NCBI GenBank assembly: GCA_963799485.1 | Contig: CAWCXJ010000004.1 | Coordinates: 181,470 to 245,469 of the forward strand | DNA from: an uncultured Trueperaceae bacterium | Lineage (GTDB): Bacteria; Deinococcota; Deinococci; Deinococcales; Trueperaceae | Direction: 5' to 3' | DNA: 64,000 nucleotides | Part shown: positions 1 through 64,000 of the stretch, in pieces | How the letters are laid out: each line of letters opens with the position of its first letter | Position numbering within the stretch: position 1 is the first letter of the stretch | Program-made: the position numbers and the translations under genes | The notes under the pieces: generated by a model | What the model saw: only the letters and a program-made list of their open reading frames with translations | What the model was told of the DNA's origin: nothing | Database searches by the model: none

Positions 1-1626
1 TTTGTCTTTCCCAAACCGGGGAGCGCGCAGTCTTCAGTCACAATTCAGGGAACTTCCAGCGGAATGCTCAGCACGCAGCTGCGCGCGGTCGCAACCGATT
101 CATCGGGACAGGTCACCGAGTCTGCGCCGCTCGAGTTACAAGTTGACGGTAGCCGTCCCGACTTGAGCGCTTCGGTAAGCGGTAGTTCGCCCTACTCGAG
201 CACAACCCCGGTGACGTTGACAGGCTCGGCTGCCGACCCGGAAACAGGCATCAGCAGCTTCGAGGTCACGCTTAACGGCGCGGCTATCCCGGTAGACGCG
301 TCGAACAGCTTCAGCACGACCCAGATCTTGAGCGCCGGGACGCAGACGTTGATACTGACAGCCATCAACGGGGTTTTTGTACCCAATCAGCGAACCTATA
401 CCTTTCAGGTCGAAGAGGCTACCGACGGGGGTGGCGGCGGCGGCGCGAGCAATCAGGCTCCCACCGTCAGCCTTTTGGCGGCCCCACTTACCGGCGACGC
501 ACCCCTGACCGTCAGCTTTACGGCGAGTGCCAACGACCTAGACGGCGATGAAGTCACCTATTTGTACAGTTTTGGCGACGGTGAAACGATTGCCGGTGCG
601 CCCGCTGCGAGCCACACCTATACCGAAGCCGGAACCTATACGGCGACGGTAACAGTAGACGACGGCAAAGGCGGAACAGCTTCGGATTCGGTGAACATCA
701 CCGTAGCAGGCGGTAGCGGTGGGGATAACGGCGGCAGCGACAACCAAGCGCCAAGTGTGTCACTCGCGGCGACGCCGACTTCGGGCAGTGCCCCCCTGAC
801 GGTCGAGCTAACGGCAGCGGCGACCGACCCGGATGACGACGCGCTCACCTATACCTGGAATTTCGGCAACGGCGACACGACGACCGGCAGCGGCACGCAG
901 AGCCAGACTTACGATGAGGCCGGAAGTTACACCGTAACCGTTACGGTAGGCGATGGTAACGGCGGAACCGACGCCGCCTCTACCAATATTTCGGTAACCT
1001 CCGAAGATGGCGGTGGAAGTGGCGGCAGTCAAGACCCGGCTGTATCGATTGATGGCGATGAAGCGCGCACGTTTACTGTAGGCCAAGCTCAGGACCTCGC
1101 CGCATCTGTCGCCAACTTGGGCGACGACGTAGTGTATCAGTGGAGTGTGACGGCTGGAACTGCTGAAAATGTCTCGTTCGCGGATGCGACCGCTGAGGAT
1201 ACAACTGTCACCTTCAGTGCTGCAGGCCCCTTTACGCTGACGCTGACTGCTGCTGACGGTACAAACACCGTCACCGATACCGTCACCTTTACAGCAGTTG
1301 CCGATAGTGGCGGCGACGACGGGGGTACGGATGGGAATGATGACAACGGCGGTGTAAGCGCGGTAAACGACTCCGTTAAAACAGCCAGGGGAAAAACTGT
1401 CACCATCAAGGTGCTTGCCAACGACAAGCCGAGCGTTCAGGCCTTGACGATTGTCGCCGCGACGAGCCCGCAAAAGGGCGGTACGGTCGAAATCAGCCGC
1501 GACAGCAGAACGATTGTCTACACACCGCCGAGCGGCTTTACCGGCAGAGATACGTTTCGCTACACCGTAAAAGATTCAGACGGCAACAGTGCCGGGGCCC
1601 GGGTCTACGTACAGGTCGGCTCCTAG
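1..1626 (+). CDS. PKD/Ig-like repeat surface protein, 5'-truncated by the window edge
   Basis: Frame is open from base 1. Two PKD repeats (NQAP..G.APLTV.FTA.A.D.DGD...Y..FGDG) with Gly-rich linkers, and a C-terminal cadherin/Big_9-like domain (AVNDS..VLAND..YTPPSGFTGRDTFRYTV). Confidence 0.85.
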   Translation, partial: FVFPKPGSAQSSVTIQGTSSGMLSTQLRAVATDSSGQVTESAPLELQVDGSRPDLSASVSGSSPYSSTTPVTLTGSAADPETGISSFEVTLNGAAIPVDASNSFSTTQILSAGTQTLILTAINGVFVPNQRTYTFQVEEATDGGGGGGASNQAPTVSLLAAPLTGDAPLTVSFTASANDLDGDEVTYLYSFGDGETIAGAPAASHTYTEAGTYTATVTVDDGKGGTASDSVNITVAGGSGGDNGGSDNQAPSVSLAATPTSGSAPLTVELTAAATDPDDDALTYTWNFGNGDTTTGSGTQSQTYDEAGSYTVTVTVGDGNGGTDAASTNISVTSEDGGGSGGSQDPAVSIDGDEARTFTVGQAQDLAASVANLGDDVVYQWSVTAGTAENVSFADATAEDTTVTFSAAGPFTLTLTAADGTNTVTDTVTFTAVADSGGDDGGTDGNDDNGGVSAVNDSVKTARGKTVTIKVLANDKPSVQALTIVAATSPQKGGTVEISRDSRTIVYTPPSGFTGRDTFRYTVKDSDGNSAGARVYVQVGS

Positions 1627-1644
1627 AACACTACGGTGTTACGC

Positions 1645-1670
1645 GAGAGACCCTTCGGGGTCTTTTTTTT
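1645..1670 (+). terminator. Intrinsic terminator
   Basis: AGACCC-TTCG-GGGTCT hairpin followed by a T-run, right after the stop. A small AACAC-TACG-GTGTT hairpin precedes it. Confidence 0.85.
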
Positions 1671-1727
1671 AGATGGCGGAGTTTAGGCTCGAGCAGCCCA
1701 AGGCCGTTTCACCCTCTATACTGAACT

Positions 1728-2696
1728 GTGTCTGAACCTGTATCCAGAGTATTTGAACTTCTAAAAACCGACCTCACCGATTTTGAAACGCGGCTCGCCG
1801 CCGAACTGCGCTCTTCGGTCGACTTTATCGACGCGATCGGCGAAGACCTGGCGAGTGCGGGCGGCAAACGTTTACGCCCGAGTTTAGCGTTTTTAGCCGG
1901 GCGACTTCTGGGTGGGGACCGTGAACAGGCGCTGCAGGTCGCGCTCGCCGTCGAACTCTTGCATTCGGCGTCGCTCTTGCACGACGACCTCATTGACGAC
2001 GCCGACACCCGGCGCGGCGTCGACGCTGCTTTTCGGCGTTACGGCAACGTCGTGAGCGTCATGTCGGGCGACTTTATGCTGGCGCGAGTGCTGGGCATCC
2101 TAGCCCGCTCCCGAAGCCCTGAATTTACCCAGCTGATGTCGGAAACGGCGGCGCGTATCTGCGAGGCAGAAGTGCTGCAGTTCGAGATGGCGACTTTAGA
2201 GACCTATTCGCTCGAGAACTATTTTACGATTATCGACGGCAAAACGGCGGTGCTGTTTGCCGCAGCGCTCGTAGGGGTCGCGCTCTTGACGGGTGCGCCG
2301 GAGGCCGAGCGGCGGGCGCTCCAAACTTACGGGATGTACTACGGGCGGGCGTTTCAGCTGCAAGACGATTATCTAGACCTTTTAGGAGACGCAGAAATGC
2401 TCGGCAAACCCGTCGGCGGCGACCTGCGTGAGGGCAAGGCGACGTTTGCCGTGCTAGACCTGCTAAACGCCGGCGTTGCTGAAGCGCGTACAATTTTGCG
2501 CCGTCACGGGGCCGGAGCGGACGATACCGCGCGGATGATTGCGCTCGTGCGGGAACACGGGGCCGACCGGCGCGCCCAGGCTGAAATCGAACGCTCGGCA
2601 CGTGCGGCGCTGGGTGCGCTCTCGGTTTTTGGCCCGTCGCCTGCTAGAGATATGCTTAGCAGCCTTGCCGAGCGGGAGCTGGTCCGGGTCGCCTAA
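1728..2696 (+). CDS. Polyprenyl diphosphate synthase
   Basis: GGKRLRP, LLHDDLIDD and FQLQDDYLD motifs. TATACT lies 5 nt before the GTG. Confidence 0.92.
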   Translation: MSEPVSRVFELLKTDLTDFETRLAAELRSSVDFIDAIGEDLASAGGKRLRPSLAFLAGRLLGGDREQALQVALAVELLHSASLLHDDLIDDADTRRGVDAAFRRYGNVVSVMSGDFMLARVLGILARSRSPEFTQLMSETAARICEAEVLQFEMATLETYSLENYFTIIDGKTAVLFAAALVGVALLTGAPEAERRALQTYGMYYGRAFQLQDDYLDLLGDAEMLGKPVGGDLREGKATFAVLDLLNAGVAEARTILRRHGAGADDTARMIALVREHGADRRAQAEIERSARAALGALSVFGPSPARDMLSSLAERELVRVA

Positions 2697-2711
2697 AAGA
2701 AGACGAAAGGG

Positions 2712-4241
2712 TCACGAAGGGGTAGGCTGCCCCGACCGCGCAGGGCGGAGTCGAGCGCGCTCACGCTCCAAATCTTCGGCCTTCGCCCCGATAGCTGCGA
2801 GCATCGAAGGAAAGATAAAGAGGTGGAACGGATACATCGTCCACCAGTAGAGAAACCCGAACAACCCTTTGGGTTCAAAAAATGCGGTTTGCTGCACTTC
2901 ACTCTCGCCGTTCTCGGCTTCGCGCACGTCGAACCTGAGCCACGCCCGTCCCGGCACCTTCATCTCGGCGCGGAGCTGCAGATGGTCGCCCGCTTTGACA
3001 CTTTCAACACGCCAGAAATCGATGGCGTCGCCTGCCTGGAGCGTGTTCGGGTCGCGTCGCCCCCGCCGCATCCCGACGCCGCCGACCAGACGGTCTAGCA
3101 CACCGCGTAGCTGCCAGAGCCAGTCGAAGGTGTACCAACCCTCTTCGCCGCCAATTCTAACCACTGCCCGAAACGCGCTCTCCGGGCTTGCCTGAAAGTG
3201 CTTCACGCGTCGGTCGAAGAGCATCCCTTCGGTATCTTGGAGTTTGTCGGAAACGGGGGTACCACGCGGCACGGCGGCGAGCGCCCCGCTCCAGAGCGTT
3301 TCAATTGCCCCTTGGGTGGTGCGGTCGAGCGCAAGTTTGACAGCCGTTTCATACGAGATAGGCCGCACCTCGTACGCTTTAGCGGGTTCAGGGTCGTCGA
3401 CGATGACCTCACTCGTCAGTCCTTCGACGAGCGGGCGCGCAATCGACGCCGGGATCGGGGTGATGAGGTTGACCCAGTACGACGATAAGCGGGGGCTCAA
3501 TACCGGGGTGGAAAACATCCGGCGGTTGAGCCCCCTTATGCGGGCGTAGGTCAGCATCATGTTGCGGTAGGTCATCACGTCCGGACCGCCGATTTCGACG
3601 ATGTAATGACCTGTGTGATGGTCTGTCGGCGGCTGCTCTAAAGCGTTTTGCAAGTAGGCGAGAACGTCGCGAATGGCGATAGGTTGCACCTTGGTCTCGA
3701 CCCATTTGGGTGTAATCATCACGGGTAAGCGTTCGGCGAGGTAGCGCATCATCTCAAAAGAAATGCTCCCCGACCCGACAATGATGGCGGCGCGAAATTC
3801 GGTCACGGGGATTCCGGCAGCGGCGAGGGCTTCCCCTGTTTGTTGCCTCGAGGCTAAATGCTTCGACATCCCTTTGTGCCCGGCCCCTAGACCGCCCAGG
3901 TAGATAATATGTGAAGTTCCGGCGGCTTTGGCGGCCTCGGCAAAGTTGGTGGCGGCTTTTAAGTCGCGGTTTTCGAACCCTGCCTCGGCGGCCCCCATCG
4001 AGTGGATTAGATAGTAGGCGGTGCTTACGTCTGCCAGGGCAGCTTTTAGGGTTTCGGGCTCGAGTACGTCGGCCTCGACGACCTCGACGTCTTCAAACCA
4101 GCTTTTACCGCGCAGCCGCTCCCGGTCACGAACCAGGCAGCGAACCCTCAGACCTGCTGCTAAAAGCCTTGGGATGAGCCGACCGCCGATATAACCGGTA
4201 GCCCCGGTCACGAGTACAGGTTCCAGTTCAACTTGAGACAT
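2712..4241 (-). CDS. Atypical SDR/NAD(P)-binding protein with C-terminal DUF2867 (YbjT-like)
   Basis: TGATGYIG Rossmann motif. C-terminal GDAIDFWRVE..LRAEMKVPGRAWL..PKGLFG.LYW. Confidence 0.85.
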   Translation of the reverse strand: MSQVELEPVLVTGATGYIGGRLIPRLLAAGLRVRCLVRDRERLRGKSWFEDVEVVEADVLEPETLKAALADVSTAYYLIHSMGAAEAGFENRDLKAATNFAEAAKAAGTSHIIYLGGLGAGHKGMSKHLASRQQTGEALAAAGIPVTEFRAAIIVGSGSISFEMMRYLAERLPVMITPKWVETKVQPIAIRDVLAYLQNALEQPPTDHHTGHYIVEIGGPDVMTYRNMMLTYARIRGLNRRMFSTPVLSPRLSSYWVNLITPIPASIARPLVEGLTSEVIVDDPEPAKAYEVRPISYETAVKLALDRTTQGAIETLWSGALAAVPRGTPVSDKLQDTEGMLFDRRVKHFQASPESAFRAVVRIGGEEGWYTFDWLWQLRGVLDRLVGGVGMRRGRRDPNTLQAGDAIDFWRVESVKAGDHLQLRAEMKVPGRAWLRFDVREAENGESEVQQTAFFEPKGLFGFLYWWTMYPFHLFIFPSMLAAIGAKAEDLERERARLRPARSGQPTPS

Positions 4242-4523
4242 GCTTTAGTGTGCGCGTTTTGAACCTGGAAAACAACGTTCCAGCGCGCGTTTTTCCGAGT
4301 GTTCCGGCTGTCTGAAATTGGTGCGGTTCCCTTCAAACCTGTGTTAAGAGAAGCCTTGCGAGGTAATTTTACGGCACTAAAAAAGCGTCGCCGAAAAGGT
4401 TTTCCGAAAAGTGTGCCAAAACGGGTGATTTTCGGTCTGCGCCAGAAGGCACGTTCTCACCTTTAACAAATGTGCCGGGTCTATACTAGGCGTCCAAAAT
4501 CGTCTAAAGAGGAGGTGAGGCTT

Positions 4524-4709
4524 GTGAAGACCTATGAGTTTAGGCTTGACGGGGACGAAACCGTTCTGGGTACCAAAACTCTGGACAGCGCACCATCAGT
4601 CGATGACGATGTAACGCTTGAAGGTAAAACGTACCGAGTCGATGCTGCACCCGAGGACACCGGAACAGAACCTGTCGTCGTCTATGTTCGCAAAACTACC
4701 GGCATCTAA
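4524..4709 (+). CDS. Small acidic hypothetical protein (61 aa)
   Basis: GAGGAGGTGAGG SD before the GTG at 4524. Protein-like composition. Confidence 0.7.
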   Translation: MKTYEFRLDGDETVLGTKTLDSAPSVDDDVTLEGKTYRVDAAPEDTGTEPVVVYVRKTTGI

Positions 4710-4718
4710 CTAGGTACC

Positions 4719-4757
4719 CTGATTTCACGGTTTAGCGTGGCTAAACCGTGAAATCAG
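4719..4757. repeat. Perfect 18-bp inverted repeat with 3-nt loop
   Basis: CTGATTTCACGGTTTAGC-GTG-GCTAAACCGTGAAATCAG. Confidence 0.9.
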
Positions 4758-4775
4758 CCGGAGCCGGTCGAGGAG

Positions 4776-4973
4776 GTGGTCGCCACGCTACAAGCCGAAA
4801 CCACTGCTGAAAGGCGAGTTTACAAGGACAGCGACCCGGAGCTGTACGAAGCAATCGAGGGCGTTATGTTCTCCGGGGGTACGGAAGTGCAGGTCGATGA
4901 TCAGCGTTTTAATGTCGCTCGAGACCATGACGAAGCAGACAACGCGTACTTTATCCTTACGCCTGTGGGGTAA
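4776..4973 (+). CDS. Small acidic hypothetical protein (65 aa)
   Basis: Protein-like intergenic ORF. Start uncertain because the SD-like GAGGAGG overlaps the GTG. Confidence 0.55.
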   Translation: MVATLQAETTAERRVYKDSDPELYEAIEGVMFSGGTEVQVDDQRFNVARDHDEADNAYFILTPVG

Positions 4974-5071
4974 AGACAAAGGCTGGTCGGCTGCTAAAAG
5001 CTAGCGCCCGAAGCGCTTGCACGGTGTTTTACGGTGACGTGCCCGTGATAATGACAGCAAGGTGAAAGCCA

Positions 5072-5104
5072 ACGCCCAGCTGACGATAAGGTTTAGCTGG
5101 GCGT
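5072..5104. terminator. Hairpin between convergent genes
   Basis: ACGCCCAGCT...AGCTGGGCGT stem. No clear U-tract. Confidence 0.4.
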
Positions 5105-5177
5105 GCCGGGTCGGATTTACGTTCGACAAGCGCAAAATGGCCTTTATCAACCTTTTGAAAAGGGCTGTGAGTTTCAT

Positions 5178-6863
5178 TTAGTCGGTGACGGCTCCTCTAG
5201 ACGCGCTCGAGACCAGTTTCGCATACTTTGCCAGTACGCCCGTCTGATACTTGACGGGCGGAGCCTGCCACGCGGCGCGGCGCTTAGCGAGTTCGGCGTC
5301 GTCTACATTGAGTTGCAAAAGCTGTTTTTCGGCGTCGATGGTTACGCTGTCGCCCTCGTGGACGAGCGCAATCGCCCCGCCGACCTGCGCTTCGGGTGCC
5401 ACATGCCCCACGACGAGCCCATAGGTGCCACCCGAAAAACGTCCGTCGGTAATGAGCGCGACCGAATCGCCCAAGCCTTTGCCGATAATCGCCGCCGTAG
5501 GGGAGAGCATCTCGCGCATTCCCGGCCCACCACGGGGCCCTTCATAACGAATCACCAGCACGTCGCCGGCGCGGATACGGTCGTTCATGATGGCGTCCAT
5601 CGCCGCTTCTTCGGAATCGAACACGCGGGCTGAGCCGGTAATATTCGTGTGTTTGAGACCGCTGACCTTGGCGACCGAGCCCTCTGCTGCGAGGTTGCCC
5701 CTAAGAATGGCGAGGTGGCCTTGCGGGTACATGGGTTTGTCGAAAGGCAGCACCACAGCTTGACCTTCGGGCGGCGTCCCGGAAACGTGCTCGAGGTTTT
5801 CGGCAATAGTTTTTCCTGTGACCGTAAGGCAGTCGCCGTGTAACAGCCCGTGGTCTAAGAGCATCTTCATGATGAGCGGGACGCCGCCGACTGCGTGCAG
5901 GTCGGTCGCGACGTAGCGGCCCGAGGGTTTGAGGTCGACGAGGTGCGGGGTGCGTTCACGGATGCGCTCGAAGTCTTCAAGCGTCAATTCAATCTCTGCC
6001 GCGTGTGCAATCGCAAGCAGGTGCAACACCGCGTTGGTCGAACCGCCGATAGCCATCACCGTGGTAATCCCGTTTTCAAAGGCTTTTCTGGTCAGGATTT
6101 TACGGGGCGTGAGGTCCGCTTCAATCAACTTGAGGAGCGCCGCGCCACTCTCTGCTGCGCTGACGTGCTTCTCTTCATCTTCAGCTGCCATCGTAGAAGA
6201 ATACGGCAGGCTCATCCCCATCGCTTCAAACGCGGAGGACATGGTGTTGGCGGTGTACATGCCGCCGCACGAACCTTTACCGGGGCAGGCGCGGCGCTCG
6301 ACCTGTTGGTAGGTCTCTAACGGAATCCGGCCCGCGTTGTACTCACCGACCGCCTCGAACATGCTGACAATCGTCAGGTCTTTGCCCTCAAAATGCCCCG
6401 GTTTGATGGTTCCGCCGTAAACGAACACTGCCGGAATATCAAGCCGCGCCATCGCAATCATCGCGCCCGGCATATTTTTGTCGCAACCACCGACCGCGAG
6501 CACGCCGTCCATACTCTGTCCCCGGCAGACGGTCTCAACCGAGTCGGCGATCACTTCACGGCTGACCAGGCTGCACTTCATCCCCTCGGTACCCATCGAA
6601 ATGCCGTCAGATACGGTAATGGTGCCGAACGTTTGCGGCATTCCGCCTGCTTTACGAATCGCGTTTACAGCGGCTTCACTCAGCTCACCGAGGCCCGAAT
6701 TGCACGGGGTGATAGTCGAGTGTCCATTGGCTACCGCGATGATTGGTTTGCCGAAATCCTCGTCGGTAAAGCCGACGGCGCGCATCATGGCGCGGTTGGG
6801 GCCGCGTTCGGTACCTTCGGTGATGATGCGGCTACGGCGGTTGAGTCTGGGCTTGGTCGTCAT
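5178..6863 (-). CDS. ilvD: Dihydroxy-acid dehydratase
   Basis: [55 protein letters not shown] present. Confidence 0.97.
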
Positions 6864-6985
6864 GGTTCCTCCATGAGTAGCATTTTAGCTACCGTATGAA
6901 CGCACTATCTTACCGCAGCTTTTACTTACCGCAGCTTTTAAGCGAGGCTCGAGGCGCACAGGTAGAGGCCGCGTTACGATACGTT

Positions 6986-8041
6986 ATGGATACAAACGGA
7001 GCTGCTGTTTTTTCACCCACCGGCCCCCACCGCCGCCTCAACCCGCTGACCGGCGAGTATGTGCTCGTTTCGCCGCAACGCACCCAGCGGCCCTGGCAGG
7101 GCAAGGTCGATACGCCGAGCCGGGATACGCGCCCCAAGTACGATCCGGCGTGTTACCTCTGCCCCGGTAATACGCGCGCCGGAGACGCCCTAAACCCCGA
7201 CTATCAAGACACGTTTGTCTTTGCGAACGACTTCGCTGCGCTTTTGCCGGATACCCCTGAAGCGCACAGCCTGGGCGACCCGCTTTTTCAGGGCGAGAGC
7301 GCCGGAGGGCTCTGCCGCGTCATCTGCTTTTCGCCGCGCCACGACCTGACGCTCGCCGAGATGGACGTGTCGGCGATTCGTAAAGTCGTCGATTTATGGA
7401 GCGCGCAGGTCACAGAACTCGGTGAACGCTACCGCTGGGTGCAGATTTTTGAAAGTAAGGGGGCTATCGTCGGGGCGTCGAACCCGCACCCGCACGGGCA
7501 GATTTGGGCGAGCGACTTTTTGCCGAACGAGGCAGCTACCGAAGATGCACAGCAAAAACGTTACTTCGACCGGCACGGCAATCCGCTGCTCGTCGATTAC
7601 GCAGACAGAGAGCGCAGTTTGGGCGAACGCCTTGTAGCTGAAAACGACCACTGGCTCGTGGTGGTGCCGTATTGGGCCTATTGGCCTTTTGAAACGCTCG
7701 TCTTGCCCAAACGTCACGTTTTACGGCTGCCCGAACTGTCGGACGCTGAGCGTGACGCGCTTGCCGACATCTTGAAAACGATGCTGGTGCGTTTCGACAA
7801 CCTTTTTGAAACGTCGTTTCCCTACTGCTCGGGCTGGCACGGTGCGCCGACAGGCGGCGCGGATGACGTGCAGCACTGGCAGCTCCACGCACACTACTAC
7901 CCGCCGCTCTTGCGTTCGGCGAGCGTGCAGAAGTTCGTCGCAAGTTACGAGTGGCTCGCCGAGGCGCAGCGCGACTTGACGGCGGAGGGTGCGGCGGCGC
8001 GCTTGCGAGAGCTTCCGGCACGCCACTACGCACACCGTTAG
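6986..8041 (+). CDS. galT: Galactose-1-phosphate uridylyltransferase
   Basis: [29 protein letters not shown]. Start moved to ATG 6986, with TACGAT 5 nt upstream. Confidence 0.95.
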
Positions 8042-8194
8042 AGGTTGCGTTAGCAGCTGTGGTACTGGTCTGCGCGCACATTCGGGTAGGGCGTAGCAGA
8101 CCCGAAAGGCCGCTGAGACGCATTATCTAAATGCCGGGGGGCGTGGCGGCAGGGTACGGTATGCTGAGCTGGTCGGGGCTAGGTATTTTAGGGG

Positions 8195-9001
8195 GTGGCT
8201 ATGCTCTCAGAAGAGAGGCGGCGATATCTACTGGGGCTCCTCAACCAGCAAGAAGCCCTCGAGACGTCCCTCATCGCCGCGCAGCTCGGGGTTTCGGAGA
8301 TGACCGTCCGCCGCGACCTGAGCGATCTCGAGCGGCGCGGCTTCGTGCGGCGCGTTCACGGCGGCGCGCAGCGCGTCCACGGGGCAAATTACGTGTCCGA
8401 AGCCAAACGCACCCCCGGCGTCACGCAGCAGATCGGCGCGGTTGCAGCTTTGCAGGTAAGCTCACACGAAACGATCTATCTGGACGCCGGCACCGTGTGC
8501 CTCGAGCTGGCGCGGGCGCTTAAACGCCGCGACCTCAAACTCAACATCTTAACGCACGCGGTCAATATCGCCGCCGAGCTGACCGGACATCCGGGGTTTA
8601 CGGTAATTCAGGTCGGCGGCGAACTCTATCCGGAGACCTTTGCGGCAACCGGCCCGGCGGCGCTTGCGACCATCCACCAGTTTTCTTTCGACCGGTTGTT
8701 TCTTACGGCGCAGGGTCTGCACCCCAAAGCCGGGGTGACGCACGGCAACCTGCTTGAGGTCGCCGTCAAAACAGCGGCCCTGAGCCGCGCCGGCTGGACG
8801 GCGCTGCTGCTCGACTCGGGCCGCTGGAACCGTCAGGCGCTGACGCGCGTGACCGACCCCGGCAAGTTGGACCTGCTCGTCAGCGACGCGTCGCTTCCCG
8901 CTGAAGCGCGGCGCTTTTTACGGGGTGTCAACGTCGCCGTACTCCCCGACGCCCCGCCAAAACCCGACCCGGCTGACGAAACGCTCGCCGAACAGGTATG
9001 A
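8195..9001 (+). CDS. DeoR/GlpR family transcriptional regulator
   Basis: GVSEMTVRRDL..L..RVHGGA HTH and IYLDAGT sensor domain. Confidence 0.92.
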   Translation: MAMLSEERRRYLLGLLNQQEALETSLIAAQLGVSEMTVRRDLSDLERRGFVRRVHGGAQRVHGANYVSEAKRTPGVTQQIGAVAALQVSSHETIYLDAGTVCLELARALKRRDLKLNILTHAVNIAAELTGHPGFTVIQVGGELYPETFAATGPAALATIHQFSFDRLFLTAQGLHPKAGVTHGNLLEVAVKTAALSRAGWTALLLDSGRWNRQALTRVTDPGKLDLLVSDASLPAEARRFLRGVNVAVLPDAPPKPDPADETLAEQV

Positions 9002-9113
9002 TCGGCGCAACTGTGAAGGGTGGGATTATGAACTGCAGACTGACGTGCGCGTGGGGCGCTGAGGGCTTGGTACCCGCCGGGGGTGTTGGACAGACGTTTT
9101 CAACTCGAGCCAA

Positions 9114-10559
9114 GTGGAGCTTCCGGTGCCTTTAACCATAGGCATCGATCTGGGTACGAGCGGTGTCCGCACGCTCGCCGTTAGTGAGACGGGCGCACTT
9201 ATCGCCGAGAGTACCCGCAGCTACCCGCTTTTGACCCCGCACCCCGGTTGGACGGAGCAGCGCCCCGAAGACTGGTTTGGGGAGACGGTCGCAGCCCTGC
9301 GTGAACTCGCCGCACAGCTTGGCGGACAAGAAATCGTCGCGCTCGGGCTTTCCGGGCAGATGCACGGGATGGTACCGCTAGACGCTCACGGTGAGGTCGT
9401 CCGGCCTGCGCTCTTATGGAACGACCAGCGTACCGGGAAGGGCGTCGCTGAACTCGAGGCCGCCGTACCCCGTAAAACGCTGGTCGCACGTACCGGCAAC
9501 CCGGCGATCACCGGGTTTCAGCTGCCTAAACTGCTCTGGTTGCGGCAAGAAGAACCCGACAACTTTGCTCGTACCCGCCACGTGCTATTGCCCAAAGATT
9601 ATCTGGGCTTCAAGCTTACCGGTGTGGTGGCGGCTGAACCCTCCGACGCTTCGGGAACGAACTGTTTTGAAATTGCCCAAAAGGTCTGGGACGCCGAGGT
9701 GTTGGGGGCGCTTAACCTGAGTACGGCGCTTTTTCCGGACCTCGTTTCATCCCGTGAGGTCGTCGGCACACTGACCAAAGAACTGTCTTCAGAGACCGGC
9801 TTACCGGAGGGCTTGCCCGTCGTCGCCGGGGCCGGGGACAACGCGGCGGCGGCGATAGGACTCGGTATCTCGAGTCGTACGCCCGGTACAGGCAGCGTCA
9901 GCCTCGGTACCTCCGGAGTCGTCTTTGCGCCGCTAGACGCGCCGACCCCCGACCCACAGGGGCGTGTTCACCTCTTTTGTCACGCCGACGGGGGCTACAA
10001 CCTCCTCGGGGTGACGCTCGCCGCTGCGGGCAGTCTTCAGTGGTACCGCGACACCTTCAGGCCGGGTGTGGGTTTTGACGCCCTTACCCGGGAGGCTGAA
10101 ACCTCCGAGCCGGGCGCGAACGGCGTCACTTTCAAACCCTACCTCGCCGGCGAGCGTACCCCTCACCTCGACCCCGATTTGCGCGGGTCGTGGACGGGTT
10201 TGAGTTTGGCGACGACCCAGGCCGACCTCGTGCGCTCGGTGCTCGAGGGTGTCGCCTTCAGCCTGCGCGACGCCCTCGACGTTATTACGCCGCTCGCGCC
10301 GCTCACCCAAGCTTTTACGACGGGAGGTGGTGCGCGCTCAGATATGTGGTTGCAACTTACCGCCGATGTTCTGGCGTTGCCGCTCATCCGCCCTAGTCAA
10401 AGTCAGGGCCCGGCCTACGGCGCGGCACTTTTGGCTTTGCAAGGGGTAGGTTACACGGATAAAGCAGCGGCGCTGGCGCGCCTCGAGCGCGACCGGACCT
10501 TTTCACCTGACGGGCGGGAGCACTACTACGACGCGCTGGGACGTTACCGTACCGCCTGA
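9114..10559 (+). CDS. xylB: Xylulokinase (FGGY kinase)
   Basis: [37 protein letters not shown]. Confidence 0.88.
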
Positions 10560-10620
10560 GCCAAATGTGTTTCCGGTGCAGGGTTCGGGTTGGGATGAGA
10601 TTCTCTAGATACACAAATTC

Positions 10621-10652
10621 GACGAGCGTGAAGTTTAGCGATCACGCTCGTC
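10621..10652. terminator. Hairpin between convergent xylB and the peptide gene
   Basis: GACGAGCGTGA-N10-TCACGCTCGTC, an 11-bp stem. Confidence 0.55.
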
Positions 10653-10749
10653 TGGAGTGCGGGTTTGGAGAGATACTCTCGAGGGTTCAGGTTTGATTTT
10701 GTTTACCTTGACTTTCCTTAAGGGGGCGCTGGTGTCAACAGGTGGTGAC

Positions 10750-10866
10750 TTACCTAGAAGATGATGCAGGTGTGACAACACCGGGACTTATAAGCCTAGA
10801 CCTTGCAAATCCGACACTACCGACGCTTAAGCAAATCATACCGATGATAAGAGCTTTCTTGAACAT
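10750..10866 (-). CDS. Small secreted pre-peptide (38 aa), candidate signalling peptide
   Basis: Hand translation MFKKALIIGMICLSVGSVGFARSRLISPGVVTPASSSR*. GAAGGAGGAGG SD just upstream of the ATG. Classic n/h/c signal ending GFA. Not in the ORF track. Confidence 0.8.
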   Translation of the reverse strand: MFKKALIIGMICLSVGSVGFARSRLISPGVVTPASSSR

Positions 10867-10891
10867 GATTCCTCCTCCTTCAACTGTCCCT

Positions 10892-10975
10892 ACTGTACAA
10901 AAGCCTTGTTGCCGCGGCGTTACAGCTTTTGACGTGCGCGTTGCAACAGCCTTGCATCACGCCAACGCTTACATT
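10892..10975. promoter_or_regulatory. Divergent promoters with paired direct repeats
   Basis: Minus strand: GCTGTAAC-N3-GCGGCAAC-N10-TACAGT. Plus strand: GTTGCAAC-N3-CTTGCATC-N11-TACATT. Confidence 0.55.
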
Positions 10976-10994
10976 TTGATAAGGAGGACTACGA

Positions 10995-11177
10995 ATGACC
11001 AAAAATGAAGCACGTGAAATTTTGGCTGAAACCTGGCGGTTCAGCCGCGTCGGTGAACTTATCGCCTTACGCGAAGTCGAGCTTATCGAAGCGGTGCGCG
11101 ACCACGAAACCGCGCGTTCAGCCGGGCCGTCTACGCCCCTGAACTACGCCCACCCGCAACCGCTGCGCTCGTCGTAA
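10995..11177 (+). CDS. Small hypothetical protein (60 aa)
   Basis: AAGGAGG SD with normal spacing. Helical N-terminal half. Confidence 0.7.
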   Translation: MTKNEAREILAETWRFSRVGELIALREVELIEAVRDHETARSAGPSTPLNYAHPQPLRSS

Positions 11178-11208
11178 GATTCCGTCCAGAGTTCTAGTTA
11201 CCGGGGTT

Positions 11209-13656
11209 CTAGTTATAGGTCGGGCGCAGTTCCTGAGTTACTCTGTGGAGCTGCGCCCTTACGAGCGGCAGCCGCACATCGCCGGTAGGGAGCGCGGCGT
11301 GTGTGGCCTGCCACAACTCGAGGTCGTCTTTAAGCGTTTCGGCAAGTGGCAACAGCGCCTCGGCGTCGCCGGAATGAAGGGCGCTCTGCCGTAACCGCTC
11401 TTCGAGATAAAGCCGTGCCTCACGGACGCCGGGAGCGTCGCTCGCTTCGAGGAGCGGCCCCCGGTAAAGCTCGAGCGCCGCTCTTACGTCGCCCGTTGCA
11501 ATCGCCGCCTCGCAGTCGCCTGCATCGAAGGTAAACGGCACGGTGATACGGTACGGCTCAGGATGTGCGCTGATCGGCACAAGCACCCGCAACCGTGAAA
11601 CTGCTGAGCGCAGCGCCACGAGCGTCGTATCCTCGTCGTCGTAAAGGCAGCTGTGTAAAACTTCGGGAGTCAACCCTTGGGGGTGCAGGGCGAGCAGCAC
11701 GAGGGTTTCCAGCGCCCGTTCGCTGAGCGCGAGGCGCTTGTCGTTGAACCATACTTCCGCCCGCCCCAAAACCTTGATGTGTAGCGGCACATGCTGAGCC
11801 GCGAGTGTACTCCAAACGCTTGCGAACTCGGTCTCAGGGCCACAAAAGAGCCGGAAGCCGACAGGCGAAAGTGCCTTGAGCGATTCTTGCAACGTCGCGC
11901 TGAGTTCACTAAAACGTAGCGCGCCGGTCTTGAGTAGGTGCAGCGCTGCCATGATTCGGAACGACGCCTCGATGTCCGGAGCCGCGAGCACTCTCATCAG
12001 GTAACTGCGCGCCGCCTTGGGGTTCTGAACTGCGTAAACCATCCCGAGCGCCAGGAACGCCGGGAGCGTGACGAAATCGTCCTCACCGGTCGTCAGGGTT
12101 ACGGCGTACTGCGCCTTGGCGAGCGCTTCGTCTACTTTTCCTCGCTCGAGCAAAATCCGTACCAGCGGTACAGTCGCACCACCTATCAGCCAGCGCGGGC
12201 TACGCTCGAGGTTTTCGGCAGCCAGCTTTTCTGCTTCCCTCAAATTGCCCAAGACAAGTTCGAGATTTGCCAGCGTAGTACGAATATAGGTTGCTACACT
12301 GAGTTCTGCGGAATCAGCGGCAGCTTTAGCTTCTAAAAGAATTTCGTGTAACCCGTTGATCTGCCCCGCTATGATGTGAGAGCTTGCATAGAAGTAAAGA
12401 AGATGTAGCCGCGCTGTGCCGTCCTGAACCCTCTTTTTTTCAAAAGTCTGGAGCGCCCAATCACTCCAGTGGGCTGCCTCCTCGAATTTTCCCAAATAGT
12501 TGAGGCTTTCTGCAAGCGCCCCAGCATTGCGTGTAACCTCATAGGGGCGACCAACTGTTTCAGCAAGCTTGACACTCTGTTGCAAGATTGTTGCGCCTAC
12601 TTTTCCGTCTATGTGCAACCGACCAAGTTGATAAAGTGTAAGCGGTGTCGTCATTGCTGCTGCTGCGCGTTGGGCTTGGGCGAAACTCTCTTCTGGGTCG
12701 GGAAGCATACCCGCATAGCGGGCGCGCAGTTCCGGCGCTTCGTTGTCTTCCAAATAGGCTTCGATAGCAGGCAGTATATGGCTGTAGTCCGACTGACTAA
12801 AGCCGGCGACCAGCCGCCACTCGAGCACCTTTTCGCCGCCTTGATAGCGGTCGTCGAGGCTTTCGAGCAGCAAGTGCAGCCGTCCGAGTAACCCTTGCTC
12901 CAGGTACACTGGCCCGGCCTCACCGATGAGTTCGGAAACCTGTTCGGGTACACTCATAACGGCAAGCTCGAGCGCCTCGATATGGCGACCGAGTTTTTGC
13001 AACACCTCGAGCAAAACACCCGGCGCTACCAGCGCTTCGTTGCCCGGTGCGGTGAGTGGGCCCTGCGCCGAGGGAACGTGCGGCAACGGTATCCCGCGGA
13101 GGCGGCAGACGCTGTTCATGAAGGTCAGGTACGCACCCCCCGAAGAGCGCCATAAGGTGCGCTTTTCGTCTTCGCTGAGAAAATGACCTGCCAGGAGTTC
13201 GGCTTCGTCCGGGGTGAGCGCGAGCTCCTCGCGGCGGAGGTGCAACCCAGCAAAGGTCGCGTCCGTGCTGTTCGTCACCAAGATAGGCTTCGCGCCTACC
13301 TCGGCAAGCTCGAGTAACGAATCACGAAAAAGGGGGGTGTAGTCGGCGTTGGTACAAGCAATCGTCATGCCGCCGAGCAGGGGCAGCCGTTTTCGCAAAA
13401 CCTCGATACTGTAGCTAAAGGGCAGTGCGTGAGGTAAGAAGTTGGCCTCGAGCGCTGTATTTACCGCGTCTGCCAGGCGGTTGCCGATAGCCACCGCGTC
13501 GCTTGCCTCGGTAGGGGTGAGTTGCAACCAGGCGAGCCTTTGGGTATGACTGAGCGCCTCGAGCAAAAAGGGCGCGCCGTAGGCCTCGCCCCCTTCGATT
13601 AAAACAGGGCCGGGATGGGCGCGAAGTTTCGCTAATAATCTCTGAGTCCAGATCAC
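11209..13656 (-). CDS. Large MalT/STAND-like transcriptional regulator (degenerate NTPase, TPR-like, wHTH, BTAD)
   Basis: N-terminal VLIEGGEAYG and AWLQLT..D..L, resembling MalT with a degenerate P-loop. Central Ala/Leu helical repeats. C-terminal IKVLG..LVLLALHPQG..LRSAVSRLR..ALELYRGPLL is typical of wHTH-BTAD. Confidence 0.75.
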   Translation of the reverse strand: MIWTQRLLAKLRAHPGPVLIEGGEAYGAPFLLEALSHTQRLAWLQLTPTEASDAVAIGNRLADAVNTALEANFLPHALPFSYSIEVLRKRLPLLGGMTIACTNADYTPLFRDSLLELAEVGAKPILVTNSTDATFAGLHLRREELALTPDEAELLAGHFLSEDEKRTLWRSSGGAYLTFMNSVCRLRGIPLPHVPSAQGPLTAPGNEALVAPGVLLEVLQKLGRHIEALELAVMSVPEQVSELIGEAGPVYLEQGLLGRLHLLLESLDDRYQGGEKVLEWRLVAGFSQSDYSHILPAIEAYLEDNEAPELRARYAGMLPDPEESFAQAQRAAAAMTTPLTLYQLGRLHIDGKVGATILQQSVKLAETVGRPYEVTRNAGALAESLNYLGKFEEAAHWSDWALQTFEKKRVQDGTARLHLLYFYASSHIIAGQINGLHEILLEAKAAADSAELSVATYIRTTLANLELVLGNLREAEKLAAENLERSPRWLIGGATVPLVRILLERGKVDEALAKAQYAVTLTTGEDDFVTLPAFLALGMVYAVQNPKAARSYLMRVLAAPDIEASFRIMAALHLLKTGALRFSELSATLQESLKALSPVGFRLFCGPETEFASVWSTLAAQHVPLHIKVLGRAEVWFNDKRLALSERALETLVLLALHPQGLTPEVLHSCLYDDEDTTLVALRSAVSRLRVLVPISAHPEPYRITVPFTFDAGDCEAAIATGDVRAALELYRGPLLEASDAPGVREARLYLEERLRQSALHSGDAEALLPLAETLKDDLELWQATHAALPTGDVRLPLVRAQLHRVTQELRPTYN

Positions 13657-13832
13657 CGCACTACACTCTTTTGGTCGCTAAACAGGTTACCTTTTTGATC
13701 GACAGCTCTCACGTTAACCCCCCGGTCGTTTGGGTGAGTATAGCAGGTCTACCGCACCCCGGCATAGGTCGACCGGTCTGCGCCGAACTGTGCCAAGTTC
13801 AACACTGCTGGGGCGTCATGTAAAGGCCGCCG

Positions 13833-14906
13833 TTACGCCGCGAGCCGGTCACGGCCCGCTTGTTTGGCGCGGTACAACGCGCGGTCGGCTCTGGCGATCA
13901 GCGTTTCGGGGGTGTCGCCGGGGCGGTAAACGCTAACGCCGATAGAAACGGTGACGAGGTGTTCGCCGGCGACAGGGTCGGCGCGAACGGCGTAAAGAAG
14001 TCGTTCACCGAGTTGCTGCGCCCCATAGAGTTCCGTTTGCGGCGCGACCACGACAAATTCTTCGCCTCCCCAGCGGCCTAAGGTGTTCCCGGCCCGGAGT
14101 TCGCCCCGCAAACGGCGGGCGATTTCCCGCAGCACCTTGTCTCCGGTGGGATGACCAAACCGGTCGTTGAGGCGCTTGAAATGGTCGATGTCGATGACGA
14201 GCGCGGCGCAGGGCGTTCCGTTCCGGCTCGCCTGGGCAATCGCGGTGTCGAGGACGGTCTCGAGCTGACGCCGGTTGGGTAAATCGGTCAAAAAGTCGTG
14301 GTTGGCCAACCGCTGAAACCAAGCCGCGTCCTGACGTACCTGCGTGAGTTCGCCGTCGATCCACATCGAGGCGCTGACGAAAGAGAGTAGAAGCGCGTGA
14401 GCTACGGCAAAGGTAGCTGCGAAGACGAGCCCGTCGAAAAGGTTCGGGCCGCCTAGCGTCATCAGGGCGTGCGGCAGGTTGAGGAGCGAAAAAACGAGAA
14501 GCACGGTGCCTGCTTGTAATAGCGCCTGCGGCCCCGGCAGACGGTTAAAAAACTGAACGTAAAGTGCAGGTAAAAGGAGCACGCTGGCGACGATAAGCTG
14601 CTGCGCCAGCCGTGACGGGTAGGCGAAGTAAAACGCGTAAACCCAGCCGACGAGCAGTAGGGTGAGATACAAGTACGGCGCGGCGACGAGCAACACCCGC
14701 TGCCGTTTGCGCTTGCTAAAGAGCGTAATAAGGTCAAAGACGACGACCAAAAAGAGGGTGAGGTTGATGCCGCTCACGCCTACCCGCGCGAACTCGAGCA
14801 CAGCGCCCACACTACCGAGTACGAGCGTGCCCCAGACGAGCGCAGTTTGTGACCAACGCGGATAGTTCTGCGGCTTTTCTGAAGGAGAGTCGGATAGCGT
14901 CGTCAT
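13833..14906 (-). CDS. Membrane-bound diguanylate cyclase
   Basis: About 6 hydrophobic segments, then DFLTDLPNRR, DIDHFKRLND.FGH..GD and RWGGEEF. Start placed at MTTLSD. Confidence 0.9.
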   Translation of the reverse strand: MTTLSDSPSEKPQNYPRWSQTALVWGTLVLGSVGAVLEFARVGVSGINLTLFLVVVFDLITLFSKRKRQRVLLVAAPYLYLTLLLVGWVYAFYFAYPSRLAQQLIVASVLLLPALYVQFFNRLPGPQALLQAGTVLLVFSLLNLPHALMTLGGPNLFDGLVFAATFAVAHALLLSFVSASMWIDGELTQVRQDAAWFQRLANHDFLTDLPNRRQLETVLDTAIAQASRNGTPCAALVIDIDHFKRLNDRFGHPTGDKVLREIARRLRGELRAGNTLGRWGGEEFVVVAPQTELYGAQQLGERLLYAVRADPVAGEHLVTVSIGVSVYRPGDTPETLIARADRALYRAKQAGRDRLAA

Positions 14907-15305
14907 AAAGAGGAGAACACAACGTCTTTTGGAGTATACCTGCCTGACGTCCACACGCACCCGACATTGAGGCTTCGTAAAGCTACCTTTTGCAACTTGC
15001 TGAAGTCGCATGTTTGGCTTACCAATACCCTATATTCAGCACGGAACAAGCGGAAACCTGGTAACCTTCGCCTGGCGCAGCCCGATGTATACCCCTGAAT
15101 AAATCCGCCTCAAGCGATGGCTTGAACGCCCTGGCTACTGCTGCTGTCTGTTAGTTTATAGCTCAAAAAGTCTAAACAAACAAAAACTAACAACAAAATC
15201 CATAAATTGTCCACTGCTTGCCGTTTACTTCTTTCGGCGTCCATAGTATCCTCTTGCATATTACGTCGTTAGGACGTCACGGAAATGACGTCATGAAAGG
15301 AACTT

Positions 15306-16502
15306 ATGTCTTTTAGCTCGAGTCGTGTCTATATGCCTACGCACAACCAGCGCGCCGTACTCGACCTTGTAAGAACCCGGGGGCCCATCTCGAGAGCCGA
15401 TATCGTTCGGCTGTCCGGGCTGACCTTCCCGTCGGTTTCGCGAATTATCGGTGAACTTATCGAACGCGACCTCGTAGCGGAGAAGCGGCAGCGGCGCGGC
15501 GGTATGGGTAAACCACCGACCGAACTCGAGGTCAATCCCAAAAGTGCCTTTTCAGTCGGTCTCAACTTGGACCGCGACCAGCTCTCCGCCGTGCTCGTCG
15601 ATCTTTCAGGCAAGGTACTCGCGCGGCGTCACGCTATGCTAACAGACCCCGGCCCCAAAGAGGTGCTGCCGCTGATGGTGAGCGCTACCGAAGCGCTGCT
15701 CGAGGGGCAGGACGTTCCCAAGCGGTTGCTTTTAGGGATCGGCGTAGGGATGCCCACCCCGCTTCATACCGATAAAGTGACCGCTAACCTCCCCGACGAC
15801 CTCGCTGAGTGGGAGAGCGTGTCCGTGACTTCGACGCTCGGTAAGCAGTTCGGGTGCCCCGTCCTGCTGGAAAATAATGCGACGGCGGCAGCGATCGGTG
15901 AACGCTGGTACGGTGCCGGTTGCAACATCAAAGACTTTTTCTTCGTGTTTTTTGCTTATGGCGTCGGGGGCGGCGTGATTCTAGGCGGTCAGCCGCACCT
16001 CGGTTACAGAGGTTTCGGCGGCGAGTTGGGGCTCCTCCCGGTTCGTAAGTTTCAAAAAGGCCAACCTCGTGACACCTGTTTTTACGCCTCCCCCGGTGAA
16101 CTTGTAAAGCAGCTGAGAGAAACGGGTGAAAACGCTACGGTAGCCGACCTCGAGAAACTTTACGACGCGGGTAACGAAACCGTATCGGCGTGGCTCGACG
16201 CCGCTGCCGACGTGCTCGTGCCCGCGCTCGTTTACGCCGAGTGTCTGCTCGACCCGGAGGCGATTATCTTTGGTGGACGGCTTCCGGCAAAACTCATGGA
16301 CACGCTCATCGCCAAAATCAGCGAACGGTTGCCTGAGTACCGTCACGAGGCCAAACCGTATGGGCCGAGACTGCTACGCGGCAGTACCGGCGAAGACGCC
16401 GCGGCGCTCGGGGCCGCGACGATTCCCGTCTACCGGGCGATGACCCCCGACCCGACGCCGGACGGTATCTACCGCTCCGCCGTCTTGCAAGAAAGTTACT
16501 AG
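15306..16502 (+). CDS. ROK family transcriptional regulator
   Basis: N-terminal ISRADI..SGLTFPSVSRI HTH, LENNATAAAIGE, GVGGG, GGELG. Confidence 0.92.
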   Translation: MSFSSSRVYMPTHNQRAVLDLVRTRGPISRADIVRLSGLTFPSVSRIIGELIERDLVAEKRQRRGGMGKPPTELEVNPKSAFSVGLNLDRDQLSAVLVDLSGKVLARRHAMLTDPGPKEVLPLMVSATEALLEGQDVPKRLLLGIGVGMPTPLHTDKVTANLPDDLAEWESVSVTSTLGKQFGCPVLLENNATAAAIGERWYGAGCNIKDFFFVFFAYGVGGGVILGGQPHLGYRGFGGELGLLPVRKFQKGQPRDTCFYASPGELVKQLRETGENATVADLEKLYDAGNETVSAWLDAAADVLVPALVYAECLLDPEAIIFGGRLPAKLMDTLIAKISERLPEYRHEAKPYGPRLLRGSTGEDAAALGAATIPVYRAMTPDPTPDGIYRSAVLQESY

Positions 16503-16592
16503 CTGCCGGGATAGTGAGCATTCAGTACGGTATCAAAACGCTGGCTCGAGCCGCAGGAACGCTTGCAAAACAGCACTGGGCGGCGTGCTGAG

Positions 16593-17915
16593 ATGAACCC
16601 GGCACGCCCGAATATCCTCTGCCCGAATATCCTCTATGTGCACTCGCACGATACCGGGCGCTACCTCCAGCCCTACGGCTACGCGGTGAGGACGCCGCAG
16701 CTTCAGCGCCTTGCCGAAGAGGGGGTGCTGTTTACACGGGCGTTCGCCGCTGCGCCGACGTGTTCCCCCTCGCGGGCCGCGCTCTTGACCGGCGAGTCGC
16801 CGCATAACAGCGGCATGATGGGGTTGGCGCACCGGGGCTGGCGCTTAAACGACCCGTCGCGTCACCTCGCTCACGTGTTAAAAAACGCGGGCTACCACAC
16901 GGCCCTGGCCGGGGTGCAGCACCTCGCACCCGACCCCGCCGAACTCGGTTACCGCGCCGTGCTCAAAACCAAAAGCAACCACGCGAAAGACGTCGCGGGG
17001 GCAGCGGAGAGGTTTTTGGGGCGACCTCAGCGCAAACCGTTCTTTTTAGATGTGGGATTCGTCGAAACGCACCTTTTACCCTACGGAGACTCGAGCTTTG
17101 CGCACGCGCGCGGCGACCCCCGCTACGTGCGCCCGTTGCCGCCGCTTCCCGACACCCCCGAAACCCGTCAAGACGTGGCAGACTTCGGCGTCGCCGTCGG
17201 GGTTGTCGATGAGGCGGCCCTGCGCGTGCTGGGGGCGCTCGAGCACCACGGACTTGCTGAAACTACGCTGGTCATTTACACGACCGACCACGGCCCGCCG
17301 CTACCGGGCATGAAAGGGACGCTCACCGACCACGGCCTGGGCGTTTCTCTCATCATGCGCGGCCCCGGTTTTTCGGGCGGACAGGTTCTTACGCCGCCGG
17401 TCTCGCAGCTCGACGTTTTTCCGACGCTCTGCGAGCTGGCGGGTTTGGCGCCGCCCACCTGGTTACAGGGGCGTTCGCTGCTGCCGCTCTTGCGCGGTGA
17501 CGCCGACCTTCACCCCAAGCTTCACGACGCGATTTTCGGCGAAACGACGCACCACGTCGCCTATGAGCCGCAGCGTTCGGTGCGTACCGAAGGCTACCGC
17601 TACGTCCGGCAGTTCAGCACGCGGGGTCGCCCGGTTCCCTCGAACACCGATGACAGCGCCAGCAAAGCCCTCTGGCTGGCGCGCGGTTGGTTGGAGCAGC
17701 CGGTCCCGCAAGAGCGGTTGTTCGACCTCACCTTCGACCCCGGCGAAGCGCACAACGTCGCAGCCGAACCCAAGTACCGGGAAACGCTCACGGCGGCGCG
17801 GCAGCTGCTGCAAAGCTGGATGGAAGAAACGGACGACCCACTCTTATCCGGCGACGTTTTGGTACCTCCCGGTACCCGCACGAAAGACCCGGACGCACTC
17901 AGTCCTTCGGATTGA
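16593..17915 (+). CDS. Sulfatase (Cys-type)
   Basis: PNILY.HSHD, CSPSRAALLTG (CxPxR formylglycine motif), TTDHG. Confidence 0.92.
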   Translation: MNPARPNILCPNILYVHSHDTGRYLQPYGYAVRTPQLQRLAEEGVLFTRAFAAAPTCSPSRAALLTGESPHNSGMMGLAHRGWRLNDPSRHLAHVLKNAGYHTALAGVQHLAPDPAELGYRAVLKTKSNHAKDVAGAAERFLGRPQRKPFFLDVGFVETHLLPYGDSSFAHARGDPRYVRPLPPLPDTPETRQDVADFGVAVGVVDEAALRVLGALEHHGLAETTLVIYTTDHGPPLPGMKGTLTDHGLGVSLIMRGPGFSGGQVLTPPVSQLDVFPTLCELAGLAPPTWLQGRSLLPLLRGDADLHPKLHDAIFGETTHHVAYEPQRSVRTEGYRYVRQFSTRGRPVPSNTDDSASKALWLARGWLEQPVPQERLFDLTFDPGEAHNVAAEPKYRETLTAARQLLQSWMEETDDPLLSGDVLVPPGTRTKDPDALSPSD

Positions 17916-18034
17916 CCGAACGACCCGGATATTTCAACTCGCTCGGTTTGGTCGTCCCCCGCAGATCCAGCGGCTGTTTACAACTTGGGTCTTCTGACAG
18001 TAAAGTCGGCTGCCGAGCGCGGTAGAGTAACAAG

Positions 18035-18673
18035 ATGTTGGGGTGGATTTACAGTACGACCTCGGCGCTAGGTTATCCGGGAATTGCGCTCCTGATGTTT
18101 CTCGAGAACATTTTCCCGCCGCTGCCCTCCGAACTCATCATGCCGCTCGCGGGGTTTGCCGCCGCCCAGGGCGACCTCTCGTTTTTCGGGGTGGTTTTAG
18201 CGGGGTCACTCGGGGCGCTTTTGGGGCAGCTGCCCTACTACGCGCTGGCCTACCGGGTCGGTAGAAAGACGCTCTTTTTATGGGCTGAGCGTTACGGGCG
18301 CTGGTTTACGCTCTCGCGCCACGACCTGGAGCGCGCCGACCGCTGGTTCGAACGTTACGGGCGCTGGGCGGTCTTTTTCGGTCGTCTGGTACCGGGACTC
18401 CGGATGCTGATCCCCATTCCGGCGGGGTTAAGCCGGATGCCCGTTGCCGTATTTTTACTCTACTCGCTTTTCGGGACGGTACTCTGGACGGCGCTGCTGG
18501 TGTTTTTAGGGTTTATCTTGAGGCAAAACTATCATCTCGTCGGTCGCTACCTCGGTATAGCGACCTTCTGGATCGCCGGGCTTGCGCTCCTGGGGCTGCT
18601 CGGCTGGTTTTCCCGGCGGTTTTTGCAGCGTTTTTTACGGCGCTTTTTACGGCACCGCTCGAGAAAAACCTAG
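18035..18673 (+). CDS. DedA family membrane protein
   Basis: LENIFPPLPSE..PLAG and FFGRLVPGLR..IPAG. Confidence 0.92.
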   Translation: MLGWIYSTTSALGYPGIALLMFLENIFPPLPSELIMPLAGFAAAQGDLSFFGVVLAGSLGALLGQLPYYALAYRVGRKTLFLWAERYGRWFTLSRHDLERADRWFERYGRWAVFFGRLVPGLRMLIPIPAGLSRMPVAVFLLYSLFGTVLWTALLVFLGFILRQNYHLVGRYLGIATFWIAGLALLGLLGWFSRRFLQRFLRRFLRHRSRKT

Positions 18674-18728
18674 ACCGGTCAGGCTTGGCAGCCTAGCTTT
18701 TCGCGTCGGTCGTCCTCCGTGCGCGTAA

Positions 18729-19250
18729 TTATAAGCGGGCGAGCGCCGCGAGCTGCTCTTGCTGCGCCGCCGTCAGCTTGAGCTGCTGCTCGAGCAGCGC
18801 GTCCATCTTTTTGTGCAACGCTAAAATCTCGAGTTCGGCTTTGAGGTTGACCTCATAATCGTGTGCGGCCTCCAGGCGGTCTTTGGCTGCCTGACGGTTT
18901 TGCGACATCATAATTAGCGGAGCCTGCAGCGCCGCAATCATCGACAACACGAGGTTGAGTAAAATATAAGGGTAGGGGTCGAAAGCATCTCCCGCACGTG
19001 CCAGCAGCAGGGTGTTCAGGGTCGTCCACAAAACCAGAATGACAACGAAAATCCCAATAAACGTCCACGAACCGACAAACGCCGCCACGCGGTCGGCTGA
19101 GCGTTGCCCGAAGGTTAGTTTTTCGGCAAATTGGCGGTTGGTATCGCGGCTGACGTGTTTGCGCTCGTCCAAGCGTTCCACCACCCACGCTTCGCTCTCT
19201 CCTAAATCGGTAAGGGTTCGCCTCGCCGCTTCCGGCTCGTCGGTATTCAT
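18729..19250 (-). CDS. DUF1003 membrane protein
   Basis: ADRVAAFVGSW and FDPYPYILLNLVLSMIAALQAPLIMMSQNRQ. Confidence 0.9.
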   Translation of the reverse strand: MNTDEPEAARRTLTDLGESEAWVVERLDERKHVSRDTNRQFAEKLTFGQRSADRVAAFVGSWTFIGIFVVILVLWTTLNTLLLARAGDAFDPYPYILLNLVLSMIAALQAPLIMMSQNRQAAKDRLEAAHDYEVNLKAELEILALHKKMDALLEQQLKLTAAQQEQLAALARL

Positions 19251-19386
19251 AGCGCAAGTATACGCGCGTACCGGAAAACCAACCTGAATTTCGGGCCGAG
19301 GGCTTAGCCCATAGTTTTACGGCGATTACCCATTTCCAAAAATCTTTCTAAAAATCACCCGACTGAACTTCGTTAAACTGTGTCTT

Positions 19387-20055
19387 ATGCCGGTCTTTAC
19401 CTCAGCGCGTCAGCGGGTGCTCGAGACCCTCGCCGCCCACATCCTGAACACGCCTTCGCCCTTCGTTCTCCGCGTCGCCATCGACGGCGTAGACGGGGCC
19501 GGGAAGACGCACTTTGCGGGTGAACTGGGGCCCCTTCTAGCGGCGTCCGGACGTGACATCATCCGCGCTTCGGTAGACGGCTTTCATCACCCTAAAGCGG
19601 TGCGTTACCGGCTGGGACGCAGTTCTCCGGAAGGGTTTTACGGCGATTCGTACGATTACGGGGCGTTCAAAGAAGTTTTACTAGGGCCTCTTAGTCCCGG
19701 TGGTTCAGGACTTTATCGCACGGCTATTCACGATGTCGAGACCGAAAAGTCCGTTTCTGTACCGGAACAAAAAGCCGAGGCGGGCGCAATTCTACTGCTC
19801 GACGGAATATTCTTGCACCGCCCGGAGCTGCGCGAGTATTGGGACGTGTCGGTGTGGCTCGAGACCCCCTTCGGCGTGTCTTATCCGCGTATGGCGGAGC
19901 GTGACGACACTTCGCCCGACCCGGACGCCCCGCAAAACCGGCGTTACGTCGAGGGACAAAAGCTCTACCTGACCGAAAGTACACCGCACCGTCACGCAAC
20001 CTTTTTCATCGACAACAGCGACTTGAGCGCCCCTTATTTTGCCCGTAAAAGCTAA
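19387..20055 (+). CDS. Uridine kinase-like P-loop kinase
   Basis: VAIDGVDGAGKT, ASVDGFH, LDGIFL.RPEL. Confidence 0.8.
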   Translation: MPVFTSARQRVLETLAAHILNTPSPFVLRVAIDGVDGAGKTHFAGELGPLLAASGRDIIRASVDGFHHPKAVRYRLGRSSPEGFYGDSYDYGAFKEVLLGPLSPGGSGLYRTAIHDVETEKSVSVPEQKAEAGAILLLDGIFLHRPELREYWDVSVWLETPFGVSYPRMAERDDTSPDPDAPQNRRYVEGQKLYLTESTPHRHATFFIDNSDLSAPYFARKS

Positions 20056-20966
20056 GCTGACGCCGCAACCGCTTCAGCGCCGTAACTTACTCCCGTCAGC
20101 TCTTCCGACACGCGCCAGAGCCGCTCGGCGAGAGCGGGATTTTGTGCGTCCTGAGACATGCCGACCTTTTCGGGATACCCACGCATCTCCTGAAACCCGT
20201 CCGGGCCGTAATAATCGTTGGGCCCAACGTCCGGCGCGGTCGCCGCGTAGAGCGTCGGCAGTGCGCCCATCTCGGGTTTTTGACCGAGTACCGGGTTGAG
20301 GTAGCGAAACACGCCGGAGGTCGCCTGCAAATTCGTGCCGGTGTACCCCGGATGCGCCGCCGCCGCGAGTGCGTCGATCTTTTCCTGCGTAAAGTACACG
20401 CTCAGCTGCTGCATAAAGAGCAGATTGGCGAGCTTGCTCTGCCCATACGCGGCCCACGGTTTGTAGCCTTTTTCGGCCTGCAAGTTGTCGAACTCGAGCT
20501 TGCCCATTCGGTGTGCGCCGCTGCTCACGCTGACGACTCTCGCCCCCGGCGTCTTCCGGATTTGCGGCAGCAACAGCCCGGTCAGCGCAAAGTGCCCCAA
20601 ATGGTTGGCCCCGAACTGAAGCTCGAAACCGTCTTTCGTTTTGCTAAACGGTGGCACCATCACCCCGGCGTTGTTGATGAGCAGCTCGAGCTTGTCATAC
20701 TCGTTGCCGAACGCCTCGGCAAAGGCGTGAACGGATTTGAGGTCGGCAAGGTCGAGTTTGATTACCGTGAGGTTTGCACCCGGAACCGCTGCGCGGATGC
20801 TGTCGGCGGCGAGGTCGGCTTTTTGCAGATTACGGCACGCCATCACCACCTCGGCACCCTTTACGGCGAGCGCCTTCGCCGTTTCAAAACCAATCCCGCT
20901 GTTCGCCCCGGTAACGACGGCGACGCGGTTCGTTTGTGAAGGGATATTTGCAGCGGTCCATGACAT
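20052..20966 (-). CDS. SDR oxidoreductase (retinol-DH/WWOX-like)
   Basis: TGANSGIG, LINNAG, NHLGHF, YGQSKLAN. Confidence 0.92.
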   Translation of the reverse strand: MSWTAANIPSQTNRVAVVTGANSGIGFETAKALAVKGAEVVMACRNLQKADLAADSIRAAVPGANLTVIKLDLADLKSVHAFAEAFGNEYDKLELLINNAGVMVPPFSKTKDGFELQFGANHLGHFALTGLLLPQIRKTPGARVVSVSSGAHRMGKLEFDNLQAEKGYKPWAAYGQSKLANLLFMQQLSVYFTQEKIDALAAAAHPGYTGTNLQATSGVFRYLNPVLGQKPEMGALPTLYAATAPDVGPNDYYGPDGFQEMRGYPEKVGMSQDAQNPALAERLWRVSEELTGVSYGAEAVAASA

Positions 20967-21134
20967 AAATGTCTCCTCACTCCTTTATGTAACGTAAAGA
21001 ACCCTACCAAGGTTTGAGTCGGGAGGCGGTAGTTCAGGTAAAGCAATGAGCAATTAGTAAAAGCTTTTGACTTTACTCGTTGCTCATTGCCCGGTACTCA
21101 TTGCTAGAATTACCTCATAGATTGCGAGGTCTTT

Positions 21135-22121
21135 ATGTCCCAGACTGCCAAAACTCCTGTTTCCGACTTTGTCCGCCACCACTACCGCCACTTCAACGCC
21201 GCCGCTCTCGTGGACGCTGCCGACGCTTACACCGCACACCTGGCTTCCGGCGGTCACATGATGGTGACTTTAGCCGGGGCCATGAGCACCGCCGAACTCG
21301 GGTTGTCGTTTGCCGAGATGATTCGCCAGGACAAGGTGCAGCTGATCTCTTGTACGGGCGCGAACTTAGAAGAAGACATCTTCAACCTCATCGCGCACGA
21401 CTTTTACGAGCGCGTCCCGCACTACCGCGACCTCACCGCGCAAGACGAGCAGGATTTGCTGGACCGTCACATGAACCGCGTGACCGACACCTGCATCCCC
21501 GAAATGGAGGCGATGCGGCGGCTCGAGGACGCCCTCTTAAACGAGTGGACGCGCGCCGACGCTGCCGGAGAACGCTACTTTCCGCATGAGTTCTTGTACA
21601 AACTGATTCGCTCGGGAGCTTTGGAAGAACACTACCAAATTGACCCCAAAAACTCGTGGCTGGTCGCCGCCGCCGAAAAGAACCTGCCGATTATCGTCCC
21701 CGGTTGGGAAGACTCGACGACCGGCAACATGTTCGCCGCGCACTGCATCACCGGCGAGCTGAAAAATGTTCACACTGTAAAAACGGGCATTGAATACATG
21801 ATGTATTTAGCTGAGCTTTACACTGAAACCGCGCCGGAACACTCGATTGGTTTTTTTCAAATCGGCGGCGGTATTGCCGGAGATTTTCCCATCTGTGTGG
21901 TGCCGATGTTGCACCAGGATTTACGGCGCGACGGCGTGCCGATGTGGGGCTACTTTTGCCAAATCAGCGATTCGACCACGAGTTACGGGTCGTATTCGGG
22001 GGCGGTGCCGAACGAGAAGATTACCTGGGGCAAACTCTCGGCAGAGACGCCCAAGTTCATTGTGGAGAGTGACGCGACGATTGTAGCACCTTTGATGTTC
22101 GCGCTGATTTTGGGACAATAG
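21135..22121 (+). CDS. Deoxyhypusine synthase family protein
   Basis: LAGAMSTAELG, SCTGANLEED, IGGGIAGDF, SYSGAVPNEKITWGK. Confidence 0.9.
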   Translation: MSQTAKTPVSDFVRHHYRHFNAAALVDAADAYTAHLASGGHMMVTLAGAMSTAELGLSFAEMIRQDKVQLISCTGANLEEDIFNLIAHDFYERVPHYRDLTAQDEQDLLDRHMNRVTDTCIPEMEAMRRLEDALLNEWTRADAAGERYFPHEFLYKLIRSGALEEHYQIDPKNSWLVAAAEKNLPIIVPGWEDSTTGNMFAAHCITGELKNVHTVKTGIEYMMYLAELYTETAPEHSIGFFQIGGGIAGDFPICVVPMLHQDLRRDGVPMWGYFCQISDSTTSYGSYSGAVPNEKITWGKLSAETPKFIVESDATIVAPLMFALILGQ

Positions 22122-22143
22122 TGACCGCCAGAAGACTAAAGAG

Positions 22144-22755
22144 GTGAGTTCCGAGATAATATCAACGCTTATAACTGTAGGGGGAACAATTCTTGCGCTA
22201 TTACTTAATCACTGGTTGCAAGCGCCCTCTAAATCCCGCCGTTCTAAGAAAGAGAATGCGCCGCCAGTTGTTTCTGTACCAGAAACCCCTTCGCTTTCAG
22301 ATAAAGGTCATCCGCCAATCCGTTATCTTGATCAGCCACATCAAGTTCGATTTGTCGGAAGTTTGCCTGAGCTCAAGAAGGTCATCTTCCAAAATGCGCG
22401 ACAGGGTTGGGATAGTGGGATTACGGCTAACATGGCCCAAGCTAATGCTGACGTCATTGACTTCTTGGTTGATGTTTGGGTGAAGCTTTCTGGGTTTTAT
22501 CCTGAAAGGCACTTCGATGGAAAAACAGGACGAGAGTTCATCAGCGACTACATTAAAAGTAGATTCGATTATCACAACGCTAAGCATGAACCTACGGGGC
22601 CTGGATCGCACGGCACGATTGTCAGAGTGCTTGTTGGTGGAGACGTCATCCATGACCTTGACCAAATGGTTGTTGACATGGTGAGTACACTGGCGGTAGA
22701 CGCAAAAACTATAGATTCTAGGACTTGGAAAGCAGCTTGGGGTGCTGCATCCTGA
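22144..22755 (+). CDS. Hypothetical protein with N-terminal membrane anchor (low GC)
   Basis: 203-aa ORF with a hydrophobic N-terminus and atypical composition. Confidence 0.65.
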   Translation: MSSEIISTLITVGGTILALLLNHWLQAPSKSRRSKKENAPPVVSVPETPSLSDKGHPPIRYLDQPHQVRFVGSLPELKKVIFQNARQGWDSGITANMAQANADVIDFLVDVWVKLSGFYPERHFDGKTGREFISDYIKSRFDYHNAKHEPTGPGSHGTIVRVLVGGDVIHDLDQMVVDMVSTLAVDAKTIDSRTWKAAWGAAS

Positions 22756-22799
22756 TTTCCGATCTCACTTCAATCTACAGCTAGGCGTACCATCTGACC

Positions 22800-23018
22800 A
22801 TGAGCTATAAAGACATCATCACCATCGAACCGGGTAAGCGTGGCGGCAAACCTTGCATTCGGGGTATGCGTATCACGGTTTACGATGTCCTCGAGCTTCT
22901 AGCTAGCGGCATGACACCTGAGGAGATACTCGAGGATTTTCCCTATTTGACCCAAGAGGATATTCTGGCTTGTCTCAGCTACGCCGCTGACCGCGAGAAA
23001 ATCATGATGGTCGCCTGA
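22800..23018 (+). CDS. DUF433 antitoxin
   Basis: ITIEPGKRGGKPCIRGMRITVYDVL..LASGMT.EEILEDFPYL. Confidence 0.92.
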   Translation: MSYKDIITIEPGKRGGKPCIRGMRITVYDVLELLASGMTPEEILEDFPYLTQEDILACLSYAADREKIMMVA

Positions 23019-23024
23019 ACCGAC

Positions 23025-23357
23025 TTGAAACTCCTTTTTGACCAAAACCTGTCCCCCCGTTTAGCTAGGCGTTTGGGAGACATCTTTCCTGATTCTCAGC
23101 ATGTCTATCCTCTCGGACTCGGCAGCGTTTTGGACACCGAAATTTGGAATTATGCCAAGCTCGAGAACTACATCATCGTTACCAAAGACGCAGATTTTAG
23201 CGATTTGTGTTTGCTCTTGGGTTTTCCACCCAACGTCATATGGATAAGACGTGGTAACTGCAAAACCTCGGATGTCGAGGCGCTTCTTAGGTTGCACGCT
23301 CAAGCTGTTGAGAGGTTGGCTGCTGACGCTCAGCAAGGCATTTTAGCGCTCTTTTAG
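23025..23357 (+). CDS. DUF5615 PIN-like toxin
   Basis: KLLFDQNLS, D.EIW.YA, IVTKDADF, PP.VIWIR.GN. Directly downstream of DUF433. Confidence 0.9.
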   Translation: MKLLFDQNLSPRLARRLGDIFPDSQHVYPLGLGSVLDTEIWNYAKLENYIIVTKDADFSDLCLLLGFPPNVIWIRRGNCKTSDVEALLRLHAQAVERLAADAQQGILALF

Positions 23358-23407
23358 AGAACCTCGAGCCTCCGTACCTTCATAACCCCAAACGCCTATG
23401 ATCTACT

Positions 23408-23692
23408 ATGGCAAGTCGAGCAATCACGATTCGGGTAGACCCCGAAGCGGCCCAGGCTTGCGAAACGGCGTCGGCAGAAAAAAAATGTAAACCGGACGCA
23501 CTCCTGAGCCTCAAGCTCACAGAAATTGCAAGAGCAGAGAGGTCGCTCGAGGACATCATGACTGAGGGGGGTAAGAGCTCGAGACGACGCGACACCTTCG
23601 GTCTCGAGCTTGTTACCGACGAGGGCTCCAGACAGAGCGGTGCGGGCGCGTTCATAAAGCAATTACCCGTATATCAAAATGTGCGCTCATAA
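23408..23692 (+). pseudogene. Degenerate antitoxin-like small protein
   Basis: ITIRVDPEAAQA...SLEDIM resembles small antitoxin-like proteins found before PIN toxins. The C-terminus looks decayed and no toxin follows. Confidence 0.4.
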
Positions 23693-23775
23693 AAGACCGT
23701 CTTTCAAAGGCGCGAGCCGGCTGACGTGTTCAGGTATCCCGCAGGTAACCGGTCGGTACCATCCGGCTCGAGGCT

Positions 23776-25605
23776 CTAGACCTCGAGCGCGGTTCTCGTG
23801 TCTATCTCTACCGCCTTGGTTTCGGCTACCTCGACTTTGGGTACGAGCGAAACCAGTGTGTCCCCGGCGGTAAGGTCTAGCGACGCCCCCGACACGACGA
23901 CGAGCGTTTTGCCGCGCACGATAAACAGCGGCATATAGCCTTCGTTTTGCGCCTCGAAGTCTTTACGGGTAAACGTTTCGGTCAGCGGCGTTTTTTTAAG
24001 CTCGCCCCCGCGAAAACGGGCCTCGAGCTCTTCAAAGGTCGTACCCCGCCCGAAAATCAAGCGCCCCCGGCGCTCTTCGTCCAAGGTGTCGCGGTCGCTT
24101 TCGCTGGGTTTAAGTTGAAACACATGGGTCGAATCGAAGGTGCGGGTAAATTTAATCGTAGCGAGGGCGTTCGCCTCATCGTTCGAGGTCATCGCCAGCA
24201 GCGTACCGATACCTGAAAGCCGCATCTCTTCGTCGGCGCGGCCTGAAAGCGGGCTGCCGTAGTAGGCGTTTAACCCCTCCAGGCGCGCCGTCGTGATATT
24301 CGCATAGTTCGTATCGGCGAGCAGCGTGGTAAAGCCTTCAGTTTGTAAAAACGCGGCGAGTTGCCGGGCAACGGTGTGCGCCCCCAACAGCAGGACTCCC
24401 TGCGGCTCGGGTTCGGCAACGCCCAAAAGCCGCGCCACCGGTTTCGCGGTCAGGCTGTTTAGCGTCACGCTGCCGACAATGATGATAAACACCAGCGGCA
24501 CGAGCACCTCCGCCCCGGCAACCTCGGCCTGGGTCAAACGCGAGGCGAAGAGCGAGGTGACCGACGCCGCGACGATGCCGCGCGGCGCAATCCACGACAA
24601 AAAGAGTTTTTCTCGCCACGAGAGCGGCGACCCGATCGTGCTGACAAAGATGTTGAGCGGCCTCACCACGAACATGATGACGCCGACTAAAGCCAGACTC
24701 TGCCACGACAACGCCGTTACGAACGCGCCCAGTTCGATGTTGGCGGCCAGGACGATAAAGAGCAGCGAGATAAAGAGCAGGCTCAGGTCTTCTTTGAAGG
24801 TCAAAATCTCGCCGATGTTCGGCGCGCGCAGGTTCGCCATCAACAGACCCATCACGGTCGTTGCCAGCAGCCCGGACTCCGGCGACAAGAGGTTCGAGCC
24901 CGCGTAAACGCTAAAAACGAGCGCCAGCGCCACCAGGTTGGTCAGGTAGTCGGGGATAAAGCGGCGGCGCAGCAAAAAGGTGAAGATAAGCCCGCCCACG
25001 CCGCCGACGATCACGCCGACGACGATAAAGAGCACGAGCGACCAGAGTGTGTGACCAACTGCCGTATCGCTGTAACCCCCAAGGAGCAAGAACTCGAAGA
25101 CCAGTACCGCGACGAGCGCGCCGATAGGGTCGATTAAAATCCCTTCCCACTTGAGGATATTGGCGACGCGCGGCTCGGCCCGGACGCTCCGCATCAGCGG
25201 CCCGATCACCGTCGGCCCGGTGACGATCACGAGCGCGCCGAAAAGGAGCGCCAGGGGCAGCGTCAGCCCGATAAGGAGGTAGCTCGCCAGCGTGACCAAG
25301 AGCCAGGTCAGGAGCGCCCCGACACTGATGAGGTTCAGCACCACGCGCCGCACCTCCCTGACCTCGGGAAACCGCAGCGTCAGGCCCCCTTCAAAAAGAA
25401 TCAGCCCGACCGCCAGACCAACTACCGGAAAGAGCAAGTCTTCGCTGATAAACTCGAGCGGCTTGACCAGTCCCGTCAGCGGCCCGACGACGAAACCGAT
25501 GAGTAGGAGCGGCAGGATTGCAGGTAGGTTGACGCGCCACGCCAGCCACTGGGCAGCGGCTCCGAGGGCGATAAGTAGGGCGACGTAAAAGCTCGGCTCA
25601 GCCAT
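23776..25605 (-). CDS. CPA1 cation:proton antiporter with C-terminal TrkA-N-like domain
   Basis: About 12 TM segments. ILFEGGL, TGPTVIGP, EGILIDPIG, IAPRGIVAA. Confidence 0.9.
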   Translation of the reverse strand: MAEPSFYVALLIALGAAAQWLAWRVNLPAILPLLLIGFVVGPLTGLVKPLEFISEDLLFPVVGLAVGLILFEGGLTLRFPEVREVRRVVLNLISVGALLTWLLVTLASYLLIGLTLPLALLFGALVIVTGPTVIGPLMRSVRAEPRVANILKWEGILIDPIGALVAVLVFEFLLLGGYSDTAVGHTLWSLVLFIVVGVIVGGVGGLIFTFLLRRRFIPDYLTNLVALALVFSVYAGSNLLSPESGLLATTVMGLLMANLRAPNIGEILTFKEDLSLLFISLLFIVLAANIELGAFVTALSWQSLALVGVIMFVVRPLNIFVSTIGSPLSWREKLFLSWIAPRGIVAASVTSLFASRLTQAEVAGAEVLVPLVFIIIVGSVTLNSLTAKPVARLLGVAEPEPQGVLLLGAHTVARQLAAFLQTEGFTTLLADTNYANITTARLEGLNAYYGSPLSGRADEEMRLSGIGTLLAMTSNDEANALATIKFTRTFDSTHVFQLKPSESDRDTLDEERRGRLIFGRGTTFEELEARFRGGELKKTPLTETFTRKDFEAQNEGYMPLFIVRGKTLVVVSGASLDLTAGDTLVSLVPKVEVAETKAVEIDTRTALEV

Positions 25606-25707
25606 ATCTGCACCAGTCTGTCACAGCTTGCCGCACAGATATGTCGGATTCACGATACATTGCGCCTGAAATTGAGGTAGCGGTGCAAAACGTTTCTAAA
25701 AACGAAA

Positions 25708-26208
25708 CTAGTTCGGCTCGAGCAGCGTCAAGGCGTTCGTCCCGTAAACGCGCCGGTCGCCGCCAAGCGTGAGGTCTGACGGATGCTGAAAGATGTAGAG
25801 CCCGGCGACCTCGGCGGCTAGAATCGTCGCGAAGATGGTTTCCAACGCGAGCGGATACGGCGGCGCGGCGAACACGATATCAAAGGCTCCCGGATGCGCT
25901 TTCGCGTAGGCCAGCGCGTCACCCTGAACGACGCCGACCTCGAGCTTAAACGCTTGAGCGTTTTTACGGACGACGTTTGCGGCGTCTCTGGAGAGGTCAA
26001 CGCACGTCGCTTGCCAGCCGCGCGAGGCGGCCTCGAGGCCCACCGCCCCGGAACCGCTGTAGAGGTCTAAAAAGGTGCCCCGAGGCCGAAACCCGATGAT
26101 GTTAAATAACGCCTCACGGAGTCTGCTGGGGCTTGGGCGGGTGCCGCTTGCAGGAACGTCCAGCACGCGGCCTCTGGCGGTGCCGCCGATGATGCGGGGT
26201 TTAGCCAT
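25708..26208 (-). CDS. rsmD: RsmD family rRNA methyltransferase
   Basis: RIIGG.ARGR, TRP..REALFN, FLDLYSGSGAVGLEAASRG, APPY. Confidence 0.88.
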   Translation of the reverse strand: MAKPRIIGGTARGRVLDVPASGTRPSPSRLREALFNIIGFRPRGTFLDLYSGSGAVGLEAASRGWQATCVDLSRDAANVVRKNAQAFKLEVGVVQGDALAYAKAHPGAFDIVFAAPPYPLALETIFATILAAEVAGLYIFQHPSDLTLGGDRRVYGTNALTLLEPN

Positions 26209-26336
26209 GTCTAGTCACCACGGCCAGCTCGTGTGGCAAGGCGGGTTTCCGAGCGTTCTGACGGAAGCATATAAAAGTCTACCTGCTTGTGCCATGTTTG
26301 ACACTGCGTTTTCCAACCTGCTGTTCGTAGAACAAA

Positions 26337-28073
26337 TCACCGAGCCGTTAGCTTGGCCAGCCTTGCGGCGAGAGCGTAAGCTTGACCGCGTGTGAGGGTT
26401 GCTTGGGGCTCGAGCCCAGCTACCGACCTGCGCCAGTCGACTGTGCGGGCGTTCAGGGCGCGACTTGCAGCGCGGCTCAGGTCTACAGCTAAACTCAGGG
26501 TGAGGTCGCCTTCAAGGTCGGGGAACCTTTCAAGCAACCTTTTACCGAGGGTGTCGTCACGCCAAAACCGCTTGCCGACGTTGACCAGCAGATACAAAAA
26601 GCCCTGAGCGGGCATGGTCTCGTCGAGCCCTGGGTCGTTATCGTAACCGCCGAGCGCCAGACCCTTGCGCCGCAGCGTGCGGTACGCCTCGAAGTTTGGG
26701 TGCTGCGCCGGGCCGGTCGGGGCTCCGGGTTTGACTTCAGGCAAGTATGCGCCCCTGCCGCCCAACTGTTCGCGTAAACCCTCAACTGCTCTGGAATCCG
26801 CCACATAAGCTGAGGCCGAGCGTCCCGTCTGCGCCGCATTTGCCGCCGCTACCCCGACCGCCTCACCCAAAGCCATCCCAAACGGGACAACCCGCGCCGA
26901 CGCCGCTGCGAGCGGGTCGTAGCCGGCACTTTTACCGACAATCCAAAGATTGTCCGGGCCTCTGTTGGCTAAGCGCTGCGGCAGCGCCACGCAGAGCCGC
27001 ACGCCGTAAATCTCCGGGACGCCGTAAACGTAGCCGTTATCACCTGGTGTCAGGGTTTGTACGTCGAGGGGGTAGTTGCCGGCGGCGATATCGCCCGGTC
27101 TTACGATGTTGTCGAGCGTGTCGTCTACGGTGAGCGTACAACGCGTTTTGAAGTGCCGCCACTCGCGGATATAGAGCCGCTCGGCAACGCCGCCGTACCG
27201 GGCCTTTTCAAAGCCCGGCAGCGCCCGCAAGTACCTCACGATTTGCGGAGCCTCGAGCCGCGCCCGCTGCAACCCGTCGGCTACGCTCAAAGGGTCGGAC
27301 GGGTCGACGCCGTAAACGAGCAGCGCGTTGACCAGTACAGAACCGTCCGCCTGCCGTCCCAGGTTGAGGCCGCGCAACCGGATACCCGCTTGTTTCGCCG
27401 TATACGCCGCCGGAAAACCTCCAAACGCGCCCCACACGGCGTCGCCGCTGACCTGCGCGTAACCGCTACCCCGTAGCTGCACATCTTTAACCAAGCCTGC
27501 CCAGTCGATCCCCTCGAGCCGAAAGACCAGCGTGTCCGCCATCCGCTCCGGGACACCCAGCGAGCTGAACCCGACCGTGTAAGCTGCGCCCGCAGCAGCG
27601 GCAAAGTCGCCGTCGGCTGTGGCGTCGATAACTTGTTGTGCAGCCAACCTCTCGTCGCCGACCCGAACCCCGACCACCCGGCCCGCCTGCATAATCGGCG
27701 TCACCAAAGACGCCCCCAGCTTTACGGTGACGCCCGCACCCCCCAGCAGCGCCTCAAAAGCCCTTTGTGCCCGCCCCGTATCGAACGCCGCGCCGCGTAG
27801 GACGAGGTTCCACCAGCGTTCAAACAGTCCGCGCTGCACCAGCGCGTGCGCGCGCAGGTCGAGCGAGTTGAGACCGCCCAACACAAAGAGCCCCCCGACG
27901 CGCGCGTCTTCTGTTATGAGCAGCGTCCGGGCCCCTGTTTCGGCGGCGGCAACGGCGGCGCTGATCCCCTCGGGTTCACTCCCGACGACGATGACTTCAA
28001 AGGGTGGTGTTTCGGCAGCCACCGCTGAAAAGAACGCCCCGACGAGCAGTAGGTAACATATCCGGCGAAACAT
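26337..28073 (-). CDS. Secreted FAD-dependent oxidoreductase
   Basis: Signal peptide (AVA-AE), VIVVGSEPEGISAAVAAA, VIDATADGD. Confidence 0.82.
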   Translation of the reverse strand: MFRRICYLLLVGAFFSAVAAETPPFEVIVVGSEPEGISAAVAAAETGARTLLITEDARVGGLFVLGGLNSLDLRAHALVQRGLFERWWNLVLRGAAFDTGRAQRAFEALLGGAGVTVKLGASLVTPIMQAGRVVGVRVGDERLAAQQVIDATADGDFAAAAGAAYTVGFSSLGVPERMADTLVFRLEGIDWAGLVKDVQLRGSGYAQVSGDAVWGAFGGFPAAYTAKQAGIRLRGLNLGRQADGSVLVNALLVYGVDPSDPLSVADGLQRARLEAPQIVRYLRALPGFEKARYGGVAERLYIREWRHFKTRCTLTVDDTLDNIVRPGDIAAGNYPLDVQTLTPGDNGYVYGVPEIYGVRLCVALPQRLANRGPDNLWIVGKSAGYDPLAAASARVVPFGMALGEAVGVAAANAAQTGRSASAYVADSRAVEGLREQLGGRGAYLPEVKPGAPTGPAQHPNFEAYRTLRRKGLALGGYDNDPGLDETMPAQGFLYLLVNVGKRFWRDDTLGKRLLERFPDLEGDLTLSLAVDLSRAASRALNARTVDWRRSVAGLEPQATLTRGQAYALAARLAKLTAR

Positions 28074-28121
28074 CCCTCAATCTACAAAAAAGCTCACGGG
28101 TAAAGGTGCTAAAGTGACCCT

Positions 28122-29198
28122 ATGACCAAAAAGGCTTTTTTACTCCTCCCGCTCCTGCTAGCGGGCTGTTTGCCGTCGTTTCAGGCGGGCGCGCCGGTTT
28201 TACACGACGTGGCGCTCTATACTGCCCAAAACGGGTCGCTCTACGGTTACTTTTACGGCGAACCAACGACGCTCAGCGTCGGTGGACGCGACCTCGAGCT
28301 GACGAAGGGCGCTTCCGACGACCCCCTGAGCGTCCCCAATGCCCTCCTCGTCGAAGGTCAGCCCTACCTCAAACAAGCGGTCACGCCGCTCGGTAACGCG
28401 CCCGTAGTGGTGCAAAGTGTTCCCTTTTCGACCGACCTGATGGTCACGACGACCGAAGCCGTCGAGGGCGTGCTGTATTTCGACGGCGAGCTGTGGTTTA
28501 CGCTTTTGGGCGCGGCGGACACGGGTTATGCGGGCCGCGTCGTACCACGTGAACGCCCCGACAAGCTCTTCGGCCTCGGGGAGCTGACGCGCGCGGAAGC
28601 CGACGTTTTCGGGCGTAACTTGGAGGCGCGTGGCCCGGTCGTCGTCACCGCGCTCGCCGAAGTGCGCGACCGTACCCGGCAGGCCAACGGCCTGGGCGAC
28701 TACCGCAACACCACGCTCGTGGTGCGGCGCGGCCTCGAGACCGCCGGCGTCACCGCGACCCCGGCGGCTACGGCTGCACCCGCGTGGGAAGTCCTGGCGA
28801 CCGGCACCCAGGCGACCGGCGGCGACTCGCCAAGTTTTGAACTCGCCACCAGTCAGGCGGAGTTGGAAAGGCTCTGGAACCGGGCTTACGGCCTGATGGT
28901 ACCGAAACCGCCCGTCCCGGAGGTCGATTTCGGGCGCTCAAGCGTCGCCGCCTTTTTCCTGGGAACCAAAAACAGCGGCGGTTACAGCGTGGACGTGCAA
29001 AATGTCGCGGTTGAAAGTGGCGAAGCGTACTTGGACGTAGCGACCACCGCCCCGGCTCCCGGTACGCTGAGCACGCAGGCGCTTACCAACCCGTGGGTGA
29101 TGGTGCGGATAGAGACGCCGAACCTCGGCTCGGCGTGGTTTAGGGACGTATCGAACGGTGAGTTACTCGGGACGGCGCGGAGTACGCTTGGAAAGTAG
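28122..29198 (+). CDS. Lipoprotein with C-terminal PrcB-like domain
   Basis: LLAGC lipobox and PEVDF....FFLGTKNSGGYSV....TQALTNPW. Confidence 0.8.
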   Translation: MTKKAFLLLPLLLAGCLPSFQAGAPVLHDVALYTAQNGSLYGYFYGEPTTLSVGGRDLELTKGASDDPLSVPNALLVEGQPYLKQAVTPLGNAPVVVQSVPFSTDLMVTTTEAVEGVLYFDGELWFTLLGAADTGYAGRVVPRERPDKLFGLGELTRAEADVFGRNLEARGPVVVTALAEVRDRTRQANGLGDYRNTTLVVRRGLETAGVTATPAATAAPAWEVLATGTQATGGDSPSFELATSQAELERLWNRAYGLMVPKPPVPEVDFGRSSVAAFFLGTKNSGGYSVDVQNVAVESGEAYLDVATTAPAPGTLSTQALTNPWVMVRIETPNLGSAWFRDVSNGELLGTARSTLGK

Positions 29199-29231
29199 AA
29201 ACGTTGGTTTGTCGATAAAAATCCGTCAGCG

Positions 29232-29262
29232 AAAAAGGGACGACCTCGGTGCGTCCCTTTTC
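29232..29262. terminator. Bidirectional intrinsic terminator
   Basis: AAAAAGGGACG...CGTCCCTTTT between convergent genes. Confidence 0.8.
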
Positions 29263-29544
29263 TGTTTGGCTTGGTGACAGCTTAGTCGGGTTTGGCGGGG
29301 AGAAACTCGAGCCCCGTGATATTGACGCCTCTCGAGCAGTCGTCAACGCAGCTTTTCGGCACGTAGTCGCACGTCCTCAAAACGCCGTCGCCACGAAACT
29401 CGAGGTAAAAGTCGTTTTTTAACGAACTCCGGGTCAGCACCCCGGCATACGCCGTAAAGGTCATCGCCCGTGCGCGGTGCTGCGCCCGCTTCGTAGCTGC
29501 CGACCGCTGGACCTTCTTCCTTCCAGCTTTCGGTTACGCGTAAT

Positions 29545-30714
29545 TCAGGTCAGTGCTTGCGGGTCGAACAGTTTACGGTATTCGTCTCCCGCGTAACGGT
29601 CGGTCATCCCCGCTAGATAGTCGGTTACGGTACGCACCAAACCTTTTTCTGCGGTTTCGGCTTGTACTGCTTGCGGCAGCATTTTAGGGGTTTCGCAGTA
29701 CGCCGTAAAAAGTGCGGTGAGCATCCGGTCGGCTTTGCGGGTCATGCGGATTTGGCGAAAGTGATAGTACAGGTTTTCGTACAAAAAACTTTTGAGTTCG
29801 GCAAGTTGTGCGTGCAAGTCGGGTTCGGCGCAGACGAGTTTGGTGGGCGCGCGCTGCACGTCCCCCAGCGTTTTTACGGCGTAAGCGCTGAGCTGGCGGT
29901 CGGTCTCCCGGATGGTGCTTTCAATGGTCAAGCCCAAAAGTTCACGGATGAGGATGTAGCGTTCAGAACTTCCGAAATGCTGCGCGTCCAGTCCGAGCTG
30001 TTTCATCAGTTCACCGACAAGAGGAACCTCGGCAATTTGCGGCGGGGTGAGGTGAGCGCCGCGCAAGCCGTCCTCCAAGTCGTGCGCGTTATACGCCAGC
30101 TCGTCGGCGATGTTGACCACCTGCGCCTCCAAAGACGGTTGCCGGTCGGGTTCATGACCATCCCCAAACCTCTTACTAAAACTTGTACCGAGCAAATCAT
30201 ATTTGTCGTGTTTCATGATGCCCTCGAGCGTCTCCCAGCTCAAATTAAGCCCCGGAAAAGCGGGATAGCGGTGCTCGAGTTCGGTGACCACCCGCAAAGA
30301 CTGCTGGTTGTGGTCGAAACCGCCTTCAGCACTTGCCAGCCGGTCGAGCGTGCGTTCCCCGGCATGTCCGAACGGCGGGTGCCCGAGGTCGTGGGCCAGG
30401 GCAATCGTCTCGGCGAGGTCGTCGTTTAGGCCGAGCGCGCGGGTGATGCTTTTGGCGACCTGCGCGACCTCGAGCGTATGCGTGAGGCGCGTGCGGTAGT
30501 GGTCGCCCTCGTAGTTTACAAACACTTGCGTTTTGTACTCGAGCCGCCTGAAAGCCGAGGTGTGAATCACCCGGTCGCGGTCTTTTTGAAAGGCGGTGCG
30601 GTATTGAGACGGCCCTTCCGCGTAGCTGCGGCCCCGGCTTTTTGCAGCGAGAACGGCGTAGGGGGCCAGCGTGTCGGCTTCGCGCTGCTCGAGCTGCTCA
30701 CGCGTGTAAATCAT
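29545..30714 (-). CDS. dgt: dGTP triphosphohydrolase (HD domain)
   Basis: RDRVIH.SAFRRL.YKTQVF, RTRLTHTLEV, AHDLGHPPFGHAGE. Confidence 0.93.
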   Translation of the reverse strand: MIYTREQLEQREADTLAPYAVLAAKSRGRSYAEGPSQYRTAFQKDRDRVIHTSAFRRLEYKTQVFVNYEGDHYRTRLTHTLEVAQVAKSITRALGLNDDLAETIALAHDLGHPPFGHAGERTLDRLASAEGGFDHNQQSLRVVTELEHRYPAFPGLNLSWETLEGIMKHDKYDLLGTSFSKRFGDGHEPDRQPSLEAQVVNIADELAYNAHDLEDGLRGAHLTPPQIAEVPLVGELMKQLGLDAQHFGSSERYILIRELLGLTIESTIRETDRQLSAYAVKTLGDVQRAPTKLVCAEPDLHAQLAELKSFLYENLYYHFRQIRMTRKADRMLTALFTAYCETPKMLPQAVQAETAEKGLVRTVTDYLAGMTDRYAGDEYRKLFDPQALT

Positions 30715-30765
30715 GACTCAGCCTAACGCGCCGCGCGCCGCTTTACCGCGAGATACACTGCAGCT

Positions 30766-31587
30766 ATGGGACGTGCCGAGCAGCGCCGCGTATTTTTGGA
30801 CTTTGCCACCGAACTCGCCTATGACGCCGGGCGGTTGACGCTCGGTTACTTCGGACGCTCGCCTGCGGGTTTGGGGCTCGAGTATAAGGGCGACGCCAGC
30901 CCCGTAACGATTGCCGACCGGGAGGCCGAAGCGCTGATTCGCCGCCGCATCGCGGCGCGGTTTCCCGACCACGCCGTACTGGGCGAAGAGTTTGGTGAAG
31001 CTGAAAAGGGAGCGTCGCACCGCTGGCTCGTTGACCCCATCGACGGGACGAAGGCGTTTGTCCGGGGCGTGCCGCTTTACGGCGTGCTGTTAGGGCTCGA
31101 GATCGACGGGCGGTGTGAAGTCGGCGTCGCGCATTTTCCGGCCCTGGGCGAACTCTGCGCCGCCGCGTCGGGGCTGGGGTGTACCTTAAATGGTCGTCCG
31201 GCGCACGTTTCGGAAAAGAAAACACTCGCTGAAAGCACCGTCGGTTTTACCGATATTAGTAGTTTTACGGCCTATAACCGCGCCGAGGCTTGGACGCGTA
31301 TCGCGGCGGCGGCCTACGACCGCCGGGGCTGGTCGGACGCTTACGGGCACATGCTGGTCGCCACCGGGCGTATGGAAGCGATGTTCGACCCCATCATGAA
31401 CGCGTGGGACTGCGGGCCGTTTCCGGTCTTGTTGCGCGAGGCGGGCGGGTATTTCGGCGACTGGTCGGGGCACGAAACGCTTTACGGCGACGAGGGCCTG
31501 AGTACAACAAAGGCGCTGTTGCCGGCGGTCTTGGAAATTATCGGGGGGCTCGAGACGCCTAAACACCCGACGCGCGAGCCTCTCTGA
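30766..31587 (+). CDS. Inositol monophosphatase family, histidinol-phosphatase (HisN)-like
   Basis: SPVTIAD, GEEFG, WLVDPIDGTKAFVRGVP, WD..P. Confidence 0.88.
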   Translation: MGRAEQRRVFLDFATELAYDAGRLTLGYFGRSPAGLGLEYKGDASPVTIADREAEALIRRRIAARFPDHAVLGEEFGEAEKGASHRWLVDPIDGTKAFVRGVPLYGVLLGLEIDGRCEVGVAHFPALGELCAAASGLGCTLNGRPAHVSEKKTLAESTVGFTDISSFTAYNRAEAWTRIAAAAYDRRGWSDAYGHMLVATGRMEAMFDPIMNAWDCGPFPVLLREAGGYFGDWSGHETLYGDEGLSTTKALLPAVLEIIGGLETPKHPTREPL

Positions 31588-31641
31588 ACTTGCGCCGCGC
31601 GTCTTGGTTCGTTACCCTGTGCCTAACTCGAGGAGGTTCTT

Positions 31642-32058
31642 TTGACCACAAAGGTAAAAGCTGAAAAGACCCGTTCTATTTCTCTTCGCAGTCTGACGCT
31701 CGCTACGCTCGTCGCCGCTGCCAGCGCACTTCTCATCAATGTGCTGCTCTACTTTTTAGGTGACCTCTTCGGCGCGTTTCCACCTTCGGTGCAGGCCCAA
31801 GGGCAACCCTTTACGGTTGTTCCGGTGATTATCGCGAGCTTTTTTCCGGTCGTTGTCGCCGCGCTCGTCTTTTTGCTGCTGGTACGTTTTACGGCTCAGC
31901 CGAAGCGAATATTCTACCTTGTCGCCGCCGTAATTTTTGCCCTGATGATATTCACGCCGTTTACGCTTGCGGGTGCGCCGAGGCTGACGATTGTAATCCT
32001 CGAGCTGATGCACATCGTCGTCGCTACGGGTTCGGTGTGGGCGGTCAGCCGCGCGTAA
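31642..32058 (+). CDS. 4-TM membrane protein (DUF6069-like)
   Basis: GAGGAGG SD, four hydrophobic helices, C-terminal LELMH.V. Confidence 0.7.
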   Translation: MTTKVKAEKTRSISLRSLTLATLVAAASALLINVLLYFLGDLFGAFPPSVQAQGQPFTVVPVIIASFFPVVVAALVFLLLVRFTAQPKRIFYLVAAVIFALMIFTPFTLAGAPRLTIVILELMHIVVATGSVWAVSRA

Positions 32059-32068
32059 CGCCCGGCGC

Positions 32069-33445
32069 TCAGGGCGCGAGCCGTAAACCCTTGGGGTAAA
32101 AGTTCTTTACGGTGCCCTTTACCTGCCGCCCCCAGCCGAGCGCAAACCCCGAAACCGTAACGACAAGCCAGCCGTCTTCGCCGGGGGCCTCGAGCACATC
32201 TCCCTGCAAATACCGCTTTAACTCCGGGCTGTCGGCGTTAAAGTCCAGCGTGCGCGTACCGCTCAGCGCTGTTTGAGTCAGGGCCGGCGCGAGGCTGTGC
32301 GCGGGTTCAAAACGGTTTTTCTTCATCGTCCCCAGCCACAGACCAGCGCGCAGGGTGCGGAGTCCGGTAAGCTCAGGCAGCGCTTCGGGGAGAGCGTAAA
32401 GCTGGTCGCCGCGAAGGGTCAAGGGTGCGTCCGGCATAACTGTGCCGTCAAACGTTTCCCCGCCGAACCTCTCCCAGAGGTCTTTCGCCTGACGGGACAA
32501 CTGCGCGGGTGCCGAGGTTTTACGGCGTGTTTCGGCGCCGGCAACGCGGCTGAGTTTGGCGATGAAGTGCCCTTCACCGGGGCTCAGATGAGGCCAGAAA
32601 CGAGCGGTATGTTCTAAGCTTTTAGCGGGTTCTACTGTCCATTCGGGGCGTCCGGGTGACGCGCCGGGCAGCTCGAGGGGCGCGAGTTCAAACTCCGGAT
32701 TTTTGCCCAAGAACCGCGCGATAACCCTTTCATTTTCTTCCGGCGCAAAGGTGCAGGTGCTGTAAACCAAAGTGCCTCCCGGTTTGACGAGCTGTGCAGC
32801 TTCGGCTAGCAACCCGTCTTGCCGCACCGCACAACTCTCGATAAGATATTCGCGCCACTGCGGTGCGGCTTCGTCCGCTTTACGGAACATGCCTTCACCC
32901 GAACACGGCGCGTCGAGCAGCACCCGGTCGAAAACTGCGCCCCACCTTGCCGCAAGTTTTTGGACACTTTCGCTCGTAATCAGGGCGTGCCGGACGCCGA
33001 GGCGCTCGAGGTTCTCCCCCAAAGCCCGTACTCGTCCCGGTGTTACCTCGTTGGCGACAAGTAAACCCTGATTGTCCATCAGACTCGCCAGCTGCGTCGC
33101 TTTACCGCCCGGCGCTGCCGCCAGATCAAGCACCCACTCGCCCGGTTTTGGGGCTACGGCTACGGCGACCGCCATCGCCGAGGGTTCTTGCAGGTAGTAG
33201 ACGCCCGCACGGTGCAGCGGGTGCAGGCCGGGGCGCGCAGGTTCAGGTAGCAAAAAACCGTCTTTGCACCAGGGGAGGGGCTCGAGCCGCCACGGTGAAA
33301 GCCTTTTGAACGCTTCCGGGGAACATCTCAGCGTATTGACCCGCAAACCGACCCTTGCAGGGTGTTCCAGACTCGCCAGAAATGCGTCCGCCTCGCGGCC
33401 TAAAAGTGCCTGCATCTTCTCGGCAAAACCTCGGAGCACCTTCAC
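32069..33445 (-). CDS. rsmF: RsmF/NOP2-family rRNA m5C methyltransferase
   Basis: YYLQEPSAM, VLDLAAAPGGK, DAPCSGEGMFRK, YSTCT, KNFYPKGLR. Start approximate. Confidence 0.9.
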   Translation of the reverse strand: MKVLRGFAEKMQALLGREADAFLASLEHPARVGLRVNTLRCSPEAFKRLSPWRLEPLPWCKDGFLLPEPARPGLHPLHRAGVYYLQEPSAMAVAVAVAPKPGEWVLDLAAAPGGKATQLASLMDNQGLLVANEVTPGRVRALGENLERLGVRHALITSESVQKLAARWGAVFDRVLLDAPCSGEGMFRKADEAAPQWREYLIESCAVRQDGLLAEAAQLVKPGGTLVYSTCTFAPEENERVIARFLGKNPEFELAPLELPGASPGRPEWTVEPAKSLEHTARFWPHLSPGEGHFIAKLSRVAGAETRRKTSAPAQLSRQAKDLWERFGGETFDGTVMPDAPLTLRGDQLYALPEALPELTGLRTLRAGLWLGTMKKNRFEPAHSLAPALTQTALSGTRTLDFNADSPELKRYLQGDVLEAPGEDGWLVVTVSGFALGWGRQVKGTVKNFYPKGLRLAP

Positions 33446-33501
33446 TCGGCTACACCTACGCACCTCGGCGCGCCCGCACGTCCGCTCACCCTACTTGAAA
33501 C

Positions 33502-33861
33502 TTAAAGCTCGCGTTCACGCCCTACACCGATAAGCGCGTTGAGGGCAGTGCTGATAATCGTCAGCACCAGGGCGGCAATCAGCGTTGTACCAAACCCGGT
33601 CGTCGCCATCGGGGTAAGGGCCACGACGATACCGAGCGTTATGGCGTTGACGACCAGCAAGAAAAGCCCGAGCGTCAAGAGTGTCAGGGGCAGCGTCAGG
33701 AGGATCATGATAGGGCGCACGACGGCGTTCACGAGGCCCAGCACGAGGGCTGCAAGTAAAATCGGCCAGAGGCCCGGTTGGGTAAAGGTGATGCCGGGGA
33801 TGATTTCGGTGGTCAGCCAGAGCGAGGCGGCGTTTAAGAGCCAGCGGAGCAGCAGATACAT
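33502..33861 (-). CDS. Holin-like 4-TM protein (YvlD/DUF360)
   Basis: AALVLGLVNAVVRP...TLPL..LTLGLF.LVVNA. Confidence 0.88.
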   Translation of the reverse strand: MYLLLRWLLNAASLWLTTEIIPGITFTQPGLWPILLAALVLGLVNAVVRPIMILLTLPLTLLTLGLFLLVVNAITLGIVVALTPMATTGFGTTLIAALVLTIISTALNALIGVGREREL

Positions 33862-33924
33862 GCGCCTAGTTTAGCAGGTCGACAGTTACGCAGCGGCTCG
33901 AGTCACTTTGGTTACACTGGCGTT

Positions 33925-34185
33925 ATGTTCTACACCCTCGAGCGCTTTGAAGACGCAGGTTCGGCGGTACTCGAGACCGAAACCGGCGACTCACTCGTCG
34001 TCCCCCAAGACGAGTTGCCACCGGCGGCGCGTGAAGGTGACGTTCTTGCCAAACTGCCTTGGTACCGCCGCGGCACGGTCCGTTACACGGTTGACGAGGC
34101 GCTTACAGCCGCGCGCCGCCGCGAAAGCGAACAGCTCCGCGCCGAACTGCCTGTACTTCAAGACAAAGGCGATATAGAGTTGTGA
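33925..34185 (+). CDS. DUF3006 family protein
   Basis: LERFED..AVLE......LP..AREGDVL. Stop overlaps the next start. Confidence 0.8.
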   Translation: MFYTLERFEDAGSAVLETETGDSLVVPQDELPPAAREGDVLAKLPWYRRGTVRYTVDEALTAARRRESEQLRAELPVLQDKGDIEL

Positions 34186-35225
34186 ACCGGCGTGGCTTAG
34201 ATTGGTGTGTGATAAAGCGAACCGTCAGGTACCTCTTACCCCTACTGCTGATCGGTCTACTCGTAAGCTGCGAAAACTCGTCCGAACGTCTGACGCTGAC
34301 TTTTATCGACGTAGGCCAAGGTGACGCGGTTTTAATCCGCAGCCCCTCGGGTCAAAACGTCCTTTACGACGGCGGCAGACCGACAGAAGCGGTGCTTGCC
34401 TATCTGCAGTCGGTCGGCGTCACCTCGCTCGAGCTAGTCATCGCCTCACACGCCGACGCCGACCACATCGGCGGCTTGGAGGCGGTCGTGCGCGCCTACC
34501 AACCCCGGCTCTTTATGGATAACGGCCTGCCGCACGATACCCAGACCTACCGGGGACTCTTGCGGGCCGTGCAAGGCGCAGGCTCGCAGCTCGTGCCGCC
34601 GACGGCGCGGCGCATCGGTTTGGGTGACGCGTCGCTTCAGGTTATCCCGCCACCAGACGACCCCGGCCTGGGTAGCAACGACCACAGCGTCGGGATTATT
34701 GTCACTTACGGCAAATTTCGAGCTGCGCTCACCGGCGACGCCGAAGAACCGGAGCTTGCATGGTGGTCGGGAAACGTTCCTGAACTCTTGGAACCGGTCA
34801 CAGTCTATAAGGCGGCGCACCACGGCTCGCCGAACGGCGACAGTCAAGAGAGTATGGCGACGTTCAAACCCGAAACGGTCGTGATTTCAGTAGGCCGCGA
34901 TAACGCTTACGGACACCCGTCGGCAGAGGCGCTGAAGCTCTACAAAGACGCAGGTGCGGAGGTCTACCGTACCGACCAGAGTGGCACCATCAGCATCTCG
35001 GCAGCGCAGGGCGGCAACTATCAGGTGAACGTAAGCCCTACGTCTACAAATACGGAGGCTGAGCGTACAGAGTTCACGGGTACGTCGTCAGACGATACCG
35101 ACCGTAACTGTAGCGATTTTGGGACACAGGCCGAAGCACAAGCGTTTTTCGAGGCGGCGGGGCCGGGCGATCCGAACCGGCTCGACGGCAATGGCGACGG
35201 AGTGGTCTGTACGTCTCTGCCTTGA
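34182..35225 (+). CDS. ComEC/Rec2-like MBL-fold hydrolase lipoprotein with Excalibur Ca-binding domain
   Basis: LVSC lipobox, IDVGQGDA, SHADADHIGG, AHHGS, N.YGHP, DRNCSDF...RLDGNGDGVVC. Confidence 0.88.
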   Translation: MNRRGLDWCVIKRTVRYLLPLLLIGLLVSCENSSERLTLTFIDVGQGDAVLIRSPSGQNVLYDGGRPTEAVLAYLQSVGVTSLELVIASHADADHIGGLEAVVRAYQPRLFMDNGLPHDTQTYRGLLRAVQGAGSQLVPPTARRIGLGDASLQVIPPPDDPGLGSNDHSVGIIVTYGKFRAALTGDAEEPELAWWSGNVPELLEPVTVYKAAHHGSPNGDSQESMATFKPETVVISVGRDNAYGHPSAEALKLYKDAGAEVYRTDQSGTISISAAQGGNYQVNVSPTSTNTEAERTEFTGTSSDDTDRNCSDFGTQAEAQAFFEAAGPGDPNRLDGNGDGVVCTSLP

Positions 35226-35505
35226 GCTGTGCAGCGCGGGTTGCAAGGTTTGGAGACTCGGCGGACGTGGCGTTGCGGACTAAGTATGTACTTAAATACT
35301 TGGATAGATACTTAGTTGAGGGACTGAGCCGGTCTTTCGGCAAGCGGCTTGTAGCTTGTCGAAAGACCACGCGCTACCGACAAGCCACGAACTCTCGTAC
35401 GCTCTGCGTAATGTGATTGCTGTACTCCTAAAGATAGACCTCGGCAGTTGCCTTTTGGCCGACGACGTGCGTTCGTTGCCGGTACACACTGGGAACTGAA
35501 AGGAG

Positions 35506-35740
35506 TTGAAAGCCGTGCCTCACGCCACGTCCTATCCCGAACCACGGGGCGGCAAATTCCTCTTCGCGTCCAGGCTTATGGTCCCCCTGTGGGCGGTCGT
35601 TCACGTCTATCTCGGCTGGCTGTGGCTCAGCTCGGACTGGGGCAAAGCGACCAGTCCCGCCTGGGTCGGCGCTGAGGCCGGGGTTGCCGTCACCAGTTTT
35701 TAAGCCGCGCCCTCACCCTCGCCGGGGGTGAACGTCCGAC
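35506..35740 (+). pseudogene. Truncated DoxX/DoxD-like membrane protein
   Basis: YPEP...FLFA...PLW...VYLGW.WL...W.K..SPAWVG..AG.AVTSF, then a frameshift in a T-run and loss of similarity. Confidence 0.55.
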
Positions 35741-35977
35741 CAGGCTCGGCGCGCCGCGTTTTGGCAACGCGCCCGCTGCAAGAAGCTCTCGGTCAAGCAG
35801 AGCCGACACCTAGAACCGAACCGGCGCCGAACTCACCTTGGAGCAGGTGCCCGTAGGCTCGTAGCAGTTTTTCAAGCTGCTTGCCACGAGCCGTAAACCT
35901 CACAGGTAAGCGAAGAAGCGTTAAAGCCAAACTCGCAAACGCCGGTCGAGCAACCGGCACGAATTGGGGGAACTCGC

Positions 35978-37303
35978 ATGAACAGTCGACAAGCCGTCAC
36001 CGACACGGCCCGTACAGACACGACCCGCACCAAACAGCTGACCTTGCGGCTACTCGAGCGCGTCCTGCCCGAAGAGCGACCCTTTGCGGTCAGGCTGTGG
36101 GACGGCACCGTGCTGCCCGCCGCGTTGCCGCCCGGCAGCGACGCGGCGGCGACGCTGGTGCTCCGCGACGAAACCGCGCTGGGCGCAATGCTGCAACTGC
36201 CGCTCGACCTGCATATGGGCGAAGCCTACGTGCGCGGCGACCTCGAGATAGAAGGCGAGGTCGAGACGGTCTTCGGCTTGCTCGAGCACGCCCGGCTGGG
36301 GCTGTCGCCGCTCGACTGGGTCGGGCTGACCACAGAAGCGGCGGCCCTGCGCCGCCACAGCGCGCGCCCCGACGCACTGGCGGCCAGGGTGCGCGGGCGC
36401 AAGCACTCGCGCGCGCGCGACCGCCAGGCGGTCAGCTTTCACTACGACCTCTCCAACGCCTTTTACAAACTGTGGCTGGACGAGCGCATGGTCTACTCCT
36501 GCGGCTACTTTCCCGCCGGAAACGAGACCCTGGACGAGGCGCAGACGGCCAAGCTCGAGCTTATCTGCCGCAAGCTGCGCCTTGCGCCCGGCGAGCGGCT
36601 TTTAGACATCGGCTGCGGCTGGGGCGGCCTGGTCGCTTACGCCGCCGAGCACTACGGGGTGCGCGCCGTGGGCGTCACCCTTTCCGAACGGCAGCTCGCG
36701 GAGGCCGAGGCGCGCCTGCGGGCGACGGGTCTGGCGGAGCAGGTCGAGCTGAGGCTGCAAGACTACCGCGACCTGACCGGAACCTTCGACAAAATCGTCA
36801 GCGTCGGCATGGCCGAGCATGTCGGCGACGAGAAGATAGGCGGCTACTTCCGCACCGTCTGGGAGCACCTAAAGCCGGGCGGCCTGATGCTCAACCACGC
36901 CATCTCTCGGGGGCCGCGCCCGTCGGTGGTGGACGCGCGCGTGGTGTCGGGCGAGTTCATGCGCCGCTACGTCTTTCCCGACGGCGAAATCCTGCCGCTG
37001 TGGCGGAGCCTGCAAGCGGCTGAAGCGGTGGGCTTCGAAGTGCGCGACGTCGAGGACTGGCGCGAGCACTACGCCCGGACCCTGCGCCACTGGGCGCAGC
37101 GGCTCGAGGCCCACCGAGACGAGGCCATAGCCGAGGTGGGGCTCGAGCGCGCCCGCTTGTGGCGGCTTTACTTGCACGGCTGCGCTCACCAGTTCGCCTA
37201 CGCGCGCCTCGCCATCCACCAGGCGCTCCTCGCCAAACCCGGCGCGAACGGTCAGGTCGCCCTGCCCGCCTCTCGAGCCGACCTCTACCGGGACGAGCAC
37301 TAG
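35978..37303 (+). CDS. Cyclopropane-fatty-acid synthase family SAM methyltransferase
   Basis: HYDLSNAFY.LWLD..M.YSC.YF, LLDIGCGWG, SVGMAEHVG, YVFPDG. Confidence 0.92.
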   Translation: MNSRQAVTDTARTDTTRTKQLTLRLLERVLPEERPFAVRLWDGTVLPAALPPGSDAAATLVLRDETALGAMLQLPLDLHMGEAYVRGDLEIEGEVETVFGLLEHARLGLSPLDWVGLTTEAAALRRHSARPDALAARVRGRKHSRARDRQAVSFHYDLSNAFYKLWLDERMVYSCGYFPAGNETLDEAQTAKLELICRKLRLAPGERLLDIGCGWGGLVAYAAEHYGVRAVGVTLSERQLAEAEARLRATGLAEQVELRLQDYRDLTGTFDKIVSVGMAEHVGDEKIGGYFRTVWEHLKPGGLMLNHAISRGPRPSVVDARVVSGEFMRRYVFPDGEILPLWRSLQAAEAVGFEVRDVEDWREHYARTLRHWAQRLEAHRDEAIAEVGLERARLWRLYLHGCAHQFAYARLAIHQALLAKPGANGQVALPASRADLYRDEH

Positions 37304-37357
37304 AGGAGCACTCTCTACCGCAACCTCTATCAGAAAACCCCTGTTAGAAAAACCTCT

Positions 37358-37422
37358 ATCAAAAGATGTAGGCCGCGCGCTGACCAATGAGGGTCGGCAG
37401 CGGGGGCTGCTGCGGTCATACT
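37358..37422 (+). promoter_or_regulatory. Promoter copy A (TGACC-N6-GGTCG box, N20, CATACT)
   Basis: Ungapped similarity to 50355-50419, including an identical CTGACCAATGAGGGTCG. Confidence 0.7.
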
Positions 37423-37528
37423 ACTCCCGTGCCCGGCTTAGGGGAGCGCTTGGGGCTCGACATTCCGACCGGAAAAGGCGCTGGCTAGCCCTAAGTCCCA
37501 GGTTTCAAGTTCGTTGAGGAGATAAGCG

Positions 37529-38716
37529 ATGAGTGAACCCAAAGACACGATTTTACTCACCGGCGCCAGTGGCCGGCTCGGCTACCCCGTGGTAAAGCGC
37601 TTGACGGAGTCGTTCAACGTCGTCGGCTTCGACCGCCGCGCGCCGTCGCACCCGCCGCCGAGCGCCGAGTGCCTGTACGTGGACCTGGCGTCCGATGAGA
37701 GCGTCCGCCGCGGCTTGCAGGCCGTCCGCGAGCTGCACGGCAACCGCCTCGCCTCGGTGATTCACCTGGCCGCCTACTACGACTTTTCCGGCGCGCCGAG
37801 CCCGCTCTACGACAAGGTGACGGTGCGCGGCACCGAGCGCCTGCTGCGGCTGTTGCAGGATTTCGAGGTCGAGCAGTTCATCTTTTCCAGCACCGACCTG
37901 GTGCACGCCCCCTCCGCGCCGGGGCAGCGTATCAACGAAGATTCGCCGCTCGAGCCCACCTGGCCTTACCCGGAGTCCAAAGTCAAGACCGAGCAGGTCA
38001 TCCGCGCCGAGCGCGGCGACATCCCCAGCGTCGTCCTGCGCGTCGCCGGCGTTTACGACGACCTGTGCCACTCGATTCCGCTGGCGCAGCAGATCCAGCG
38101 CATCTACGAGCACGACCTCACCGCCTATCTCTTTCCCGGCGACGTCACCACCGGTCGCCAGGCCTACGTGCACAACGACGACGTGGTGGAGTCGATTTTG
38201 CTCGCGGTGGCGCGCCGCCACGAACTGCCGCCCGAGCTGACGCTGCTCATCGGCGAGCCCGACTCGCCCAGTTACGACGAGTTGCAGCGCGCCTTCGGCA
38301 AGCTCATCCACGGACAGGACTGGAAGACCTACTCCCTGCCCAAGCCGCTCGCCAAAGCGGGCGCGTGGGCGCAGGAGACACTGCCGCTGGGCCGACCGCC
38401 CTTTATCAAGCCGTGGATGATCGACCTCGCCAACGACAACGTCGAACTCGACGTCACGCGCGCCCGCACCGTTTTGGGCTGGACGCCCGAGCACGCGCTG
38501 CGCGACACGCTGCCGCGCATGATACCGCCGCTCAAGGCCGACCCTGCAGCGTGGTACAGGGAAAACGAGATCACGCCGCCGCTGTGGCTGCGCGAGTTGA
38601 CGCCTGCCGCGCCGGCGGGCGCGCTGGGGCGGCATGAACTGATGGCCCTGGGCGAGCAACTGGGCCACGACGCCCGGGGTCATAACTCCCAAGGCCACGA
38701 CTCGAAAGGACGATGA
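37529..38716 (+). CDS. NAD-dependent epimerase/dehydratase
   Basis: LTGASGRLG, VIHLAAYYDF, YPESK. GAGGAG SD present. Confidence 0.88.
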   Translation: MSEPKDTILLTGASGRLGYPVVKRLTESFNVVGFDRRAPSHPPPSAECLYVDLASDESVRRGLQAVRELHGNRLASVIHLAAYYDFSGAPSPLYDKVTVRGTERLLRLLQDFEVEQFIFSSTDLVHAPSAPGQRINEDSPLEPTWPYPESKVKTEQVIRAERGDIPSVVLRVAGVYDDLCHSIPLAQQIQRIYEHDLTAYLFPGDVTTGRQAYVHNDDVVESILLAVARRHELPPELTLLIGEPDSPSYDELQRAFGKLIHGQDWKTYSLPKPLAKAGAWAQETLPLGRPPFIKPWMIDLANDNVELDVTRARTVLGWTPEHALRDTLPRMIPPLKADPAAWYRENEITPPLWLRELTPAAPAGALGRHELMALGEQLGHDARGHNSQGHDSKGR

Positions 38717-40368
38717 AGATGAACTCACCACGCGCCAGTGACGCCAGCCCGCCGGCTATGAAGATGGGCACGGAGATGGGCAAGGCCGACGCGGACGCCG
38801 AAGTCCGCGCCAAAGAGGAGCAGCTCGAGCGCTTGCGCGCGCAACAAACGCAGTTGGCCGAGGCCTACCGCCGCGAAGTGGCCGCGCAGAAAGAAGAGGA
38901 CGCCAGGGCGCGCGAGCTGATGGAGCGCGACGTACCCGGACACGTCGCGATGATGAAGCCGGCGCAAGAGCACCGACGCCTGGCGCTCGAGCTGCCGCGC
39001 GCGCTGCTGCAACGCGAAGCGCAGGTCTACCAGGAGCTGCAAAGCGCGCAGGCGGCGGCGCGCGCCGAGGCACCGTCTACCCCCGCGCTGATGGGCCAGA
39101 TGGTGAAGATGGCGCCCTGGTCACAGATTCCCCTGCTGGTGCTGGGCGCGTGGTTGCTGGTCAGCCCCTTCACGCTCGGCTATCAGAGCGTGCCGCTCAT
39201 CTGGAACGACATGATCAGCGGCCTTTTGGTGATAGGGCTGGCGCTGACCACCTTTCGCAGCGGGCGCGCCAGCACCGCGTGGGCGAACACGGTGGTGGGC
39301 CTGTGGGTGGCCCTGGCCCCGCTCGTTTTCTGGGCACCGGACGCCGCCGCCTACGCCAACGACACGCTGGTGGGCATGCTCGTGGTCGCCTTTGCCGTGC
39401 TGGTGCCCATGAAGATGCAGATGCCGGGACCCGACGTGCCGCTCGGCTGGTCGTACAACCCGGCGTCGTGGCTCCAGCGCGCGCCCATCTTGGTCCTGGC
39501 CCTGCTCAACTTTTTCATGTCGCGCTACATGGCGGCGTTCCAGTTGGACCACATCGCCTGGGCCTGGGACCCGGTCTTCGGCGACGGCACGGTGCTGGTG
39601 CTCGGTTCGGCCGTCTCGAGGGCCTTTCCCGTCTCGGACGCGGGGCTGGGCTCCTACACCTATCTGGTCGAGCTGCTGGCGGGCTTTATGGGGGACCCGC
39701 GCCGCTGGCGCACGATGCCGTGGATGGTCGCCCTCTTCGGCTTCATGGTGGTGCCGCTCGGCATCGTCAGCGTGGTGCTGATTATTTTGCAGCCGGTGGT
39801 CGTGGGCGCCTGGTGCACCCTGTGTCTGCTGACCGCGCTCTTCATGCTGATCATGGTCACGCTCTCGCTCGACGAGGTGATCGCGATGATCCAGTACTTG
39901 GTGCAGACCCGGCGCGCGGGCAACTCCGTGTGGCGCACCTTCTGGCTCGGCGGGGACGCGCTGAGCGGCGACTCGACGCCGCAGCGCCGCGCGACGACGC
40001 CGACGCGCGAGATGTTCTGGGGGGCGACGCTACCCTGGAACCTGCTGGTGAGCGCGGCGCTGGGCGCGTGGCTGATGGCCTCGCCCGCCATCTTCCAGAC
40101 CCAGGGCGGCGCGGCGCACAGCGACCACATCCTCGGCGCGCTGGTCGTGACGGTCGCCATCGTCGCTTTTGCAGAAGTGGCGCGCGCCGCAAGGTTTATC
40201 AACATCGCGCTGGCGCTCGCCATCATCGTGTTGCCCTGGCTGCTCGGCGGCGGCACGCTGCTGGCGGGCTTGAACGCGCTTGTCGTCGGCCTGCTCATCA
40301 TCGCGCTGAGCGTCCCGCCGGGCAAGGTCAGGAACACCTACGGCGGCTGGAACGCGCTCATCGTCTGA
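38713..40368 (+). CDS. SPW-repeat / VKOR family membrane protein
   Basis: LGAWLLVSP repeats, SDAGLG, WCTLC redox motif, Met-rich coiled-coil N-terminus. Confidence 0.85.
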   Translation: MKMNSPRASDASPPAMKMGTEMGKADADAEVRAKEEQLERLRAQQTQLAEAYRREVAAQKEEDARARELMERDVPGHVAMMKPAQEHRRLALELPRALLQREAQVYQELQSAQAAARAEAPSTPALMGQMVKMAPWSQIPLLVLGAWLLVSPFTLGYQSVPLIWNDMISGLLVIGLALTTFRSGRASTAWANTVVGLWVALAPLVFWAPDAAAYANDTLVGMLVVAFAVLVPMKMQMPGPDVPLGWSYNPASWLQRAPILVLALLNFFMSRYMAAFQLDHIAWAWDPVFGDGTVLVLGSAVSRAFPVSDAGLGSYTYLVELLAGFMGDPRRWRTMPWMVALFGFMVVPLGIVSVVLIILQPVVVGAWCTLCLLTALFMLIMVTLSLDEVIAMIQYLVQTRRAGNSVWRTFWLGGDALSGDSTPQRRATTPTREMFWGATLPWNLLVSAALGAWLMASPAIFQTQGGAAHSDHILGALVVTVAIVAFAEVARAARFINIALALAIIVLPWLLGGGTLLAGLNALVVGLLIIALSVPPGKVRNTYGGWNALIV

Positions 40369-40449
40369 GCCGACAAGCGCCCGCCCGGTGGCTTGGACGG
40401 TCGCGCTCGAGTGCTTAAGACGCAAGCGACACAAAAGGGAGTGTAGAAC

Positions 40450-41103
40450 GTGAGAACACCTCGGGGTAGCAGAGGGGACGGTAAAGCTGTGACGGATAAA
40501 AAAGCAGTGACGGGGACGACGGCGCGTCCCGACACGTTGCGCGGCAAACCCAGCGTCGGCATGACCGGCCTGCTCGTCGTAAACCTGGTGGTCGGCTACG
40601 AATGGTTTATGTCCGGCCTCGTCAAGTTTGTGCGCGGCGGCTTTCCCACCGGGCTCGCCGCCGAGTTGCTGGAGAAGTCCGAAGGCGCGCCCGGCTGGTA
40701 CCGCAGTTTGATGATGAGCGCGTTTATCCCCAACGCCCAGCGCTTCGGCTACGTTATCGAGACCGCCGAATTGCTCGCCGGGCTTACCCTGATCCTCGGC
40801 GCGCTCATTTGGCTCTTCGCCTGGGAGCGCGTTTCCGACCGGGTACGCGCAACCGTCCACATAGCCATCGCCACCGCCGCTATCGGCGCGACGTTTTTGG
40901 TTATCAACCTCCACCTCGCCAACGGCGCGTCACACCCCTGGCTCATTCCTGGGAGCGGCTTTGACGAGGGCATCGACCTCGACAGTCTGCTGCCGGCCTT
41001 TCAGATCGTAATCGCGACGGTCTGTTTCATCGACCTCAAACGCCTCCGGCAAACCAGAGAGGCCCATAAGACCCTGCCTGCGGAAGAGCGCCTGAGCGCG
41101 TAG
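40450..41103 (+). CDS. DoxX-like membrane protein
   Basis: GYEWFMSGLVK..GGF...WY......AELLAGL. Start uncertain. Confidence 0.7.
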   Translation: MRTPRGSRGDGKAVTDKKAVTGTTARPDTLRGKPSVGMTGLLVVNLVVGYEWFMSGLVKFVRGGFPTGLAAELLEKSEGAPGWYRSLMMSAFIPNAQRFGYVIETAELLAGLTLILGALIWLFAWERVSDRVRATVHIAIATAAIGATFLVINLHLANGASHPWLIPGSGFDEGIDLDSLLPAFQIVIATVCFIDLKRLRQTREAHKTLPAEERLSA

Positions 41104-41305
41104 CGTAGTGGCGACGGGTAGCGGCAGCCCGTACGAGGTCGAAGGCGGCTCGAGCCCGGTGGCGCGCACGCTGGAGGACGAACGCTACTCGTTTCCGCTT
41201 TGTTTGTGGCAGTTACTCACGCATCGGTGCCTCGGGACGGTGGGGCGGGCTCGAAGGACGCGACGACCGGGAGACCCGGCAGCGAAAGGACAAGGATGAA
41301 AACCA

Positions 41306-43693
41306 ATGACTAAGCACGCCAGCGCCTTCGGGGCGCCGGGCACCGCGCCGCGCTGGACCTCCAGCGCCAAGAGCGGCGTCGGGACCGCGTATCACACCAG
41401 CGCGCGCGTCTGGTTCACGCTCAGCCACGGCGTCGTCAACGAGGTCTATTTCCCCTACGTGGATTCGCCCAACACGCGCGACCTGCAGTTTCTCATCAGC
41501 GACGGCGAATCGTTCTGCCACGAGGAGCGGCGCGACCTGCTGCGCCAGACCGAATACCCGGAGCCGGGCGCGTTGTTTTACCGGCTCACCAACACCGACC
41601 GCGCGGGCCGCTATCGCCTCGTCAAAGACATCATCACCGACCCGCACGCGCCGGTGTTGTTGATGCACACGCGGCTGGACATCCTGGACCCGGCGCTGCG
41701 CGGCAAACTGCGCCTTTACGCGCTGCTCGCCCCCCACACAAAAGGCACGGGCCAGCACAACTCGGCCTGGTGGAGTGACGCGGATGGCCGGAAGCTCTTC
41801 GACGTGCAACGGGAAGACATTCACATGGCCTTCGGGTGCAACCCCGACTTTACGCGGCGCTCCGTCGGCTACGTCGGCTTCAGCGACGGCTGGCAGGACT
41901 TGATGGACAACTTCAGCATGGACTGGGAATTCGAGCGGGCCGAGGACGGCAACATCGCACTGCTGGGCGAGGTCGATATCGCGGCTGGCCCGGCGTTCAC
42001 CCTGGGCGTCGGCTTCGGGCGCACGCGGCACAGCGCGTCGACCCACCTGCTGCAAGCGTTCGCCACGCCTTTCGCCGCGCAGCGCCGGCGGTATGTCGGC
42101 CAGTGGCGGCGCACGCGCGCCGCCACCGATCTGAGCGAGCACACCACCGATGGTGGCGAGCTGCTCCGCTTGAGCCAAAGCGTTTTGCTGGCGCATGAAG
42201 ACAAGACCTGCCAGGGTGCCTTCGTGGCCTCGCTGAGCATTCCCTGGGGTGAGACTAAAGACGACAGCGACAGCGGCGGCTACCATCTGGTCTGGCCGCG
42301 CGACTTAGTGCAAACCGCCACGGCGCTGCTGGCCTGCGGGCAAACCGAGTCGCCGCTGCGCGCGCTGATCTGGCTGGCGAGCGTCCAGGCACCTGGTGGC
42401 GGCCTGCCGCAAAACAGCTCGATCATGGGCGAAGCCTACTGGACAGGCGTGCAACTGGACGAAGTGGCCGCGCCGATCCTGCTCGCCTGGCGCTTGCAGC
42501 AGGCGGACGCGCTGCGGCAGTTCGACCCCTGGGCGCTGGTCTCGCGCGCCGCGCGTTATCTGGTTCTGCACGGGCCGGTGACGGCCCAGGAGCGGTGGGA
42601 GGAGAACGCCGGTTACTCGCCCTCGACGCTGGCGGTGATCACCGCGGGCCTGGTGTGCGCGGCGGACTTTGCGCGCGGCCGCGCCGACGAGCCGGCGGCG
42701 GAGGTCTTGCTCGAGTACGCGGACTGGCTGTCGGCGCACCTAGAAGAATGGACGGTGACCACCAGGGGCGAACTGGTGGCGGGCAAACCGCGCCACTACC
42801 TCCGCATCACCCCCGCCGACCCGCGACGAGCCGTCGCCGCGCCCGACCCGGACGAGGCCGAGATCGTTCTCGCCAACGGCGGCGGCACGCATCCGGCGCG
42901 CAACGTCGTCGGCGGCGACTTTCTCCAGCTCGTCCGGCTGGGGCTGCGGGCGGCGGACGACCGGCTGATAACTGATTCGCTGGCGGTGATCGACCAGGTG
43001 CTCAAACGCGAGCTGCCGCAAGGCCCCGGTTGGCGGCGCTACAACCACGACGGCTACGGCCAGAAGCCGGACGGCGGTGCCTACGACGGGGTCGGGGAAG
43101 GCCGCGCCTGGCCGCTGCTGACCGGCGAACGCGGTCACTACGAGCTGGCCGCCGGGCGCGACGCGTGGCCGTTCATCGCGGCGCTGGAAAAGTTCGCCAG
43201 CGAGGGCGGCATGTTGTCCGAGCAGCTCTGGGACGCGGACGACGTGCCGGGCGCGAGCCTGCGGCGCGGTGGCCCGACCGGCGCGGCCATGCCGCTGTGC
43301 TGGTCGCACGCGGAATATGTGACGCTGGTGCGCAGCCACAGAGACGGGCTGGCTTTCGACCGCATCGCGCCGGTTTACCGGCGTTACGCCGAGGCCAAAA
43401 CAAGCAGCCGGATCGACATGTGGACCTTCGCGCATCAGCCGCCGCGCATCGCCGCCGGGCAAACGCTGCGCATCATCACCGAACGCGCGGCCACGATTCG
43501 CTGGAGCTGTGACGGCTGGGCGACGGTCAATGACCTGGAAACGCGCGCGACGGGCTTCGGTTGCTGGTTCGGCGATGTGCCGTCGGAGCAGCTTCAGGTC
43601 GGCGCTAGCGTGGTATTCACGTTTTTGTGGCGAGAGGGGTGGGAGGGGCAAGATTTTCAGGTGGCGATTGCCGAGCCGACTTTAGCGTTCTAA
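41306..43693 (+). CDS. Glucan 1,4-alpha-glucosidase / glucodextranase (GH15)
   Basis: ASLSIPWG, GGYHLVWPRDL, QLDE, QERWEE, RYNHDGYG, PLCWSHAEY. Confidence 0.92.
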   Translation: MTKHASAFGAPGTAPRWTSSAKSGVGTAYHTSARVWFTLSHGVVNEVYFPYVDSPNTRDLQFLISDGESFCHEERRDLLRQTEYPEPGALFYRLTNTDRAGRYRLVKDIITDPHAPVLLMHTRLDILDPALRGKLRLYALLAPHTKGTGQHNSAWWSDADGRKLFDVQREDIHMAFGCNPDFTRRSVGYVGFSDGWQDLMDNFSMDWEFERAEDGNIALLGEVDIAAGPAFTLGVGFGRTRHSASTHLLQAFATPFAAQRRRYVGQWRRTRAATDLSEHTTDGGELLRLSQSVLLAHEDKTCQGAFVASLSIPWGETKDDSDSGGYHLVWPRDLVQTATALLACGQTESPLRALIWLASVQAPGGGLPQNSSIMGEAYWTGVQLDEVAAPILLAWRLQQADALRQFDPWALVSRAARYLVLHGPVTAQERWEENAGYSPSTLAVITAGLVCAADFARGRADEPAAEVLLEYADWLSAHLEEWTVTTRGELVAGKPRHYLRITPADPRRAVAAPDPDEAEIVLANGGGTHPARNVVGGDFLQLVRLGLRAADDRLITDSLAVIDQVLKRELPQGPGWRRYNHDGYGQKPDGGAYDGVGEGRAWPLLTGERGHYELAAGRDAWPFIAALEKFASEGGMLSEQLWDADDVPGASLRRGGPTGAAMPLCWSHAEYVTLVRSHRDGLAFDRIAPVYRRYAEAKTSSRIDMWTFAHQPPRIAAGQTLRIITERAATIRWSCDGWATVNDLETRATGFGCWFGDVPSEQLQVGASVVFTFLWREGWEGQDFQVAIAEPTLAF

Positions 43694-43719
43694 AGCCAAG
43701 TATTCGAAAGGGAGATACG

Positions 43720-43983
43720 ATGACGAACAAGCTGAGACCTGGGGAGCGAGCGCAGCGTGACGCAGCGAGCGCGGTAGCAAGTAAGACGGCAAGTAATACC
43801 AAGTGCCTTTCCAAACGCCGTTTTTGCGTTTGGAAAGCGCGCGTGTTCACGCAGTCTCGCGAAGCGCGCGCGTACCCTCAGACCGATTGGGTTTATGGTG
43901 CTTCAAGGGGCAATTGGTATAAGACGGAAAGAAAAAACGTCGCCGGCGCGACGCCTTCAAGGAGAAGGCAGGGGCGCACATGA
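43720..43983 (+). CDS. Possible small hypothetical protein
   Basis: GGGAG SD, and the stop overlaps the HAD start (ATGA). Sequence not recognisable. Confidence 0.3.
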   Translation: MTNKLRPGERAQRDAASAVASKTASNTKCLSKRRFCVWKARVFTQSREARAYPQTDWVYGASRGNWYKTERKNVAGATPSRRRQGRT

Positions 43984-44726
43984 GAGCCGACGCGCACGAC
44001 GACGGCCAGGTAGCGGCCATCCTCTTCGACGTGGACGGCTGTTTGATCTCGAGCGGGGGGGCCGGGACCAGGTCGTGGCGCTACGCGTTCGAGCGGCTGC
44101 ACGGCGTCCCGGCCGACATCGGCGCGTTCACCGACGACGGCATGACCGACCCGACCGTCGGTCGGCTGACCTTCGCCCGCGTGCTCGGCCGGGAACCCAC
44201 GGACCGGGAGATGGCCCGGCTGCTGGCGACTTACCTCGAGCGGCTGGGCGGCGAGGTCGCGCGCTCGCCCGGCTACCGCGTCATGCCCGGCGTGGCCGCG
44301 CTGCTGCCGCGGCTGACCGCTGCCGGGATTCTCCTCGGCATCGTCAGCGGCGCGCTCGAGGCGGCGGCCCACATCAAGCTCGCCCGCGGCGACCTGAACC
44401 GCTTTTTCTGCTTCGGCGGCTACGGCTCCGACGCCGACGACCGCGCCGAGCTGACCCGCCTGGCCGTCGAGCGCGCCGGTCGGATCCACGGACACCCCCT
44501 CGAGGCCGCCCGCCTGCTGGTCGTCGGCGATACGCCCCGCGATATCGACGCCGCGCACGCCGTCGGCGCGGTCGCCGTCGGCGTCGCTACCGGCAAGTAC
44601 ACGGTCGAGGCGCTGCGCGCGGCGGGCGCGGACCATGCGCTGGCCACCCTCGAGGAGCCGCTGCCCGGCGTGACGGCGGCGCAGGAGCAGGAGGTCGAAC
44701 ATGCCGACGAACCCCACCAGCACTGA
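43980..44726 (+). CDS. HAD family hydrolase
   Basis: LFDVDGCL and VVGDTPRD. Confidence 0.9.
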   Translation: MRADAHDDGQVAAILFDVDGCLISSGGAGTRSWRYAFERLHGVPADIGAFTDDGMTDPTVGRLTFARVLGREPTDREMARLLATYLERLGGEVARSPGYRVMPGVAALLPRLTAAGILLGIVSGALEAAAHIKLARGDLNRFFCFGGYGSDADDRAELTRLAVERAGRIHGHPLEAARLLVVGDTPRDIDAAHAVGAVAVGVATGKYTVEALRAAGADHALATLEEPLPGVTAAQEQEVEHADEPHQH

Positions 44727-46335
44727 CGCGCGCTCTGTCGCGGCGGTCGCGGCAGAGCGCGGGGCCGAACCTTTTACCCTGGTGCTGTTCGGCGCGTCGG
44801 GCGACCTGACGCAGCGCATGATCATGCCCGCCATCTTTCGCCTGGCGCGGCGCGGCCTGCTGTCGCCGCAGTTCCGCTTGATCGGTTATGCGCGCAGCGA
44901 GCTGAGCGACGAGGCGTTTCGCGCGCGGATGCGTGAGGCGGCGCTGCGCCAGGCGGGCGCGGGCGACGCGGCGGCGTGGCCCGAGTTCGCCGCCCGCCTC
45001 TCCTACCTGTCGGCTGAATACGACGGCGCCGACGTGCCGGGTTACGCGGAACTGGCGCGCCGGCTCGAGCGGCTCGGCGGTGTCGGCACGCGGCGGCTCT
45101 TTTATCTCGCCACGCCGCCCGGACTGTTCGCGCCGATCATGAAACACCTCGCCGACGCCAAGCTCGCCGGCCCCGGCTACCGGCCCGCCGCCGGCTGGGC
45201 GCGCTTCGTCATCGAAAAGCCCTTCGGGCACGACCTCGCCTCGGCGCGCGCGCTCAACGCCGACATCGCCCGCCGCTTCGCCGAGCCGGACATCTACCGC
45301 ATCGACCATTTCCTGGGCAAAGAGATCGTGCAAAACCTCTTCGCCCTGCGTTTCGCCAACGGCATTTTCGAACCCGTGTGGAACCGCAACTATATCGACC
45401 ACGTTCAGATCACGGCGGCGGAAACGCTCGGCATGGAGGGGCGCGGGGGCTACTACGAAACGGCCGGCGCCCTGCGCGACATGATTCAGAACCACCTGCT
45501 GCAACTCTGTGCGCTGATCGCCCTCGAGCCGCCCGCCGACTGGAACCCGCGCGCGGTGCGCGACGAGAAGGTGAAGGTTCTGCGCGCCGTGCGCCGCATC
45601 GATCCCGGCGCGCTCAAACGCGACGCCGTGCGCGGGCAGTACGCGGCAGGTAGTCTCGGCGGCGCGCGGGTGCCCGGGTACCGTGAAGAGGAGAAGGTGG
45701 CGGCGGACTCGCAAGTGGAGACCTACGCCGCGCTCAAACTCCGTATCGACAACCAGCGCTGGGCGGGCGTGCCTTTCTATCTGCGCTCGGGCAAACGCAT
45801 GGCGACGCTCGCCACCGAGATAGTCGTCGCCTTCAAGCCCGCGCCGCACACGCCGTGGCTGCCGGGCGGCGCGGGCGGCCGTACCGCGCGCCCCAACCTG
45901 CTCGTCGTCAACATCTCGCCCGAAGAAGGTATCTATCTGCGCCTCGAAGCGAAGCAGCCGGGCCAGGAGATGCGGCTGCGCTCCATCGACCTCGACTACT
46001 GCCGCGGCGGTGAATATGGCGGTGGACATGATGGTGGACATGGCAGCAAGCGTGACGCGACCGAGTCGCCGTCGGCGTACGAACATCTCGTGCTCGACAG
46101 CGTGCGCGGCGACCCGACCTTCTTCGCGCGCGCGGACGAAGTGGAAGCGGCCTGGGCGATAGTCGAGCCGGTTACCAAACAGTGGGCGCTGGACGAGCCG
46201 ACGGACTTTCCCAACTACCGCGCCGGTTCCGAGGGCCCCGCGGCTGCGGCTGAACTGCTCGCCCGCGACGGACGGCGCTGGTACGACGCGACCGGGGGGG
46301 CGTGCCGGCTCGGCGGCGTGGACGCGGACGACTAG
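44701..46335 (+). CDS. zwf: Glucose-6-phosphate dehydrogenase
   Basis: FGASGDL, EKPFG, YRIDHFLGKE, RDMIQNH, RWAGVPFYLRSGK. Confidence 0.96.
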   Translation: MPTNPTSTDARSVAAVAAERGAEPFTLVLFGASGDLTQRMIMPAIFRLARRGLLSPQFRLIGYARSELSDEAFRARMREAALRQAGAGDAAAWPEFAARLSYLSAEYDGADVPGYAELARRLERLGGVGTRRLFYLATPPGLFAPIMKHLADAKLAGPGYRPAAGWARFVIEKPFGHDLASARALNADIARRFAEPDIYRIDHFLGKEIVQNLFALRFANGIFEPVWNRNYIDHVQITAAETLGMEGRGGYYETAGALRDMIQNHLLQLCALIALEPPADWNPRAVRDEKVKVLRAVRRIDPGALKRDAVRGQYAAGSLGGARVPGYREEEKVAADSQVETYAALKLRIDNQRWAGVPFYLRSGKRMATLATEIVVAFKPAPHTPWLPGGAGGRTARPNLLVVNISPEEGIYLRLEAKQPGQEMRLRSIDLDYCRGGEYGGGHDGGHGSKRDATESPSAYEHLVLDSVRGDPTFFARADEVEAAWAIVEPVTKQWALDEPTDFPNYRAGSEGPAAAAELLARDGRRWYDATGGACRLGGVDADD

Positions 46336-46430
46336 CGCCGGGCGGCGGCTGAGACCGCCGCTACAGCTATGTCGAATATGTCGGTACACCACATCTACGT
46401 TGGTACATCACATCTATAAAGAACAGCTAC

Positions 46431-46505
46431 AAAAAAAGCTCTGAGGAGGTCGAGACGATGCAATACGGAATGGTTGGCTTGGGACGGATGGGGGGCAACA
46501 TGGCG
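46431..46505 (+). repeat. 75-bp direct repeat copy 1 (gnd SD plus first 16 codons)
   Basis: Matches 48134-48208 with 2 mismatches. Confidence 0.9.
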
Positions 46506-46682
46506 GAAGCTACCCTGGTCATTGACCTGGTCTGCGGCCAGGTGGTCGATGCCGATTTCACCAAACACCACAGCGACTATGACGGCGGACGCTACTTTTT
46601 CTGCTGCGAACACTGCCAAGCGACCTTCGACCTCGAGCCCGAGCGCTACGTCCGTTCCCAGCGCCACGGCCCCTATCACTGA
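46458..46682 (+). CDS. YHS-domain protein carrying the first 16 aa of Gnd
   Basis: MQYGMVGLGRMGGNMA followed by IDLVCG....YDGGRYFFCCEHCQATFDLEPERY. Confidence 0.75.
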   Translation: MQYGMVGLGRMGGNMAEATLVIDLVCGQVVDADFTKHHSDYDGGRYFFCCEHCQATFDLEPERYVRSQRHGPYH

Positions 46683-46715
46683 GAACTGTTCAAGATTCAA
46701 GAAAGGAAACAGCGC

Positions 46716-46892
46716 ATGGCCAACCCGGTCCAGGACCCCGTCTGCGGCATGATGATCGACCCCGACAAGACCAGTTTTAAGTCGAAACACCAGGGGGATA
46801 CCTATCACTTCTGTAGCGCCGACTGTAAGAAAGCCTTCGACGCCGAGCCCCAAACGTACGCCGAGCTCCTGAATCCCGGACAGCGCCGCTGA
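46716..46892 (+). CDS. YHS-domain protein (58 aa)
   Basis: Hand translation MANPVQDPVCGMMIDPDKTSFKSKHQGDTYHFCSADCKKAFDAEPQTYAELLNPGQRR. AAGGA SD. Not in the ORF track. Confidence 0.85.
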   Translation: MANPVQDPVCGMMIDPDKTSFKSKHQGDTYHFCSADCKKAFDAEPQTYAELLNPGQRR

Positions 46893-46946
46893 ACTTGTGT
46901 CGAATAAGCGCCTGTTTGAATAAACCCTTGTCAAAAAGGAAGCCCT

Positions 46947-47936
46947 ATGAACCGCAGCTCCCCCTCAACCGCGACCACGCCCGGCACACCGTCCGGTCGC
47001 TGGGGGCGGCTGGCGCTCATCGTGGCGGTCACCCTGGTGAGCGCCGCGTGCTTCGTGGCCATCAAGGCCGCCATCCCCTTTACGCCGCCCCTGCGCTTTG
47101 CCGCCTGGCGGCTGCTTATCGGTGGCGGGACGCTGCTGGCGCTGCTCCCGCTTCTGGGCGCGCCGCTGCTGCCCCCGCGCCGCAGTTGGCTCTGGCTGGG
47201 GATTTTGGCCCTCAGCGCCAGCAGCTTCGCCTACGGCGCCATGTTCGTCAGTCCCGGGTTCACCGGGGCGGGTATCGCCTCGGTGCTGGGCAACACTCAG
47301 CCGCTCATCGTCATGGCGCTGGCCGTGCCCTTACTGGGCGAACGCATGACCCGGGCCAAAGGGCTGGCGCTGGTTTTGGGCATCGTGGGTGTGCTCCTTA
47401 TCGCTATGCCTGCGCTCAGCAGCCCCGACGCCTTTGCCTTCGAGGGTGCCGCACTCGCCTTCGCCTCGGCTGCCGGGCTGGCCGTTGGCAGCATCATCGT
47501 CAAGGTTTTGGCCGCGAAACAGTCCGTTCTCACCCTGGCGGCCTGGCAGCTCGTGCTGGGCAGTCTGCCGCTCTTTGCTCTCTCGGCGGTGTTCGAGGCG
47601 AGCGCCATCACGCGCTGGACCCCGGCGTTTTGGGGCCTGCTGCTCTTTCTGGCGCTGTTGGGCACGGCCTTTTTGACCGCCGCCTGGTACGCCCTGCTCG
47701 CCGGGGGCGAGGTCGGCCACCTCTCGCTCTTTTTCTTTTTGGTGCCGGTGTTCGGTTTGGTTTTAGCCGCCCTCTTTTTCGGTGAACGCATCAGCCTCGT
47801 GCAAGGGCTCGGCACCGCCGTCAGTCTCGCGGCCATTGTGAGCGTCGGCTTCGAACACGAGCCGCCACCTCGAGTTAGGCCCCCAAACGCAAGCGCCCCA
47901 ACCCGCACTGCCGGGCAAGAAAGGAACACCCTGTGA
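46947..47936 (+). CDS. DMT/EamA family transporter
   Basis: About 10 TM segments, PPLRFAAWR, AGIASVLGNTQP, VPVFG....FGE. Confidence 0.9.
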   Translation: MNRSSPSTATTPGTPSGRWGRLALIVAVTLVSAACFVAIKAAIPFTPPLRFAAWRLLIGGGTLLALLPLLGAPLLPPRRSWLWLGILALSASSFAYGAMFVSPGFTGAGIASVLGNTQPLIVMALAVPLLGERMTRAKGLALVLGIVGVLLIAMPALSSPDAFAFEGAALAFASAAGLAVGSIIVKVLAAKQSVLTLAAWQLVLGSLPLFALSAVFEASAITRWTPAFWGLLLFLALLGTAFLTAAWYALLAGGEVGHLSLFFFLVPVFGLVLAALFFGERISLVQGLGTAVSLAAIVSVGFEHEPPPRVRPPNASAPTRTAGQERNTL

Positions 47937-48160
47937 ACCAGACCGTTATCGACCCCGTCTGTGGCATGAAAATCGACCCCGACAAGGCCGCTGGCAGCTC
48001 GGACTATCAGGGGAAAACCTATTACTTTTGCGGGGTCGGCTGCAAAAAAGCCTTCGACGCCGAGCCTGCCGCTTTCGTAAGCGCTCAGGACGACCCCGGC
48101 CCACACTGTCGCCAGGAAAGAACATCTACAAAGAAAAAAAGCTATGAGGAGGTCGAGACG
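47933..48160 (+). CDS. YHS domain running in frame into gnd
   Basis: IDPVCGMKID....YQGKTYYFCGVGCKKAFDAEP. No stop before the gnd ATG. Confidence 0.7.
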
Positions 48161-48208
48161 ATGCAATACGGAATGATTGGCTTGGGACGGATGGGGGGCA
48201 ACATGGCG
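48134..48208 (+). repeat. 75-bp direct repeat copy 2
   Basis: Matches 46431-46505. Confidence 0.9.
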
Positions 48209-49078
48209 CGCCGCCTGCTGCGCGGCGGGCACGAGGTCGTGGTCAGCAACCGCAGCCCGGAACCCATCGCCGCGCTCGAGGCGGCGGGCGCGCTGGGGGC
48301 CGACTCGCTCGGCGAACTGGTCGAACGACTGGCCCCGCCGCGCGCCGTCTGGGTGTCGCTGCCCGCGGGCGCGGTGACGGAAAGCGCCCTGGAACAGCTC
48401 GAGCCGCTGCTGGCCCGCGGCGACGTGGTCGTGGATTCGGGCAACTCTTTTTACAAAGACACGCTGCGGCGCGCCGAACGGCTCGCGGCGGGCGGCCTCG
48501 AGCTGCTCGACCAGGGGACGAGCAGCGGCATCTGGGGCCTGGACAACGGCTTCTGTCTGATGATCGGCGGCTCCCATACCGGCTTCGAGCGGCTCGAGCC
48601 CGCCTTCAAAACGCTGGCCCCGCCGGGCGGCTACCTGCACACGGGGCCGAGCGGCTCGGGGCACTTCGTCAAGATGGTGCATAACGGCGTCGAGTACGGG
48701 ATGCTGCAGGCTTACGGCGAGGGTTTCGAAATCCTCGCGGCGTCCGACTATACCGACCTCGACCTGCAGGCCATCGCCCACCTGTGGAATCAGGGCAGCG
48801 TGGTTCGCTCCTGGCTGCTCGAGCTGGCCGAGGCCGCCTTCGCCAAAGACCCCGAACTCGCCGCCGTGCGGGGCTACGTGGAGGACTCGGGCGAGGGCCG
48901 CTGGACGGTCATCGAAGCGATCGAAAAAAACGTGCCCGCCCCCGTGCTGGCGCTCTCGCTGCTGCTGCGCTTTCGCTCGAGGCAAGACGACAGCTTCAGC
49001 GCCAAGGTCGTCGCCGCGCTGCGCAACGAGTTCGGCGGTCACGCGGTAAGGTTCGTTCCCGTGAAGCCCGACCCGTGA
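48161..49078 (+). CDS. gnd: 6-phosphogluconate dehydrogenase, short NAD-dependent type
   Basis: GMIGLGRMGGNM, GHFVKMVHNGVEYG, DSGEGRWT, ALRNEFGGH. Own GAGGAGG SD. Confidence 0.93.
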   Translation: MQYGMIGLGRMGGNMARRLLRGGHEVVVSNRSPEPIAALEAAGALGADSLGELVERLAPPRAVWVSLPAGAVTESALEQLEPLLARGDVVVDSGNSFYKDTLRRAERLAAGGLELLDQGTSSGIWGLDNGFCLMIGGSHTGFERLEPAFKTLAPPGGYLHTGPSGSGHFVKMVHNGVEYGMLQAYGEGFEILAASDYTDLDLQAIAHLWNQGSVVRSWLLELAEAAFAKDPELAAVRGYVEDSGEGRWTVIEAIEKNVPAPVLALSLLLRFRSRQDDSFSAKVVAALRNEFGGHAVRFVPVKPDP

Positions 49079-50067
49079 AGTCTTTCGTCGAACAGTTGAA
49101 CAAAGCCGCCGCCAGGGTCGCGTACCACGAGGATTGCGAGGCCGAGAAGTGGCCCCTGCTCTCCGCCGAGACCATCAGCCCGACCATACACGACCCACAG
49201 GCCTATCTCTACCACTACACCTCGCAGCAGGGCGGTTTCGGCATCCTCCAGGACAAAACGCTGTGGGCCTCCGACCCGACCTTTCTCAACGACACGATGG
49301 AAATCAGGCACGGCGTCGAGGCGCTCGCGCGCGCGTTTGCGCGACTGCGGGACGAAAATCCCGACCTGTACTCGAAACTCCGCCGGGTGGAAGAAAATCT
49401 GCCGGACCTCGGCGAGGATGAGCGAGAGCTGCTCGGCAGACTTCGGCAACGCGCCTACATCGTGAGCCTGACCTCCCTGGGCGACGACCTCAGTCAGTGG
49501 CGCGGCTACGGGGGCGCCGGCGGCGTCGCGCTCGGCTTCGCCCTGCCCTTACTCGCCCGCGTGCAGCCGCGCGCTTTGCTCGCGCCCGTCGTCTACGCGT
49601 CCGAAACCAGGCTCGCCGAGCTTCTCTACCAAGACCTGCTGTTCGTCACCCACAAGCGCAGCCTTGCGGGTGTCGGCTCGAGTGGCTCGAGCTTGGACTA
49701 CAGCGCCGCGCTCATCGCCCGCTACGCGCTCATCTTACCGCTGCTCAAAGACCCGGAGTTCGCCTCTGAACAGGAGTGGCGGCTACTCGTCGTGGCCGAT
49801 CAGGTACCCGCCGACGAGGTGAAGTGGCGGAGCGGCGCGCAGTTCGCCGTGCCCTACGTGGTGCTTTCCCTGGAGGAGCAGGCGGCGCGGGCCGGACGCG
49901 GCGTCAAAGCCAGCGCCGGCACAAACAATCCCGTCCCGGTCACGTTGGGCACGAGCTGTAAAGCCGTACTGGGTCCGGGAGCGCATCCGCTGGCAGCGCA
50001 CTACTTCGACGTAGCCCTCAAAGGCAAAGTGACAAAAAGCAAGGTGCCGTTTCGGAGTGTTTCCTAA
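49075..50067 (+). CDS. DUF2971-like protein
   Basis: YHYTS..GI...LWAS...LND..E, LSQWRGYG...GVALGF, K...F..EQEWR. GTGA overlap with gnd. Confidence 0.75.
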   Translation: MKSFVEQLNKAAARVAYHEDCEAEKWPLLSAETISPTIHDPQAYLYHYTSQQGGFGILQDKTLWASDPTFLNDTMEIRHGVEALARAFARLRDENPDLYSKLRRVEENLPDLGEDERELLGRLRQRAYIVSLTSLGDDLSQWRGYGGAGGVALGFALPLLARVQPRALLAPVVYASETRLAELLYQDLLFVTHKRSLAGVGSSGSSLDYSAALIARYALILPLLKDPEFASEQEWRLLVVADQVPADEVKWRSGAQFAVPYVVLSLEEQAARAGRGVKASAGTNNPVPVTLGTSCKAVLGPGAHPLAAHYFDVALKGKVTKSKVPFRSVS

Positions 50068-50354
50068 GCTCGACTTTATACAAACCGCAGCTCACGTTGC
50101 GCAGTGCGTAATACGCTTTCCGGATGAAGCGCTTCATCCCGAGCGGAGCGAGCAGAAATCAGGGCCGTCCGTGTGCAAGGTAGTCATCCGGAATCGGTAT
50201 AAGAGAGCCCATGGCTTGTCGCTCGTGGTTCGTGATTTTTCTGTACACCACAGGCCACGTGTCACAAGCCGCCTGCGTGAGGTGAGGTCTTTAGCCAAGC
50301 GGTCTGTGGCCGAGCGGTCTCTATCAGAAAGATGTACATCAAAAAAAGATGTAC

Positions 50355-50419
50355 ATCAAAAGGTGTACACCGCCAGCTGACCAATGAGGGTCGTCGGTGG
50401 GGGACGCTCGGGCCATACT
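50355..50419 (+). promoter_or_regulatory. Promoter copy B (TGACC-N6-GGTCG box, N20, CATACT)
   Basis: Same architecture as 37358-37422. Confidence 0.7.
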
Positions 50420-50515
50420 GACCCCAACGCTCGACCGAGCAGAAAGAGGGTCATGATGATAGACATTCAAACCGGCAAAGACGGCATCTCGAGGCGATAC
50501 AAGAGGAGGCCCGCC

Positions 50516-50935
50516 ATGCGTAAACTGAGCGTTTTACTGCTCACCGCCCTGTTCCTTATCGTCGGCAGCGCCTGGGCGCACGAAGCGTCGCCGATGGCAG
50601 CGGTACACGTCACCTACTTGGATATGAACGCCAACCTGAGCGACCTGCAAACAGCGGTTGCCGCCTGGGCAGGGGGCGACACGAGCCAACTCGGGCTGGC
50701 CCAGGAGAAGCTCGAGCGCGTTCAGGCGCTGCTGCCCCACATCAGTTGGCCCGACAGCATGACCGGGCTCGTCGAGCAACTTGGCACCGCCCTCGAGCCG
50801 GTCGGCGCGGCGCTCGGCAGCGAAGACTTAGCGACCGTTCAACAGGGCGTTGGTAGCGCCCGCGAAGTCTCGCACGACCTGACCCACGCCTTTTACGAGT
50901 GGGTGGCCGAAACGCAACCCGAAGCCGAACAGTAA
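50516..50935 (+). CDS. Secreted helical protein with His at the predicted mature N-terminus
   Basis: GAGGAGG SD, signal MRK...AWA|HEA, C-terminal HDLTH. Confidence 0.75.
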   Translation: MRKLSVLLLTALFLIVGSAWAHEASPMAAVHVTYLDMNANLSDLQTAVAAWAGGDTSQLGLAQEKLERVQALLPHISWPDSMTGLVEQLGTALEPVGAALGSEDLATVQQGVGSAREVSHDLTHAFYEWVAETQPEAEQ

Positions 50936-51012
50936 ACCTCGTCGGGGCGGCTACCGCGCCGCCCCACGGGTCTCAGCTAACGAACTCAGATAACAAGCAT
51001 ACGAGGTGAGCT

Positions 51013-51480
51013 ATGAAACGAACCGTTCGTCACACCCTGAACTTGGGCTTGTCGGCCTTGTTTCTAACCCTGTTTTTGACGCTCGGCACGACCTGGGCGC
51101 ACGAGGGCGAAGAGGGGGCCGACCTGACCGCTAAAGAACTGGCCCGGCAGGCGGTGGCCTTTTTGGTCAACGAACCCCCCAACCCCGAGATGGCCTTAGA
51201 GCGCCTCAACGACGCCGTGGCTGACGACGAAGTCGAGGGGGTCGATGTCGCCACGCTGAGTTTGGCGGCGGGGGCGCTCGAGGCGGGCGCGCCCCAGGCG
51301 GTGCCGCCGCTCGTGGCTGCGGCGCTCGGCGAGACCACGGCTGTCGAAAGCGGGCCGGTGGTAGCGGTGCAGCTCGGCGCGGGCGTCTACTGGGCCTTCG
51401 CCGCCGGTCTGCTGCTGGCGGCGTTGGGCGCCTACGGTCTGGGCAGGCGTTCGCGCCCTGCGGCCCGCACCGCCGCCTAA
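51013..51480 (+). CDS. Exported protein with mature His1 and C-terminal membrane anchor
   Basis: Signal ...TWA|HEG. C-terminal TM followed by an Arg-rich tail. Confidence 0.75.
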   Translation: MKRTVRHTLNLGLSALFLTLFLTLGTTWAHEGEEGADLTAKELARQAVAFLVNEPPNPEMALERLNDAVADDEVEGVDVATLSLAAGALEAGAPQAVPPLVAAALGETTAVESGPVVAVQLGAGVYWAFAAGLLLAALGAYGLGRRSRPAARTAA

Positions 51481-51490
51481 AGGAAGCATC

Positions 51491-52558
51491 ATGGCAAGCG
51501 CACAAGCAGGCACACGCAAAGGCTTCTGGCAGGCCGTCGACGAACGGCTCGGCATCAGCGAACTCAAGTACCATGTTCCCGATCACGCCCAGGGGCTGGG
51601 CTATTCGCTGGGGGCCATCACCCTGGTCGCCTTTCTCATCCTGGTCGTGACCGGCATCTGGATGGGGCAGTTTTACAACCCCATGCCCGACACGGCGCGC
51701 AGCTCGGTGCTCTATCTGCTCACCTCGGCCCCGGCAGGTTTCTTCGCGCGCAACTTGCACTACTGGGCCGCCAACGCCATGCTCTTAACCGCCCTCTTGC
51801 ACATGCTGCGGGTGCTGTGGACCGGCGCGTACAAGCGCCCGCGCGAGGCCAACTGGCTCGTCGGCGTGGCGCTTTTGGGCCTCACGGTGGGGCTGGTCTT
51901 TACCGGCAGCATCCTCAAGTGGGACCAAGAGTCCATCGAAGGGCTCGGGCACAACGTCGAAACGGCGGCGCTGCTGGGGGGCATAGGCAGTTGGTTCTCA
52001 CCCGAGTTTTCCGGCAGCATCCCGCTTTTGACGCGCCTCTACATCGCCCACATCGCCATCTTGCCCATCTTGTTGGCGGCGCTCTTCGCCGTCCACGCGC
52101 TCCTCATCAAGCTGCACGGGCTGGCCCCCAACGCCTTTGCGGGCCGCACCGCGACGACCCGCAAGACCGCGGGCGAAAGCAGCCACGCCACCTTTTTGGA
52201 GCACTTAGGCGCCGCCGGGCTCTACAGCCTCATCGGTCTCGGGGTGCTGGTCTTTCTGGCGGTCGCCGTCCCTGCGCAACTCGGCCCCGCGCCGGTCACA
52301 GGCATCGAGGTCACCAAGCCCTGGTGGATGTTTTTGCCCATCTTCGCGGTCGAGAACTGGGTGGGGTTGGGCGGGCTCCTGTGGGTCTCGGTCGGCATCT
52401 TCGTGGCGCTGGCGCTGGTGCCGTTCGTGGACCGAAATCCCTACCTGCACCCCGCGCGGCGCAAGGGCGCGCTCATCGTCTACGGTCTGCTCGCGCTTCT
52501 TCTCGTCGCGCTGGGCATCTTCGCCAAATTCGCGCCGGGTGCCGCGCACCTGGGTTAG
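51491..52558 (+). CDS. Cytochrome b (bc-complex type, fused b6 and subunit IV-like)
   Basis: RNLHYWAAN......LHM.R, AYKRPRE.NW..G, L.WDQ, H...H pair in helix D. KPWWMF occupies the PEWY position. Confidence 0.88.
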   Translation: MASAQAGTRKGFWQAVDERLGISELKYHVPDHAQGLGYSLGAITLVAFLILVVTGIWMGQFYNPMPDTARSSVLYLLTSAPAGFFARNLHYWAANAMLLTALLHMLRVLWTGAYKRPREANWLVGVALLGLTVGLVFTGSILKWDQESIEGLGHNVETAALLGGIGSWFSPEFSGSIPLLTRLYIAHIAILPILLAALFAVHALLIKLHGLAPNAFAGRTATTRKTAGESSHATFLEHLGAAGLYSLIGLGVLVFLAVAVPAQLGPAPVTGIEVTKPWWMFLPIFAVENWVGLGGLLWVSVGIFVALALVPFVDRNPYLHPARRKGALIVYGLLALLLVALGIFAKFAPGAAHLG

Positions 52559-52567
52559 GAGCGTCTC

Positions 52568-52822
52568 ATGAACCGCATCACCTTGAATTTCTGGCTCTTT
52601 TTTACCGTGACCACCATAAGCACCGGGCTGCTGGGGCGCTACCTGGCCGCGCTGCTCAAGGGTTACTTTTCACCCGGCATCGTCTTGATGACGCTGCTGC
52701 TCACGGCGCTGGCCGCTTTTAGCGTCACGGTGCTCTTGCGCCTGTTAAAGGCGGTGAGCCGGGCCAAGCGGCTCGAGCCCGCCTACCGCTACGCCGCAGT
52801 CCCTACCGACCTTGAAACGTGA
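52568..52822 (+). CDS. Small 2-TM membrane protein
   Basis: AGGAG SD and two hydrophobic helices. Confidence 0.6.
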   Translation: MNRITLNFWLFFTVTTISTGLLGRYLAALLKGYFSPGIVLMTLLLTALAAFSVTVLLRLLKAVSRAKRLEPAYRYAAVPTDLET

Positions 52823-52854
52823 CGCCCTATCATCTAACCAGGAAGAGGCATCCT

Positions 52855-53283
52855 ATGAACCAGCAAGACCCCTGCTGGGTCGACCCGCTCGACAAGACTG
52901 TCGACCCGGCTACACTCCCAAACACCGTGACCGCCTATTTGAGCGTTAGCGGGATGGGCTGCGCGGCTTGCGCCCTGCGAGTGCGCAACGGCCTCCTCGG
53001 CCTCGAGGGCGTGTTGCTCGCCGACGTGTTCTTAGCCGCGCAGCGCGCCGCCGTGGTTTACGACCCCCGACAGCTCATCCCGGAAGCGCTGCTGCGCGGT
53101 GTAGCCAACGGCGGTCACGACGGTCGGCACCGCTACCACGCCGAGATCGTGGCGGTCAGGGCCACCCGAAACGCGCTGACTTTGGTGGGTGAACAGCGTT
53201 ACTGGGACCCTGCGCAGACTGTTGAAACCAGCCCGGCCCCCGGCGGTGACTGCTGCGGTGCCTGTGGGGAGGCGGCGAGATGA
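52855..53283 (+). CDS. Heavy-metal-associated (HMA) domain protein
   Basis: VSGMGCAAC and C-terminal CCGAC. Confidence 0.85.
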   Translation: MNQQDPCWVDPLDKTVDPATLPNTVTAYLSVSGMGCAACALRVRNGLLGLEGVLLADVFLAAQRAAVVYDPRQLIPEALLRGVANGGHDGRHRYHAEIVAVRATRNALTLVGEQRYWDPAQTVETSPAPGGDCCGACGEAAR

Positions 53284-53501
53284 CGCGGATCCGACTCTAT
53301 CTGCTCGGCGCGGCCCTGTTGCTCGGCCTGGGGCTGTACCTCATCCTCCCGGCCTCGCTGCCTTATCTGCTCGTCGGCGGGTTCGTCTTGCTCCACTTCG
53401 GTTTGCACGGACACGGCGGTCATAAGCACGGCAGCCACAAGCACGCCGACCCACCCACCCCAGCCAAGTCCGAACCCGCCGACGCGCGCGGACGCCGCTG
53501 A
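53280..53501 (+). CDS. Small membrane protein with His-rich tail (DUF2933-like)
   Basis: Two TM segments followed by HGHGGHKHGSHKH. Confidence 0.7.
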   Translation: MTRIRLYLLGAALLLGLGLYLILPASLPYLLVGGFVLLHFGLHGHGGHKHGSHKHADPPTPAKSEPADARGRR

Positions 53502-53532
53502 CCCAGGAATCTGCCTGAAAGGAGGTCTCGCC

Positions 53533-54023
53533 ATGAACTCCGACACGCTCACGCCCTTGGAAGGGGGAACACCCCGACGCCGAGACGCCCGGCACAGATG
53601 CTCTGGCACAGACGCTCGCGATGAGGTGCTTTTGGCCCCGTAACCCCGGCGGCCCTCCTCGCCAAGCTGGCGCACGACCGGGATCTGTGGGTGCGCCATG
53701 GTGTCGCTGGCAGCCCGAACACGCCGCCGCCGACTCTATGACGGCTCGCCGAAACGAATGAGCCCTGTCTGCGCCGGGCGCTGGTGCACAACGCGCGCAC
53801 GCCGCTCGAGGTGCGCGAGTGTTTGGTTGAGCGAGACGATCCCGTCGCTCGGACGCGACCGACGGCGCAACCCGCGCCGACCCGCGAATTCTCCGCCCAT
53901 CCTGCGGGCCGAGCATGCCTCACGACCACGGGGCAGTTCCCTCAGCTTGTCGACAAGGCGTTGGGCTATGCCCGACACGGCGGTGAGCGAGCGGAACTCG
54001 GTACCGACTCACGACCGCTCTGA
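53533..54023 (+). pseudogene. Leucine-rich-variant/HEAT-like repeat gene remnant
   Basis: GGAGG SD with ATG 53533. Another frame reads LAKLAHDRDLWVRHGVAGSPNTPPPTL*RLAE...HNARTPLEV, with an in-frame TGA at 53739. Confidence 0.55.
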
Positions 54024-54034
54024 AAGGACCAACC

Positions 54035-55490
54035 GTGAAACAGCACGACAACATTCCAGCCACAGACCGTAACACCCCTGTTCCCGCCGAAGCGCGCCGC
54101 CTATCGCGGCGGCAGCTGCTCGCGCTGGGCGGCGCCACCACCCTGGGCGCGGCGGTCGGCACGGTGCTTGGCCCCGGCTTCGAGCCTGGCGCTGGCGCAG
54201 GAAGTGCCGCCCGTCCCCGGCTACCGCCTGCCCGACACCGGGGTGGTGCCCGAGGGTGCCACCCCCGACAAGCGCTTTGAGCTTGTCGCCGGGGAAGGCG
54301 AGGTGGTCATCGACGAGGGCGTCGTCTATCAGGGGATGATGTTTGACGGCAGCATTCCCAGCTCGCTCCACCTCATGGACGAGGGCGACACCGCCGAGGT
54401 GAGCGTGCGCAACGATGGGCGCGTTACCCACGGCCTCTCCTACCACCCCACCTACCGCTCCACGCCGCTCAAGGTCGGCAACATCGCGCCGGGGCAGACC
54501 AAGCAGGAGGTCTTCAAGGCCGGCTACCCCGGCGTGTTCATGTACCACTGCGCGCCCGGCGGCCAGGGCATCATGATGCACACCGGCTTCGGCATGTACG
54601 GCATGGCGGTGGTCGAGCCCCGGACCAAAAAGTACCGGCTCGCGGCGGAACTCGGGCGCGAACCGGACGTCAAACTCTACCTGCTCCAGCACGAGGTCTA
54701 CGCCTCGGGCAAGGACTACGTCGAAGGTAAGCCGCTCTACACCATGTTCAACGGCTACAACTACCGCTACATCGACGAGCCCATCATGGTCAGACCGGGC
54801 GATTACGTGCGCATCTACTACCTCAACGTCGGTCCCAACCTGACCGCCTCGCTGCACTTGGTCGGCGGCCTCTGGGATTACCTGTATTACCAGGGCAATC
54901 CCAACAACGTGGTGGTAGGGTCGCAGAGCGCCGTCACCGCTCCGACCGACTCGTGGGTGCTCGAGTTCCGGGTGCCCGAGGCGGGACCCTATCTGCTGGT
55001 GAGCCACGCCTTCGGCACCCAGGCGGCGCGCGGCGCGGCGGGCCTGATCATGGCCGACGAGAGCGCCCAGCGCAGTCCCGTCGTCTCCTGGCAGGGCGCG
55101 CCGCGCCCGCTGCCCGAGGTGACCGAGCGCCGCCGCGTGGTAAACACCTTCGCCCCCGGCAGCCGCGACCTCGACCCGCCACGGGTCTACCGGCCCGGCG
55201 ACGAGGTGCTGATTAGAATGGTCGGCAACAGCTTTTATCCCAAGATAGCCCAGGTGCCCGCCGGTACCACCGTCACCTGGGTGAACGAGGACGTGTTCGA
55301 CGCGCTCGAGGGCGAACTCACCGGCAAGCACAACGTGGTCACCACCTCCGGTCCCGAGACCGTCGCCGGACCGATCATCGGCCACGCCGAGAGCTGGTCG
55401 TACACCTTCCACACGCCCGGCGACTACGAGTACATCTGCGCGGTGCACCCTTACATGGTGGGACGGCTGACGGTTGGGGACCACACCTGA
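54035..55490 (+). CDS. nirK: Tat-exported copper nitrite reductase-like protein with C-terminal cupredoxin, one frameshift near 54168
   Basis: SRRQLL Tat signal in one frame. HGLSYH, YHCAP....H...GM, LHLVGG, VSHAF and C-terminal HNV...YICAVHPYM in the +1 frame. Confidence 0.78.
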
Positions 55491-55521
55491 CGCCGATAAC
55501 CACGTTGGGTGGGCTACATTA

Positions 55522-55540
55522 TATACCCCCCAGGGGTATA
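55522..55540. promoter_or_regulatory. CsoR/RcnR-type operator
   Basis: TATACCCC-CCA-GGGGTATA palindrome with C/G tracts, overlapping a -10-like TAAGAT. Confidence 0.75.
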
Positions 55541-55568
55541 AGATGATGAAGACGAAAGGAGGTCCACC

Positions 55569-55763
55569 ATGATGGGCTTAGGTTGGATACTCGTATTGAT
55601 AGTCGTGGTGCTGCTGGCTGGTGCTCTCTTTCCAAGAGGCAGAGAAACGCCGACCTCGAAGACAGCGCCCAGGGCGTCCTCGCTGGAGATTGCCGAACGG
55701 CGCTACGCAGGGGGAGAGATAAGTAAAGAAGAGTTCGAGAGCATAAAACGCGGTTTAGCTTAA
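55569..55763 (+). CDS. SHOCT-domain membrane protein
   Basis: TM segment plus LEIAERRYAGGEISKEEF. Confidence 0.85.
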   Translation: MMGLGWILVLIVVVLLAGALFPRGRETPTSKTAPRASSLEIAERRYAGGEISKEEFESIKRGLA

Positions 55764-55775
55764 GGAGGCCTAAAG

Positions 55776-56183
55776 ATGACCTACAGTATGCAGAAGACAC
55801 TAAATGAGGACTACGACACGGTTAGAGACAACATCGTAAACGCCCTGAAAGCCGAGGGCTTCGGCATCCTCAGCACCATCGACGTGCAGGCGACCCTGAA
55901 AGAAAAGCTGGGCGAGGACATGGAGCGCTATGAAATCCTGGGAGCTTGCAACCCGCAGCTGGCGCACCGGGCGCTCGAGGCGGACCGTTCCATCGGCTTG
56001 CTCTTACCCTGCAACGTGGTGCTGCGCGAGGTGGGCGACAAGGTAGAGGTCAGCATCTTAGACCCCGAGGTGATGTTCAGCGTCGTCGACGAGACGACGA
56101 AAGGGCAGCTCGAGGGGCTGCCGCAAGAGGCTAAAACACGGCTTGACAAAGCGCTTCAAGCGCTGAAAGGGGTAAGGGCGTGA
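55776..56183 (+). CDS. DUF302 protein
   Basis: EGFGIL..IDV..TLKEKLG...Y.ILGACNP..A...IGLLLPCNV. Confidence 0.9.
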   Translation: MTYSMQKTLNEDYDTVRDNIVNALKAEGFGILSTIDVQATLKEKLGEDMERYEILGACNPQLAHRALEADRSIGLLLPCNVVLREVGDKVEVSILDPEVMFSVVDETTKGQLEGLPQEAKTRLDKALQALKGVRA

Positions 56184-56431
56184 TGGGCTACTACGGTTAC
56201 GGCATGGGCGCGTTCGGGTGGATCGGCATGATTCTCTTCTGGGCGCTGATCATCTTAGCTATCGTCTGGCTGTGGCGCACCCTGGATTTGGGGCAGACGC
56301 TGCGCGGTTCGGGGTCTGCAAGAGAGGCGCAAGCCGAACCTAAAAAGGCTCTCGACATCGCCAAAGAGCGCTACGCCAAAGGCGAGCTGAGCAAAGAACA
56401 GTTCGAACAACTCAAACAGGATTTGTCGTGA
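56180..56431 (+). CDS. SHOCT-domain membrane protein
   Basis: MMGYYGYGM, TM segment, ALDIAKERYAKGELSKEQF. Confidence 0.85.
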   Translation: MMGYYGYGMGAFGWIGMILFWALIILAIVWLWRTLDLGQTLRGSGSAREAQAEPKKALDIAKERYAKGELSKEQFEQLKQDLS

Positions 56432-57126
56432 CCAGGGTCACGTTGAAAGGAGCAAGTATAAAACGGTCACTCGGTATCGGCGTTGTGGTCATCGGCTTGG
56501 CGCTGCTTGGCCTCGTCTTAGCCCAGGGCATGATGGCTCCCAACCAGGTCAATCCCAACTACCCCTACGCTCAAAACCAGGGCTACGGCTATGGTCAGGG
56601 CATGATGGGTCAGCAAGGCATGATGGGTGGCATGGGGATGATGCAGGTCTATCCCGCTACCGCTGAACCCCTTTCCTTGGAGGATGCCCAGGCTCAGTTT
56701 GACCAGGTCGTGCAGGCCTACAGGAACGTTCAGGTCAGCGACGTCATGGCCTTCAGCAACAATTACTACGCGCAACTCGTCGACGACCAGGGCCAAGGCG
56801 TCGCCGAAGTGCTGGTCGACCGCTACAGCGGCTTTGTTACCCCGGAACCCGGCCCGAACATGATGTGGAACACGCGCGCCGGCATGATGGGCTTCGCCTT
56901 TGCCGGACAGCCCCGCTTTGACGAGGCGGCGGCCCAAGAAAAAGCCGAGACCTTTCTCGCCGCCTACCTGCCCGGAGCGAGCGTCCGAGCGAGCCAGACA
57001 TTCAGCGGCTACACCACCTTCGACTTCGGGCGTGAGGCGACCGAAGGCATGTTGAGTGTGAACGCCTACAGCGGTGAGGTGTGGGTGCATACCTGGCACG
57101 GTTCAGCTATCGGAACGCAAAACTAA
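56428..57126 (+). CDS. Exported Met/Gly-rich protein (PepSY-like)
   Basis: Signal sequence, GMMG repeats, PEPGPNMMWNT, MLSVNAYSGEVW.HTWHG. Confidence 0.78.
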   Translation: MTRVTLKGASIKRSLGIGVVVIGLALLGLVLAQGMMAPNQVNPNYPYAQNQGYGYGQGMMGQQGMMGGMGMMQVYPATAEPLSLEDAQAQFDQVVQAYRNVQVSDVMAFSNNYYAQLVDDQGQGVAEVLVDRYSGFVTPEPGPNMMWNTRAGMMGFAFAGQPRFDEAAAQEKAETFLAAYLPGASVRASQTFSGYTTFDFGREATEGMLSVNAYSGEVWVHTWHGSAIGTQN

Positions 57127-57149
57127 GCCAACTGCCCGTCTAAGACGGG

Positions 57150-57183
57150 GTGAGGCTGCTGCTAGGTAGCAGCCTCACTTTTT
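57150..57183 (+). terminator. Intrinsic terminator
   Basis: GTGAGGCTGCT...AGCAGCCTCAC followed by TTTTT. Confidence 0.85.
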
Positions 57184-57193
57184 GGAGAAAGCG

Positions 57194-57525
57194 ATGTCTC
57201 AGCTAACTACCACCTACGACGTGCTCGCCGTAGCTGCGCATCCCGACGACCTCGAGGCGGTCATGGGCGGCACCACCGTCAAGCTCGTGCAAGCCGGTTT
57301 GACTTCGCGGTGGACGTGAGCGAGGTCTACGAGCAAAAACTCGCCGCCTTGGAAGTCTACGAATCGGTCTTCAGCGTCGCTCAAGCCACGCTGCTCGAGC
57401 GCTACGGCACCGAAGACCGCTACGTCGGCAGCCTGGTAGATGTTCGCTACGCCGAAGCCTTCAAGGCTCGCAGCCCCTTGCTGGTCGCAGACCCTACCGT
57501 GTTCGGCAGGCTGAGGTTCGGCTGA
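57194..57525 (+). pseudogene. PIG-L/BshB1-like deacetylase with large internal deletion
   Basis: N-terminal DVLAVAAHPDDLE..MGGT joined out of frame at about 57300 to C-terminal FAVDVSEVYEQKLAAL..Y.S.F...VRYAEAF. Confidence 0.75.
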
Positions 57526-57609
57526 GGTTTCTACCTCTCACGCTACGAGTTAGACAACATCAGCCTAGCGCTGTAACGGCGGCAAGAAAACTCTCGAGAA
57601 AGAAAAGGA

Positions 57610-57828
57610 GTGACAACGATGAATTCACGAAAACTACGACTTTTCATGATGATACTGGTCACGGTGCTGCTCGGCGCTGTCTGGGCACACGGCGACGAAG
57701 ACGGCAACCCGACCGTTTGGGTTGCCAACGGTACGAACGGCACCTTGAGCGTCGTCGACCGCGTTACGGGCGAAGAGCTGGCGCGCGTATCGGCGGGGCG
57801 CAACCCTCACGTCCTGAGTGTGAGCTAG
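57610..57828 (+). pseudogene. Truncated YVTN/YncE beta-propeller protein
   Basis: Signal VWA|HG, one blade (VWVAN..NGTLSVVD..TGE....G.NPH), then a stop. Confidence 0.65.
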
Positions 57829-57831
57829 CAC

Positions 57832-58906
57832 GTGGCAACCGGAGCAGACGTCGTCATCGCCGGGGCCAGCTTCGCGGGGCTGGCCGTGGCCCGCGCGCTC
57901 AAAGGGCGCGAGGTGCTGCTGCTCGACCCGCACCCGGTCGGGGCCTTCGTCAAGTCGGCCTGCGCGCTGCCCGGCGATTTAGCCGAGCGCTTCGGCGCGG
58001 AGGCGGTGCTCGAGCAACACGAGGCGCTGGTCTTTCACTTTTCGCAGCGCACGCTGCGCTTGCCGACCCGGCTCCCTTACGTCACCATCGACTACCGCCG
58101 CTTCTGCGAGCGGCTCCTGGCCGAGAGCGGCGTCACTTTGCTGCAAGCGCGCGCCTTGAAGCCGGTGCCCGGCGGTGTGTTGACCTCAGCCGGCAAAGTG
58201 AGTTGTCGGCTGGTCGTGGACGCCACCGGGCCGAGCGCCGTCCTGGCCTCGTCGCTTACACCCGGTTACGCCGAAGGGCGCTTCATGGGGGCGGGGCTCG
58301 AGGTCGAGCTGCCTCGCCCCCCCGGATTTCCTAGCGGCCTGCACTTCTACCTGAACCGTGAGCTGCCCCCCGGCTACGGCTGGGCCTTCGGCGCGGGCGA
58401 GACGCTGCGCGTGGGGGTCGGGGTCTTCGACAGCAAACGCAGCGGTCGCGACTTGGGCGGGGTGCTGGCGCGCCTGCTGGGGCGACTCGGGCTCGAGCCC
58501 CGAACACGCTCACAAACACCCACACAAACACGGGGGCCTCATCCCCCTGAAATTGCGCGCGCCCGTGGTCGGCGAGCTGTTCGTGGTCGGCGACGCCGCC
58601 GGGCAGGTGCTGCCGGTCACCGCCGAGGGCATCCGCCCGGCCCTGGCCTTCGGCCACGACCTCGGGGGGCTGTTGGCCCGCGTGCTCGAGGGTGAGCTGA
58701 GCCCCGCCGCGGCCCGCCACCGCTACCAGCAGCGGGTGGCGGCGCGGCGCGGCGGCTACCGGGCGCTCGGCTCTTTTCAAGACTTTGTGAGCGCGACTCC
58801 GCACGGCGTCGGTCTCGCCGCGCTCTATCTGCTGGCGCGCTGGGGTAGGCATACGCCGAGCTACCCGCGCTACCTCCGGGGGCTGCGACCGGCGGATACG
58901 TCGTGA
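57832..58906 (+). CDS. FAD-dependent oxidoreductase (geranylgeranyl reductase-like), frameshift near 58500
   Basis: DVVIAGASFAGL, VVDATG, GYGWAF in one frame. GGLIP..VGDAAG..P.TAEGI in the +1 frame. Confidence 0.75.
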
Positions 58907-59116
58907 CAAGTACGCCCTGCAAGCTTGTCAAGGGCGTACTCGGGCAACTTCTTGGGCAACTTCAAGGCGTCTCGAAGCGCTTTCTTCAGGGGCGACGCGG
59001 TGCGGGCCTATGCGCGAGCTGCGGCCCCAAAGTCAGCGGAGGCTTTGTAGGGGTGCCGTTGGGCGACATGGTGCCGGGGTTCGCGGCCACGGTTCTGTTC
59101 TTCGCAGAGGTCGTCT

Positions 59117-60381
59117 GTGAACGAGACTAGGGCGACGCCGGTGCGGGCCTTCCCGCAACTCCTGCGCAAGCTTCTGCAAAGCGAGACCCGGGGGGGTGGC
59201 CTGCTCCTCTTCACCGGCGCTCTGCTGGGTTTCGCCCTGGCCAACTCGCCCTGGCAGGAGGGGTATGTTGCGCTCAAGGCGCTGCCGCTGAGCATCAGCC
59301 TCGGGAGCTGGCAGCTGGCCGAGCCGCTGGTCGGCTGGGTCAACGACCTGCTGATGGCCGGCTTTTTTCTGCTGGTCGGACTCGAGCTCAAACGCGAGCT
59401 GCTGCAGGGCGAACTCGCCGACCCGCGTCGCGCCGCTCTGTCGGTCAGCGCCGCCCTGGGCGGCATGCTGGTGCCGGCAGCACTCTACACCGTGGTCAAT
59501 TGGGGGGTGCGGGCGGCAGGGGCTGGGGCGTGCCGATGGCCACCGACATCGCCTTCGCGCTCGGGGTGCTGTCGCTGTTGGGCAGGCGGGTGCCGCTGGG
59601 CCTCAAAGTCTTTTTGACGGCGCTGGCCACCGTCGACGACCTGGGTGCGGTGCTGGTCATCGCCCTCTTTTACAGCCGCGAACTCGACCCTGGGGCGCTC
59701 GCCTTTGCCTTCGGCTTTCTGGCGCTGGCCTTGCTGGCCGGACGTTTGGGCGTGAGAAATCTGACCGTCTACCTCGGGTTGGGCTTGGCGCTATGGTTCT
59801 TCGTGCTCGAGTCGGGGCTGGACGCCGCCATAAGCGGCGTGCTGCTGGCGCTCGCTGTCCCGTTGCGCCCGCTCGCGCCGACCCAGTCCGGTTCATCCGC
59901 GCAAGGGGAGCGGCTCGAGCCCGAAGCGCAGGCGGCTCGTGCACTGCCCCAGAGGGCGCAGAGCCCCCTGCGCCGTTTGGAACACCACCTGAGCCCCTGG
60001 GTAGCTTACCTGGTCTTGCCCCTGTTCGCCTTTTTCAACGCCGGGGTCGGGGTGGCGGGGAGCGCACTGGGCCCGGTCGGGCTGGGAGTTTTCGTGGGCC
60101 TGGTGCTGGGCAAACCCAGCGGCATCCTGCTCGTCTCCTGGCTCGCGGTCAGAGGCGGCCTGGCCACGCTGCCCGTCGGCGTGAACTGGCGCATGCTGGC
60201 GGGGGTGAGCGTCCTCGGCGGCATCGGCTTTACGGTGGCCCTGTTCATCACCGAGCTGGCCTTTAGCAGCCCGGCCCTGCTGGCGGAGGCCAAGCTCGGC
60301 GTGCTGGCGGCCTCGCTGCTGGCCGCGGCCCTGGGGCTGTGGCTGCTGGCTAGTGCCACCGCGCAACGGCCCGGAGGTTGA
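59117..60381 (+). CDS. nhaA: Na+/H+ antiporter NhaA, frameshift in the G-run at 59502-59507
   Basis: [17 protein letters not shown] and AALGGM.VPA before the shift. [26 protein letters not shown] after it. Confidence 0.88.
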
Positions 60382-60748
60382 AACGACGCCATCTGTAGCA
60401 GGTATACCCCAACGGGCACACGTACCCACGGGCATAAATCATTATTCGGCTGTTTTAGGTGGGTTGTCCTTAAGCCGGCCCCAGGCATTGAGGCGGTTAA
60501 GGGCGGAATGAATGCCAAAGTGTTGACCGACCGCTTTGGGTACGCTCGAGCCTCGTTTACTGAAACCCGGACGAAAGTTAACGAGCGCGGTCAGGGACTA
60601 AACACATAGCTGGCATTTCAATTATATGTACCTGTCCGGCGGTTTCTGAGACTGGTTCTTGAAACAAAGTATAGATTTCGGGAGCCGCTTTCAAATAAGA
60701 AGTTATACAAAAATGTGAAAGATTACACAACAAGCGAAGTATTGACAG

Positions 60749-60790
60749 AAAGATGTGAAGCAAAGTAAGAATACTTTGCTTCACATCTTT
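60749..60790. repeat. Perfect 19-bp inverted repeat
   Basis: AAAGATGTGAAGCAAAGTA-AGAA-TACTTTGCTTCACATCTTT. Confidence 0.9.
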
Positions 60791-60840
60791 ACGCTTGGGG
60801 GGATTTGGGTAGCTATGGTCAGGCTATCGATGTAATTCCG

Positions 60841-60876
60841 TAAAAGAACTGCCATTTATGAGTGGCAGTTCTTTTA
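60841..60876. terminator. Terminator-like hairpin
   Basis: TAAAAGAACTGCCA...TGGCAGTTCTTTTA. Confidence 0.65.
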
Positions 60877-60969
60877 GTCCAACAAAGTTCTCTCTGAAAG
60901 CCAAGTCTTATCGTGGTTATAAGATAACAGAGGTTGTTTAGCTTTGCAAAAACTTGCGGAGGATTCAAA

Positions 60970-61893
60970 GTGATATCGAAAAGATACGTCGCAACCGCCC
61001 TTCTGTGTAGTTTGTTTCTCCTTGCTGCCTGCACCGAGACCCAACGCCCACCTACGAACGATACGCCGATGAATTACGATGACCCCCGCATTTTGCGCGG
61101 TGTGTGGACAGGTCAGAGCGAGGCCGGGGCTACCCTCACCCTCGATTTAAGAACGAAAAGCCCTTCAGCTCGAGGTTACACCTCCGTCGGTACGTTTAAG
61201 TTAGGCGATGCGCCTGAAGTTTTATTCTCGGCTTACACGCAAATCCCGCTTGCTGCCGGTTCTTTTTCGGCGGCTCAGCAAGACGATTGCACAGGCAATG
61301 TCACCGGTCAAGTTGACAACACCTTCGGCATGGAGACCGAACTTCTTTTCGATGTTTGTGGTACGACGCCCAGCGGTTCACCGCCTGAGTTTCGTATGAC
61401 GCTGATAGACCGCAACGGCCCCACGCCGGTAGAGAGCAACTTCATCTTAGTCAAGCAGCCCGATGAACCTGACCCCGACTACCTCGTTAAAGGAAGTATC
61501 GTGCGACTTCGCGGTGTACCCAATACCTATGACGGCGAGTTCGTTTTCACCGAAGACTCTCACGCTATCGTTCAGCTCTTCTACTCTCCCTCATATTTTG
61601 GCGATGCTCCTAGAGAGTTGTTGACCCAAACGACGATAGAACCCATTACAGACTTTCCCATCTCTTTCCAGCTCGAGGGCGACCCGGAAGAAGTGTTCAA
61701 GCGCGAAGGCGATTACTACCTAAATGTCGGGGTATTTTCGGGGGACGGCGGGCCGAGCGGTGAAACATTTGCGGTCGGTGACCTTACGAATGAAGTTTTT
61801 ACGCCCGCTGCAGAACCCGGAGCAGAAGTCAGAGTCGAAGTTACCGGGCTCGAGCGGTGTAAGGGAAGTGACGGTGGAAACTGTGTGCCATAG
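60970..61893 (+). CDS. Hypothetical lipoprotein
   Basis: LLAAC lipobox after a basic/hydrophobic N-terminus from GTG 60970. Acidic, beta-rich body. Confidence 0.75.
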   Translation: MISKRYVATALLCSLFLLAACTETQRPPTNDTPMNYDDPRILRGVWTGQSEAGATLTLDLRTKSPSARGYTSVGTFKLGDAPEVLFSAYTQIPLAAGSFSAAQQDDCTGNVTGQVDNTFGMETELLFDVCGTTPSGSPPEFRMTLIDRNGPTPVESNFILVKQPDEPDPDYLVKGSIVRLRGVPNTYDGEFVFTEDSHAIVQLFYSPSYFGDAPRELLTQTTIEPITDFPISFQLEGDPEEVFKREGDYYLNVGVFSGDGGPSGETFAVGDLTNEVFTPAAEPGAEVRVEVTGLERCKGSDGGNCVP

Positions 61894-62156
61894 CAAAACA
61901 GATAACCATAAACGCAACGTTTTGCGTTCGTCATAAGCTGCAGGGTTTGTCATCAGACGGTTGCAAAACTCGGCGCGGGCTCGAGCCTGTTCGCTACACC
62001 ACGTTTGCAGAGGGCGTAAAATACATGGCTTTTACGGAGGCCGTGCAGCAGAGCCTTGGGGAGCAAAGAAGCGTTTCACTTCGTGAAATTCAAGAATAGC
62101 TGAGCTTAAACGTTGGGTGTCAAACTGCCGCAAGTCCCGGTCTTCCGGCGGTTTTT

Positions 62157-62510
62157 CTACCCGAGCGGCGCAGCCTCGTCCCAGCCTGCCAGAATGTGGT
62201 ACATGCGTGTGAAACACCTCCTGCCCCGCTCCCGGCCCGACATTGACGACCAGGCGGTAATCTTCCAGCCCGTTGGCCCTTGCGGTTTTGACTGCCGCTT
62301 CAAAAAGCGCGCCCACATCTCCAGAGCCTTGCGCGTCCAGCATTTCGTCCAGACGCGGGCTGAGGGCTTTGGGAATTACCAAAAGGTGAACCGGCGCTTT
62401 CGGGGCAATATCTTTGATGGCGATGAAGTCGTCGTCTTCGAGACCTTCGTTGCCGGAATCTCGCCGTCGATGATTTTCTGAAAGATGCCTTTTTCTGTAC
62501 CGTTTGTCAT
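62157..62510 (-). CDS. hinT: HIT family nucleotide-binding protein with two single-base indels
   Basis: IFQKIIDGEIPATKV / EDDDFIAIKDIAPKAPVHLLVIPK...VNVGPGAGQEVFHTHV / HILAG, split by two frameshifts. AAGGAG SD. Confidence 0.8.
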
Positions 62511-63616
62511 AAGTCTCCTTTGGGGATGGCGGTGGGTGTACTCAAGACCAGATTATCGCGGTGAATCACCTCGTCGTAATCTTTGCCCCCGAGCAGTTCT
62601 GCAATCTCGAGAGTATGTCTACCCTGAATCTTTTGAAGCGCGTCGCTCGAGTAGTTGCTCAAGCCTTGTGCGACCCGCTCGCCCGCGTGTGTCACGGCTA
62701 CGGCGTCGCCAAAAGAAAAACTGCCCGATACACCCGTAATGCCTTTGGGCAGCAAACTGCGTCCGTTGTGCAGCGCCCGGAGTGCGCCCGCATCGACCTC
62801 GAGACTCCCCTTCGTGCGCTGCTGCGCCAGCCAGCTTTTACGCGACGGCGTGTGCGCTTTGGCTGAAAACCGTGTTCCCCGGACGTCGCCCCTTGCGAGG
62901 GCCTCAAGCCCCGCCCCGCCGCCGCCGATAATCAGCGTTTCCGTTCCGGCAGCCGTGGCGAGCGCCGCCGCGCGAAGTTTGGTGACCATCCCGCCCGTGC
63001 CGCGCGTGGTTCCGGCGCTGCCTGCTAGGTGCTGCACGCGGCTCACGTCTTCGACCAACGTAAGCCGTTTCGCGGTTGGGTTAAAGCGCGGGTCGCTGTC
63101 GTAAAGCCCGTCTACGTCGGTCAGGATAACGAGCGCGTCGGCCCCGACGAGGTGCGAGGCCCACGCGGAAAGGCTGTCGTTGTCGCCGAACCGGATTTCG
63201 CTCGTCGCTACCGAATCGTTTTCGTTGATAACCGGCAGTGCGCCGAGCTTTAGGGACGCCTCGAGCGCGTTTTTTGCGTTCACGTAACGTTCACGGTCTT
63301 GGATGTCGGCAGCTGTAAGTAAAAGCTGTGCGACGGGTGTAGGGGCGACAGCGCGCGCCCACTCGAGCATCAGGAGCGTCTGACCGACCGCCGCCGCCGC
63401 CTGTTTTTCCGGCAAGGTCAAAGGCAGCGACACCCCGAGCCGTTCGCGCCCCGCTGCGCCCGCACCCGAGGAGACCAACACGACCTTGCAACCGAGTTGG
63501 GTTTGAAGGGTGCCGAGCCCGCGAGCGAGCGCCCACAACAGCGGCGGATAGATGCGCCCGCCCGCGTCGGTGAGGCTGCTCGTCCCGACCTTGACAACGA
63601 CACGCCGCCACTTCAT
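62507..63616 (-). CDS. proB: Glutamate 5-kinase
   Basis: VVKVGTSSL, VSSGA, AAVGQ, INENDSV, FGDNDSL, GTGGM.TKL, PUA domain. Confidence 0.96.
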   Translation of the reverse strand: MKWRRVVVKVGTSSLTDAGGRIYPPLLWALARGLGTLQTQLGCKVVLVSSGAGAAGRERLGVSLPLTLPEKQAAAAVGQTLLMLEWARAVAPTPVAQLLLTAADIQDRERYVNAKNALEASLKLGALPVINENDSVATSEIRFGDNDSLSAWASHLVGADALVILTDVDGLYDSDPRFNPTAKRLTLVEDVSRVQHLAGSAGTTRGTGGMVTKLRAAALATAAGTETLIIGGGGAGLEALARGDVRGTRFSAKAHTPSRKSWLAQQRTKGSLEVDAGALRALHNGRSLLPKGITGVSGSFSFGDAVAVTHAGERVAQGLSNYSSDALQKIQGRHTLEIAELLGGKDYDEVIHRDNLVLSTPTAIPKGDL

Positions 63617-63625
63617 CTGTTTACG

Positions 63626-63883
63626 TTACTCATCGGCGTAGTGCAAAAATGCTTCAGGAATAACGGTTTTGTCTACGAAAAGCACCTCACCCTCGCGTTT
63701 GGCGCGGCCCTGACGTTCCAAAGCCTTCAAACTCGCCTGCACCTTGCCCTGTACCTGCCGTAAAAACGCCGCGTTCCAGTCGTTTTCACCGGGGCGCACG
63801 GTTTCTAAAAAGGCGCGGTGAAAGCTGGGCAGTTCGTCTAGCGGGATGCGGGTCTCGAGCCGTTGCCAGTCTACAAAGTCCAT
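63626..63883 (-). CDS. Hypothetical protein (85 aa)
   Basis: Co-oriented directly upstream of proB. TAACAT lies 6 nt before the ATG. Confidence 0.7.
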   Translation of the reverse strand: MDFVDWQRLETRIPLDELPSFHRAFLETVRPGENDWNAAFLRQVQGKVQASLKALERQGRAKREGEVLFVDKTVIPEAFLHYADE

Positions 63884-64000
63884 AACGCCATGTTACCCGG
63901 GTGAGCGAGCTTTAGCTCGAGCTGAACCGCTAGTGAGTGCTAAACTGATTGGGGCACTCGCCCACCTGGAAATTACCCGCCTAGAAAGGTGTTGTTATGC

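Follow-up and report, generated by a model that had tools for sequence, protein, structure and literature searches.

A conserved cassette of a large regulator, a mini-peptide gene and a 60-residue protein in Trueperaceae as a candidate peptide-signaling unit

The locus described here raises the question of whether a very small gene beside a large regulator specifies an exported peptide that the regulator senses inside the cell. To our knowledge, the cytoplasmic sensing of secreted, gene-encoded peptides by TPR regulators is peculiar to Firmicutes and their phages; the ligands of the TPR regions of large SARP/STAND regulators are mostly unknown. The window, as the term is used below, is the whole 64,000-nucleotide stretch that was analyzed, from contig CAWCXJ010000004.1 of an uncultured Trueperaceae bacterium. 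An initial annotation had proposed for it a peptide-signaling module analogous to known ones but built on a different scaffold, in a probable Deinococcota host. The host belongs to Trueperaceae (Truepera), and the proposal draws support from homologous loci, from co-variation and from the structural model of a relative's regulator-peptide pair. The reading that we prefer, with a probability of roughly 0.55, is an autoinducing peptide-receptor circuit carried on a STAND-like/TPR/SARP scaffold.

The 38-codon open reading frame (pep) has the strong Shine-Dalgarno sequence originally described for it, and the 815-residue regulator is co-oriented with it, its end lying 342 bp from the pep start codon (about 340 bp as first estimated). 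The two genes are neighbors on one strand, as had been claimed, but do not form the plain tandem that the claim implied: a 60-codon gene on the opposite strand (orf60), which had been missed, lies between them, so that orf60 converges with the regulator gene and diverges from pep (Table 1). The pep reading frame does not occur in a collection of 15 billion proteins that contains both the regulator and the 60-residue protein, and is thus unannotated.

Table 1. Positions of the cassette features and flanking elements in the window.
Feature	Position	Strand	Basis or detail
Possible terminator, common to convergent xylulokinase gene	10621..10652	-	Hairpin with 11-bp stem and 10-nt loop, about -20 kcal/mol, then GAATTTGTGT
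pep (micro-ORF, 38 aa)	10750..10866	-	ORF read from sequence; orthologs L002, L003, L004, L005, L006, L007, L130
Predicted exported part of pep, codons 22-38	10753..10803	-	RSRLISPGVVTPASSSR; direct reading
Predicted signal-peptide half of pep, Sec-type, codons 1-21	10804..10866	-	Direct reading
Shine-Dalgarno sequence of pep	10871..10878	-	GGAGGAGG, 4 nt ahead of ATG
Putative activator-dependent pep promoter	10892..10924	-	TGTAACG-N4-GGCAACA (10924..10907), 9 nt, TACAGT (10897..10892)
Putative activator-dependent orf60 promoter	10943..10975	+	GCAAC-N6-GCATC (10943..10958), 11 nt, TACATT (10970..10975)
Shine-Dalgarno sequence of orf60	10981..10987	+	AAGGAGG, read from sequence
orf60, 60 aa, predicted cytoplasmic	10995..11177	+	Orphan family
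Regulator, 815 aa	11209..13656	-	ORF; AF2 model pLDDT 90.1, pTM 0.83
Regulator aa 711-810, helical BTAD-like tail	11227..11526	-	Sub-threshold Pfam BTAD match
Regulator aa 620-710, OmpR/PhoB-type winged helix-turn-helix	11527..11799	-	Profile matches; fold beta-beta-H-H-H-hairpin
Regulator aa 205-618, TPR-like superhelix with predicted peptide groove	11803..13044	-	Contains R313, G316, Q343, R346, R376
Regulator aa 1-200, alpha/beta STAND-like domain, degenerate P-loop	13057..13656	-	Model secondary structure; Foldseek
GGDEF diguanylate cyclase gene	13833..15011	-	Immediately upstream of regulator; Pfam GGDEF E = 2.5e-46

The domain order first read for the regulator, a degenerate NTPase-like (STAND) domain followed by a TPR-like region and a winged helix, is largely borne out by the closer comparison. 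The P-loop reads GGEAYGAPF, with neither Lys nor Thr, and the Walker A motif of a working NOD/STAND ATPase, GxxxxGK[ST], is missing from the regulator; G27 and P29 are invariant among 27 homologs. The STAND-TPR protein 6mfv (E = 3e-7) heads the 50 Foldseek matches listed, among which TPR proteins predominate. Pfam assigns TPR_12 to 16/27 family members and TPR_MalT, weakly, to 8/27 (best E = 1.5e-8). A profile built from 30 C-terminal regions has OmpR/PhoB-type winged-helix proteins as 20 of its 22 matches, led by RstA (E = 0.0014) and including PhoB-family proteins, OmpR, BaeR and CpxR (E = 0.006-0.018); no LuxR/GerE-type helix-turn-helix was matched by Pfam in the regulator or its family members. 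The BTAD domain of the earlier reading is sub-threshold: the tail (11320..11523) scores 16.6 bits, below the cut-off of 22.1. One of the 27 family members has a BTAD match (E = 0.0023), and the model is unspecific, since it also finds matches in 13 of 14 control genomes.

Read directly, the micro-ORF has the features of a Sec signal peptide: a positive n-region (MFKK), an h-region of 16 uncharged residues (ALIIGMICLSVGSVGF) and small residues at -3 and -1 (G-F-A at -3 to -1), a pattern that recurs in relatives. There is no lipobox in pep, where G-M-I precedes Cys12. A loose filter for a Shine-Dalgarno sequence followed by a signal-peptide-like reading frame of 25-80 aa returns 233 matches (0.064 per kb) across the 3.66-Mb genome, and the strict version of the filter returns 14. 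Against this sparse background, the constant relative place of the micro-ORF, found in 7/7 loci of near kin and in 45/57 other unique Trueperaceae loci (48/57 with a relaxed reading), is beyond chance, and adjacent micro-ORFs of this kind are what the initial annotation had anticipated beside regulator homologs. Five Trueperaceae loci with full flanks (L026, L029, L054, L102, L109) had no peptide reading frame. In the three closest ortholog pairs, synonymous and non-synonymous changes number 5:0, 7:2 and 9:2 in codons 1-22 and 3:10, 6:8 and 5:6 in the mature part, a codon-level pattern of strong purifying selection on the signal peptide; at 82% regulator identity, a further relative keeps all 21 signal-peptide residues unchanged but has another mature part. 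On these sequence signatures, pep is a genuine gene in a conserved cassette.

That cassette is widespread. Homologs of the regulator occur in 108/127 other Trueperaceae genomes, and the trio of regulator, orf60 and signal-peptide micro-ORF is recurrent in the family, with the divergent pep-orf60 pair retained even though its position relative to the regulator switches between two layouts. Matches to an orf60 HMM were obtained in 59/64 unique Trueperaceae loci. The protein has no Pfam domain and resembled no named family in the searches made, all 63 of its database relatives being unnamed or "hypothetical"; its AF2 model is alpha-beta-beta-alpha with a pLDDT of 67. By likeness to AfsS, which adjoins AfsR, it may be a small effector.

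Genes for c-di-GMP turnover are also close by. An EAL gene lies immediately 3′ of pep in 49/57 loci, in most relatives on the same strand and about 100 nt downstream, and the GGDEF gene upstream of the regulator holds its position in 4/7 loci of near kin. Past the end of pep, the next gene in the window and near kin is a convergent one, and nothing follows on the pep strand; the hairpin between the two genes in the window was not picked up by a consensus terminator scan. Neither the c-di-GMP neighbors nor the promoter repeats described next had been recorded by the initial annotation.

Judged by their motifs, the divergent promoters of pep and orf60 have the architecture of SARP-activator promoters. 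In the main group of relatives, TGRAGCG-N4-TGRAGCG precedes pep in 41/44 loci of divergent layout, and among near kin GYAAC-N6-GCAAC, with TAnnnT behind it, does so in 7/7. In both sets the heptamers are paired in an 11-bp register and followed by TAnnnT after 9-10 nt. A mirrored repeat pair faces orf60 in 13/26 loci by the strict pattern and is looser in the others. SARP promoters are described as having direct repeats spaced by 11 or 22 bp, with 8 bp between the 3′ repeat and the -10 element (PMC10936776). In the 3.66-Mb genome of the window, the strict form of its own promoter pattern is confined to the cassette (a circular test, the pattern being the cassette's own), which leaves orf60 as the sole known output gene there.

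The mature parts are 12-20 aa long, rich in Gly, Ser and Asp, and diversify quickly among close kin. Amid variable sequence they share a core of a polar residue followed by D-x-G, or P-G. In the main group the core is ...G-x-x-D-[AVP]-G at the C-terminus; near kin have [SDN]-P-G followed by a C-terminal tail of about 10 aa, and the peptide of the window, with S where the family motif has D, belongs to this derived, tailed class. Some precursors carry tandem copies (two in L087 and L090, four in L095), with a repeated unit of about 12 aa.

Co-folding, which had been suggested at the outset, was applied to the pair of a relative, L087, whose regulator is 38% identical to that of the window. With precursor residues 24-69 the model scored 0.61, against 0.00-0.01 for three controls (best 0.01). 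This level is reached by 116/157 solved complexes and 2/215 mismatched pairs, calibration counts that hold only approximately here because alignments made for this analysis were used. Contact agreement between runs was at least 52% and partner pLDDT at least 40. The contacts are made by the last 14 residues of the peptide, in the TPR groove, the closest joining I-D-V-G-COOH to R318, G321, Q347, R350 and R380. Across 33 homologs, conservation at these five positions is 91-100%, and their equivalents in the window are R313, G316, Q343, R346 and R376. The model supports binding of the peptide by the TPR groove of the L087 regulator. Some contact positions are changed in near-kin regulators (R319 to Y, R388 to S and N425 to Y, in L087 numbering), and given these differences and the S for D in its peptide, the binding mode in the window may differ.

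The co-variation between TPR region and mature peptide expected by the initial annotation is also present. The partial Mantel correlation of peptide with predicted interface, given the rest of the TPR region, is 0.40 (reached in 0/2000 permutations), and the reverse partial is 0.22, values confounded by kinship and by the quicker change of exposed residues.

Comparison with characterized systems places the cassette between several of them. As in the RRNPP(A) systems of Firmicutes (Rap-Phr, PlcR-PapR, NprR-NprX, Rgg-SHP, AimR-AimP), the gene for a TPR-type receptor adjoins that for a short pro-peptide, here with predicted export; in both, mature sequences diverge between close kin, multi-copy propeptides occur, and an Opp-type importer is implicated, in this case by SBP_bac_5 and permease genes beside the regulator in a subgroup. 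The regulator itself is built differently: in place of an N-terminal HTH or Rap-type domain, residues 1-200 form a degenerate STAND-like alpha/beta domain ahead of the TPR, and the DNA-binding part, an OmpR-type winged helix with a BTAD-like tail, is C-terminal, residues 620-710 giving the sole match of a DNA-binding type. The Deinococcota host and the additional 60-aa gene are further differences, and whole-regulator searches gave no RRNPP receptor among the 5 and 18 PDB sequence matches or the 50 Foldseek matches listed.

With large SARPs such as AfsR of Streptomyces coelicolor, the regulator has in common an OmpR-type winged helix, BTAD-like helices, a NOD/STAND-like domain and TPR, together with promoters that lack an obvious -35 and whose direct repeats stand in an 11-bp register near the -10 element. 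AfsS is likewise a counterpart of the orf60 product, being a cytoplasmic protein of only about 60 aa that is encoded next to an activator controlling its gene (PMC10936776), a control that is putative for orf60. Unlike AfsR, in which the SARP part is N-terminal, the regulator runs from alpha/beta domain through TPR and winged helix to the BTAD-like tail; it also has no Walker A lysine, its BTAD match is under the Pfam cut-off, and its unit includes a gene for a secreted peptide that is predicted by the model to bind the TPR. The order of nucleotide-binding-like domain, TPR-like sensor and C-terminal DNA-binding domain is that of MalT/LAL regulators, to which the weak TPR_MalT matches and the predicted role of the repeat domain as ligand sensor are further likenesses. 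However, the C-terminus is an OmpR-type winged helix rather than a LuxR-type HTH, the P-loop is degenerate, and a gene-encoded peptide is proposed as ligand where MalT senses a sugar.

In the circuit that we propose, the 38-aa product would be exported via Sec and its signal peptide cleaved off, and the freed peptide, perhaps trimmed further, would re-enter the cytoplasm, in some relatives probably through an adjacent family-5 (Opp/Dpp-type) ABC importer. There it would dock on the concave face of the TPR superhelix, whereupon the winged helix and BTAD-like tail could bind the two heptamers 11 bp apart that appear to stand in for a -35 element at both divergent promoters. Binding would switch on pep and orf60, the peptide presumably activating rather than inhibiting the regulator, and in most relatives the regulator gene itself and the EAL phosphodiesterase as well. 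The expected outcome would be positive feedback with a c-di-GMP output.

The most serious competing account, though an unlikely one, would make the regulator a cluster-situated SARP-like activator that responds to another cue, and the exported peptide its product (bacteriocin-like, envelope-active or RiPP-type) rather than its ligand. The SARP-type repeats at both promoters suit this account, as does AfsR, a large SARP with TPR that activates a neighboring small gene and is not known to have a peptide ligand (PMC10936776). So do the modification genes. In other Deinococcota families, a homologous regulator stands beside a radical-SAM/SPASM RiPP-maturase-like gene directly followed by the peptide gene in 11/20 loci, and such a gene also directly precedes the peptide gene at L009 in Trueperaceae. 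For these maturase-like genes the best family is TIGR04463, with scores of 172-198 bits where the cut-off is 525; L055 has in their place a B12-rSAM methyltransferase (TIGR03975, above its cut-off), and L059 an adjacent RamC-like lanthipeptide synthetase. In view of the loci outside Trueperaceae, the peptide may ancestrally have been a modified exported product and not a signal. This pairing recalls the Rgg/SHP-controlled RaS-RiPP operons of streptococci, from which the present loci differ in their Sec-type signal peptides, in a regulator apparently unrelated to Rgg, and in the lack of a maturase beside the precursor, which holds for the window and for nearly every Trueperaceae locus. The genome of the window contains no maturase ortholog, its sole match being a generic rSAM core (35% over 136 aa), and this weighs against a product, as do mature parts that are typically neither amphipathic nor cationic and a peptide-type importer in the neighborhood of 10/57 loci. 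In the co-fold of the relative, moreover, the pocket that receives the conserved end of the peptide has invariant arginines, and peptide divergence follows the predicted interface.

More improbable still is that the peptide binds the regulator but reports the state of its own cell, either as an unexported precursor that senses secretion or translation or by cycling within the periplasm of the producer. The L087 co-fold does not discriminate precursor from mature peptide. Deinococcota have an outer membrane-like layer, so a Sec-exported peptide may remain periplasmic. Immediately 3′ of the regulator, SBP_bac_5 occurs in 10/57 loci, followed by an OppB-type permease in L089 and L106, the two whose flanks extend that far, but there is no importer adjoining the regulator in the window or in 47/57 relatives. 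On the other side, precursors of two and four units fit released peptides better than a tethered precursor, and both the strong selection on the signal peptide and the pherotype-like divergence of mature parts among close kin run counter to this account. That the micro-ORF is a chance reading frame or a cis-acting leader is hardly credible: it is short and unannotated, and a leader is conceivable where the EAL gene follows, yet more than 50 loci keep the signal-peptide pattern and strong Shine-Dalgarno sequence, codon changes are dominated by synonymous ones, mature units are repeated, and the window and near kin offer no co-oriented downstream gene for it to lead.

Extended from the single circuit to the phylum, the autoinducing reading becomes more tentative, possible rather than probable: Deinococcota would have a peptide-pheromone family of their own, arisen independently of RRNPP. 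It would comprise a Sec-exported mini-peptide from single- or multi-copy precursors, radical-SAM-modified in some lineages; a cytoplasmic, STAND-derived TPR receptor with a SARP-type module; self-feedback wired to c-di-GMP turnover through the EAL gene after the peptide gene and the GGDEF gene before the regulator; an AfsS-like 60-aa protein as second output; and pherotypes within Truepera produced by fast-diverging mature peptides. If the cassette itself works in the proposed way, an unrelated scaffold would have come to serve the same logic in a phylum that is deep-branching and diderm-like, peptides would be added as a ligand class for large SARP/STAND regulators, and peptide signaling would be tied to c-di-GMP in extremophiles. 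The regulator and its peptide of 12-17 aa, together with the two defined promoters, would then make a simple and testable pair in Truepera, a genus that can be cultivated. The locus also shows a conserved unit whose key part is an unannotated gene of 38 codons.

Pep, a micro-ORF encoding 38 residues, and the gene for the 815-aa regulator, which spans 13656->11209 on the minus strand, are co-oriented, with 342 bp between the end of the regulator and the start of pep and with the Shine-Dalgarno (SD) sequence GGAGGAGG ending 4 nt from the pep ATG. The initial annotation had both genes right, quoting pep exactly in position, strand and all 38 residues and placing it about 340 bp from the regulator, but it overlooked orf60, a gene of 60 codons with a strong SD (AAGGAGG) on the plus strand within this gap. 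The order is thus regulator → ← orf60, pep →. The 128-bp intergenic stretch common to the divergent pep and orf60 has a G+C content of 0.465-0.48, compared with ~0.62-0.68 in the genes on either side. Pep is absent from a 15-billion-protein collection and is therefore unannotated, and NCBIfam gives no match for it. No known RNA accounts for the region in an Rfam scan of 10400..11400 (best match a miRNA model, E 0.45), and a consensus terminator scan found none near pep, while our own RNA folding located one hairpin. The possibility that pep is a lipoprotein was rejected, as there is no lipobox ahead of Cys12 and the Cys is missing in L006 and L007.

Coordinates of features in the window, the regulator and homologous loci
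Feature	Location	Strand	Remarks
pep	10866->10750	-	
orf60	10995..11177	+	
Intergenic stretch	10867..10994		
Hairpin	10652..10621	-	
pep-side putative promoter	10924..10907	-	TGTAACG-N4-GGCAACA, 9 nt, TACAGT
orf60-side putative promoter	10943..10958	+	GCAAC-N6-GCATC, 11 nt, TACATT
DeoR-family regulator and FGGY carbohydrate kinase	8195..10559		Convergent with pep
49-aa ORF	15110..15259	-	
69-aa ORF	~57618..57828	+	Also on contig C8, ~2057..2267
G+C dip	12200..12500		Regulator gene, TPR part
Alpha/beta domain	Regulator aa 1-200		AF2 model
Helical-repeat superhelix	Regulator aa 205-618		AF2 model
Beta-beta-H-H-H-hairpin unit	Regulator aa 620-710		AF2 model
Helical tail	Regulator aa 711-810		AF2 model
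Two-copy precursor	L087 1828..2034	-	
Two-copy precursor	L090 1891..2097	-	
Four-copy precursor	L095 1734..1988	-	Regulator-forward orientation
Maturase-linked loci	L056, L057, L058, L061, L065, L066, L071-L074, L009		Convergent with regulator homologue
B12-radical-SAM RiPP C-methyltransferase	L055 345..1790	+	TIGR03975, above cut-off; beside regulator homologue
RamC-like class III/IV lanthipeptide synthetase	L059 2..1201	-	Beside regulator homologue

The window comes from a Truepera-like bacterium of the Trueperaceae, in keeping with the probable Deinococcota origin first proposed; among named relatives, the regulator is closest to those of "Truepera sp." (81%) and T. radiovictrix (58%), the latter having a locus (L005) with the near-kin layout. 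Regulator homologues are present in 108 of 127 other Trueperaceae genomes, and 121 loci, 84 of them unique, were collected. Micro-ORFs beside these homologues, a check suggested by the initial annotation, were sought with a filter for SD-preceded, signal-peptide-like ORFs of 25-80 aa at most 900 bp from the regulator, and were found in 7/7 near-kin loci (the genus and one sister genus), 45/57 other Trueperaceae loci and 12/20 loci of other families in the phylum. Under relaxed criteria, L012 and L095 also qualify, as does L111 with an ORF that is masked in part. Among the nine remaining Trueperaceae loci, flanking DNA is missing in four (L016, L092, L113 and L120), and no pep ORF was found within the full flanks of L026, L029, L054, L102 and L109. 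One of the 57 loci, L008, comes from a genome flagged as unpublished (G090) and is also a row of alignment A2. In the three closest orthologues, synonymous to non-synonymous changes number 5:0, 7:2 and 9:2 over codons 1-22, and 3:10, 6:8 and 5:6 in the mature part. A metagenomic relative whose regulator is 82% identical matches the signal peptide in all 21 residues, with a mature sequence that differs again; only one further close locus, L130, emerged from the metagenome scan.

In the main Trueperaceae group, precursors are 46-50 aa long and share the ending ...A-[DGQ]-[ST]-x-x-Q/P-x-G-x-x-D-[AVP]-G. The precursors of L087 and L090 contain two tandem copies of this terminal unit, and that of L095 contains a 12-residue unit, QTSNQPGEYDVG, in four exact copies, an arrangement that argues for the probable release of units of ~12 aa ending in D-x-G. 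In the near-kin group, to which the window belongs, the core ([S/D/N]-P-G) lies inside the peptide, ahead of a tail of ~10 residues, x-[VI]-x-P-x-S-S-x-x, and the window peptide carries S at the position in which most have D.

The AF2 model of the regulator is confident (pLDDT 90.1, pTM 0.83) and has as its top Foldseek match the STAND-TPR protein 6mfv (E 3e-7), with a low TM owing to domain arrangement. The P-loop site reads GGEAYGAPF, in which G27 and P29 are invariant and Lys/Thr are lacking, so that ATP binding is unlikely, as befits an NTPase domain described at the outset as degenerate. The TPR-like middle part proposed there is likewise evident as a helical-repeat superhelix, with weak Pfam matches to TPR_12 (16/27 members) and TPR_MalT (8/27). 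For the supposed wHTH-BTAD C-terminus, the winged helix is borne out by a profile of 30 C-terminal regions, which matches OmpR/PhoB-type proteins (RstA, E 0.0014; PhoB-family, OmpR, BaeR and CpxR, E 0.006-0.018), while the BTAD model falls short of its cut-off (16.6 versus 22.1 bits). Searches of NCBIfam, and of PDB with the single sequence, gave nothing useful for the regulator. PF27103 is precomputed on many regulator homologues in a protein database and absent from the Pfam copy searched; the family may already carry a curated domain name. Within the regulator gene, G+C dips to 0.475-0.49, versus ~0.62 elsewhere in the gene.

Co-folding of regulator and peptide, also proposed in the initial annotation, gave a positive result that concerns the pair of a relative, L087, and not that of the window. 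With the L087 regulator and its natural two-copy pro-peptide (residues 24-69) both supplied as alignments, the score is 0.61, against 0.01 for the best of three controls; this mark is reached by 116/157 solved complexes and 2/215 mismatched pairs, a rough guide only, own alignments having been used. Runs show at least 52% contact agreement and a partner pLDDT of at least 40. The predicted contacts are confined to the final 14 residues, equivalent to one unit, and are tightest between I-D-V-G-COOH and R318, G321, Q347, R350 and R380, residues that show 91-100% conservation across 33 homologues and correspond to R313, G316, Q343, R346 and R376 in the window regulator. Where the peptide varies, the residues that touch it vary as well. 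The model supports peptide binding in L087 and does not prove it. Co-variation of the TPR region with the peptide, the companion check, was found across 40 regulator-peptide pairs: peptide and interface distances, with the rest of the TPR removed, give a partial r of 0.40 (reached in 0/2000 permutations; reverse 0.22), a correlation confounded by kinship and surface exposure.

Set beside these predicted contacts, the idea that the peptide serves as a regulated product rather than as ligand of the regulator appears doubtful; it draws on the AfsR-AfsS precedent and on maturase-linked loci elsewhere in the phylum. Regulator homologues in other Deinococcota families are 28-39% identical, and in these loci, as in L009, a Trueperaceae paralogue with a like layout, the micro-ORF is convergent with the regulator and just beyond its end. 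In 11/20 other-family loci the micro-ORF comes directly 3′ of a radical-SAM/SPASM RiPP-maturase-like gene, an arrangement that, among the tabulated loci in which such a gene is convergent with the regulator homologue, is missing from L065, L066 and L071, and the tails of the associated peptides often contain two Cys. The best family for this gene is TIGR04463 (172-198 bits versus a cut-off of 525); because it reaches the cut-off of no NCBIfam model, it may represent a RiPP class not yet described. The window's genome contains no maturase orthologue.

Downstream of pep, at ~100 nt and on the same strand, is an EAL-domain gene in 49/57 main-group loci. An SBP_bac_5 gene lies 3′ of the regulator in 10/57 loci, its best named relatives being GsiB, NikA, DppA and OppA, each below its cut-off, and is followed by an OppB-type permease in L089 and L106, the two loci with a long enough flank. 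In the window and three more near-kin loci, a GGDEF cyclase gene is located 5′ of the regulator. Genes resembling orf60 occur in 59/64 Trueperaceae loci and 0/20 loci of other families, and all 63 of its database relatives are unnamed or "hypothetical". It is modelled, at pLDDT 67, as a modest alpha-beta-beta-alpha fold whose tail is disordered; the VIA wide fold search returned no fold match (best Z 3.1, to tails of wHTH proteins), and Pfam, NCBIfam and the ESM Atlas gave no assignment. By analogy with AfsS, orf60 may act as a small effector. The DeoR-family regulator and xylulokinase-like kinase on the far side of pep are ordinary neighbours. The 49-aa ORF, which carries an SD-like sequence, encodes a hydrophobic stretch and is also picked up by the genome-wide filter, occupies an AT-rich interval (G+C 0.425-0.46) flanked by the GGDEF gene and the gene of a ROK-family regulator. 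Elsewhere, a 69-aa signal-peptide-like ORF recurs with identical upstream sequence on a second contig of the same genome, a case of either a repeated stretch or duplication in the assembly.

A ligand that remains private and cell-autonomous would share the predicted binding and dispense with the cell-to-cell action that we infer, and seems quite unlikely. That pep arose as an ORF by chance, or acts in cis as a leader, is highly improbable. The filter matches 233 times in the 3.66-Mb genome of the window (0.064 per kb), and the recurrence of pep in a constant position at dozens of loci is therefore not chance; a leader peptide or attenuator was discarded for the window on the ground that pep has no gene 3′ of it.

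Upstream of pep, and read in its direction, TGRAGCG-N4-TGRAGCG followed 10 nt on by TAnnnT is present in 41/44 main-group loci, and a mirrored heptamer pair points towards orf60 (13/26 loci by the strict pattern, looser in the rest). Near kin have a different, GYAAC-type heptamer (7/7 loci), and L008 is the only locus combining it with the operon layout. The heptamer switches together with the regulator clade, which would fit a cognate site and would also follow from shared ancestry. A consensus scan near pep gave 0 sigma-70-like sites, and the −35 element is missing from the putative pep and orf60 promoters, as expected for activator-dependent promoters. SARP target promoters are described as having direct repeats set 11 or 22 bp from one another, with 8 bp separating the 3′ repeat and the −10 element, plus a poor −35 (PMC10936776). 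Genome-wide, the cassette's own promoter pattern has two matches, both in the cassette from which it was derived, and is uninformative on the regulon.

Large SARPs such as AfsR have their modules, with a BTAD-like tail of sub-threshold score standing for BTAD, and the promoter grammar in common with the window cassette, which differs from them in its permuted module order, its defunct P-loop and the addition of a peptide gene. MalT/LAL proteins share the domain order of the regulator but not its DNA-binding domain. The proposed circuit would work like that of RRNPP systems, whose defining N-terminal HTH is missing from the regulator; no RRNPP receptor is among its PDB sequence matches or the 50 Foldseek rows listed. 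Literature searches brought up no paper on a system of this type in Deinococcota, matching the original remark that none was known.

Conservation, coding signature, repeat architecture, folds and the passed co-fold of a relative were computed here. The reading that we prefer, at a probability of roughly 0.55, is an autoregulated peptide-receptor cassette, for which we infer export, processing and import of the pep product, the sign of regulation and the role of orf60. The product would be exported by Sec, cleaved from its signal peptide and possibly trimmed further; the released peptide would return to the cytoplasm and bind the TPR groove of the regulator, which would then activate the two divergent promoters, of pep and orf60, through the SARP-like module at its C-terminus. 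Most relatives would have the regulator and the EAL enzyme driven from these promoters too, and the proposed outcome would thus be positive feedback together with a c-di-GMP output.
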